DNA of 64,000 bases from Chrysomallon squamiferum (taxonomy: Eukaryota; Animalia; Mollusca), in the NCBI GenBank assembly GCA_012295275.1, contig CM022678.1, positions 14,694,001-14,758,000 on the forward strand. Direction: 5' to 3'. Shown one piece after another: positions 1 through 64,000 of the stretch. A program made the translations under genes and the position numbers. The stretch's first letter is position 1. Every line of letters begins with the position of its first letter. The notes under the pieces were generated by a model that was not told the origin of the DNA, did no database searches, and was given only the letters and a program-made list of their open reading frames with translations.

Positions 1-1284
1 ATCCTCTGCTTAGAGACCTACCACTGGATGTTACACTGGAAGAAGTGACATCTGCTATTGCTCTCGAGTATGGTCAGGCCATGACAGTTTATGTCAACAG
101 AGCTGATGGGAAAACCATGCGTATGTTTTAATTCAGAAAAGTGTAAACAACAAAATAAAGTAGCTTTTTTTGCAAATTATCATCAAGGATTTAGAATGTA
201 CACACACACACACACACACAAATATGATTTAACTCAAGTAATTGGCCAAAAGTATATTTATATATATTATTGAATATGTATTTTACATTTTTAAATTATG
301 TGGGTCGTTGTTTTTTATTTGTATATGGAAAATAATAATAGTAAAAATGGTACTTAATAAATTGATCCAACATTTTTAATATGACAGATTATTATAGCAA
401 AAAATATAATGATATAAGACATGGAATGTTAATAATTTTTTATTTATTTTATTATTATTTTGTTGTAGCTGTTGTTGTTCAGCAGGATGCAACAGTGCAG
501 GATTTGAAACATGCAATTAGAAGATATTTGACATTACAAGAAGATCGACGAGATGGAATCAAACACATCAGCTGGTGAATATTTATTTTACATCAGACTT
601 CTCTAATCCAAAGCCAAAAATCTACAGATTTATCATATTTTAATAAACTGTTGGACTATATTTTTTCCATGCCAAGCTTCTCATTATGTTTGTAAATTAA
701 ACTGAATTTAAAAGAAATATGTTAAATAAATACTTTTAAAATTGAATATATATTACATTACTATCATTATTAGTTATATTTGGATAAGCCACTTCAGAAT
801 ATAATCATAATTTCAATGTTTTAATAATGGGTTGCATGTTTACATTTGAAAAACTGGCTAAATTTTGCAGGAGATATATCTGGAAAAGAAACTGGCTTTA
901 TTTTGAAGGACAAAAACTTAGTGAGAATAGCAAAAAATTGAAAGAGTAAGTATCAGAATGTAAAATAAGTTCTTCTTTTAAAAAATATATTGAGTTTCAA
1001 AAATTATTAATTGTATTTTCAAACTGAATATACTTCTATACTTTTTGGAATTTTATTACATAACTTTCTTTAAAATACATTTAAAATGATTAATAATGGC
1101 ATATGAGAAAACAATTTTTTGTATAGTGATTACTTTTCGTTATTGTCATGTATTTGCTTAATGATTTATTTTTTTTTCCTTTATTTCTGTTTTTTAATAT
1201 AATCAGCTTCCATTCTGTTTCAGATATGGTATAACGAACAAAGCAACTGTGACATTCATAAACAGATTGAAACAGAAAAGGTAA
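1..1284 (+). CDS. SNRNP25: U11/U12 snRNP 25 kDa protein (minor spliceosome), 5' end outside window
   Basis: Exons <1-120, 469-574, 871-945, 1224-1284 (TAA), all GT-AG and phase-consistent. Spliced product ..DPLLRDLPLDVTLEEVTSAIALEYGQAMTVYVNRADGKTMPVVVQQDATVQDLKHAIRRYLTLQEDRRDGIKHISWRYIWKRNWLYFEGQKLSENSKKLKEYGITNKATVTFINRLKQKR* matches recalled SNRNP25 motifs (ALEYGQAM, HISW, ubiquitin-like fold). Confidence 0.93.
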
Positions 1285-1998
1285 CATCACTGCAAAACGA
1301 ATAAGAATGGAATAAAGTAATAAAAAATCTAAGGAGAACATTTTAAAAGAGAAGAGGTGCAGTGGCCATTCGGTGATTAAGAGATGCCTACATTTTCTAA
1401 GATGACAAAATTATTTCTAGCAAGATCATCTGACTGGCTTGCAGCAAAATCCAGTCTTCTGAAACTGGATTAGCAGAATGAGCTGTTATTTCTTGCTGTG
1501 GTAGTTTTTACTAACTGTCGATCAAGATGATGATGTGGGTTGTGTTTGCTCGTGTTTTAAAATTCCAGTCAGACGAACTATTTCATACTGCTCCAAGTTC
1601 ATTGTTTACTGAGAGGGTTGTCTGTTCCAAGTTGTAAAATTTTAGATGAAAAAGAACATCTACGAATATTTGTTTAAAATTTACATTTTAATTATTTATA
1701 TAATGAATAAATTTCTGGTACATTTTAATTAACAAACATAAATAGTACTTCAGACTGATGACAACGTGAAGAAAAAGTAAATGAGAGTTTATCTTCAGTT
1801 GGATTCATTTGACAATTTAACTTTTATTGGTTAAATATATTTTGTTTGATGGATGTTATTAACTTAAACTGTGATAGAAATAAAACATTTGTAAAAAAAA
1901 AGTTATGGTAGAATGAATTATTAAGTTACAGTTCACATTTCATTTTAAAATGACATTAATAATAAAAAAAAATAAAAAAATATAAATCCTTTGTATTA

Positions 1999-2644
1999 GG
2001 GTCATTCCGTGTCAAATCACCCCCAAAAAAAGAAATTTAAACCCTGACTGTCTCAGATTTTTATAAAACTTGGTATACTTGTTGACAAGAAAGATGGTGA
2101 TCCCTAGCATCCAGAATTGATCATTCAGGTTTTAGTTAGTCAGATGTTAATGGCTGAAAAGGTGTTATTTTCATGTACGTGCATTTTTTAAATCTATATT
2201 GTGGCTAAACAAAAAATATTACACCCAGGAAACTTTTATATGTTTTAGTTAACATGTGGGAGATTAAATTTCAATAAAGGTTATATCAAGATCACGTGAT
2301 CCACACGGTCAATTTCAAGGTCATAGCAAAGGTCAAAAGGTCAAGGTACTCCAATATTTTCCAAACAGATTTGGAATCCTTGTCATTTTGCCTTTCTAAC
2401 AATACCAATTTTATGAAGATTGGCCCAGTAGTTCCTGAGATACAAGGGTTCTAAGGTTGGTGGTCACACCCATTTTTGGCAAAAATCTCAAAATTCGGTG
2501 GGCCATATCTCCACACCACTGGTCTGATTGGGCTAACATTTCAGATTTGGTGCTGTGGGATCCCAGTCAACAAGTATACCAAATTTCATAAAAATCTGAG
2601 ACGGTCAGGTTTAAACCATTGGGTGATTTGACACGGAATGACCC
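1999..2644. mobile_element. Non-autonomous DNA transposon (MITE), GGG termini, 4-bp ATTA TSD; possibly Sola2-type
   Basis: Perfect 24-bp TIR GGGTCATTCCGTGTCAAATCACCC (1999-2022; reverse complement 2621-2644). Imperfect sub-terminal inverted repeat ~2041-2086 / ~2566-2611. ATTA on both flanks (1995-1998, 2645-2648). No ORF. Superfamily is inferred from GRG ends plus a 4-bp TSD. Confidence 0.85.
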
Positions 2645-2822
2645 ATTAAGTATTAAACTGTTAACATTCCTGCAGAAATTTCTGATAAAAATGATTCTAG
2701 ATGGAACAGCCTCGAATGAGAAAATTAAATAATAAACTATCAGTTAAATATTTTCATAATGCAATTTATTATCAAAGAAAATTGTCCAGAAATTTGTTTG
2801 AAATGTATCACAGATGTTAAAA

Positions 2823-5800
2823 TCATGGTACTTCATCCACAATATGTTTCTCTTTCTCTGGAACATGTGGCACTGTTCCTGCTGCCTGGTGAGCTCTCCG
2901 ATTTGCCTCTCTGAAAGTCACAATTAACATTGTTTAATAATAGAAATAAAATAGTAATTTACATTTATAAATTATGTAAGTATGCTTTATAATACATTCA
3001 TTTCTTCAACAAAACTTGTATATATATATTTATATTTATCAACCAGTATTTTGTGCTGGTCTATCATTCAACATTCATTCACTGCATTCACAAGATTAAA
3101 ATATTTAATAATGGTTAATGCAATTTAATTTAAATACAATAACTAAGTTTGTAAATATTATAAACAATAAAATCAGAATACTACTACTAAACATGACTGA
3201 AATAATTTTATTATATTGTTACACTGTATGCAATAATAATTATTATTTACACATTATGTAAGTAAGCATATACTAGAGATTTTCAGTAAATATATTTAAC
3301 CAATAAAAGTGCTATGTACATAAAATTTTAAATATTAATTTGTTAGTATAATTTGATTTAAGTAAGACAGCAAGTAAACAATTTTATGTTATAAATAATA
3401 GTAAAATGAAATCTAATTATAACAACATGGCATTTAAAATTAGCTAGGAGTAATTTTTAAAATGTTAGATGTTGGATGCACATACTTTCTTTTCTGAGAT
3501 TCTCTGATAATCTTGTACTCTTTAGCAGCATTGTAAATCATCTTTGGCACATGGCGATGGCGAGAAATCCTCTTTACTTCAGGATGATGCTGGAATTTCT
3601 CCTTCAATTTCTCTGCATATTGCAAAGCTGTTTTTTCTCTGGGTTTCAGCTAAAAATAGTATTTAAAGTAGTGGTTAAAAACATTAATTATTTTTAGAAG
3701 TATTTAGTAAATTATATAATCTAGAGCAGAAAATAACAAAGATTGTAATGCAAGAGAAAATTAAGAACAAAAAATCAGAAAAGTTATTTGTATCAAGTCA
3801 AAAACTCAATAAAGTAAAAGGCCAGGTAACCAGCCACTGATCTAGACTAATGAAGACTAGGAAATTATGATTTAGATCTGATCCTACCATAGCATCTTGA
3901 TTGTATTTTTTACTTCATAAGAAAGTCATAAATTGAAACAGTGTGCTTCTATGACAGATTTTAGTGTTTACGTAACTATCGGACATTTCAGGCACTCAGT
4001 ACGTCAGTCAAAAACTGAATCATTTTAATGAGAAATACAAAGTCTTACAGCTCCAAGTTTCTCCGAAGCTCTTGCTTTCCATATTCTGATGTTCATCTCA
4101 TCCGAGCCTGACAGAATATATTTGTTGTCCAATGACCACCGAACAGTTGCCACCCTCTGCATTCTTTTTGTATGATAAACATCTCTGAAAAACAAATTAA
4201 AATAATTTCATCTGAAAACATTCTATGCACAAAAGTTATATAATGGTAGATAAAATCTTAAGTAGCAGATAATATTTTTGTTCCTATTCAAATAAATAAA
4301 ACAATATATAAGCATTATACACACATACATTTGTTAAGCACATACCTTTAAGATACTTAAAATTTTGATTATTATAAAATTTAATGCAATAATAAACTTT
4401 TTTTTAAATGTTATACCTGCTGTGACCTTTGTCTAGAGGGTAAATTCTGATGGATTTGTCATAACCTGCAGTTACAAATTCTCTGCCAGTTGGAGAGTAA
4501 TCAACATCAAGAACTGTAGCAGAAATAAAAGACTATTTTACTTAACAAGTAAATAAGATTTTAAACAAGAATTTCATTATAAGGAAGTTATAAAATTATA
4601 CCTTGTTAAACCAGGTTTATATTTGAAATATGCACAGAGTGAAACGTGTTATTACAAAATAATAAATTATAAAAAACAAAATTTTTTAAAATGCTGGTGC
4701 AGAGGCTTGAGAAAATACAAATATTGTAATATTATAAACTTTTTCCTTGAAAGTCATTAAATCTTACCTGCAGATACGTGATCCATGTGAATATTGAGAG
4801 GCACTTTCAGATTTCTCATGTCAAAAGTATATAAACTGAAAAACAAAGAATAAATATTTCATGGAAAACACTGTCCAGTTTGTTAGACTTAAAATAAAAA
4901 AAATGTCTGTATTGTGGAACATTTAATATTGAGTTTTCTAGCAAAAATGAATATTAAAATTCAAGAAGTGATAATTGCAGAAATGCTAATATTCATAATA
5001 TTTAAACAAATACAGTAGTAATGTTATTTTATTTTTATGTTGTGAGTCTGAATAGTTTATATTAAGTAAAAATATAAAGCAGCCTACTTATAATCTTCAT
5101 TTGCAACTGTAAAAATAAATGCCTCCATTGGGTTCCAAGCAATAGCATTTGATTTCAGCTTCAAAATAACCTGCAACAAAATTTAAAATTATCATATGTA
5201 TACAAAACACTAACATGGGAAGTGCTTTTAGTTAAATTCTGTTTCATAACAATAATAAGAAGAAGAAGAAGAAGAAGAAGAAGCAGCAGAAGTAGAAGAA
5301 GATGATGATTATCATGATGATAACAATAACAATAAATAATACCCCTGTTTATATTATGATTTGATAATAATGTTCTGAAAGAAATACAACTAAATCACAG
5401 GATTAATGATAAAAATCAAACGAAACCCCCACCATCCTTTATTAAATAAAGAATAAAAATGATTAGTTTATGTATCTAATTTATTGCATAATCAGACATT
5501 TGCTACAATTACCTTTCTAAGTGGGACTGACCCTCTCATGTCGTACAGCAGAATACTTCGATCAGAGGCCGTCGCAGCAAGTATGTGTGTCTAAAAGTAA
5601 ACAAACAAAAATTAAAAATAAAATCAAGTGTTTAATACAAATAGTCTTTACAAGGAGGTCTTTATTTCCTGAAACACTAAACATGTAAACAAACAAAAAG
5701 TAAAAGTAAAAACAAATGTGTTTTACATATAATACAAATAGAATTTACAAGTAGGTCTTTATTTTTTGACATCTACTTCATCTATTTAGGAGAAGATTGA

Positions 5801-6144
5801 TAGAAAAACTGAAAACTTTTAACCTGAGTTATACTTCAGTCTTTCAGTTTACTTGGTATTTCTGTTGATAATATCTGTTTAACTTCTCACTGCTTACCAT
5901 GTTACATTTTACACTGTATGTAAATACATATCGTGAAGTAAATACTTATTTAAAACATACCAATTAGCCAAAATTAATGCTTTTTAAACCCAGTCTTGTT
6001 TTTATTAATAATATCATTCTCTATATGTGCTCCTAATATTTTAGAGACCAAAAATGGATATTGCAACAGTCAGATATTTTGCTGAATAGTTTAGGTAAAA
6101 GGTATAATATATGTTTGTTTGGAAGCTTGAGGTTCAAATAATTT

Positions 6145-6202
<58 letters not shown>

Positions 6203-8302
6203 CAACAACAATGATAAATAAATACATTTTCTATACATACGTCTACAGGGTTAAACTTGACATGATGTGTACTGTCAACTCCCCACGTAAAACTTCTTAC
6301 AGGTTCTGTTCTCTCCTCATCCCAGATATCAACTGATTCACCACTCGTTGCAAATACATTTTCTGACCAGTGGTGATCCATTGATTGAAAAACGGTCTGA
6401 AAATAAGTACAAATTAAAATTTAATTTTTAAAATTAAGATATGAAAATATTTTTTTTTAAAAGGAAATTAAAAATAAAATAAAAATGCTGACAGGATAAA
6501 ATAAAACTGTTTATTACAAACCTTGCCGAGTATTGTGTTCATTGGTTCATCAGCTACAGAACCATCTTCATCTATGCTCCACTGCTTTATAGTTTTATCT
6601 GTGCCACACTGAAAATAAAATAAAATAAGTAAGATTATTTTTAATATGGTTGACTTAATTTAAGGGATTAACGGCGTCAATGGGAGACCAGAGTTGTGAA
6701 ATACCGTATACACTTGTGTATAAGTCGAATTTTTGGGAGACTATATTAAGGTAATATTTTGGGGGTCGACTTATACATAGGTAATGCTTTTGTAGCTGTT
6801 GCTGAAGAGTCGCCATTTTGACTATTTTTTGCTACGGGATGCATCTAAAATAATCGCGGTCTTTCAGCTTTTCAAAAATATAATTTTATCATATAAAAAA
6901 TGTTGAAAAATTAAATAACAAAACCAAATGTGAATGTAAAACATGATATTCTTCCGTTTAATGACATAAAAATACATTTTAAAGCGAGAAAACCGTCAGT
7001 ACGGCGTTATGCCTTACGGCATCTTGCAATGATTTAGGCTATAGCTCATGTAATACATGCATTTATATTACTATGGTATGTTCGTGCAAGTTATGTTACA
7101 GTAGGCGTACAATGTAGGCCTTCATGGCACTGTCACACTGGTCTAAAAATAGTGACAGTGCCTGGAATCTACAGTCGACTTATACACAAGTAACACTAAA
7201 ATGATGCAATTTGTGGTCTTAAAATACACATCGACTTATACATAAGGTCGCCTTGTACACAAGTATATACGGTATGAATGTTTTAAATTAAACAATTTTA
7301 ATAATTTTAAATATATAATATAATCAGGAAATATCTTTAATATTAATATTAACAAGTAAAAACATGTTAATTATATACTAGTAATAAAATATCTTAAAAA
7401 AAGAAAACTAACTGAGAAAAAGTATTTTCCATCTTGATGTGCACAGAGTCCTTGAACAAAACCATCATGAGCTTGTATTGACTTCATGCAGGTACGTTTT
7501 GCTAAATTCCATAGACGAACCTAAGATAAATAGAATAATTTTAAAAAATAAAATAATAATAATAATAACCATGGAATAAAATACTGGGAAGTAGAAAAAA
7601 CAAGACTACATTTCTATCCAGTGAAAATTCAAACATGTTATTTACATTTAAAGTAATAGCACACTATATTATCTCTCTAATAAAGTAATCTGTTGAGTAT
7701 GTATTAGTTACATTAACATGTCTATCTCAATAATATAATTTGTTAAAACAGCTAACTAATATAAACATATTTTAAAATGCTATGTTCATCAGATTTTGTT
7801 TTGCTTGTATTAAAAAATATAAATTTTCCAACAGTTCTTTAAAGGTTTATTCTGAGAAATGATAAAAGGAACTTTTACATACCTCCCCATCACAAGCTCC
7901 TGACAGAAGGAATGACAGACTTGTGGGATGTTTACATAACCTGTGTACTCCATCTCTGTGACCATCTAATGAACCTAGAAATGGCTTGGCAAATACTCTT
8001 TCTAATTTGGTGAAATTCAAGGCACGGACATACTCTCTTGGTGCTTCAAATGGGTGAAGGCTTGGATCATAGTTCCTAGGAACTGAAACACAATTTGAAA
8101 TAATAATAATTTTTGGAAATATTAAACAGTTTATAAACAAATTACAGCTATTTAAACTATTCTAATTTCTACTATTCTTCTATGAATTATGATACGAAAC
8201 TTAGTCTAAGTCTTCCCAGATTCAGCAAGATCAGTAAATAATCGACAGATTCTGAGATTGAAAATTTATCACAAAACAATAACACGTAACATGTTGATGA
8301 TT

Positions 8303-8342
<40 letters not shown>

Positions 8343-8540
8343 TATTAAATACTATTTGTTTTATAATTTATAATAAATTAATTTAATAGTAATTTAAATA
8401 ACGAAGAAATTAACAAAAACATTGACGACAGATTTTACAAAAATTTATCATAAATGATTATGATACATACCTTTCTGAATGTCCCTTTTTGTTTCTCGCA
8501 AATAATTATCTGGATTTCGCGACAAAACCTTAATTCTCAT
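2823..8540 (-). CDS. DCAF13: DDB1- and CUL4-associated factor 13 (Sof1/WDSOF1), SSU processome WD40 protein, 444 aa
   Basis: 12 exons in transcript order: 8540-8471, 8082-7883, 7520-7413, 6608-6522, 6396-6241, 5590-5513, 5170-5088, 4835-4768, 4513-4417, 4184-4049, 3649-3486, 2910-2823. Total 1335 nt, all GT-AG. Starts MRIKVLSRNPDNYLRETKRDIQKVPRNYDPSLHPFEAPREYVRALNFTKLERVFAKPF; contains WNPMEAFIF, SGSDEMNIRIWKA and the Sof1 C-terminus KRISRHRHVPK. Confidence 0.96.
6146..6200. repeat. (TAA)n microsatellite in a DCAF13 intron
   Basis: Directly visible; explains the poly-I and poly-Y ORFs at 6033-6381. Confidence 0.9.
6704..7272. mobile_element. Tc1/mariner superfamily MITE (Tc2/pogo-like CCGTATA ends), copy 1, in DCAF13 intron 3
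   Basis: TA|CCGTATACACTTGTGTA ... TACACAAGTATATACGG|TA; TA TSD at 6702-6703 and 7273-7274; internal repeats of TCGACTTATAC. Near-identical second copy at 34755-35340. Confidence 0.9.
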
Positions 8541-8699
8541 TTTGCATATACTTACTTAATGGTGCTTTCGTACGATTATAACAAACGACGCATGTATTCT
8601 GTAGGCGCAGCCATTAGTCTCGATACCTCTACTAGTCTAAAATTGTAATAATCGAGATGAAACACGAACTTATATAATATATACACTATACAGTTATAA

Positions 8700-8735
<36 letters not shown>

Positions 8736-9643
8736 GTTTATTATTGGCGTTTTATATTTAATCACGTTAAACTGTCGAAATCTAGCAAAAATAATTTTAT
8801 GGTGAATTATGACTTGATAGGCTAGATAAATATACCCACATGCACACACAATGTTCAAAAGACGCTGGTCTAGAGTCTAGCAGTTTGACATTACAGTTTA
8901 AATGATTATTGAAATCAGTTTTGAAATTTTCCTTGAATGATTTTGATGTTATTAGCGTGATGAAAAATGTATTATACTGAAATTATACTGGAAAACCTTT
9001 ATTACAATTATTTTCCAAAGATCTATTACAATTTACTGTATTATAAATTTTATATATTAATAAATTTAAAATAATACATAGATTAATTGATATTTAATTT
9101 ATATTTAAATGGGAGTTTCACGTAACATTAAATGTTTTCTTATTCATTTTACATGCTCTGTACATACTTCTGTAAATTAAAATTAAACAAGTACCTAAGC
9201 GTATAATCAAAACTGTTGTTAATCAACTTCTTTTGATAAGCATCATCTCCAGAAATTATAGATACAAAAATTGTTTCAAAATATTTTGTTTTACTACTGA
9301 TGTCATTAAAATATATACATAAATAAAAATTAAAACTGAAATTAAAATTAAATATAAAAAAGTCGTATTAGTTATGGTGTGCTTTTTAATAGTACATTGG
9401 CCCCAAATAATTAATGAACTGTATGATGGTAATAAATTTTATTTTTACTGTTTAAATAAAATAGGATAATTCCATTACATCAATGCTTATCCAACTATTA
9501 ATTTCTTTGCCTGTTAATTTGCCATTACAGGAAGTAAGAGCTGTCTAGTCATGGCGATCACTGAATGGTCAAACAATGAACTTCATTGTGAGATTCATTT
9601 GAAGGGAAGTAACTGTAAGATATTTGTTTTCACGGAAGACAAG
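8541..9643. promoter_or_regulatory. Divergent (head-to-head) promoter region of DCAF13 and ABT1
   Basis: Start codons 1.1 kb apart on opposite strands. GGAAG (ETS-like) motifs near 9530, 9605 and 9633, and a YY1-like AAGATGGC overlapping the ABT1 ATG (9641-9648). Confidence 0.55.
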
Positions 9644-11125
9644 ATGGCCTCGCTGGAAGAGAGTCCATCAAAACCAGTAAAATACAAAAAGAAAATTACC
9701 TCTGGCATTATTTATCTTAGTAGAATACCATCTTCAATGAATGTTAAGAAAATACGTCAAGTTTTTGGAGAATTTGGAGAAGTGGACAGACTATTTTTAC
9801 AACCTGATGGTAAGCAATTACTGAAAGTGACAATCACCGATTGAATCGGTGAATCACATCTTTGAATGTGAAATTAACATAACATTGTAGAATGTCTTTA
9901 ACATCACTCAGTTAGAAGTAAAAGTAATTAACAATAACAATATTAACTGTGCTGTGCATTCAGTTAAAAAGTATCCCGAACTGTGTACAAATTCCGGAAT
10001 AGCTGAGTCATGTAAATTGTTTTTTACTTTTTACCAAAGCTGTTATTTTAGTGTAAGATCTAACGGTTAGAGAAGTTTTATAACGTTATGCAGCAACTAC
10101 AAATAATAAAAATTAATAATAACAAAACAACAACAACAACAACAACAAAAAATAAAAAATAAATAATAAAAAAATAAAAATTATTAAAATTTTAAAAACA
10201 CAACCTATCATCACTTTAAAATGATATTTCTTTAGTCTTTTGAAGTTAGAGGTGTTAATAATTAGAATTTCCAAAGTTCAAACTGTTCAGTTACAATTCC
10301 ACTACATTTAACTTTTAAACATAAAGTATGTTAACACTATATAACATTGTCCTAATAAGGGTCAGTAAAGAGCTACAAATTCCATTGGGGTCGACAGTCA
10401 AAAATATTTAGGAACCAATGCTATAGCAACATGATTTTACAATACAGTCAGTGTCAAATAAACTGTCATGGTCTTGAATTACGACAAAAATGGTTAAATA
10501 CAATTAAAAACCATTTAATTTCAGAATTTAATAACATTAAAAAATTATTCATTGTGCTTTTTTCTTTGTTTTTATTAGGAAGGATATTCAATTATCTGAT
10601 AATAATGAAATTATGAATTTTCTATTTACAGACAAAAACTACAGTGCTAAAAAAGGCCGAACATTCTCAGAAGGGTGGATTGAATTCAGAGACAAAAGAA
10701 TTGCTAAAAGAATTGCTTTAATGTTAAATAACACCCAGATTGGAGGCAAGAAACGAAACAAATGGTATGATGAAATCTGGAACATTAAGTACCTGCCAAA
10801 ATTCAGATGGGCTCATTTAAATGAGAGACTTGCATATGAAAGAGCAGTTCATGAACAGAGAATGCGAACGGAGATCTCTCAGGCTAAACGTGAGGCAAAT
10901 TTCCACATAGAAAATATTAGCAAAAGTACAAAGTTAAATGAAATAGAAAAGCGAAAAAGGAAAACAGGTGAGACGCTGAAAGTGAGAAAAACTCACATAA
11001 AGTTAAGAGAGACAGAAGAGGAAATTATTTCTAAAAAGAGAAGAAAAGAGGAAAAACCATGTGCACTGACATCAGCCAATAATTCATCATTTTTGTCAAA
11101 ATTATTTACTGGTGGAAGTAAATAA
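9644..11125 (+). CDS. ABT1: Activator of basal transcription 1 (Esf2 ortholog), RRM protein, 219 aa
   Basis: Exons 9644-9809 and 10632-11125 (phase 1, GT-AG; 660 nt). Motifs SGIIYLSRIPSSM, FGEVDRLFLQP, FSEGWIEF, LNNTQIGGKK, IWNIKYLPKFRWAHLNERLAYE are characteristic of Esf2/ABT1. An upstream in-frame ATG at 9551 is possible but less likely. Confidence 0.94.
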
Positions 11126-12633
11126 AAATTTCTATGAATTTACTGGAATTCTTTTTTTCACTTCCTCTTTTAAAATTTTTATTATTATTACTACTGTTAA
11201 TGTATTGTGCACATTTGTTAATAATTAGTTTGATAAATTGGTAAAACTGATTATAATTTAATTTAAATATAAGTAATTTTTCATATTCGTGATTCATAAA
11301 CAAAGATGTGCCTACTGTTAATAATTATAAAACACAGGTTTTTCAGTTTTCTTTAATTAGCAGACTTGGTACAACAGATCTACTAGAACAATGAAATATA
11401 AAACTATACACACATTTAACAACAAGTCAATGATTTAAAAATAACAGATTCTAATAAAGTTTTAAATGGTGATAAACAATTTACTATAATAACATGATAT
11501 AATTTAGGCACACTGTGAACAAAGCAAATAAATAATTACAAAACATTGTATGTTGAAGGTGACTAACCTGTTTAAGGGTTAGTTGATTTTGAGCACTCTA
11601 ATACTTTTTATATTTTCTGTAGAGAATTTAATTTAAATATTTTTAAGACTATAATTTTCTCAACTGTATGTTTTCTTTTTACATAATGTGGAAAGCATTA
11701 ATAAAGATACCTATCTACTTACTTTATATGTAATTACTCAAAGCAATGTAAGATATATATTAATTCAAATTTCTATATAAACCACAAAAATATATAAATA
11801 TATAAATATGAATACCATTTTTTAAAAATATTATGCATACAAGACAAGCACCAGATACAGGAGAGAAGAAAAGGATAAAAAAGTAAGTATTCTTTAAGAA
11901 AATGCAAAACTTTAAAACTTTAATGTAAAAAAATATTTACAGTGGAAAAAAGAGTTTTCAAAGTTACTTATTTTGTAGCTGAAAGCTCAGCAAAAGTCTG
12001 ATCAGTTCTAATTTGATTTACATTAAAACAGTTGATCCATACAATATAATTATGTTGATGTATATATTTCAGTCAACAAAAACAATCCACAGGGTTAATA
12101 TATTTTGACAAACTGTAAGAACTTCAAGTGATTTACGTATTCTATTAATCCTATAAAAACATTGCTAATATATGAATATGGGTATGAAATCTAGATACAT
12201 TAAAATATTCAAAGATTTATTTAAATAATATTGTGCCTTTCTTAAGTCTGTTGTTTTTTGGTGTGTAGATTGAATTGCGGAATTTGGAGTGCAGATTGTA
12301 TGTTCCTAATAGTTTAATAACAGTCAATCTTAGATTTATACCACTTGCTTTACTTGTATGTGTATATACAGAAACACACATGCACACACACACACACACG
12401 CACGCACACACACACACACACATATATATAATATAAATACAGACAAAAAAAGCACCAATATAATTTTCTCTTGATTAACCTTTAGTAGTCTCAGTACATT
12501 GAGTTGTAACATAATTTCCAGTGTTCTGACTATGTTTTCATCAGTCCAGAACAATACCTGGGTATTATCTGTAATATGATAATACCCATCTCATATATGA
12601 ATCACTTGTGCTTGCAACTTCAAACAGTCTGTT

Positions 12634-12708
12634 GAGTGCACACGGTAAATTGATCCCAAGACCACCAGGACTCAGGCATGTGCTCTGTCACAGAGCTAAA
12701 GTTCACTC
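12634..12708 (-). mobile_element. Degenerate tRNA-derived SINE head (possible)
   Basis: Minus strand reads GAGTGAACTTTAGCTCTGTGACAGAGCACATGCCTGAGTCCTGGTGGTCTTGGGATCAATTTACC, with A-box-like (TAGCTCTGTGA) and B-box-like (GGATCAATTTACC) spacing; heavily decayed. Confidence 0.35.
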
Positions 12709-13207
12709 ACAAGGAATATGTTAAATAATACTAAGTACCTTAAAAAGTATTCAGAAAGACTGTAAACAAGCAAATAACTATACATTTAGGAAAGAAAATA
12801 ACCAAAATACTCATTGCCAACACAAAGGAGTAAATATATAAAACACTTTAAATATAAACAGCCACAAAATACAAAGAAATAATAAATTAAAAATGATAAA
12901 TGTACTATTAAATTAAAACAAATCTTTTACATGTCACAGAAGCAAATTCTTAAACTGTATTATTTATTAGACATACACTTGTTATGACAAATAACTTGGT
13001 GTTTAATGTTACTCTGGGTGGTAGAATATTTAAATAATCATTTAAGAAAATAAAGAGGATATTAAATGATGACTTATACTTCATTATGAAGGTGACATAT
13101 TTATATTGTTTTTCTATTAAAGGCACTCCAGAATTAGACAAAATGTAAACAAATTTTCTCTTTCTACTTTGAAAATGGCATTTATCTGAGAAAGTTTAAT
13201 TTACATA

Positions 13208-13302
13208 TTGATAAAGTTTATTTTTGTTGCACAGACAGATTAACTAATCTCATAAAAAGTACTAAAAATGTTTATGCATAAATAAAAAAAAATTATGCCA
13301 GT
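13208..13302 (-). repeat. ~95-bp duplicated block with AATAAA, downstream of dve module B stop
   Basis: Near-identical to 16820-16913; TTTATT (AATAAA on minus) at 13217-13222. Confidence 0.85.
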
Positions 13303-13476
13303 ATTTTTAAATAGAAGAAATGCTCAGATGAGATGTATTTGATCAGTTCATGATTTGAAATTGTTCTTTGATAAAACACAAGCACTGTTTGTAATGTTTG
13401 TCACAGCATTGTTCACAACGGCAATTGTCTAATCTCCAAACCACAATTTTCAGGTTAAAAAATACAAAATATGTAT

Positions 13477-16400
13477 TCAGTGAATCCAACTCTGGTTATC
13501 TACATATGTAGTCGACAGTATCTGCATGCTGCTTGATTCTATAGGTCTATGAATATTATGCACACTTGAGTCTAATTCACATCTCTCTTGTACATCACTT
13601 CGAATCTCTATCACAGACATTTCAGAACTCGAATCAGGATTTATCTGCCCTTGGCTGCTAGTGCAGGCTGGCTCTTCCTTTTTTTGTCGTCTTTCCTTCT
13701 GTTTTTCATTTTTCCACCACAGTTTGAGTCGAGCTGGAGTCACTGGTGGTCTTGCATTTCGTATATGTCCTTTGTTTAGTTCGCTGCAGTAGAAGCGAAG
13801 TTTTTCCAGTGACGGATGTTTGCACTTGGCATACCAGCTCTTAAGAAGAGGAACTTCATGTTGTGGGTGAAATGTCAATCGAGTGTCCTTTGGAGTCCCC
13901 TTATGACTTATTGATGGGAAATCTGGCAAGAAAATAAAACAAGAAATCAAATTATTACATAAAACTTTATATTTATATTAAACGATGTTATAAGGAATTA
14001 AAATTAAGAGAAAAATTTGAAAATAAGCTCATGATTTTGCCCGGAGGCCAACATTTTCCTTTTTAGGATGTCGTTCAGTTTAGAAACATATAACTAACTC
14101 CGATAGAATTTTTTTTTGAAAGGTTACTATCTCTTCATATACTACCACACACTTCTAAACAATTTTATGAATGCAGTATTGCAGAAATTCTCAAAACCAT
14201 ATAATCATACAAATTCAATGTTTTTCTACCACTCTGTATGTTTTTGAATTTAAAAAAAAACAAAAAACAGAATGGTTACCTAGAGCTTGCAGTTTGTACT
14301 GTTTGTACCATTCTCCAAATTCCTTACATTTCTCCATACTAAGCTTGTTGACGTATTTTCCATTGGCAATGTTTGAAATCATCGACTGGCAAAGGGGAGA
14401 TAACTTTGCCAGTGTTGGTTGATTTAATTCCTTCAAAAGCCCAAGAGTGGCACACCGAACAGCATGGTCATCCCATATAGTTGTCCAGTCAACATGCTTC
14501 AAACTGAAAAAAAAAAAATTAAATGTATATTTCAATTAAATTTTTTATATCTTAAAAAAATGAAGAATAATGGCTTTTGTTTCATGAGCTTACCTATAGT
14601 TTCATCAAAAGCTTCATCTATTATAAACATAGGCTACAAATCAAATATAAATAAATGTACAGAGCAAATGAAAACAGCAAAAACGTGTTGATCTGATTAA
14701 TATACACACATACACACATATACATATTAATATCAATAATCTATTGATGTACTGATATCATTAACATGCAAGTGTACCGTATCAATAACTATTAATGTAG
14801 TTATATCATTAACTTTTTATACTGACATCAAGAACTTATTAATATATATATATCATAACTTACTGCTATATGGATAATATTAATATTGTTCTACTAGTTA
14901 TTCTGTTAGATTATTAGTCCATTTGTTTACTAACTGTATTGATACTTTTAGTTTACTATTGTACTGAGGCAGTTTATTTACAAAAAATTATAGTATCACT
15001 TTTTCAGTTGAGCTGTATACACACTCCACCCTATCCCTACCCCTCAGAAAAGAAGAAGGAGTTTATCTTATTAACTGAACTGATTAAGTTAGATATTAAC
15101 AGTTCTAATTGATTGTATAGATAGTTAGTTTATTGTTTTTGTTGCTACTGCCAGTTTACTGCTTTTCTGATATCAATAACTTATTAAAGTAAATATATCA
15201 TTTATTTACTGCTCTACTGACATCATTAATATTGTTAGTCTGGCTGTTCTGATTCTATTAGCTTACTAGTTGTATTGCTACAGTTTTCTTAATAATACAA
15301 GTACTACTGATATATTAGCATTTTGGTTGTTTTGGTACTTAAAGCTTATTATATTATTCATCATTAATTATGACATAACTAAATGAAAAAATACAGTATT
15401 TAATAAGATTTTCTTAAAAAGATTTATTTCTTAAGGAGATGTAATAATTTATCATTCTTTAATATACTGCACATTCACTGTACTGTTCCTTTTTTCTCAA
15501 CTGGTGCTTAATATTATTTTAATTATTATTATTACTATTAATGTTTCAAAAAACATCGTTAATGCTACTATACAATCTACTGTCACACTGTCCACTCATT
15601 CTGAGCCTCATAAAGAGATTAGATGTAATTCCCAACAGCTCAGAAAGTCAAAGGAAAATCTGCTGTAGATTAGACAATATTAGACGGGAGCCAGTGATGA
15701 TTACATTGGATCAGAAGCTTGATTAAAAACTAATATCGGATTAGGTGAAACTTTTGCAAAATAAATCAGAAACAGGATTGATCCTTCAAGTAAACTGATC
15801 AATTTACCCATCACCATGGCAACAATCTTACATTGCATATCCAAAGCATTATCCAAATCAGCTTTCAACACAAAGCAAAAAAAAAAAAGATGCACTTGCC
15901 TCTACAGTCACTACAGATCTATTTATATATGAATATATAAGCAGAAGCTTTTCTGTACAAGTCTGATAAAGAAATACTGAACCAGTGATGTAAAAGAACA
16001 GAAATAATTATAAAGGTTTAATAATATCCTATCATTATTTAAAATGATTATTTTCATTATATTTATTGTATTGTTCAGATCTCTTGTTCATGTACATTCT
16101 TCAGATAGCTGGGGTTTTTTAAAACCTATGATGGTTTTTAAAGTTAGCTTCAACTAGAACTTACTGTATTTTCTTAATGAAGATATATTTTGTGAATTAC
16201 AAAAACATCTAGAAAAGATACTTTTATGATATGTTAGTGTGGAATCTTGTAATTAAATTAAATACAGGGCATAGTTTGTCATTTTTGTGTACGTAAAATG
16301 AGAAGTATAATCTATTGACAGTGATATCTCTATTCGTTTCCTTTTTTTTACTTTCAGACAATGGTTATGTTTTAAGGTAATAATGTGTTTCTTTTATATA

Positions 16401-19400
16401 TTATATAGTGGTTGTACAGAGCAAACAGTACCTCCTCTTTCATCAGTATGTTTTTTCCTATACCAGCACAACCAGCCTATGCTACAACATCAACAAATTT
16501 CTTCAAAATTAAAAATAAATAAAAAGGAAATCCAATAAAACCTAATGTTGGCAGAAATTTATTTTGAAATGTTGTAAACAATTCATCTTGTTCATGAATG
16601 TGTCTACTTTATTACTAGTTAATTCTTGAAATGACAATATTTAGTGTTATGGTCTAACTATTCATAGCACTTTTATTTCATGTCAGTTTATTAAACTAAA
16701 TGAAAACACAAACACATTAAAGTGATATATTGGTCAGATCATGTCTGACATTTAATATCAATGCAGAAAACAGAAGACAAAATTGTAATAATTTAATTAA
16801 AGTACGTAACTAATGTGGTTTGATAAAGTTTATTTTTGTTGCACAGACAGATTAACTAATCCCATACAAGTACTAAAAATGTTTATGCATAAATATAAAA
16901 AAATTATGCCAGTCATAAATATATATGCGTAGGTATATATAATAATTATACACAAAAAAAGTATAATATGTATAATTTATATAAATGTAAATATTATGGG
17001 TAAGCTTTAAATTACAAAATGTATCCAGCACAGAAACATACAATAGCAAGTTGTACAACTATTTTGCACATTCAGATTAAAAGAAGGCAGGCATATATGG
17101 ACTTTTTAATAATTTTCTAATTTCACTTTATAATATCACATGTTTGTATTAAACAAAAGATGCATACATTACATGACGAAAAACATTTATTTATTTTTAA
17201 TATAACAAAATTTTATTTTTGTTTTTATTTGAAATAATAAAATATACAGATACAGCTTCAAAAGTATTGAATTTTGATATACACTGTAAGAATGTATTAA
17301 TCATTACGTAGAAAATTAGATATTCACTGAAAACAGTTAACATATAATTAATATGCATGTCAGATTCTGGCTTCATGTCCAGATTTTTAAATATGACTAG
17401 ATTGCTCAAACTTAAATTGGAAACAAAATTATAATTATTAAAAATTATAAATAATTTTTAAAGAAAAACATTTTTTTCTTGTACCTTTCCTAATTTTACT
17501 ATGAGAAAAGTGTTAAGATTTGACTGATTTGTATAAGAAAATACAGATCCTTCTAACAAGTTGAATCTATAATCTTTGATTTAGATTCAGCTGTATTTGC
17601 ACCACAAAACCACAACATAAACAATATAAAATGTTTATAATTTCTTTAGTCAGCTGATGTTATTAACATGAGACAAAAATTACAAGTCCTAACAAAATAT
17701 TGCCATTTGTTACTAGGTAATACAGTAAACAAAAAAATAATCAAAATCAAAATCAAAAATATAAACAGAGAATGAAACACACAAACAGAGATTGCTGGTA
17801 AACTGTAAGCAATGATTTAAAAAGAATAACAAATTTAACAACATTCGATAATAATAAATTTTGCCATAGATGTGTTTAAAATTTAAAAATAATCAAAATT
17901 ATGCAAATCATCAAAACAATATAGAGATATCCAACATCAAAAATCATTTAATATTATTCTTAATTATAGCTATTTATTATATTTCACAGTAAGCAATGTA
18001 AGTCTCTTAGTATCTAATTTAGATTATATAGTAATTATATTTTTAAAGATGTCGCTGGGATTGATCTAGTAATAAATCATGATTCATCTGAATTTTTCAT
18101 ATCTGAGTATAAAATGTTTAGTACATTTATTCAAGCTGCCTTTAGATACAAGTGTATTATTAAATAAACAACTTAAAAATTTAGTAAATTGTTTAATTAT
18201 AGAAATGTTTATAATCTGCTAGAGTTAATTCTAAATCAAACTAATATAAACTTCAAGTATACATTTATGTAAACAGAAGAAATACTAGGTTTCATCAATT
18301 ACTGAGAAAATAATATAGACACTGAAGATTCTGAGTCAGTTTCACTAGTAAAAAATAAAACAAAAATCCTAGGTGGGTCTAAATTAAATTAATCTTTTAT
18401 TAATAGGATTAATAATTTGTTGTCTGAATTCAAATTAAATTCCAGATGCAATAAATCCTAAAAGAAACCAAATTAAAATTAACTGAAATAAAAAGAAGAA
18501 ACAAAGATTAAACTATTTCAGATTTTACAAATGTTTTTTTTTTATAATACTGAAAAAGTTTATGTTCAAATTTTTAAACTTTGTTTCCTCCATTCCATGT
18601 GTTTCTCATTTTAACAAATTAGGTTACTTCTAAATATATAAAACAATACATCACATGATTATAACACTGAGATGCACTCACTTCAAACAATTTCTTTCTT
18701 GAACATTACTTCTGTATTAAATAATATTACTATGCAATTATTACTTTTAAAAAACTATTATTTATAGGTATTATGGCAGTTTTAATCTCATCTAGTAGAA
18801 TTTTGGTTTCAAACTATTAATGAAATAAAATAAATAAATATTAATAAAAAGTATAATAATATTAACAAAATAATAATAATAATAGTAATGAATGCTGAAA
18901 GGATTTAAAAAGTACAATAACAACAACAAACAAAAACAAACATGACCAGAATGTCTAAGAATATTTTATAAATAACAATCCAAAACTCAGCAGATTGCTG
19001 AAATATCTTGTAACGAAAAGATTTAAAATGTGACAGGAAAAACAGCACTAGTATTTGTACAAGAAAACAAAAATCCCAATTGTAAATAAAAATAAAATAA
19101 AGAACACTGTTGGCAACAAAATTGCACTTGTAGTGTCTTCCATACCATTTGAAAAAAGAAGAAAAGTCAACTTTATTTTATTTATACACATTTTTGAAAA
19201 TTTATCTGATCTGTTTTATCTAGGGAATATAGGGAAAAAAAATCAGAATCAAAAATATAATATGTATACAAATTCTACCCTAACCCTCAAAAAAGAAGAA
19301 GTTAATAAAATGCAAAAAATAATCTTCCTAACAACAATATAAAAATAAAAATATAAAAGTATCTGTTTTGGCATTGTGTGTGTATGTGTGTGTGTTTGCA

Positions 19401-22400
19401 GGTGGATGTATGTTTGTGGATGTATACAGTTGTCACATACAAATTCAGTTATACTGTAGGAAGAAAACCAGGTGGAAGCCACATCAGAATTTAATATTCA
19501 TATTAATCTAATAAGAACAAATAATGAAACCAACATTTCTTTTGGAAGAATAGCAGTTAATAACATTCATAAAAAATAACAACAGTATTACGAGCTTGTG
19601 TCAAGTCGCATGCGTTTCACTTTTGCTCTATGGTTTTTAAACCACAATTGCACATTTTTAGATTCCAACCTTGGAAACTTCTGTCTGTACTCTGATCTGT
19701 TGAGTTCATCACAGAATTTGTCAATCATGTACGCTGAAGGGTGAGTGTCCTCCATGAACCATTTCTCCAGTTTAGGTATTTCTGTCAGGGGGTCAATAAA
19801 AACTCGAGTACGTCTCTTACGGGGTTCATGATGTTTGTGTGTGTTGCCATGAACTGGTTCGTGGACAGAGTTAGAGTGAGGTGAGTAGAAGCGTGTGTTC
19901 ATTGGGTAGTAAGTCATAAGTGGTGGATTCAGTTGAGGGATGTGTAAAGGCTGTGCCATTTGGGCAAGAGACATAGCAGCCATGCTGGCCGCAGCTGACA
20001 TACTGGTGGAGGACATATCACACCGTGAAGACATTATGGCATGGTCAATATTTTCCTTCTGAACTAATGCTGAGCGGTCATCATCATCAGACTCTGACTC
20101 GGACACATCCTCACTAGAATCATCATAAAACAATCTCCTGTCCTGACTCTCCTCTTCTTTCTGGCAGTCTGTGCTGTGTACACTGCTATCAGACACAGTT
20201 CTCTCTTCATCCTTTTTGTTCTTTTCTGATTTCATATTATCTTCAGGTGATTTTTCACCTTCTTCAACAGTAGTCTCTTCCATTGGCTCTTCTTGTTTTA
20301 TCTCTAAATCACCAGGATTAGTTGGCTTTTTATTATCATTTTCAAAACCATTAGACAAAGTCACATGTTTATTTTCATCACAACAATTCTGTTTAGTATC
20401 CAACACTTTTTCCTCTAACAGATCTTTTGATTTATTCATGGATAAGTCACATGGTTGATCATTTCCTGTTTCCTGCTCTGCCAACTGCTGATGATAAGGG
20501 AATGGAATGACATAAACAGCATTTTTATTTGGTAAATATGGATAATGTCCAGAAAGCAAACTGGTTGCATTTGATTCAGAATTGTCTTCATTTTCAAAAG
20601 AATCATCAACAGCTTTTGATGCACGTCTTTGTGCAGCTCTTGCATTTTTAAACCAATAAATAATATTTGTTAGGTCCAGAGGTCGCCGACCTTTTCGAGA
20701 ATCAAGCTGGTTTAGTTCATTCATATACCTGATCATTTGTTCTCTGGATGGATGCTGATTTTCTTGAAACCACTTGTGAAGTCGGGGAATTTCATGTTCT
20801 GGATCAAATGATGTTCTCACCCTGGTTCGACTTGCCATGAAATAGGGTTGTGGAGGTGTTGGCTGTGCATCTTTCAAATCAGGCGATGCCTGTGGACTGT
20901 TTTCTTTAGAGAGTTCACAGTCTTTCACATCAGGCTCTGGTGTTTTTTCTCTTAGAATCAAATCAGAACTGTTCTTACAAAGTTGTCCTTTCAGCTGCTC
21001 CTTGTACCATTTATCAAAAGCAGACGTCAGATCTTCGGGAATCTTAACAGAATGATCACCTTTACTTATAGATGAAAGCAGACCCTGAAATGTAAGAGAT
21101 TACATCTCAACTTGAAAACTGAAACTACTTTATAAAATAAGATCATTTTCGTACATTATTTTTTTTCTAAAATTTTAATTTGATTAACTTTTTAAAATGT
21201 ATACTGAAATAACTGCATATAAAACAGAAATTAAAACAGGTATAAACAATGATAATAACAATTAAGAACAAGAAGCATTATTAACTAATAACAAAACAAT
21301 ATATAGATAGAAGTCTTACCTGGTTGATTGGGCAGCCTGTTTGGTTGAGAAGACTATGTGATTGAGAAAGAAGAAGCTGCAATAATTTCTCCTTGACTTC
21401 TTCGGCAGAACTAGGTTTTGGATGGCTGCAAGAGCGAAAGTTCACTACTAAAACAAGGCACGTTTAAAATCCGTTTTTAAATTATTTGCTTGTTCTTCCG
21501 GTAAGCATGCACAATATCTTGCCGCCTTTTCAATAAATTTCATACTTTGCTTTTGAGTTCAGAAGCGTCTAACAAAATTTATTTACTTGTGAATAATTAT
21601 TAACATTTGCTTTTAAAGACAAATAAAATTTATTGAAATGCTGCAAATAAAATAATACATTTTCGGTGTGCGAAATTAATATTGAAAAGTTTAATAGTTA
21701 AATATAAATAAGCATGTATTAGAAGAAGATATTTGGGTGGGTTTCTTTTTTAATTCATAAAGTTATGGAATTATGTCTAGGTAAACCAAACATTAACAAA
21801 ATAAACCAACTGATTACAGTTTCACACAAATACCAGAAGCAATTTTATTAATAAGTAGAAAGAATATTTAAAGAAGTTACTAAAATTATATATTAAAAAG
21901 TGTTCCAGATAAATCTGGAAATCTATTACAAAATACACAAAGGGAATTGTCAACAGTAAATTGCTAATAATAAATTGCTGCACTGCCACAGTTCATATGT
22001 GACTAATATAATGACATGATAAATTATTAAATTAATGGTGAACACTGCTAATATTCTTAAATAAAAATCAAAAACAAGAAGCAGAAAAAACAATTTTGGT
22101 ATCATGTATTTATAGAAATGTTTATAGTGAACAGTTACAGTTTCAAACAGGTAATAAAAACAGAGAAGCCAACTGTTTGTACTTGTAATGAAGATGTGTT
22201 TTATTATTTGATAAACACTTTATTTCATCACAAATTACAATTTAGACATTTGACAGTTTTTTATTTACACAGAAACTGGCAGTCTTATCTTCAGTTTTAT
22301 AATTTCTATACTAGTTGTTCAAGAACTAGTTTTTTAACAGAAGTACTCTATGACAATTTCACCATTTCCAAACCAGTATAAACTATTTGCATTAAACATG

Positions 22401-25400
22401 AGCACTATCTCAAAAAAAGTATTTCAGAAAATATTTTGCAGACAGAAAACAGAATAATAATGGATCTTACTCATGTGAAACTGGGTCATTCAAATTGTGA
22501 AATATGGTAATTCGTCCTCAAATGCAATGTTTGTCTTTCTGGATGCAGACATCTGAATTTTTTATTTTGTGATCCCATTCTTTTAGTAACAATTTTATCT
22601 GCCTCCAAACTTTTAAATAGTTTCTTGTTAATATTTACTTTTATTTAATTAGAATTTACATTATGTAAACTTTTTTTAATGTGGATGGGCAGCTGTGTAT
22701 TTGTTTCAGTATAAATCAAACTAAAAATGTTAAGTCAATATTTAAATTAATTTGTTATTGCTAGGACCAGTAAATCCATATTACATAGCTGTGGCAATAG
22801 TGTTTGTCTGTTTTACTGTTGCAATAATTTATTTCAAACAAAGGAAAAACTGAGATTAAAAACAAAACTGTTATATTTTTTCAATCTCTTCAACTGGTTA
22901 TATAAAACTTTTCAGACATTCATCTTACCTTGCTATTCGAATCCTAAGAGTTGCGACATTGGTGAGTTCTGAAAGAATTTCTTCCACAGTGGCTTGTGCA
23001 TTGTTTGTGATAGCATCAAATGTCAGTGGTTTCCAGTTTTTTATCTGTATTGCACCTGCAAAAATATTTTTAATTAATAAAACCATGATCTCTTCAAACT
23101 CTTTAAATTATAAGTAATCAATTCTCTGAATACATAATTGCATGCTTATATTTGCTTTTCATTACTTTAACCACAAATTCAAAAACTGTATGCTGTTGTA
23201 TTGCATTTAAAAACATATCATTAACACAGATCAAAATGTTTAGAAACAAATTTGTAACTAATTAACAGAAATACTACCTTTTGCAGCTATTGCATCAGCT
23301 GAGTTGTAGCCAAGTTTAACAAGAGCAGAATGTACAAGATCACTGAGCAGGGTGCTGCTGGGGAGAATAGCGTAACTGTCCAACTCCACAGCACTGGGCG
23401 CACACACTGCACTCGTCACACTGTCAAACGAAGGTGTTCCTGATATCTGTTCAACAATACAGTGAATTGGTAGAGACTTCGCTGAACCTAAAATTGAAAA
23501 AATACAAAAATTTATAAATGAATATAGAAAACAATATGTCTTTGTGAAACTGTCAAAGATAACTGTTTAGAATAATGACAGAACTTCTGTTTCATTTTCA
23601 AAATTTGGTAATCATTTGATTTCAATTTAAAAATTTTAAAATAAATGCATCATAAAAATAATATGTATAAAGTGAAAAAAAAAAGATTATAAAGAATTAT
23701 AATGATAGGTCACAATTAAGTTAAATTTGTAATGCAAACAGTGTATGCCATAAACAAAAACCATGGTAACTGAAGAGCTATAAGTTCTAGTTTGACAGTT
23801 TGTTTGATAATTTGTTCAGAAGGGAAAAAAATTGTTTCTTCCGTGATATTAGTAAATATATTTCATATTGTGGAACTTAAAGGAAACACACATATGATTA
23901 TAAACTAATAAATCTTACTGCATCTTATTAATTTATTCTGAAGTTAGAACTGCTTAAAAAGTATTGATCTTTTAAACTAGTTTTTAGAACAATTCTCCTA
24001 TAGAATAATCCAGCCTGTGTTTATTTCCACTGTGATTAATCAGCAAGGTTCATTAGAGATATTTCTGTGGGTAACTTACTGAGTCTAATCACTTTATCTG
24101 CAGACTTAATTAAATCTTTAACCCAGGTGAAACAAAATAAGCAGAAAAGGCACAGCAATTACAATAAACAGGAATCCACATTCAACATTCAGGTTTTTTT
24201 AAAATCAAATATTTCTTAGGTGTTCTGAAATATGCTAATTTTTATATAGAAATGTTTGAGGGGTAACAGTATTTATTAATTAATTAACTTAACACTTGCA
24301 AGGTGTTCACACTGAGAGAATGATAAAGATGTAACTCTACAGAGAACAGAGAGAATCAGGCAAACTGTATGATTTTAGAGTCTTTTATTAGATTTTGTCA
24401 TGAAAATGCAATGCAATACAAACATGTTTAGTAAGGTTTCAAAACAAGAAGAAAAAAAAAGAAAGAAAGAAAGCTAATACTTATTCAAATGTCTTCTTAG
24501 TAATAAAGATAAAATAAATATGAAGGGAAAAAGAGAAAAAAGGTTAATGCTCTAAAAATCAAAGTCTGAGAAAATGATTGCTGAAGATCCGCTGTGGTTA
24601 ATAGGATTTTCTTTTTGAGAAGTTTTTGGTTTTGGAAATTACCTGGCTAATCCACCAAAGCTGGTTCGTAATGAAGCGTGTGACAAAGCCGCACACTAAT
24701 TCCTCAATTATTACATTTCATCCGCCACAGCTTCTAAATTTGTGAGGTCTTATCCTTCCTAATTCCACGGATTTATTTCTCATTTCACAAGCTTCAAAAA
24801 CTCCCCAAAACCATTGCTAAACCAATATTTATTTTAGATACTGTTCCTTAGCTTGGATTAGTCTACCTATCAAACTCAGAATGTTCTGATGACTCTTTGA
24901 AGATTAGACCATGGACTTTCATGTCTCTATCTGAATTTCTAACATTCCTTTTTAAATTATTGTAAGAAATTGAAACACTACTTTACAGCCAGCATAGCTG
25001 CACGATCAGTTAGCTAAATCCAAAGTCAAATGAACGTCACACAATGTGTATTTGCAGTGTAGCACATTGAGACTCAAGTCTTGCAGCTCCATTCCCACCC
25101 TTTCCGTGGTGGAATCACACAAATGTTAGGAATTATTATTTTTTTCCACTAATTTATTTTTTTAACAGAATAGGTGTATGAATAACTAAGATTTTACATT
25201 TCCTAACTTAGCAAATATAAAAGAAATACTAGGCTTTGTATGTGTAAAATTCCTGTTTCAGTTAAATGGTATTTAATGCAAATAAAAATCTTGTCATAAA
25301 TGCATATCAATTATTTAATTATGCAATCTTGCATCTTCTTTTCAGTTGATATTTATCAAAAATATTTACCAAATCTTCTCATGCATTTTTGTTTAACTAA

Positions 25401-28400
25401 CTCTTGGTAAGTCTTTATGTGAAAACTAAAAATTTATCTAAACATTACTGTCAAACAATAATAAAACAAAAGACACAAGTATGCCATACCTGAGAATGCC
25501 ATAAAATTAATCTCTGCTGTCCTTTCTTGGCAGTGCTGCTGTGAATTCAGATAGTGTTTATCCATAATAACATGTATCAGTAACTCATTAATGACTGTAG
25601 TAAAACACTTTACTACTTACTGAAGTGAAAACATTTCAACACTAAATTGTCACAATGGTATATCAATATTACTTGATGACTAACTGATGAAGAGAAGAAT
25701 AAAGCCACACTTGGTTGAATGAATCATGAGAGACAGACTAACAGCACTAAGAAATCTTCTGTCTTAGACAAACACTAAGCCTCTTCCATGGTATTAACTT
25801 TAAAAATTACTATATCTGTCACTGGCAAACATGTATGTTTATTACATTAAGAATACTTATTACATTAATTAATGTTTCATTGTCATTTTACTTTTATTTA
25901 TTTCAAAAATGTATTTATATACTGTACTTTGTTTTGAATAATTCCATCTTATTCTATATTAAAAAAAAAAAAAAAAAAAATTAAGAAAATTTAAATAAAA
26001 GGTTTAAAAAATGTAAAAAGTAAATACAGATTTATAAAAATAAAACAAACTAAAATCTTATTTTTATATATTAAAATAAATAATGAAATATAATAAATAC
26101 CAACCCTAAAATTATAATATAATCTACATAAATATTTATTAAAATTTGATCAGATTTCCTGAAGCTTATAGCTGTTAATAACTATAGTGTATTTACAAGA
26201 TATACCAAAGTACAAGTATATATGGACTAAAACTTTACTATATATTATACAAAAGTTTCAGTTACATGGCTTTAGCCCACTTTTAAAAAATAATCTATCC
26301 TAATCTCTATAGCAATGTAATCACAGAAAAACAAACACAGGTGCATGCACACAATACACCCACATGTGCACCAGTCCACATACACATACAAACTTATTAA
26401 GAGTTAATTAAACAAAATTGTATGAGAAGATTTGGTAGATGTTTGGGGCAAGTATTAACTAAAGAGAAGATAAAATTCAGACCATCAGAGAGAATTCTAG
26501 TACATAAATTGTACTTGTTATACCGAAATAGGATACCTCTGACATATATTTTTGTTCTCATTATGATTATGCCTAATCAGAAAATAAGATAAAATGCTTA
26601 AAAATCTTGTGTCAGATTCAGACTAAATCCATCATAATCTTGCAATCTATTTTTCATTAGATCTTAAGAGAGAAAAATAATAATCTTGTAGTGTGACTTT
26701 CTCCAGAGGTATTTCAGCTGTGCTATAAGCAGCTTCTGGCCTGATGTCAGCTTCAGACAAAGGGATTGTACTCCAAGTCACTTTGGAAGAATAATCAATA
26801 AAGTTGGGAAGTTATTATTTTTAAACATCAAACGACACTGAAGTTATTTATTCACTATATACACATGACACAATGTTAATCCTCAAATTTATTTATTAAA
26901 TTTCTATTTATTACAATCTGATGGTAAATATTTTATTTTATTTGTTGGTTTTTAATTCAGATTTTGTTTCCATCCCATTTGCAATATTCATTCAGTTATT
27001 ATTACATCTTTCCAAAAACATGTAGATGACACAATTAAAATTATTTAATTAAAATATAAATAAAACTTACTAATTAATAATATGTGTGTTTTTAAGTAAT
27101 AGAAACTGGCACTTAATCAATATTATAAGAACAATGTTTGTATTTCTATAAAATATTATGAGCTGCAAGAAACTTGATACCAATCCTAAGGAAATGTTTT
27201 CACTAGTGGTAAGTTAAAACACCAGTTGAATAGTGGACAAAAAGTTTCATGAATGATAGCTTAGAAAAACAGTATCTGTGTCACACCAATCAATGTTACT
27301 ATGAAAGAAAGAACTGAAAACTATTACTTTAAACAAAATGATAATAAACAAATGATCTTAAAAATTATCAGAAAATGAAAACATTAAAATAATGTCATTA
27401 ATTAGTTGGTGTCAGATTACTTAATGAATGGAAGTTCAATTTCTATGACAAAAGCATAAAAGAACTTTTTAGCAAACAACACAACACATTATTATTATAT
27501 TTTAATTTTAATGCTGTGCCTGCCACTGTTTGCTTTTATTACATAAACTGCAAAGTACTTTTACAATAGTAACAATAAATATTTCTTTCTTTTATATTTT
27601 ATCAAATTTTAAAAATAAAAATTAAATGAAACTATTTTATGCTGAATTTGTGCATCTCTTTTAATTTTAGGACAGCTAGTTTGATTAGCTTAATAGTATG
27701 AATGAGAATATATATATATACACAAAAGATGAAACTATCTGTATTCTAAACAAAATCAGTGTTCAATAATAATACATGTATATCAAAAAAAAAATAAAGT
27801 TGGCAACTGAATGCACATAAATTCTTTTATTATAAAATAAAAAATAAAATAAAAATAAACTGTGTTATTCTGCTTAATCCTTATCCAAAAAGAAAAATAG
27901 ACAAATGAGTGAGCAGTGGAGAAGAACGAAGCAGTTTTTTGCCTGAGAAAAGTGAGGGCTCAGAGATTAGCTGCCTATCAGAGAAGCCTGCAGAAATCCT
28001 ATCTAATCTGCTTTGTCAAGAAAATGGCTTGAAAACAAGACAGATGGTCGGATTAAATGGCTGTGCTGCTTTCACAGGGATAACTGCCCAAAATTAAATC
28101 TAAAGCAGATTAAGGCTTGACGGGAGAGGTTCTATTGTTAAAGATAAGGCAGATGCACAAAGGGGCCATTTGGGGATGAAATATACTACAATCCACAAAA
28201 TATATAGTTAGATAGCTAACAATTATCTTAAAAGTAAAAATTATCATTTCTGATATAAATGAATAAATATTCAGCTTAGAAGAACAGTAAGTTTGTGAAA
28301 ATACAGAGCAAATAATGTAAACAATATTTATTTAGTTATCAGTATTACTCATTATGCTGATTTGTTTGTAGTCATCTCATTAATATTAATAATACAATTT

Positions 28401-29095
28401 ATAATTAGCCATTCTTTTTCTGTTTTTGCTATAATGAATAATTATTTATTTATTTTATTTATTAATGAAATGTAGCTTAGTATCCAAATTAAGAGAAAAC
28501 AAATTATGCAGTAATAATAAAATATATCATAAATAATATTCAGCATAGCAATGTTTTTAAACATAAATTGTTTGTAATAATAATAAATGAACAGATAAAT
28601 TCACTTTTAATGTTTATTTGGATTTATTTATTTATTATTTTTTATTACCTAGGGATTGAATTAATCTCAGCTAAAGATAAAATGATAAAAAAAAGTAAAG
28701 TAAATATTTGATTTATTATCTTATGTTTATGTTAAATAATAAACATACTGATCACATCTAAAAATAATAGTTTTTCAAAATACCCCAAGAGAACCTCTTG
28801 GTATTAAATCCAAACCCAAAGTGAGGAAAATTAATCCACAATCCCTTCTCATCTTGCCTGTTTTACCAACGATAAGCTAGCACTGCCAAGAAATCATGTA
28901 CATCGGATTAGACCAGGAAGGTAGGTCAGTGCATTCTGCAAAGAGGATTTTCCACTGTTCTGGAGATGATCATATTTCTAACAAATGCTGTTTATTGCAA
29001 GATGTTCAGCAGTGCCCATTTTATTCTCCATTTGCAGTGTAAAACTTTAGTTGTAATGCAGAAGTTGAAAGAGCACACCATCTGTTTACCAGTTG

Positions 29096-29130
<35 letters not shown>

Positions 29131-30934
29131 CACATACATACACACATGAATTCACATCCTTTGTTTGTAAATTCTAATGAGAATTGAATATAGCCTGCTT
29201 CAAGTTATATTTCTCATTTTGAGAATAAATTATCATCTTTTTTAAAATGGATAGAAAATGAACAAATAGTGTCTATTTTTGAAGTAATATATCAGTGTCT
29301 AGATGTGAAGTAATATACATTTTTCAATACATCTCTACAAGATTTATCTATTAAACATCCCAGTCTAAAGTTATCTACATCTAATTGTCAATATCACCAT
29401 GGGTGACTAGCTTTCTCTGCCACACAATCAAACATTATTATACCAGGCTTTTCACAAAAATCTCTTTAAATGAATGCTTATCCTAATATCCAACAGATTC
29501 AGTGAACTTGGTGGCACCATGTTTAAAATAAATCCTTTATCATAAGCTCATGTAATGGTAGATAATAATCATCAAGTTAATGGAATAAGATGTTCGTTTA
29601 CTTATTTCACTGCATGAAAGCTGTGGAGTCAATTATGTGAAAATTATGTTTCATCTATTTCAATGTGAAGTTCTCCCATCACAGCAGTCAAACTGTCAGA
29701 CTGTCTATGGCCTAATAGAATTCAGTGGGTTATATTAAACCTTTTACTGAAAAAAAAACCTATCTCTTGTTTTCTACAGTACATGGTATTATTCTTATTT
29801 ATTTATTAAACAGAAACAGCCATCAACAAAACAATCCAGCAAAAGAGATTATTTAAGTTAACTTCAATAAAACGTAACAAATCACTCTGGTGTGGAACTA
29901 CGCTTGAAACAGTCAGAAAGACAAACATCTGTAGTAAAACCCTCCTATCCTCTTGTTTATAAAAATAATTACACAAGTTTTAGTCAAAATATTTTAACTG
30001 TTATAAATGAAAAACACCTATTTTTTTTATTTTTTTTTTACTACATATATGTATTTTTTTTTTAATTCTCCAGACATCTATTGTTTTGTTTCTTTCAGTT
30101 TTAAAACTTGTGTATTTAATTTAAATTTCATAGTATTCAATACTGATACAATTATGTTAAACTGGAATTAATCTAAATATAATAAATTTTGGTTTCAACA
30201 ATAACAAACTAAACTATTAATAAAAGATTTTTTATATGAATATTTAGAACTAATCCTTGGAATGAATAAAGAACTGAAATGAATGAAAATTTACAGCCCC
30301 TGACATATTAAAATTAATAGTTACTGGTTTATGACATTTCTTATTACAATCTAATTATAACAGAAAATATTTTTATGGATCAGCAGCCAATCACCTTTGC
30401 ATATACCTTGTGATAAACATGAAAGTACATCCCAAAACCTTTGATGAGCCAAGTTATGTCGAAGAAATTTTATTAATATAAAACCTACTTGGAATTATCC
30501 TCTATCCTCACCTAATACACATTAACATAGGTACAGTAGAGAGATTATAAACGTGTACATTTGCTATTAATACGTTCATGCCACTGAACAGACTGAAGAG
30601 ATGTTCCTGCTGGGGCAGTTCATTTTACATCACAGTTTGTGGTCCATCCGCCACAAATATTTAATCATCTCTGTATTTAATTCACAAACTGGTCCAAATA
30701 TTTCAATAAAAGCTCCAAAAATAAATTTTTGTTGCTGTTGTTGATATGTGTTAGAAAATATTTTATTACTAAATTAAGTAAGGAATATTAAAAGAATATC
30801 TTTTTTTCAAAAGCAGCTGTGTTTTTTCTTCACTTCATTCTTCTTTCAATAATATTTACTGTTTATGTATATAAGTTTATTAAAAATATTTTTAAAAAAT
30901 GTTTTGCTTTTGTGAGCATAATTGGATATATATC

Positions 30935-30975
<41 letters not shown>

Positions 30976-31357
30976 TTTTCCATTTTATTTTTATTATTGT
31001 TTTTTATTAAAATGAACAAAATATACAGTCCAACATTTTAATTTTTATTTATTTATTTAATTTCTGTTCTAATTTTGTTTAAATAAAAATATGTTTTCAT
31101 ATTTATATCAATTTTCAGTGGATGGACATATATTATTTTTAAGAAAACACAATCTGAATAATTTGAGAACAAACTGATGTTAAAAAAATTACTGAAATAT
31201 ATACGTATAATTCTGCAGATTGGTGCATATGTGTGTGTGTGTGTATATATATATATTCTGAAATTTCAACCATATAAAATACTTCTATGAATGATGTACA
31301 AAATAATTAATGATTAAACTAATATATTTATTTTATAATGACTGTTTCCTTCTATTT

Positions 31358-31396
<39 letters not shown>

Positions 31397-32921
31397 AAAT
31401 CTTTGGAATCCAGAATTAATTCAAGTTTTAAAAAACATTAAAATGGCTGTAATGAGATGTGGTCAGAGAACTGGCTTAATTGTCATAAATTCATCTTTAG
31501 TGCAGCTTTTATCTCATTAGTGCCTTAAAAAATCCCTTGCTAATACTTGAAAGAAAATAATGATATAAAAATTAAAAAGAAAAAAGACAATGAATATTGA
31601 GTTGAATTCTATTTTTCTTTTAGTCAGAAATATCAATTTACGCCTACCAGATGTGTTTGAACTTGAATGTTTTACAATATAAATGTATGTATCATTAACT
31701 TGATTAACTTGTGCTATGAGTTCTTTTACTGTCATATTTTTCATACAGTACAAAACTGTTTATTTTCATACTGATCTTGCCAGGGGAAATAAACTGTTAT
31801 TAAATACCTCACTTTTTGTTTTGTTGTTATTACTAATACACATTAAGCAAATTAATTACTTAAAATGAAATGGTATTTTGAACAAATTAAAAAATTGATA
31901 CTTTCCCTAATAACAGTAAGATTGCGATGGATTTTATACTTTTTTTTGCCTCTGGAACTCATCATCATTAATCTCATCAGTGGTGCACTTGAAGGATTAC
32001 AGGTCAGATATATTCTTCCAGTTTGGAATACTGCAAAGCCCATTCATGACAAAGCTTGAGCTAGAGTTGATTTGCTTAAATCCAATCAGAGGAGATTACC
32101 GATTACTCCAGCCAAACAGCTTGTCTCATGCATGACTTTCCTCATCCACAAGTAATTTGAATGTTAAATGGAAGATTTAAAGCAAGCTGGATGGCACAGG
32201 AGAAAAACACTGAGACAAACAAGTCTATGAATCAATCTTCAATAAAATGGGATTTCTGCAGCCTGAAATGCTGCCATTCAGTGCAGAAGCTTATCAGTAA
32301 TTTTTGTTGAGCAAGACTAATAAAAAACAAATCCCCAGCAATTCCGTTGTCGGCAAGCTCACATCTCTCTGACTGACAGTGGAATGGCATTAAGCAAATG
32401 GAGGCTTAAAATTGGGAGATTAAACATACACATTTGGAGAGAAGATAAGCAAACACATTTAGGCTACGTTCACTAATCCTCCTAGAATTAATCCCTGAGA
32501 ATGATTGCTCCCCACACTTAAATCCCAATTTAGCAACGCTATGCTTCCTCAATGTCAAAGTAAAGTCGACTCTTTATGTTACAAATAATACTTGCAAGAC
32601 AACCAGTGTTCACTATAAAGTCCTCAGCTATCATTTCACAGGAGTTTTGGAAGATATTGATGGCTATGACAAAACACAGATAATTAAGTGACAGGGAAGA
32701 TTTTCTTGTGGATTTTCTATGGGATTACTTCTTTTTTAAGAACAAATACCATTTGAAGCAGATAAGTCAGTGAGAAGCAATCTGACATGAAATGTATTAA
32801 ACCAGTAAGCAGTGTAACTCCTGGCCAAGTATTCTTCTTGTTTTTCATTTTCATTATTTTTAAAACATATCATCTTATCAATACAAACCCATAACTATGT
32901 TTATTATCTTTTCTCTGATAC

Positions 32922-33002
<81 letters not shown>

Positions 33003-33540
33003 TTTGTGTTTGCATTCTGTGTGAGTTGTATTTACTTTTCTATTTACAGTCAGAACAGTCTAACTGTATTCAAGTATTACAAAAGGCCTACAAACATAAA
33101 TAAGCTTGTTCCAGGTTGAGTAAGTAGAACAATATATCTGCAGTGCTATGAAAAGAGAACCTGACATGGACACCCCATGACTTAATTAAACCACTGACTT
33201 ATTTACAACAATGTGAGCTTTACCTACTGACCTAAAACTTTCTGTTTCACACTGGTTCCTGTACTGGACAGTATGTTCTGTGATGAACTACTGAACACAT
33301 ATGTAACAGATTATTTTATTATTTTAATTTTTAAGTTGATGCAAATGTCTCATTATAATAAGTAAACAAATAAAGACTAAACTTACAGTTACAACAGCAT
33401 AAACTTTTCACCACCAAAATTAATCAAATAATGTTAAAACAATAATAATTATAAACATAAAAATAAATCCAATTAAAAATGATTTTAAAATTTTAAAATT
33501 TAAAAAAATAAAAAAAAATGTTACTTATGGCATTTCTTTC

Positions 33541-33578
<38 letters not shown>

Positions 33579-36500
33579 TGGTTTTAACAGACCTTCATTC
33601 ATGTAATAGTATTTGTTTTTTAAATGTTTTTGACTTTTTCTTTTTAATAAAATCTTTACTTTCTCAGAGATAGCTTCAGCCCAGAATTTATGCCAAAAGA
33701 CAAATAATAATACTTATTCACATTTTTCACATACAAGAAAATTTACTGATGACTATTTCCAAAAATCTTAATGTTTTAATCTAGATTCTCCTTTTGAAAC
33801 CCTTATAAACTGTTATGCAGTGAAATAAAGCAATGCATAAATGTTGACAACTTGCATTTTAATTGTTTGTTTGTTTTTTGGGAGGTTTTAAAATGAGAAT
33901 TATTATTTGGCATATTTCTCTCTTCTAGAAATAATTAATACACATGATGGTCATTAAAGATATATGTTGTTTATTTAAAAATAGTAATTAATTTAAGCAT
34001 TTGGATTTTATTTTCAGAAATATAGAAATAAATTCTTACCTTGTTTAATCCTTAATAATTGCTTTCTATTTATTTAAATTATTTATTAATTAATAAGAAA
34101 CAAAAATCACCTGGACAGAGTTTAAATCTTTTCCAGCTTGTGAACATTTCCAACAACTCAGATTTTGTATATGTTATAATTTTCACTATAAACCAGTCAT
34201 TATAAAAAGCGTAACACAATATATATAAACAATTATATAAAGTGTTATAGAGAGACTCAAAACTTCCTTAATCAATAGTTGTAACAATAATTGTAAGGTT
34301 GCTTAAGTTCACTTCCTTCTCTGAACCGATGAGCTCGCTGCTTCTCCTCCTCTTAAATACTGACAAATGTCCTAGTCACTACAAAATTGCTGTCTTGCTG
34401 TTAAGCTTATTTATTGTAGATCAGTATTCATGTAACAAAAGTTAGTCATTCTTGAAAGAAAACATGTATTGAAGAGACACAGATCATATTTCTGCATTAT
34501 TTGTACTTTTGTTATCAATAGCAGTTTCATTGTTTATTTTCTTTAGAATATTAATTTAAGATTTTTTGAAGATTATATATGTAGATCAAAATAATCCACA
34601 CATTTTTTACAATTAATGTTATTTATAGTGAAAAACAAAGCACAATATTAAGGCTGATAATAAAAATAAAAACAAATGATTTCTTCAAATTTATCAGATA
34701 AAACTTGTATCTATATATTGGAATTACTTTTTCAAAAAATCTTAAATTAATATACCGTATATACTTGTGTATAAGTCGAATTTTTGGGAGACTATATTAA
34801 GGTAATATTTTGGGGGTCGACTTATACATAGGTAATGCTTTTGTAGCTGTTGCTGAAGAGTCGCCATTTTGACTATTTTTTGCTACGGGATGCATCTAAA
34901 ATAATCGCAGTCTTTCAGCTTTTCGAAATTATAATTTTATCGTATAAAATTTTTTGAAAAATTAAATAACAAAACCAAATATGAATGTAAAACATGATAT
35001 TCTTCCGTTTAATGACATAAAAATACATTTTAAAGCGAGAAAACCGTCAGTACAGCGTTATGCTTTACCGTGTCTTGCAATGATTTAGGCTATAGCTCGT
35101 GTAATGCATGCATTTACGTTATTATGGTATGTTTGTGCAAGTTACTGCTCGTGCAAGTTATGTTACAGTAGGCATACAATGTAGGCCTTCATGGCACTGT
35201 CACACTGGTCTAAAAATAGTGACGGTGCCTGGAATCTACAGTCGACTTATACACAAGTAATACCTAAAATGACGCAATTTTTGGTCTTAAAATACACATC
35301 GACTTATACATAAGGTCGCCTTGTACACAAGTATATACGGTATATAAAATTATAAATATACTGCAGTAGTAATAATTTTTTTATATATAATTTCCTTGTT
35401 GGTAATAATAATAATAATATTAATAAATAAATAAATAAATGAGATAATTTTTTTTTTTTAACACCAATGTCATGGAGAATTATAAATTTTGCAGCATTAA
35501 CTGAATGTGTTCAGCAACACTTGGTACGTCTTTTAAATTACTCAGTGTCAAACACACTTGTTTTCTGATAAAGGTGACAGTATGGAAGAACCCATTAGCT
35601 CCTCTTCATGGAGTATTTGTTGCTAATATATGTGTATTTTTCATTTTTGGTTTTTTTCAATTATAATTTATTTTAACATTTTAAGAAAAATAAAAATAAA
35701 ATAAAAATAATTATAATTTTTTTTTTTTAAACAGTAACAGTTAAAAGAATATTATATATAAATGCAGTAAAATGATGCATAGTACTGGGTGTAATACACA
35801 TTACTACTATGACTTGATGCTTTACTTATTTACAGAAACTTCGGTAAGAATCTTTTCATGCACCTCTCCACAGATTAAAAAACACAAACTCACTGACTGA
35901 ACCATATTTCGATAAAACATTTTTATATATTTTTTATATTTTTTCTTTCTCTTTTTAAACATGTTTAAAATTAAAAACAGATATTCAAAACACTGAATGC
36001 AGTTAATAATTTGTCATTTCTTTCTTTTTTTCCCTTTAAAAAAAAAAGTTTTCTCTATGTTCACATATTCTATTAATTGAACAACAATGGAATAAATAAT
36101 TGTAACAGTTATGTTCCTTACAAATGATATTTACTTCGGGAGAAACTTTGGCTTTATCTGTAAGAAAATAGTCAAAACTGAAGTTGGCTGGAAATATTGT
36201 CTGTTAAAATATATAATGCTTGATTTGTGACGGTCTACCTGAAATATTTCTAACATACAGTGTTAGTTTACTGTTATCAAAAGCAAATAAAGTTGTTATT
36301 TATAACCATTTTACATTTCACATATATGTTACAAATGCCTTACAGTTACAGAATTTTGTCAGAACAACATCCTATCTACAAGTCTGAATGAAATTATTAA
36401 ATGCATTTTCAGTATCTGATTTTGTATTAATGCTATACAATACACAATAAATAGATATGCAAAACACATTTTATACTTGGTTATTTCTTGTTTTTGTTTT

Positions 36501-39500
36501 TGAGTTTTTTCAGGACAGTAGTGAAATTTCATACGTTAATGGAGAAATTAAATGAAAATAACTAAAATATTTTATTTATTTATTTTAAAATAATGCAATG
36601 TCTTTTGAAAAATATCTGCTGTGTTAAGGCAGAATAATTTACTGAAGTTTACCAATTTTCAATAACTGTCATTTTGATGCCAGAAACATGGTCTAAATAT
36701 ATTCTGTATGCTTCCATTTATTTATTTATTTTTATTTATTTTTTAGTGCTAGTTAATTAGCAATGAACAGACTTTGCTTGATTTGTTTTATTGAAATATT
36801 TTCTGTTATTATGTTTTTTGATTGAACAAGTAAGCAACATCTGGCCAATGTTGGACATTGACTATACAAATAATTAAACTACTTCACTTTAAATATCACT
36901 CAGAAACAAAAACAGTATTTTTGTTTGCATAAAATTTCAGGACGGGTACCAAAAAGCAAAATTATGCAGTTAATAAATCTGAAATGAAAATCCTATAATA
37001 AAAAGTCAACAAAAAAAAAGAAGAGGAAAAGTAACTCAGATTCTGAGCAACAGTTAATGGTTAATATCCTTAATTCATAAACATCACTTCAGTAGCAGGA
37101 TATATGGTATTCTAGCAACTCCTTTCTTTCTTTTTCTTTTTCATTTTTGACTTGTCAAATCCATATTTATTCATCTATAATAAAATTAGCATTTGGCAAA
37201 AAAATATGATGCTTTCCCATCAGAATTTGAAATCACAGAAACTGATGTCATGTGGCAAATGTTGATGACAACATAAAATTGTTTTTGCATTGTTTCTCTC
37301 AGAAATGAAATTAGAATGTCAAGTGCGATGCGAAAATGTCTGAAAAACCATCTCCCAGGTTTATGTTCATATGATGAACATTAAATAAAAAGAAAGAAGA
37401 CGAAGCAGAAAAAACACTTTCTTAAACCGTTTGTCTTATTAAAATAGATAAATTATTGCTAGAATGTGAACTTTTTACTTCTGCTTATATCAGATGTACA
37501 GGTAAATTGAAAACTTTTTTTTTAGCTTACATTATTATTTATTTTAATTGTATAGGCATTGATTTATTTGTGAAATTAACTTAACAAATAGTAATTATTT
37601 TGCATGTATCTACAGAATTATGCACATAAAAAAAGCCAATACTGATCAATGCAGATTTCTAGTAAAGATAAGATTAGTAGTTGAAATTACTTTTACTAGA
37701 CACATAATAAATTATAATTCAATTCTGCTATTGAGACTGTGACATAAAACAAAATAAAAAGATTTTAAAGGTAAAATGTAACAAATTCACTCAAGATTAA
37801 GATACATATGTAATCTAAAGGCCTGGGCAGCACAGATTTAAAGGCTTTTATTTGGAATTATAGATCTGCTATTCATGTAAAAACATAGCACATATTTTAT
37901 AGCGCAGATCATACCCAGTCAAGTTTATAATATATTTCATAGTTGTTAGAAGAAATTATAGTCAAATTTAAACAATAAAAATGACAATATTATGATTAGC
38001 AAATGTCATTTGGAATGAAGTTTAAAATAAAGAAGAAAATAAAATGCAAAATCTAAATCTTTTGCCATAACCCCTTTTCAGGATATGCAAATTTGAAAGC
38101 CAAAATGTATCACTGAAGATTTGTCCAAAAAAATATTGATCTCTACAGATATACATATGACTACAGATAACAAAGAAACAAAAACAACACCTATCAAGTG
38201 AAAACAAATTTGTCCCATTTGAACTTTTTTTTAAACCAGAATATCACATTCTGTTCGAACAAAAATTAAAACAATTTCTACTTCAAACTTGGATGATTAC
38301 AGTGTTTGTCATTATTATCCGTAACAATTTATTATTTTACTAACAGAAAATATTTAGGAAGATTCTCAAATATTTTTTTCACATTATGTGGATCAGAAAT
38401 GGAAAAAAATGGGATATTTGATTGGGATAATCAGACAGAGTATATAGAATTTATCAGTGTTTTCCACATTTGTTTTTGTTTTCCTTAATTTAAATAAATG
38501 AAATTTTTTTTGTTTTTTGTTTATATAGTCTCACATATGATTCAACTTGAAATGCATTTTCAAAACATTTAATCATATTATTACATTTTAATGTAGTTAA
38601 AATGACTCATGGGGCCATTTAAAAAACTAATAAAAATGACTGAAATGGATCTAACCTTTAAATAGCATAGCTTAACTTACTTTAAAGATATATCATGATT
38701 TTTCACTTGTTAAAATTTTGAAGTAATTAGTAATAAGCTATAGATATATAAAAAAAATACTATGAATGATGTATAATATATAAGGACCACAAGCATTTGA
38801 TGTTTAACCATAATTCTCTGCAATGTACAAACTTGGCTGATACTAAGAACTCACTCCAGAAAGGTGTTGCAGGTACTAATCAGTGGCAATAAAATGTCTA
38901 TAATCATGAAGCTAAATCTATTAAATGTGCAGGTGTGTTAAGTATGACATCTAAAGCAGAAACATGAAAGAATACTTTTAGCTTTGTACTAGCTGTGATT
39001 TGACTGCAAACAAAAGTTACCTATCATTTGATCACAGCTGCTGTTTACTCTGAAGCTAATCAACACTTCAAACAAAAATAAATCAAGTTTTAAAACACTA
39101 TTTACTATGTTAAAAAGTGATTGATTTATTATTATTTTTGGCATTTTATTAAGCAGTTGAGCAATACTACTGGTACTTGGACTCATGGAATATATTCTAG
39201 TGTTGTTACATTTATGATCTTAAAATCAGATTTACTTCACTGTTCTTAGCATGAATTCTGCAAACAAAATAATATGAAACAGCACTCATATACAGAAAGT
39301 TGGCTTCATAATCATTCTTCTGGTTCATGGCAATGATGTCTATCCATGCAAAGTGCAATGAAAAAACAGGAGAGACTGGTTAGTCTGCAATTGTTTTAGC
39401 TTAATTAGCCAAATTTTATGAAGACAGGGTTCTGAAAACACTGTTTTCTTCTATAGTTTATTAATTTTCACTTCTTTATGTAAAAAAAAAAAATGAATAC

Positions 39501-42500
39501 ATGTTTGAGTTTTTATGCACAAATCCAAAATCAATAAAAATTGACCTAATGTATTGTCAGAATTATCTTATTAGTTGCCTGTATGCGAAGTGGCTACATT
39601 TGTGGAGTGACTCACACATTATAAGTTACTTTTATGAGAAATTTCATTTGCAGTACTTTTATGTTGATAAATGTATCAGTAAAAACAAAATTTATATTGG
39701 AAATGTTTCAAGAAAGTTCCTGTTTTCATCACTGATATAGTTCATAAAGGGCAGGTAAGCCACAAATTGTTTACTCTGATAGTTACTTGTAATATTTAAA
39801 AATTAATTTTTCACTTTAATAAAGTTGTTTTGATATGTAAATTTGACTAATTTCAACTTAACTGAAACAGAAGAAAACATTAATCTAGATGATTCTAAGT
39901 GATAAGTCATATCTTATATATGTTGTCAGATACCACAACCCAGCAGTTAAAATAAACCCCACTTAAACAGAAAAAATATGTATTAAAATGATTAAAATAG
40001 ATTGAAATAAAGTTCTATCTTCTGCTAAAACAAAGTTATTTAAGTGTGTTGAAATCTTACCTCCTATTGTTGTTATATTCTGTTCAGGATCCTTCATAAT
40101 GGTTTCCACACTGTGACTGCGACTTGGTGAAGGTCTGTGGATTCCTGGAATACTTCTGTCCAATATAAGACCACCACCAGGTCCAACTAAATGTAGAGTG
40201 TGGCCATGAGTTCTTACTGCAGACATATGACTTTCTTCTGAATGATAGCTTTGTGGTTTGTGAGACTGCAATAAACACGAAAAATATGTATTAATAATCT
40301 CTTTAACCACATCCAGAATCACAGTGTAAGTATGTTAATCATATAAAACATTTTTAACTGACCTAAAAGGTATTCTGTTTGATTAAAAATGTTTATACAT
40401 ATATTATTAATTATTTTTTTTTAAAAAGGGTTTAATCTAAATGTGTGTGTGTGTGTGTGTGTCTAAAAAAATATTAAACAAAACAGATAAGGCATAATAT
40501 TAAAATAATTAGAATAAAATGTTCTGAATAATATTTCTAATCCTTGATATCTAGTCTATATCAACTATGTTTGTTACATAAAGCATTCCTGTAGACGAAC
40601 ATGTGCAGATTAGTCACTTTCTCAGAGGTGTTTCATGTCAAGATTGTGAATGAATAAATCAGTAAATTAAACGTTCACATTTATTATGATTTAAATACCA
40701 CTAGTAAATACAACTATATATAAACAAAAGAAATTATCTGTTAATAACCATTTTACTTATTTTTACTTTTTTTTTAATATTACTGTTATTAGTTTAACTT
40801 TGAGGCAATTGTTTAATATCTGAAGTGCCTAAAATCAGCAGTTAATTATTAAAGAAGTAACTTTGAACAATCAAAGTCAATATAGTTTGTTCCAAAAAGT
40901 TATATTCTGATAAATCTACCATTACCTCTTTTTGACTGTGGTTATTCTTTTCCTTTAACACGAGACCAGGGTATAGAAATTATTTCATTAGTTTTTTAAA
41001 CCCCTACCAATTTAAACTGTTTTCTTTTTTCTTTAACTATTCTTAGAAATAGTACAACAAATGCCATTTTTAAGGCTGAGAAATAAAAAATAGCAATGTG
41101 TGTGTGTGTGTGTTTGTGTTTATCCTGCAATGTAGTGGCAAGATATGATGACTATATAAAAACTAGCATGGATCAAAAATATAACTTTTAATTTACTGAT
41201 TTATTCTTTCACAATCTTGACGTGAAACACCTTTGGTCTGAGAAAATGACAATCTATTGAATAATATTGTAATACATAAACATTAGTATGGCCAGTGAAA
41301 TAAGATATATCAACAATAATCTGAAACTTGATAACAAATCCCAGAATACCTAGTAACTCTTATCTGTTCTATTACTACTCTTGCCATAAACATATATATA
41401 TATTTTTTTTAATGGGCAAAAATGTAGAACAAAACAAAGTTCTGATATTTATCTGTGTTAATTTAAAAGTACAGAACAAAACAAATGTTACAGAACTATA
41501 AAATAAAAATAGATATGAAATGTAAATGATTTACACACTTTCTTGACAAAATCTACTTTTTTATTGTAACAAGTCATCTAATCCAAAATATAACATAAAT
41601 AAATAAAAACAACTCTGTTCCTATAACGAGCTAAAAGTAAAAGCAGTCCAAATAAATGCTCAGTACAGAGGTAACATGATACACGTCCTAACACAAGAAT
41701 ACCCTGGATTATAGCACACGTTGTGAAGCATGAAGCAAAGTGGATTTTCTGATTATCTGAATGCCAGGTTTGCTTGCAAGGAACAATTCCATTTAGACAA
41801 AAATGATTAACAGATGTACTACACCAGTGGGAAGGCACATCTGGTCAAGAGATCAGGTTTAAGCCCAGAAAGTGATTAGCACCAGAAATAGACAAAGTAA
41901 AATTGGATATGTTAGGTAAGATTGAGAATTAAATGTTGAAGGTTTTGTGACTTTAGCTTAACTTTCAAACAGAGAGTTTTAATAGTCAAAACAGAATTTT
42001 AGATATACAAGCCAGTTTTCCCAATAAAATAATATATGTTTTGGTTACATTATGAAATTTATTATAATCACATATATTCAAAACTTTAAATCTTTAACTC
42101 TTAATCTTTCAGACATTTATAAAAGTGGTACTGAATTGTGCCATATACTACCTAATTAACTAACACATCATGATCTTCTTTCTCTGCCTACATACTCAAA
42201 GTTTAACTTTGTTTCCTTTTTTTCATTTCAGTTTTTATTTTTACTGCATTTTATAATGTCAATACTTTTAAAGTTTTAAATCAGTGTTGTTACTAAAATC
42301 CTTATTTTCAAAAAAAAGAATACACATTCGGTTGCTGAAAATTATAAGATACAGTATGTAATAAACACATCTGTTTTCACAGTATACCTTTTTTATTTTC
42401 TCATTTATTTTTTTTTATGATTTTTTCAGTGTTATTATTATTACTTTTTAAATATGAGATATGTTCAGTTATTTGCTAAAAAAAACCCACCAAAAACCCG

Positions 42501-43865
42501 ACAACAACGGTTCACTGCATTCTATTTAAAATATTTGTATTAGCTATATGAACAAGCAGAAAATCTATATACGTAATTCAAGAAGTCAAGCTTGGTGTAA
42601 ACAATTTGTAAGTAATATTTTTTAGATATCTACATAATACAGCATTTCACAGACATTAATACTTTAAATAATCCTATTTCTGAAGAGAAATAAAAATTAC
42701 TTTTAAAATATTAAAAAAAATATATAATGATCATTTGCTATTTAAAAAAAAAAGAAGTCATGAATATTAAAAAAAAGAATAATAATAATGCTATAAATAA
42801 TATAAATATCCTAAAATTTGTTTTTCTAAGCAGATCTAAACTATATAACACTAAATATATTGATAACTTACACTCAGTTTAATGAGATATTATAAACCAT
42901 GCATGTTTTATATCTATTTACAGCAATTTGGAATACTGACTAATTCATCATTTTTATTTTCTGTTATTCTAGTTTAAATATACATTTGAAGATCAAATTA
43001 AGTACATAACTATAGCAAAATGATGCAAATAAGTTGTATGAAATAAACATTTAAGATATATACATCTAGACAAAACAGGTTATTTTCTTTTGGAAGATTA
43101 TTTTTTATTATAATTATTATTATGTATGTTTATTGTTTTTATTATTATCATCATTACATTCTTTTTTTTTTTTTTTTTTTTTTTTGACTTTAACTTTGTA
43201 ATTTGTTGATATAGTTTTAATTTTCATTGAATAATGAATAAAATAATTTTTAATGCATAAAAATATGTTTTTGTACTAAGAAAATCTGTTGAATATATAT
43301 TATTATATATGAAACAATTCGTGATAGTTAACTTCTCACAAATTTGTGATTATTTTGACTTTGTTGCGATTTAAATGTGGCTAAATAAAAGGATTACAAA
43401 TACTTACGTTAATCTTCTGTGACACATAACACATTAATTACGAATTTGGCATGTAGTTTAACTTAAAATTTGGTTGTTCCTTCTGTCCAATGTTGAACGT
43501 CATTTTAATGCTTAGTTAATGTAGTTAGCCTGTAAATTACAATGTACCCAATACTTCCTTTCCTCTTAATACAGTAGACTGATGCGATACGTTTCTTATG
43601 TGCTGGAATGATTCCATAATTATGCTAATACCTATAACTTTAACAGACTCGTAGCCTAGTTTAGTAATTAGGTTTAACTTTGGAACTGTAGGTGACAGCA
43701 AATATTGAAATACCAAATCAAAATTAATAACACTTAACAGTCAATATCCAAACTTCACGAGTTTATCAAAATATAACTCACGTGCGATTCTAAGTTCACT
43801 GCGGTTGGGGTGTTAGCGGCTACCCATGCCTCTGCAAAAGTCTCCATAGCTGCATGGAAGTCCAT
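13477..43865 (-). CDS. dve: dve/Compass isoform B (predicted): ULD/CMP + SATB-like CUTL + one homeodomain, 431 aa
   Basis: Shared exons 43865-43782, 40265-40061, 23487-23278, 23055-22929, then B-specific 14503-14280 and 13922-13477. Total 1296 nt, open frame. The phase-2 donor at 22929 joins the phase-2 acceptor at 14503 (AG+T=Ser). B exon 1: LKHVDWTTIWDDHAVRCATLGLLKELNQPTLAKLSPLCQSMISNIANGKYVNKLSMEKCKEFGEWYKQYK. B exon 2 homeodomain: TRLTFHPQHEVPLLKSWY...RLKLWWKNEKQKERR. Confidence 0.78.
14730..15320. repeat. Degenerate ~25-bp minisatellite-like array
   Basis: Recurring variants of TACTGA(T/C)ATCA(A/T)TAAC; block ~15165-15280 resembles ~14820-14950. Confidence 0.5.
16820..16913 (-). repeat. 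~95-bp duplicated block with AATAAA, downstream of dve module A stop
   Basis: Near-identical to 13208-13302; TTTATT (AATAAA on minus) at 16829-16834. Confidence 0.85.
19588..43865 (-). CDS. dve: dve/Compass isoform A: Defective proventriculus-type homeobox protein (ULD/CMP + CUTL + two K50 homeodomains), 742 aa
   Basis: Exons 43865-43782 (MDFHAAMETFAEAWVAANT..), 40265-40061, 23487-23278 (KSLPIHCIVEQ..LDSYAIL..ALVKLGY), 23055-22929 (IQIKNWKPL..ELTNVATLRI), 21425-21320 (EVKEKLLQLLLSQSHSLLNQTGCPI), 21084-19588. Total 2229 nt, all GT-AG, phases consistent. HD1 RTRVRTSFDPEHEIPRLHKWF..IYWFKNARAAQRR and HD2 RKRRTRVFIDPLTEIPKLEKWF..QLWFKNHRAKVKR match recalled Dve/DVE-1. Confidence 0.92.
32923..32998. 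repeat. (TG)n microsatellite
   Basis: Directly visible; explains the VC-repeat ORFs at 32897-33119. Confidence 0.95.
34755..35340. mobile_element. Tc2/pogo-like MITE, copy 2, in the large dve intron
   Basis: TA|CCGTATATACTTGTGTA ... TACACAAGTATATACGG|TA, colinear with 6704-7272; carries an extra ~16-bp internal repeat around GTGCAAGTTA (~35135-35160). Confidence 0.9.
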
Positions 43866-44460
43866 TCCACGCGCCCTGGAAGTGGAACTATCGTCTGCTT
43901 CAGCAATGGCCGACAAGACAATGGCTCAGTCCCTTTAAGACCTAACAATATGCTCAGAAGGATTATCCTCTCAGTGCGATTACATTAATCGGAATACCCT
44001 TCCAATACTTTAGGTCCGGTTCACCCTTCTTCCTGAACTCTGTCATATTGTGAATTCTTATAGACAGAGAATTCTTTGATTATTGTTGTGAAACGGGAAA
44101 TTTTTGCCAGGTCTCTAACCTCCCTCTAAAGATAAAGCTGCTCAGATCCTAAGAGGATTAGTCGACCTGATTGTGCATGTAAATAGTTGTCACTTGGCGC
44201 ATTGATATATAGTTCTTATTCCTTCAGTAAGTAATATTTATACATTTTTTCAAGAGGGTAAAATATTTGCATGTACAACTGAGCTTAATACTTGGCATTT
44301 TAAAAGTAAACATTATTGTAATCTTGGCATTTCATCACGTCAGTGGGCGGTATGTCGACGCTCTTGCGCACGAATATCTACATGGTTGATCCACGTAATT
44401 AGGTCAAAGATTAACATGGGTACCGTTAGCGGTAATCATTACACATAATGTGTTTAAATG
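43866..44460 (-). promoter_or_regulatory. Putative dve 5'UTR and promoter
   Basis: Locally GC/CpG-richer stretch upstream of the ATG. GC-box GGGCGG (~44345), CRE-like ACGTCA (~44337), GGATTA at 43960 and 44155. Confidence 0.45.
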
Positions 44461-44826
44461 CTGTGATAGAACTGGCAGATTCAGAAATAAAAAATTATTA
44501 TTATTATTATTATTATTATTATTTACAAAAGTATGATAGTTTTTTTTTCATTTTATTTTATTTTTTCATTTAATGATAAAATATGAATTTGATAATAAAT
44601 AAATAAAATAAATAAATATTTTTTTGGTTGTGACCATCCACAAAGGCGTGTTGATGATCAGGCTGAATATATTAAAATAGGAGGGAATGGAAATCGGCTC
44701 ATGATTCAATGTACCTGTAGGTTGAAAGGTTTGATTTTTTGAATGTTACGTTAATTAACAGCGAGAATACATGATTATTGAGAAGATAAGTTTACCAGTA
44801 TAAAACATTTATGTCGAACATTTTTG

Positions 44827-44879
<53 letters not shown>

Positions 44880-45130
44880 TAAATATGAATCCAATTTTTA
44901 TTTTATTCTTCACAATCAGAGCGGTGATATCATCGATATCGTGGCAAACTGACAAAAAGAATATTAATTAGAGCAATCAATCCACCATGTCCCGTGAATA
45001 TATATATATAATTGTGACGACCTATTTTGAAAATTTATTTTCTTGTTATACTTTATTATTATTTATTAATAAAGGGGGGAAAAAAAAAAAAAAAAAAAAA
45101 AACTAAATAACAAAGAAATAAATAACTAAG

Positions 45131-45195
<65 letters not shown>

Positions 45196-45436
45196 TTCGA
45201 ATTATGCAAAATATATTTATAGTGTTTGTTTATAATTACTAAATATAAGCATTGAATTGTATAAAAAATGTGGCTGGTGAACTTTAAGATGATTAATGTA
45301 TTCAACATAACTGTAGGCGTAATGATTTATTTAAATAAAAATTAAATAAAGAACATTTTATTAAAATGTATATATGTATGTCTATGTATGCATATAAACA
45401 CATACACGTAAACGTTTGTTGTTATTGTTTGCGTAT

Positions 45437-45475
<39 letters not shown>

Positions 45476-45681
45476 TATTTAAATATTATCTACTAGGTTA
45501 TGATTGTTCGCTATGACGGCCGCAATTTATAAAATGCAAAAGACTGGCGGTACTGGTTTTTATTTATTTATTTTTAATTATAGATAGAAAAATAAATAAA
45601 TAGACAATTTGAATGACATTTTGTAGGCATTTAGTTAGAAAAGTAATAAAACAGTGACTATTTTCTTTTGAACAATAAAAC

Positions 45682-45685
<4 letters not shown>

Positions 45686-45755
<70 letters not shown>
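45686..45755. repeat. (GA)n microsatellite upstream of TM9SF1
   Basis: Directly visible; explains the RE-repeat ORF at 45684-45932. Confidence 0.95.
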
Positions 45756-45758
<3 letters not shown>

Positions 45759-46073
45759 ATAATATTAATTAAGATCAATAATATTTATCTAATAAAAATA
45801 ACCGTTTTTATTTTTTCTATCCGAATCGATGAAAGGATTGATGATATGGGTATTTCGTGTTGGTCTCCCCTTTCACATTTCGTTCTCGGAAGTTATCGAT
45901 TATATACGAATATTGTACGTCGTAAAATATAAAAAAAATAAAATTAAATCGATATTTTAATAATATTTAATTATCTAACCTAACGTTTTCGTTTAGAATG
46001 AAAATATATTTTACGTCTTTTGTTTTGTATTATTAATCTCACAGAAGCGATAAGTGACAAAACTAATAACAAA

Positions 46074-49000
46074 ATGGCGGCGATCACTGTCGTTACGTGG
46101 TCACTTTGTATTTTATTTGTAAACAGTGCAACATACAAAGACGGGCAAGAGGTAATAGAAATTGAAAATTATTTTTACTTTTAAATAAAAAATATCAAAT
46201 TATGTAAGATGAATGCCTATTTTTTACAATGCTGTTTATTTATTTTTTTAATTTTAATTTTAAATTTAATTAAAATCAAATTTAAGTTGCAGTCAATTTA
46301 TAATCATGATAATAATAATAATAATATTCATTGGAATTCACCCGTATTATTTTTTGATGCAGAAATGTACACCCAAACGAAAGAAGTATTACAAATACAA
46401 ACAATTATGAATTAATGAACGATACAGTAAGTGAGTAGCTGAATCTAATTCACTAAATAATGATTGTGTGTGTGACAGTATTTTCAGATATTTCCTATAA
46501 ATATATATAAGAAAGAGCAAAACCAGCAGATTAAAATGACACTAGTATCACTTTGATGGTTTGATCTAAAAGAAATGATCAATTTTGATCTGAGTAGAAT
46601 TTGCTGGCATTATCCCATCAAAGTCAGTGGAAGAACTGTGATTTGTTTCAGTCATTTGTCAACATAAACCATTTAATATCTCATACAGTTTCAAACCAAT
46701 ACACTTAAAATATCTATCACAACGAAGCTTTTGATGAGTTCTAGAACCATACAGTGTTGAGTATATTTAAGCATGCTGGTAACACATGAATTTTAATGAA
46801 TTAACTGCTCTAAGTAGCAAACATGAACTGTAACAAAGCATGCATATAAGCTTGGATACTTACTTGCTAAGAACTTTTTTCGTTATCAGCACCTTTATCT
46901 AAAACTGGACTGTTAGGCCACACAATTATTCAGTCACACAATAAAATAACTATATTGCATGTTTAGTGGCCCTGAAAAATCAAACTTCACAGAAATCAAG
47001 ATGGTCATAAATACCACACATATCATTCCAAGTTAAGTACTTGCTGCTGAAATACATGTATGAAATTTGGCAGACTAAGAAAGAAAAGCATAAACTGCAT
47101 ATATATGTTCTAAGTTTTAAAAACATTTATCTTTGTCAATCAGTTTGAAAGAGTAAACTAGTCTGATAATTCTCCAGAGGCTCACATGGCAAGAATGACC
47201 ACAGAGAAGAAGTTGAATCTAAACTATGTCAAGATGTTCATTGTTTTGGAAAATATGTTAAAACAAAGACAAAACAGAAGTTTGAATGAGGGAATCCCTT
47301 GCAAGAAAATGGATTATGCATGGCAGTTTTTCACTGTGTGCCTCTAATCTTGTTACTTTTGGTTGTCAACCTGTTTTATGGGATTTTAAAAATAATAATA
47401 ACTTGATAATCATCAACTACTACACAACAACAAATTATTTATTTTACAAATTTATTTATTTTATTATTAGTATAATTTTAATTTTATTTTTTTCAGGTGA
47501 AACTTTATGTAAATAAAGTTGGACCATATTTTAATCCTCATGAAACATACCATTATTATCAACTGCCTGTATGCAGACCATCAAAAGTAAGTGACCACAT
47601 ATCACTATAATTTTAATTGTTGAAAAAACACATGACTCTACAGAGTTTGCTTTTGTAGGTATGTCCATTTTCTAATGTTGTTAATATTGCCTTTCAGTTG
47701 AAAATAATTACAAAGATATTGTAGATACAGTTATTAATAATTTTGTTTTCTTTTCTCAACTATTAATAAATTGAATGATAAACATTATCATAAATTTTCT
47801 TTAAAACTGTATTGTTTTAATAACAAAACTCCTTCATATTCTTGAATTATGAATAAAATAGTTTTGTATTTTTTCAGATCGAACATAAAAGTCTCACACT
47901 TGGAGAGGTTTTGGATGGGGATAGGATGGCTGAATCACTTTATCAGATAAAATTTAAACGTACATACATTTTTATCTAGAGATCTGTGATATATATAACA
48001 ACATGAAATACTAATACTAATACTAAATGAAGAACAGATATCTAACTTTAAAAACATCATGCTAACATTTTTTTTCCTTTTGAATTTTCATTCCCTACAA
48101 AGGATTTATTTTTATTTTTTTATATATATATATATATTTTTTTTTTTGGTGTGTTATAATTTTTAATGGTGCAGTATTTTCACTTGCAGAGAATGCAGAC
48201 AAAAAAGAGTTGTGCATGGTATCATATACCACTTCAGAGCTTGAACTGTTGAAAAATGCCATTGAAGATCTCTACTACTTTGAGTTTGTTATAGGTGTGT
48301 AAACACAGTATCATTATTTTATATCTCATGTAAAAAAAATAATTATTTTATGTTAAATTAATTTTTTTTATTAATAAACTGAAATAAACTAGTCCTGAAA
48401 AATTATTACATTTGTATTATTGTGTAATTTATTTTTCAGGCATAACAGAAAAAGTAAAATAATTTAAAAAAACAAATTAATTTAAATAATTAATAAAATT
48501 TAATTAAATAAGAATCACTGTTTCATTGTTGAAAGAAAGCTTATGATTTGAATACAAACCGAATTTATATCTGAATGCATTTCATTTCAACCTATTTGGA
48601 ATACTTTTTAATACTTATTTTTATGTATTTTTAATTATTTATACATTTAGATGATATTCCTTTGAGAGGTTTCATTGGTCATTTAGAAGAAGGTGGATTT
48701 CTTCCTCACAATCACAAGGTGTATCTGTGGGCACATCTACACTTCAATATAGAATATAATGGTGACCATGTAAGTTTCCTGTATGTTTGTAATAACAGCC
48801 ACGATTATATTTGTAACAATCAAAGTAATGCTAACTTGAGCTGTTTTTCTAATTGGAATCGGCAGTCTTGTTTTTCTTGATATACAGTTTTAGATACCTA
48901 TGCATTTGAGAAAACAGTTCGAAATCAATTTATTTATAATTGTTGTATTTAATTCACTTTTTAATTAACTGTTTATTAATATTGCAGAACATCACCAAAT

Positions 49001-50823
49001 TTTGTTATTTCTTTTGTAGTTTTTATACAAATATTTATTACGTATTACTCTGCTTGTTTTTAATTACAAAATGTCATTAAAGTAAATATTAAAATCTTTT
49101 AATTGTGTTTCATTTAGATTATTTATGCGAATGTTTCAACAAAAGAACAAGCTCCTGTCAGTCTGGATGGTGTAACAACACCTTTTGAAGTGGCTTTTAC
49201 CTACAGCGTCCAGTGGCATCAAACCAGGTGTCACGTTTTTATATATTTAAAAAACACAGAATTTGTCTCTAATTATTTGGAGGATTTGTACTATTGTAGA
49301 TAAAATAATCCCATTCAAAAAGTCTTCTTATAAATAAGAAATAAAATAATTTCTATATTTCATTTGAAACTGTATTTATATCCTTTTTTCACAGTTTGTT
49401 TGTTTTATTTCTAAAGTTAATAATAATGTCTGATTTCAGTTTGAAATATGAAAATAGACTTAAAAGATTAAGAGACAGCAGCTTTTTCCCTAAAACTCTA
49501 GAAGTAAGTTCTTTTTATTTTTTCTCTAGTTACTGTAACTTTAATGGCCTAATCTCCATATTGCTGATCTTTTGCTGATTATAAAGTTTTTTTAAATTAA
49601 ATAAGACAGTGAAACAGTAGTGAAACAGTTTTATAATTATAAATGTAAAATTAAATTTCATTTGATTTATTCTTTTTAAATTTGTTTATTAACTATTTTT
49701 CTGTCTAAAGATATGTCATAACAATTAAAAGGTAAATAAGAGACTTCTGCACATACTATCTTATTTTTTTTTTTTGTCCTACTATTATTAGCAAAGATGA
49801 TAGAAAGATGGAAAAAGAACAGTAACTCACAATTCAAATAGTTTATTCATACCATCAAATCTTCATTTTAACATTAATAACTCTTTTTTTATACTACAGG
49901 GAGCTGTTTTTTAGTTTATTACAATATAAAAAATAAATTCTGCATATTTAAATAAGTAGATTTAATAAATACTATTTTTTATTTAATAAGTAAATTTTTG
50001 AAACTATTATACAGAAAAAAACTTTTTTTATTTTCAGATTCACTGGCTGTCAATCATCAATTCTATGGTTCTTGTGTTTCTCCTCATCGGATTTGTTATA
50101 ATCATTCTGGTAAATAAAATATGGTTGATTATTTAGTGTAAATTATAATTCATGGATAGTTAAAACCATATCTTTATTTTTACAAAATACATTTTTATTT
50201 TATTTCATTTAAACTTTTATTGGTGATTTTTAATGTTCCATTTCTGAATTATGCAGTCTTTTAATTTCTAAGAGGTAATCAAAGATATATTTTAAAAAAA
50301 TTCCAAGAAACCTATAATATGATAATAATGATTACTGTTTAATATCCTTTACTCATTGGTTTGCTTTTCAAAGATTAAAAAAGTTTAAAAAAACCAATGC
50401 TGTTTTTTTTCTGTTCTTCAGACCCGAGTATTAAAAAGTGACTTTGCACGTTACAACATGGATGAAGATGATGCTGAAGATTTGGATCAGGATGACAATG
50501 GATGGAAAATTATCCACACAGATGTATTTAGGTTTCCACCTCATAAAAACATTTTTTGTGCTATACTAGGTACAGTTTATATTCTTCTTATTTATCTTTT
50601 TTTTGAATGGTGCCAGTTTATAAAAAGATATCTTGTCTAAGAAATTAATAATTATAATGCAGAAAGAGAAAGAGATGCTGAGTGAGTGAAAGTGACAACA
50701 AGAATAACAAGAAAGTGACAACCAGTAAATCATTAATTATAACACTCTCTGTGTTATATCATGCAGCATGATTTTTGGCTGTCAGCAGCAAACCTGTTCA
50801 TATAATGTGAGTGTATGTATGTG

Positions 50824-50879
<56 letters not shown>

Positions 50880-53800
50880 GATACATATTATTTAAATAAT
50901 AAAAGTTTTGAGTCTTATTAAAATAAAGAAAACCTTTTTTTACATCTATCTCACCTCACCACAGAAATCTTGGTTTGATTGAGTGGATTGGATTGGTCTC
51001 CCTTTTTTAATTTCATTCTCAGAAGATTATTTGTTTATAAAGAAGCTAATTTTATCAGAACTTAATTTGTTATCAGTAGATAATTATGCAGAATACAATA
51101 TTAAAAAGAAGTGGTTACAGATAATTAAACATTATTTATAATGATAGCTTCTGAGGAATGAATAAGATATTTATAGATTTTTTTACAATTTCAGGAGTAG
51201 GAAGTCAGTTTCTGGCATTAGCTACTGGCATTTTGTTGATGGCTCTAAGTGGCATGTTTAATGTTCACCAGCATGGAGCCATCAATTCAGCTGCTATCAT
51301 CTTGTATGCCTTCACAGCATGTGAGTAATCAGACCTTAACTTCAGAGTAAATACAGCCCAGCTTTTGTATTTAAGCATGATAAAAAGAATTAAAAATGTC
51401 AATAATAAATCACTTGTTACCAAAATAGACTCTTTTGTTTTGGACAGTCATCAGCTCTATTCTTGTACAGCAAAAATATTGTCATCTTTTAACATAAATA
51501 TTTTTTAAATTCTATTTTGATACTATATTTCTTCACCAAATGAACTGTATGTAACATTTTACAGGTATCAGTGGCTATGTGTCTACAAATATGTTCCGCC
51601 GTATGGGTGGAGAAAATTGGGTGTGGATTATCAACTTAACATCTGCGTTATTTGCAGGTAATTAGGGTTATTACAGAATAAAATATATAGCCACAATAGC
51701 ATGCAGTTCTTTTATACCAACTGTTATTACTTGCAAATCTTGCCAAAACCAATGTAAGACTCAATAAAAAATATTTCAGGATTGGCTGCCAAAACATTTA
51801 CCAGTAACATCTGATGTCAGCATTTGAATTAAAAAATATGAATTTATGATAGTACTGATTGAAATGACATGTGAACATTTTTCTTAAGCTGTGAAACAAA
51901 GTGGGCTGAAACTGAAATGACTGGTTTGCTGTGTAGTATTAATAAACAGAATAACACATTTCTATATTGGATTCATTTGAAATTTAATCATCATCTTATT
52001 TACCATTTACTCGTTAGTATTCACCATTTACATCTTAGAACATAAAATGGCATTCCAGTGTTATTGAAATTTATATAAGTATCAAGAGTGTTTGTTAATT
52101 TTTATTCCTCAACAGGATCCTAAGTAAATATTTTTCTTGCATTAACATATTAAATTAATAATTAAAACAATTTTATAGGACGATTATTTATTTTTATTAT
52201 AATGTTTACAGACATTGTTCACATCACTTTATTTCAGCTCCATTCTTTTTCGTTTGGGCATTTATTAATTCTGTAGCCTGGGCTTATGGCACTACTCAGG
52301 CTCTGCCATGGACGACAATAATTTTACTTATTGCCTTGTGGATATTTGGTGAGTTGTAGTTTGTCATTTTTCATTTCAGTTTGAAAATAATACTGTTGTG
52401 ATGATAGTGAAATAAAATAATTGCTTTTAATATTTTACATTATTTTTCACTAAATTTTTTTGAAAATTGTGTCTTTTTTAAAAATTGTTAGTAATTTGTT
52501 GTAGAAGATAAAATGAAAACTGTAATAGTATTAAGAATAAAATTCAGATAAAGACAAAGGAAAACAAGGATTTGCACACAGAAGTGTTATTCAATTTTAA
52601 TAACAATAAACTTCATTAACCAATTATGTTGTCATACTAAATTTTTAAATACCAAATTTCAGTTGGTTACCCCTTGACTGTAGTTGGGGGTATTTTTGGC
52701 AAGAATTGGGCACATTCCTTCGATGCACCCTGCAGAACTAAAAATATTGCAAGAGAAATCCCAGATGTTCCTTGGTATCGATCAGCATTTGCACATTGTA
52801 TTGTTGGAGGTTTTCTGCCATTCAGGTAAGTTGACGTGTGATTGAGCAGGTAATTTTCAGTTTGAATTTATTGATTCACCTTCCCTTTAAGAATTCTGTA
52901 AACTGCTGGTACTATCTAAAAAACAACAGTTTCATTTACATCACATATTAATTTTTCTCTTAATTAAACTGTGAAATTTCCAAAAATTTCAAAAGAAATG
53001 GTGTATATTTGAAACACTTTTATTGTAAATTACTCTATAGAATTAATTGAAATTTTTAGAAATAATAAATGAATTCATAGTGAAATGTTTTATATGTGTT
53101 GATGAAAAAATAAATGAAGAGTATTTATTTTTTTTTCTCATTAATTAGTATAGCATGATCTCTGATAAGTATTGTTTAAATTTATATTGTTTGAAACCAG
53201 ATATTTATTTACAATTATGATGTTACATTTGCTATTTGTCACAGGGCTCACACCTTTAAACACCTTGGATGTTTTATTAAGGCTCAATCTAGGGTAACAA
53301 GGTGCTTTAATGGCCACCTAACAAGGAATATAAACACTAAATTGACTGCAATCTATATAAATCAATAAGTCACTAGACAAATAAACACAACACAAATTAA
53401 GATTCACGTTAATTATTTAGTTATGGTATATAGGTGACGATAATAATAAAACATATGTTTAAGTAATTTTGATTAATGATAGATTAAAACATTAAAATTT
53501 TAGGTATAATAAATGTTATTGACACAGGTTACACCCTATCAAAATAAGAATAGACGATGGTTTACCATACTCGTCTGTAAAGACAATGTCATTCAAAAAC
53601 ATTGGTTTTCCCCCCTGACTGAGCTTTTATATGGCCTTTTCCTTTTTTCTTTAATTATCAAATGCCAGCCCTTTTATAACAATGCCATGTTTTTGAAAAA
53701 TTGGCAGAAACAATAAAAAAGCGCAGATGTGATTACAGTTAAAATTAAAGTTTTGCAATTTCAGTTCCATCACATAAAAATAAAAAGTGGATGTGATTGA

Positions 53801-54822
53801 AGTAACAATTAGTTTATGCAATCTGAATTCCTTGTTAACATTTCCTGGTTTATATATTTAAAAAGATTTTTAGTCATTGATAAATAATAATTAAAAATAC
53901 AATATTTCTGATTTATTTTATAATAGTGCTATATCTGTTGAGCTGTATTACATTTTTGCCACGCTGTGGGGAAGAGAGCAGTATACATTATTTGGAGTTC
54001 TTTTCATTGTTTACGGCATTCTTCTGAGTGTGACCGCTTGCATCTCTGTGGCCTTGACCTACTTCCAGTTATCTGCTGAGGATTACCGATGGTGGTGGAG
54101 GTCTATATTCAGTGCAGGGTAAGATTAATTACTTGTCATCAGCTTTTATAAAAATTAATTTTTCTTTTTTTCCAAAACAAAAAAAGAATTGAAAGAGGAC
54201 ATTTAAACTTCAAAATTACTAAAATCAAATGCTTTTACAGCTGATGTTGACAATCCTTTATTAAAATAATTTACTTTTAATAATATAATTATAATATGAT
54301 AATCTCTTTATAAATTACTGAAATATAATTTATTTTATTTAATATTATTTATCTAATTTTTATTTGTAATTATTAAAATGAAAATTACAATATCAAAGAG
54401 AGATAAATTTGAATCTAAACATGAGAAATTATTAACAGTTAGCATTTGCTTATTAATCAGACATTTTACTGTTGTAAAAGTTATTTTTAAAAAATAAATT
54501 ATATGTAATTATTTTCTGTAAATGCTCTTCTATTTATCTGAAATATCATTTAAGTATTAAAAATTTCAGTTTAAAAGCTTAGGAAATAAACCCATAAGAA
54601 ATGTTTTTCTTTTATTTCAGATCAACAGGTTTGTTTGTATTCCTCTACGCTCTGTTCTACTATTTCAAGCGATCTAACATGTCTGGCCTGCTGCAGACAG
54701 TGGAGTTCTTTGGTTACACAGTTCTTACTTGTTATGTTTTCTTCCTCATGCTGGGAACAGTCTCGTTTTTTGCATCTCTAAGATTTGTTAGATACATTTA
54801 TGTTAATTTGAAAATGGATTGA
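46074..54822 (+). CDS. TM9SF1: Transmembrane 9 superfamily member 1, 584 aa
   Basis: 15 exons: 46074-46151, 47497-47586, 47878-47959, 48190-48294, 48651-48769, 49118-49227, 49440-49503, 50038-50109, 50422-50569, 51195-51320, 51565-51657, 52238-52348, 52663-52825, 53927-54118, 54621-54822. Total 1755 nt, GT-AG. Signal peptide, [62 protein letters not shown]-terminal YIYVNLKMD*. Confidence 0.96.
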
Positions 54823-55809
54823 GATCTTGTTGTACACAGTCCAGAACTGTGAAAGGAATTTGATAAAAGCTCCCTCTTACTAAGTGATAGACTGATATAA
54901 AATTGTACACAAATAACATCTAAATACTAACACAATGTCATTTAGATGTATTCATAGTGCAGTTAAAAAATTAAGATATCTATTCATATGATGAACTGGG
55001 ATAATATCTAAATAGCAACATAAAGTTATTTAAAAGTATCCACAGAACAGTTCAACAAATATATTTTTCATATGATGGGGTAACTTTCATTAGTCTTGCA
55101 TAGGTTAAATAAAGAACAATGTTTGCAAAGAAATAATACAACAGTGTTTTGTTGTAAAAAGTTCAGTTTACTAATAGAAAACTTCCTTATCTGCTTTGTA
55201 GTTCTTACATAGATACATCAATTATAAAAAGAATAAACTTTAATTATGTAAAGAGCAAATTTAAAACAAAGTTTAATGTAGAATTACAATTTTCTTAGTT
55301 GTATACATCAGGTTTTAAGATCTGTTTAATTTCTTTAACAAATATGTAGAATTCGTTATGGAAGTGTTAATTTTAGTTCACATATGTTCCCTTGTTGGTG
55401 TATTACAGGCTTGAATATTTCTCTAGTTTTTATCAGTTGGACAGGTATTATAATACATTGTTATTGCTAATGGAAGTTAGTTAATGTGGTGTTTTTTTTG
55501 GCATTATTTAGATAAGTATAAAAATAGTACTACTTGATTTTAAAATACTCTAGATTAATGCAGATTATCATAGATACTTTTTTGTTATTTCTTTTCATGA
55601 TTTTTCTTTTTTACTTTTTTTTTTACTTTTATGGAAGTTTTTTTTTTTCTTACATAATTTGAAAAAATAGAATATGAGTAATTCTCTGCTGCTAAAAGAT
55701 ATTATAATGTTGAGACGTGTACAACATATATATTTCTAATAAATTTATCTATTTTAATTTGAAATAACATGATTCTTATCAACTTGAAATATTTTATTGT
55801 ATTAGTTAG

Positions 55810-55842
<33 letters not shown>

Positions 55843-57563
55843 AAATTAAGTACTTCAGATTTTCTACTCAATTTATCATCTTTTCATAATTTGATATGGA
55901 AATGTGTAGGTTACTTTCAAGGAATATTTGTTATGGGAGATGCCAGATCTGCTTTTTAAATTTCTTTTAATTTTTTTTATAGAAGTATGTTAACATTTAC
56001 TGTGGGTACATTTTAAATTTATTGTGTGGGTATGCTTGTGGATTATTGCTTAGCACTGGGTTTGTTTTCTTTTGAGTGTAAAAATTGTGTGGGAATATAA
56101 CTGTGAAGTTGTTATAACAGTTCTGTGTGCCTGTGTATGTAATGTAATAACTAATTTGTTTTCAGATAAAAAAAATCTATTTGACAATACTTACAGTTTA
56201 AGGTGTTCTGATTTAAACTATTTCCTTGTTGAAAAGAGGATTTGTTTTTCAAACAAGAGTTTTTAATATTGGCCTGAAAATATAGTTTAGTAAAAAACTC
56301 ATATTTGACTTTTTTTTTCTCTCATTATTATTATTATTATTATTAGGTTTTTCTGCATTTATTCAACAGCAGAATTCATTTTCTGACAGTCATATAAAAC
56401 ATGAACAAAAGTTGTACAGAGTTAAAAACATATCTGACTGTAAAACTGCAGGAACTGTTTTCTGTGTTACAGATGTAAATTGTTAATATTTGTACATATG
56501 TTTGAAAGCTTATTTATGTTGTTCATTTTTAAACCTAATGTTTGTAAATTTTTTCCAGGTTTTGATGTATATAAACATATATACATATATTATATATTGG
56601 TTCACACATGCTGTTCATTCATAACAGGTCATAATAAAAAATAATCACAAAGCAATTTGTTTTTGTTGAAAACTGTTTCTATGAGGGCTTTTGATCTTTT
56701 TATTTTATTTTTTTAAAGAAATAATAAACTAAACAAAATTTCTACTTTCATAAGTTTTTTTTTTTTTTTTTTTTTTGGTTACGTCATTAACATGGAGTTT
56801 AATTCCATATTTGTCTAACAGTAACAAAACTCTTTAAAGTATGTTATGTATTTAAGGAGAACAATTAAATGTAATTTTTTTTCAAAATAATGATTTAAGA
56901 GAAGACGTGCTACCACAACAGGCCACTCTTACTTGCTAGAAAAAGTAACTTTTATTAGCATTTCCCATAATCAGTAACAAAATCCTTGTGATCTCACTGT
57001 CTTGAACTGGATTACAAGCCATTTAAAAACTCAACAACCATGTAATAACTGCAGGTGATGAAAGTAATGACAAAATAACGTTGAGTTGAAAAAGAAGTTT
57101 GTTTTTCGATAGATGGTATTTAAGCAAGTAATTTCATTTCTCATGTGACTGAAATATACATGTATACATATTCTGAAAGATGATCAAAATGGCACATACA
57201 AGTAAATATGTACAAATATCAAAATACGTCTTTGAAATTCATTTAAAAAAACTATAAACTTTTGTTGCAACATTATATTTCTCGAATGCTTCAACTAATG
57301 AATTGGCATTTATTCCTCTTAAAGCATTCATATTTAGAACAGAAATGCCATAAAGCTTAAATTTACATTTTTATTACTTATGGAATGTAACAACAGTTAT
57401 TAGTGCACCTCTACATGCATTCACTAATCATATTTTATTATTCAGCGAAACATGATCTCTGTAGATTTTTATTTCAACACCTTTTTTTCCCCACACAATA
57501 CACTGAAAAACTAGTAAACAGAAATATCAAAAGAGTTATTCTTATCACTACACAGAATACTTG

Positions 57564-57595
<32 letters not shown>

Positions 57596-57810
57596 TATTA
57601 TTATTATTTAAGAGACCCTTTCAATCAAAACTTATAAAACAGTCTATGAAATAACAAAACAAATACATTTATATTTTTTTCAAAATATGAATTAACGCTA
57701 ATCAACACAGTCATAAAACAATTACCAAATAACTGAAGAAATAGAATTTTTTACATATATAAAATTAGAAAATTATGATAATTTAGATGCTAACAATATG
57801 AATAATAATA

Positions 57811-59694
57811 TTAAAGCTTTTTTTGGTGAGCAACCCCTAAAATTTTCTTTCTTTGTGTCATCATATGAAGATACAACTGTGGAAAAACTGCAAAAAAAAA
57901 AAAAGTTATTTTTTAATGTACAATAAAAATATTTATAAACAAATAAATTAACAAACAAATTCGGATATATAGCAAATTATTATGAAAAAAAAAAAAAGAG
58001 TTCAAAAAAGGAAAGCTAAAACTAAAGCAGACAAATTTTGTAGACTAATTTTATAAAATTTTATCACTTCATAATAATTATGGGACAGAAATACAATAGT
58101 GTATTAAAAAGATTAATTATGAGGAAACACTTACATGGAATATACATGAGCATGACAAACCACAGATAGTAATAGAAGTTAAATGATATGTTCAGTGCAT
58201 TGGGAAGTTCAATACTGTACAGCCTGGTTGTCTTCACATAGGAAAGAGATTCCCAGATGACAAGTAGCTCTCCCTAAATAAAGACAAAAAAATTATTTTG
58301 TTTTAACTTGGAAAAAACAAAATATCATTAATATAATGTATGTAATTAAAGCAAAAGGTAGAAATTAATATAATAATATTAACTACTTAACAAATTTTAA
58401 TAAAAGATTAACTATTTTGAGTATGTTCAGGTATATATAGAAATATAGAACCTATGAAAAAGACCCCTATCAAAAAACAATTTCTTCTTTTTTTATTAAA
58501 TAGGTTTTGAAATTTTTTACAAGATAAGAAATTAAATATATATATGTATGTATATATATATATGAAATGTTTTACTTTTTTCTCCTTATTTTGTGTGTGT
58601 GTCAGAGTCTGTGTGTGTGTGTATGTGTGTGTGTTTTTATTTAAAAAAGAGTTTAATACTCACTGTGACCCCAAGAGGATACAGCACAATGAATAAAGTG
58701 TATCTGAAATATAATTTGTTTAAAAAATATGTTTACAACAATTACATTCATACACAGTTTTACTGACACACGCCAATATAATTTCTTTATTATAAAAAGT
58801 TCTAACTGAGAAATGTATATTTAACAACCTAGCCTACTGAATGCATCTAGATTTTATTATCTTAAAGTTTTTTAATACAGATCATGATTAAACAAGACTT
58901 CACCAAATCAATCATATCAATCTTTCACATGTCTCTCACCTTACACACAATAAATCCATATTGATTATCAATACACTCACAGGCAAAAAATATTTTGCAA
59001 TTTTACTTGAATAACGGAGACTGGCAGACAAAAACAATAAATGCAAAATTGACACAGATTCTTTGTAATAGGTTTGTTGAAAGCATAGTCACACAAATAC
59101 TGTTGCTTGACATATAACTTACCTAAGCCAGATTAAAGTATGTGGCACCTGACCAAGCAAGGAGAAAAAGTAAAACATGTATCGGATAATTTCTGTCACA
59201 GTCCAAGCAAACAACAACATGCAAATGCCATAACTGACTTGAACCTGAAAAATAAAGTTATTTTTTCTGTATAAAAACTAAAAATAAAACACAAAACAAT
59301 TAAAATATTTTTACTTGAACTACTCATTTTTCAGGCTGTATAAATTTTTACCTGTATAAATTGTTCATATTTGTACATGTATTTGAAAGATTATTTATGG
59401 CCTTATTCTAAACTGCAAATTGTTCAACATCACCAAAAAATATAAACTATGTTAACAACTATAATTTTATGTTAGAAACCTGTAAATATTTATACTTTTT
59501 AGCTAAAACACATCTTTTTCTTTCACGAAGAAGAAATGTTTCCTCTAATAATGGGTAAAATATTTTTAATCTACAATAAATTATATGGCATCAAATATTA
59601 AAAATGTATCTGTGATTCAATCAAATTGTTTTAAATTCATTTAAACCCTTACTATTAATCTTATTTTTGGCATTGTTATAGTATATATGTGTAT

Positions 59695-59741
<47 letters not shown>

Positions 59742-61537
59742 GCAGACAGAACCAAACATTAAGTGAATTAAGCGTTGACTCACTCTGCTCACACTGTGGA
59801 TAACTGCCCACAGAACAAAAACTCGTGAGTAGACTTGTACAGCTGTAAGAATCACATTGGATCTGACAAATCCAACAGCACAATGTACAATCTGAAATAG
59901 TAAAACAGTTCATAATAAAAAAATGAGTGTACACAGAACCCTGAAACTTAAAATGATAAAAATAATTCCTGTAATATAAAATGTGATAATAATAAAGGAG
60001 GTCTTTAATATATATAAACATACAGAGTGCAGCTGAAGTAATGCCCTTTTTATATTTATCTATTTTCATTTAACAAAATGCAGTATACTATATTTTCTTT
60101 CTTTGTGTCATCATATGAAGATACAACTGTGGAAACACTGCAACAAAATTAAAAAATATATCTATATATATACATATTGTAAAAAAAAGAGAAAAAATGT
60201 ATGTATTTTTTATGAAATGCATACAAAATTATGAATATAAAACAGAAAATGTAGTAGTTACATTGCAAAAAGTTATAAAAACAGAAATAATGAAAGGTAT
60301 TATACAAATTATGGTATTTTATATTTTATCTAAGCATTTATTTAACTTTAAAAACTTTTTCAATGCAATCAAACATACTTCTAAAACTGCTGCTGTCTGG
60401 AAAATCTTTAACAGAACATTTACTTCATTGTACAGATTTTGGTAGCCTCTGGTGAAAAAATTACTGAAACCAATAATCAGCAAAATTGTCCATCTGAAAG
60501 AAGTAATAAATAAATAAATAATAATAACAACATAAAATGAAAAATAGTTAGAACCGATAATTAATATATTTTGCCATAATTCTATTCATACTTTATAATC
60601 TTGATATTTAGTAAAAATAACACTAACAACAATAAAATGAAAAATACTATAAAAACTTTAAATTGATGAATTTTGTCATAAACCTATTCATACTTCATAA
60701 CTGATAACTGTTTATGTGCTTAGTTGGAAAAAAAAAATAATAATGTCATGAAATGAAATGGTAAATTATTTCAAAAAAAATAATAATAATAATTATGAAA
60801 AACAAGAAAAAAAAAAAAAAATTAACTATTTATTAAGATGTATATCCATAATGACTGAAGTCAAGTGAAAACTAAAAATAGTGATTCTATTTTGTTTCCT
60901 CCTTTGAACGTTTCTCTGAATGTAATCAGCAAAAAGCAATCAAAAGGTTTATCAGATAACAAGCAATTATGTGATTCATGTTATCATTCTGTCATATGAC
61001 ATGCAATTTCTAAGCACAAACCTGAACATATCAAAAATGCTATATAATAAATACTTTAACCAAATAAGTTTCATATAAATAAATTCCATCGTGATGCAGT
61101 ATTAACGCCATGGGAACATGTTAATAAATTCAATTTGAATGCGGAACCGCTAGAATTGCAATAATGTCGTTTCATTGTAGTTCGGCAAACATTAACAGTG
61201 GTACACATCTGATAATTATGACCACTTTAATCATAAATGGTTGAAATAGTTATAATTTTTTTTTTTTTATATATATTTCTAAACACAGATAGTAACTAAG
61301 CTACACGGTACAGTTAGTAGTTACAAAGTTTGTCTGACACTGTCACGCCCGTGACAGAACGGAGTAAGTGATCCTTTCCCCGACAATAAGGTGAATGAAA
61401 ATGTTTATAATAAGTGCAGGTAAAAATAAAAGTGCTTTTTATTAGCAAAAATACCCTAGCATCTGTGAAACATTATACGCCACAAGGTAGGCTTTAATAA
61501 AAGCATTTTCTCCTTTCCCTGATTTCTTCGTCTCCAT
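57811..61537 (-). CDS. HACD2: Very-long-chain (3R)-3-hydroxyacyl-CoA dehydratase (HACD1/2, PTPLA family), 227 aa
   Basis: 7 exons: 61537-61455, 60493-60379, 59891-59784, 59244-59123, 58703-58664, 58273-58135, 57887-57811. Total 684 nt. Motifs YLVAYN, FQTAAVLEIVHCAVG, QVYSR, AWTVTEIIRY, catalytic RYTLFIVLYPLGVTGE, FPQLYLHMMTQRKKIL. HACD1 versus HACD2 cannot be resolved in an invertebrate. Confidence 0.92.
60088..60143 (-). pseudogene. Stray duplicate of the HACD terminal exon (with acceptor) inside intron 2
   Basis: 60092-60143 matches 57842-57893 with 1 mismatch in 52 bp; reads TTGCAG|TG TTT CCA CAG TTG TAT CTT CAT ATG ATG ACA CAA AGA AAG AAA ATA TAG. Confidence 0.8.
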
Positions 61538-61957
61538 ACCCAATGTAAATTGACGACAGAAGAAACCTTGAACTTTATGGTCTCATTTTGTTATTTGTAA
61601 ATTCCACCAAATTTGTATAAACAGAGAAAAAGAGTCATGATAGTTCGACACAACAGTTTAAAAAATATTAATGTTAAATATGGATATATATATATATAAA
61701 CATCATTGACGTTTGAGGTTTATTTCTCCTTGTTTAGACGTTAAGTGCTTGGGAAATTCCTCCAAAAACACGTGGGAAATTAAAATATAGTAAACATTGT
61801 CACTGGTGCTTTCTTAAGGAACCCAGGACAGTAATATAATTACTATACTTTTATCAGGATATATTGTTATTGTATATCAAAAGTGGGCAGAGGAAATAAA
61901 AATGTAATCGAAATCGAACTTTTGTAGAGTTTGTGTGAGGGTGCTGTACGCACCCGG

Positions 61958-62004
<47 letters not shown>

Positions 62005-62412
62005 AAGAAATAAATAATAAAATCAAGGAAAATCAATTTCTTGCATGTAATTTATACCGTTTTTCTTATAATTAATTAAAATGCATGCATACGTGTGTAT
62101 TTATATGTGTATGTATGTGTGTTTGTTGGTTTTTCTTGTTACCTTTCTTTGTTATTTATTTTTATTAAAATTTACTTTTGTTTATATTATTGTTATGTTT
62201 GTTGTTTTCATTCTGGATATTATTTAGTAATTAGAAATATATATATAAATTCTATTATAAGGAAATATTATTATTTTGTTTAATATGCAAAATAAGATTG
62301 TTAGCGCCGTCACAGTTATCTGAGTTACAAATAACAGTGTCTATGAATTCCACCAACGTGATGTATTTATATTCATACGTAAATGAAGTTTCCAGTGACT
62401 GGCTACGATAGA

Positions 62413-62414
<2 letters not shown>

Positions 62415-62507
<93 letters not shown>

Positions 62508-62527
62508 CAGCAGAAGCAGCAGTAGTA
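62415..62527. repeat. Compound (AAT)n(AGT)n microsatellite
   Basis: Directly visible; explains the poly-N/poly-S ORF at 62383-62598. Confidence 0.9.
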
Positions 62528-63620
62528 ATTTAACTAAACACACTAATAAATTATCCATAAAAAAACCCACTTACTTCAGTTTCACATATCTTATTTAGTT
62601 ATACTTTAAAACAATACTCTGAAATTATTACTATTAGTGTCAATATTTTATATTTTCTAAATATAAATTACAATGGTAGCTACGGCGGCAGAAAACAAAA
62701 CACTTTGCAGACAATATGATAATAGTTTCTAAGTTTTAAATTTATATTATTTATTTATTTTTTTTTTTATTTTGATTTTAGTAAAATCAATCCGGATAAT
62801 GTGACTTGTTAATAAGGCCGCCGTATATGCAGTTCGGAGAGAGAGATTTTGTTTATTTATTTATTTCTTCTTCGTCTTCTTTCCCGCTGTCTTTTCTTTC
62901 CTAAATACAATTTTCTTCTAATTTTTCTTTTTTCTTTTTTTAATTTTAATTTTAATTTTTTTTATTATTATTATATATTTTATTCATTGGGGTTAATTCA
63001 AACAGCACAAATTGTAGCAGCCACGGGATCGCTTGCTTCCTCCACAGCTAGTTTTGCAGACCAAAACTGAAAAGTAATCATTGTTTATCTGGCTGACCAG
63101 TCGCAGGTTCGTTGCAGTGGATCAACCTTTTAGCCACTGCCCCGACACAACTTCCAGTTGTTATTTCGAGATATAGCAAAATGATATTGGAATGAGTTGT
63201 GAACCAGAGCTGCATGGTTGCAGTAAGAAATCTCAAAATTAGTTGCGAAAAAAGATATCATATCGGAATTTCCATCACAGAATGACTCATCCCGCCATTT
63301 AGACGGATTTGACCGAATCAAAGAGCTGGTATTTAAAGTGGATGTCTGCTGAATCGTGCGCCTGCGAGGCTTTAAAGGTCTTTCCAGTGAGAGGGGAAAA
63401 TTAAAGTCGCTGTGGCGGACACGGAGTCACTTAATAAAGAGTATCTTTGCTGAAGTTTAAACTATTTAGAGGGTAAGTCGTCAGAATTTTCAGTGACCTA
63501 ACGGGACTCTCTCTGGATAGGTTACCTGTTTTAAAGAGCCATTATACATGATCAAAAAGTAATAATCAAAGGATAGCGTTCTTTTATAAACAGTTGTGAA
63601 AGTATTTTGTTTTCTTAATA

Positions 63621-64000
63621 CAGTGGTACTTTGACTTAAGAGTTTAATTCGTTCCGTGACCGAATCAAATATATCAAATCAAATTTCCCCAACTGAAATT
63701 AACTGAAATACCTATAATCCGTTCCAGACCTCCAAATACCACCACATTTTTAATTTTTTTAATTTTTTTTTTGTTACGTGTTTTTCAGAAAGAAAAATAT
63801 ATTTATAAATGACAAATATTATTAAAAAAATAATAATAAAAGGGAATGTAAAGAAATAAATTAGATTTGTAAAGTGTATTTACCTTGGAGATCAGACAAA
63901 TTATTTTAACTCCTTTGGCTGGAGTTACAGCCTTTATCGACTCCTTTAACTTCAGTATGGTGCATATCGTAGAAGTACTACACTCGTACTGCCTAACCAA
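63621..64000 (-). mobile_element. Tigger/pogo DNA transposon derivative (internally deleted, runs off window)
   Basis: TA|CAGTGGTACTTTGACTTAAGAGTTTAATTCGTTCCGTGACC is a Tigger-type terminus. Minus-strand peptide VRQYECSTSTICTILKLKESIKAVTPAKGVKII resembles the CENP-B-type HTH of Tigger transposases, then the similarity ends. Confidence 0.8.

Follow-up and report, generated by a model that had tools for sequence, protein, structure and literature searches.

A gastropod dve/Compass gene with two exclusive 3' modules, one of which carries a SATB-like CUTL domain

The closest described counterparts of the locus reported here are the Cmp/Cmpl genes of ambulacrarians, the SATB genes of vertebrates and the COMPASS family. 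According to the available sections of Cavalieri et al. 2013 (PMC3784565), sea urchins and Saccoglossus use exons e5-6, which encode CMP with two homeodomains, in mutual exclusion with exons e7-9, which encode CMPl with one, and the CMP module lies upstream of the CMPl module. The same sections describe CMPl as a protein of 396 aa that binds the sns5 insulator, which CMP does not, and whose homeodomain alone suffices for binding. They also report that the residues of the ULD tetramer differ in ambulacrarians, present a tree built on homeodomains only, state that CMPl is absent from chordates and protostomes, and treat the locus as a character of Ambulacraria.

In the accessible parts of three further accounts, the CUTL domain is listed for SATB only and SATB is derived from Compass (PMC4901127, PMC10515288, PMC2211742); a fourth, likewise available in part, dates the shuffle of CUT and ULD to the vertebrate stem (PMC11788884). 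Phe48 is common to SATB and ONECUT (PMC10515288, accessible text), which agrees with the published model of Compass-Onecut shuffling that the available sections of PMC3784565 cite. For molluscs, the available portions of Paps et al. 2015 (PMC5322547) catalogue oyster Cmp1 and Cmp2, which have adjacent model numbers.

The window analysed here is a stretch of 64,000 nucleotides from Chrysomallon squamiferum (assembly GCA_012295275.1, contig CM022678.1, positions 14,694,001 to 14,758,000). Its DNA is AT-rich (GC 24-33%), and it carries on the minus strand a dve/Compass gene whose closest named relative is that of the gastropod Gigantopelta aegis (81%). Four coding exons, together encoding 208 residues with the ULD at the end, are shared by the products of this gene. 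The first (43782..43865, minus strand, as are all exons of the gene; start codon at 43865) matches the N-terminus of Gigantopelta protein P0003 at 96% in tblastn, with the frame open to the ULD, and the second (40061..40265) is placed by tblastn and by RNA contigs of runs X2 and X4 that reach its 3' end from the ULD exon. The ULD, or COMPASS domain, is divided between two exons. The upstream one (23278..23487; Pfam ULD, E 8.7e-17) is joined to the next in all four RNA runs and has a phase 1 donor at a Gly equivalent to SATB2 Gly116, while the downstream one (22929..23055), of 127 nt, runs from phase 1 to phase 2, where its end splits a Ser codon. The first ~20 residues, encoded by the 43782-43865 exon, form an unannotated motif that hardly varies among molluscs, annelids and chelicerates and is retained in part by starfish.

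Beyond the shared exons lie two modules, A and, downstream of it, B. Module A consists of two exons and includes a stop of its own: 21320..21425, supported by RNA joints in three of four runs and by a CUTL profile match, encodes the first half of a divergent Dve-type CUTL, and 19588..21084, an open reading frame with two Pfam homeodomain matches, encodes the second CUTL half, homeodomains 1 and 2 and the stop. This last exon is 81% identical to Gigantopelta P0003, and its RNA cover extends into the 3' UTR. The first exon of module B (14280..14503) holds a complete SATB-like CUTL, identified by Pfam and by its SATB1 match, and has a phase 2 acceptor with polypyrimidine-AG and a phase 1 GT donor. 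The last (13477..13922), supported by its open reading frame and by tblastn matches of 45-61% to B proteins of Lingula and Patella, encodes a single atypical homeodomain and a stop. The splice between these two exons is predicted from the frame, the GT-AG ends and homologues. Isoform A, of CMP/Dve type, has 742 aa and isoform B, of CMPl type, has 431 aa, with one terminal stop each. AAT AAA signals follow both modules and carry no evidential weight, being common by chance in AT-rich DNA.

RNA contigs came from four runs (X1-X4), all of one study. The joint from the ULD to module A (22929-21425) occurs in X1, X2 and X3 and the joint from the ULD to module B (22929-14503) in X1, X2 and X4, three of four runs in each case and both with GT-AG ends; a single contig of 1713 nt spans both ULD exons and the CUTL-B exon, its short side measuring 125 bases. 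Because the same ULD exon is joined to A or to B in RNA, the two are mutually exclusive 3' modules of one dve/Compass gene, not two genes, and the donor of the second ULD exon (22929) is the switch point between them. The RNA joints and the open frames rule out module B as a separate gene or a pseudogene. Isoform choice would be a contest between a near acceptor with polyadenylation after A and a far acceptor 8.4 kb on. A 95-base stretch 3' of the B stop (13208-13302) has a 96% identical copy between A and B (16820-16913), which may account for mismatched letters near 16862-16867 in one RNA contig.

Two further genes were noted beside the Compass gene. A gene containing an RRM (9518-11125, plus strand; weak Pfam RRM matches) lies tail to tail with the Compass gene and presumably resembles ABT1/ESF2. 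Head to head with it are the exons of a WD40 gene (6145-8161, minus strand; weak Pfam WD40 match), which we take to resemble DCAF13/SOF1.

The CUTL-B exon matches the Pfam CUTL profile with E 1.2e-17. Its domain aligns without gaps to the CUTL of human SATB1 (2L1P) at 32 of 61 positions (52% identity, E 2.6e-15), in agreement with the likeness of about one half that a preliminary description of this DNA had given. Ungapped identities to four SATB-type proteins are 32-34 of 61; 10,000 shuffles against each of these four gave means of 3.6-3.8 and a maximum of 13 of 61. Across ten SATB rows, the window B CUTL is 42-56% identical and the window A CUTL 25-31%, and the mean identity of SATB CUTLs is 50.5% to protostome B and 53.9% to ambulacrarian B, compared with 24.0% to protostome A and 28.5% to ambulacrarian A. 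Profiles give the same order: the SATB CUTL profile scores 160 on protostome B and 144 on ambulacrarian B, against 44 and 63 on the corresponding A sets, and SATB rows reach 74-102 bits on the B profile against 29-46 on the A profile. Thirteen columns, one of them a one-residue indel, unite SATB with B only, and one column unites it with A only.

The A segment is still a true CUTL homologue, matching the SATB CUTL by profile at a probability of 96-98% (protostome A 96%), and it falls below the Pfam cut-off in A-only proteins. It groups with arthropod Dve in the tree, as its earlier likening to insect Dve had led one to expect. The residue after the first conserved CUTL Trp (14478-14473, minus strand) is Ser or Thr in all ten SATB rows and in many B rows; window CUTL-B has Asp there, and A-type CUTLs do not have that Trp. 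In SATB1 this Ser is, we assume, the PKC site S185.

The CUTL tree comprised 70 rows and 59 columns (24 protostome A, 8 ambulacrarian A, 24 protostome B, 4 ambulacrarian B and 10 SATB-type), leaving out partial CUTLs, near duplicates, P0105 and P0255; among its SATB-type rows, the lamprey protein was identified by name and the other nine were typed by sequence and Pfam domains. A tree of the CUTL plus the first homeodomain comprised 43 rows and 130 columns (14 of the 24 protostome A rows, all 8 ambulacrarian A, 17 of the 24 protostome B and all 4 ambulacrarian B). In the homeodomain-backbone tree, five of the ten SATB rows were added with the SATB homeodomain left blank. These trees were built without an outgroup, so the likeness of B and SATB could partly be a retained ancestral state with A evolving fast, and the tool warns of long branches meeting.

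The CUTL tree splits all A sequences from B plus SATB (100/98), and with the homeodomain backbone the A clade excludes SATB in 300 of 300 bootstraps. The CUTL evidence on where SATB belongs comprises 59 columns only, and the placement of SATB in the trees is probable, not proven. We consider it quite probable that the ULD-CUTL of SATB derived from the B form. In the wider reading, CMPl very likely has its orthologue in module B, and the N-terminal half of SATB1/2 likely came from the ULD-CUTL form of that module.

The B homeodomain has a WWKNE helix 3, Trp48 and a ten-residue loop insertion. In a tree of 38 homeodomains, that of window B forms one clade (98/94), apart from CMP and SATB, with the B homeodomains of Ptychodera and Diadema, which stand in for P. 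lividus CMPl. The SATB homeodomain sits on a very long branch, has no loop insertion, and is 12-15% identical to B and 21-25% to A. It is so unlike that of B that the B homeodomain was not kept in recognisable form, and the homeodomain tree and the identities rule out a SATB homeodomain taken from B. The view in the preliminary description that vertebrates kept B and gained CUT domains stands for the CUTL, which sides with B, but not for the homeodomain.

The loop insertion of window B is ten residues long, as in the window A homeodomains, not eleven as in CMPl, so that window B, though very likely a CMPl orthologue, does not fit the published diagnosis of CMPl. It is one residue longer in Ptychodera, Trichonephila and Nymphon and two longer in Diadema. 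Searched against the PDB, the B homeodomain exon had weak NK2-type matches only (best E 0.055). The fused models P0164, P0169 and P0249 of Ptychodera and crinoids contain, after the second A homeodomain and before CUTL-B, a third stretch that resembles a degenerate homeodomain; no such stretch was seen in the window.

Human SATB2 splice variants (c.344_346+1dup, c.473+1, c.474-2 and c.598-2; available text of PMC11918880 and PMC5548934) place introns at Gly116 (phase 1), at codon 158 (phase 2) and after Gln199 (phase 0). The positions c.346+1, c.473+1/c.474-2 and c.598-2 correspond to intron positions of the window gene. The SATB2 exon c.347-473 measures 127 nt, with the same phases as the second ULD exon of the window, and the spacing from Gly to Ser is the same in the window as in SATB. 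When residues are counted back from the CPLSQ motif in eight SATB-type proteins, codon 158 falls on the last residue of the ULD, Ser or Cys, in seven and residue 116 is Gly in seven, the eighth being offset. For SATB2, the intron between ULD and CUTL lies at the same phase-2 Ser, the position that the preliminary description had singled out for comparison; since A and B have this intron in common, it makes no choice between them for SATB.

The CUTL of module A is split by a phase-0 intron (between 21425-21320 and 21084 onward) that is absent from window B, as had been noted from the sequence. Because SATB2 (c.598-2) and other B copies have this intron, its absence from window B is a local loss rather than a SATB-like state; two fragments of other B copies end there and six begin there. 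Its presence in SATB2, in A and in other B copies rules it out as a character of B and SATB.

A phase-1 intron just after the CUTL is present in window B and absent from window A. It is implied in three B fragments (P0208, P0201 and P0241), whose reading leaves the full-length match there, and in SATB, whose genomic-type fragments enter unrelated sequence after the same Gly in 10 of 11 cases; the SATB break comes one residue earlier than in window B. Among ULD-less A-type proteins, a single frame covers the end of the CUTL and the two homeodomains in 61 of 82, some of them from transcripts. The post-CUTL intron of SATB2 lies, we presume, at c.700 in phase 1.

One alternative derives the SATB CUTL from module A or from a single-module chordate gene, with the likeness to B a shared ancestral state and A evolving fast in invertebrates. 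A grouping of SATB with ambulacrarian A has a log-likelihood 9.6 lower on the CUTL alone and is not rejected (p=0.11), and ambulacrarian A is nearer to SATB than protostome A in identity and profiles. The SATB homeodomain, as given above, is nearer to A than to B, amphioxus Compass is reported with two A-like homeodomains, and no amphioxus B was found in our searches. Such a derivation would, however, require protostome and ambulacrarian A to have twice gained the same indel and twice lost the same Trp, Cys and Gly. With the homeodomain backbone the grouping is rejected (p=0.017), it occurs in 0 of 300 bootstraps, and the post-CUTL intron found in B and SATB is absent from window A. We regard a source in A as improbable.

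SATB may instead be a third lineage, either a separate bilaterian ULD-CUTL gene that is sister to B and survives only in vertebrates or a chimera of A and B CUTLs, which we also consider unlikely. The maximum-likelihood topology is A, SATB and all invertebrate B in both data sets: invertebrate B forms one group excluding SATB at 99/99 on the CUTL and 95/96 with the homeodomain backbone, and an invertebrate B clade without SATB recurs in 281 of 300 bootstraps. Yet trees with SATB nested in B are worse by only 1.3-3.3 log-likelihood units (p=0.22-0.44). SATB with ambulacrarian B, the species-tree expectation, is found in 1 of 300 bootstraps and is not rejected on the CUTL (p=0.22) or with the homeodomain backbone (p=0.43), and SATB with protostome B gives p=0.44 with that backbone. 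The long A branch attaches unstably among the SATB rows, which form one clade in 70 of 300 bootstraps, and a third gene must have been lost in every sampled invertebrate lineage. The idea of B as a retained SATB ancestor, put forward in the preliminary description, is borne out insofar as the SATB CUTL sides with B; SATB is not shown to be nested within B, and the best trees put it just outside invertebrate B. We retain the B form as the probable source of the SATB ULD-CUTL.

The trees give the duplication of the CUTL-homeodomain block a firm date. With CUTL and homeodomain combined, A and B split across protostomes and ambulacrarians at 100/99 and a protostome-only duplication is rejected (p=5e-6), which upholds the earlier proposal that the duplication predates the protostome/deuterostome split, with ambulacrarians as the deuterostomes. 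A recent duplication, under which A and B would group as a lineage-specific pair, is ruled out by the AU test on the CUTL set, which rejects a grouping of window A with window B (p=7e-51), and by the lack of DNA-level similarity between the modules beyond chance. With high confidence, module B can be taken as orthologous to sea-urchin CMPl and older than the protostome-ambulacrarian split. A separate origin of B in protostomes and ambulacrarians, or a recent one in molluscs, with CMPl specific to ambulacrarians, is the published claim (available text of PMC3784565) and agrees with a loop insertion that varies by our own count (10 in spiralian B, 11 in Ptychodera, 12 in Diadema) and with a protostome A+B grouping that is not rejected on the CUTL alone (p=0.09), but it is largely refuted and highly improbable in view of both rejections and the lack of DNA-level similarity just given, a single clade of protostome and ambulacrarian B homeodomains (98/94), the 11-residue insertion that Trichonephila and Nymphon B also have, and the same module order, A then B.

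Module B is widespread among invertebrates. A phmmer scan gave 72 matches, of which 22 were looked up and 18 named; its clusters hide members, making it weak for absence. B occurs in the bivalves Potamilus, Mizuhopecten, Mactra and Mercenaria, the gastropods Patella, Nucella and Babylonia, the leech Helobdella, the brachiopod Lingula, and, among chelicerates, the spiders Trichonephila and Parasteatoda, the mite Blomia and Nymphon (two proteins). It also occurs in the ambulacrarians Ptychodera, Anneissia and Diadema. A loss of B from insects and nematodes, as implied by the preliminary description, would not extend to chelicerates, which retain it. One lamprey SATB, and no insect, nematode, amphioxus or tunicate protein, stood among the 18 named of the 72 matches. 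A search with a deuterostome profile returned 11 proteins, the named ones all from echinoderms and none from amphioxus. No amphioxus or tunicate B having been found, the chordate link is missing. A word-based CUTL-B search found two proteins among 29 candidates and no SATB, and having missed SATB it is too insensitive for claims of absence; matches in the ESM Atlas, all of them HTH look-alikes from phages and bacteria below 0.9, provide no evidence.

Gene models of Potamilus, Mizuhopecten, Nucella, Helobdella and Trichonephila run from the ULD straight into CUTL-B. In Patella, Mercenaria, Mactra and Diadema the A and B models are adjacent by accession or lie on contigs of equal length, and in Ptychodera and two crinoids they are fused, with A first; genome annotations often divide this gene in two or merge its modules. 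Extra or incomplete B copies, some of which may be annotation artefacts, are the tandem pair of CUTL-B and homeodomain units in Nymphon (P0163, P0182), a divergent CUTL-only protein of Parasteatoda (P0212) and a repeated half CUTL in Mactra (P0176). The mollusc B homeodomain is already catalogued, as a second gene: that of oyster Cmp2 (CGI_10015220; available portions of PMC5322547) is B-type, and a pearl-oyster pair is alike. The accessible text of PMC1779571, PMC6118893 and bioRxiv 2021.09.29.462340 held nothing further on B, and no paper that connects protostome B with CMPl, or the CUTL of B with SATB, turned up in a literature search that reached few subscription journals.

The protein chosen for structure prediction was P0170, a B-type homologue rather than the window's own product, with an alignment of 30 rows. 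Its model has a mean pLDDT of 73.8, with ~90 over the CUTL and homeodomain, compared with 38.6 for a single-sequence fold; at a pTM of 0.41 the orientation of the domains is not predicted. In Foldseek, all nine matches of the model with E <0.001 are the ULD or CUTL of SATB1, followed by the bipartite domains of HNF1, POU and ONECUT. B likely works through ULD oligomerisation and a bipartite CUTL-homeodomain head that binds DNA. Oligomerisation of B is something we only infer, because the ULD tetramer residues differ in ambulacrarians. As in SATB1, the ULD would mediate oligomerisation of both isoforms, which would be set apart by their DNA-binding heads, with B reading AT-rich DNA through its CUTL and a homeodomain of different helix-3 sequence. 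Like CMPl, B would act at chromatin boundaries; a boundary function may tentatively be seen as common to B and SATB.

As the trees show, the history began with tandem duplication of the CUTL-homeodomain block within the gene, before protostomes and ambulacrarians separated. Stem vertebrates would have lost A and kept the ULD with CUTL-B, and the B homeodomain exon would have been replaced by a CUT-CUT-homeodomain block from another CUT-class gene. SATB would then be a ULD plus a B-type CUTL, with CUT-CUT-homeodomain likely grafted at the intron after the CUTL, the phase-1 intron found in B and SATB. It is conceivable, though we would not yet favour it, that the protostome-deuterostome ancestor had a two-isoform Compass gene whose B product was already a ULD-CUTL boundary protein, from which SATB1/2 arose by the exchange of the homeodomain exon for CUT-CUT-homeodomain.

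If this history is true, molluscs, annelids, brachiopods, chelicerates and ambulacrarians retain the true invertebrate counterpart of SATB, which has gone unnoticed. The fly protein Dve and the worm protein DVE-1, which serve as proxies for SATB, have the other paralogue of the CUTL and would stand for the other isoform. The published view of Cmp/Cmpl as an Ambulacraria-only character is contradicted, the origin moving to the protostome-deuterostome ancestor, and the accepted but vague model of SATB arising from Compass by shuffling is sharpened by naming the donor isoform of the ULD-CUTL and a candidate graft intron. Since CMPl binds an insulator and SATB1/2 organise chromatin loops, a pre-vertebrate role can be tested in spiders, annelids and molluscs.

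Compared with the known systems, the window gene is most fully matched by sea-urchin Cmp/Cmpl. Both are single genes with a shared N-terminus that includes the Compass/ULD domain and with exclusive modules of two and one homeodomains, the two-exon, two-homeodomain module lying upstream. They are also alike in the size of the one-homeodomain protein (396 aa in sea urchin, 431 aa in the window) and of the shared part (233 and 208 aa). They differ in the coding exons of the B module (three in sea-urchin CMPl, two in window B, which lost the mid-CUTL intron), and in the loop insertion (eleven residues and ten). The available sections of PMC3784565 do not treat the CUTL, and their link to SATB is the Compass domain only.

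With SATB1/SATB2, window B shares the order of ULD and CUTL, three intron positions, the 127-nt ULD exon and the predicted ULD-CUTL folds. It is not a SATB family member. No Pfam CUT match was found in the B or A exons, and an isoform of 431 aa has no room for CUT domains. SATB has Phe48, a one-residue insertion between helices I and II and no long loop, whereas window B has Trp48 and the ten-residue loop; unlike SATB, its homeodomain is of Compass type and its ULD is shared with a Dve-type isoform.

Isoform A resembles the COMPASS family (Drosophila Dve, C. elegans DVE-1, amphioxus Compass) in its ULD and two homeodomains with ten-residue insertions, and shows all the features of the CMP/Dve type, including the lack of a CUT domain. 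A second module is not described for Dve, DVE-1 or amphioxus Compass, and the segment after the ULD in window A is a divergent CUTL, a domain that the accessible text of reviews does not list for COMPASS proteins. Oyster Cmp2 is catalogued from its homeodomain alone and is not linked, in the available portions of PMC5322547, to CMPl, alternative splicing or SATB. The architecture of the locus is already known; what is new is its wider range, which now includes a gastropod.
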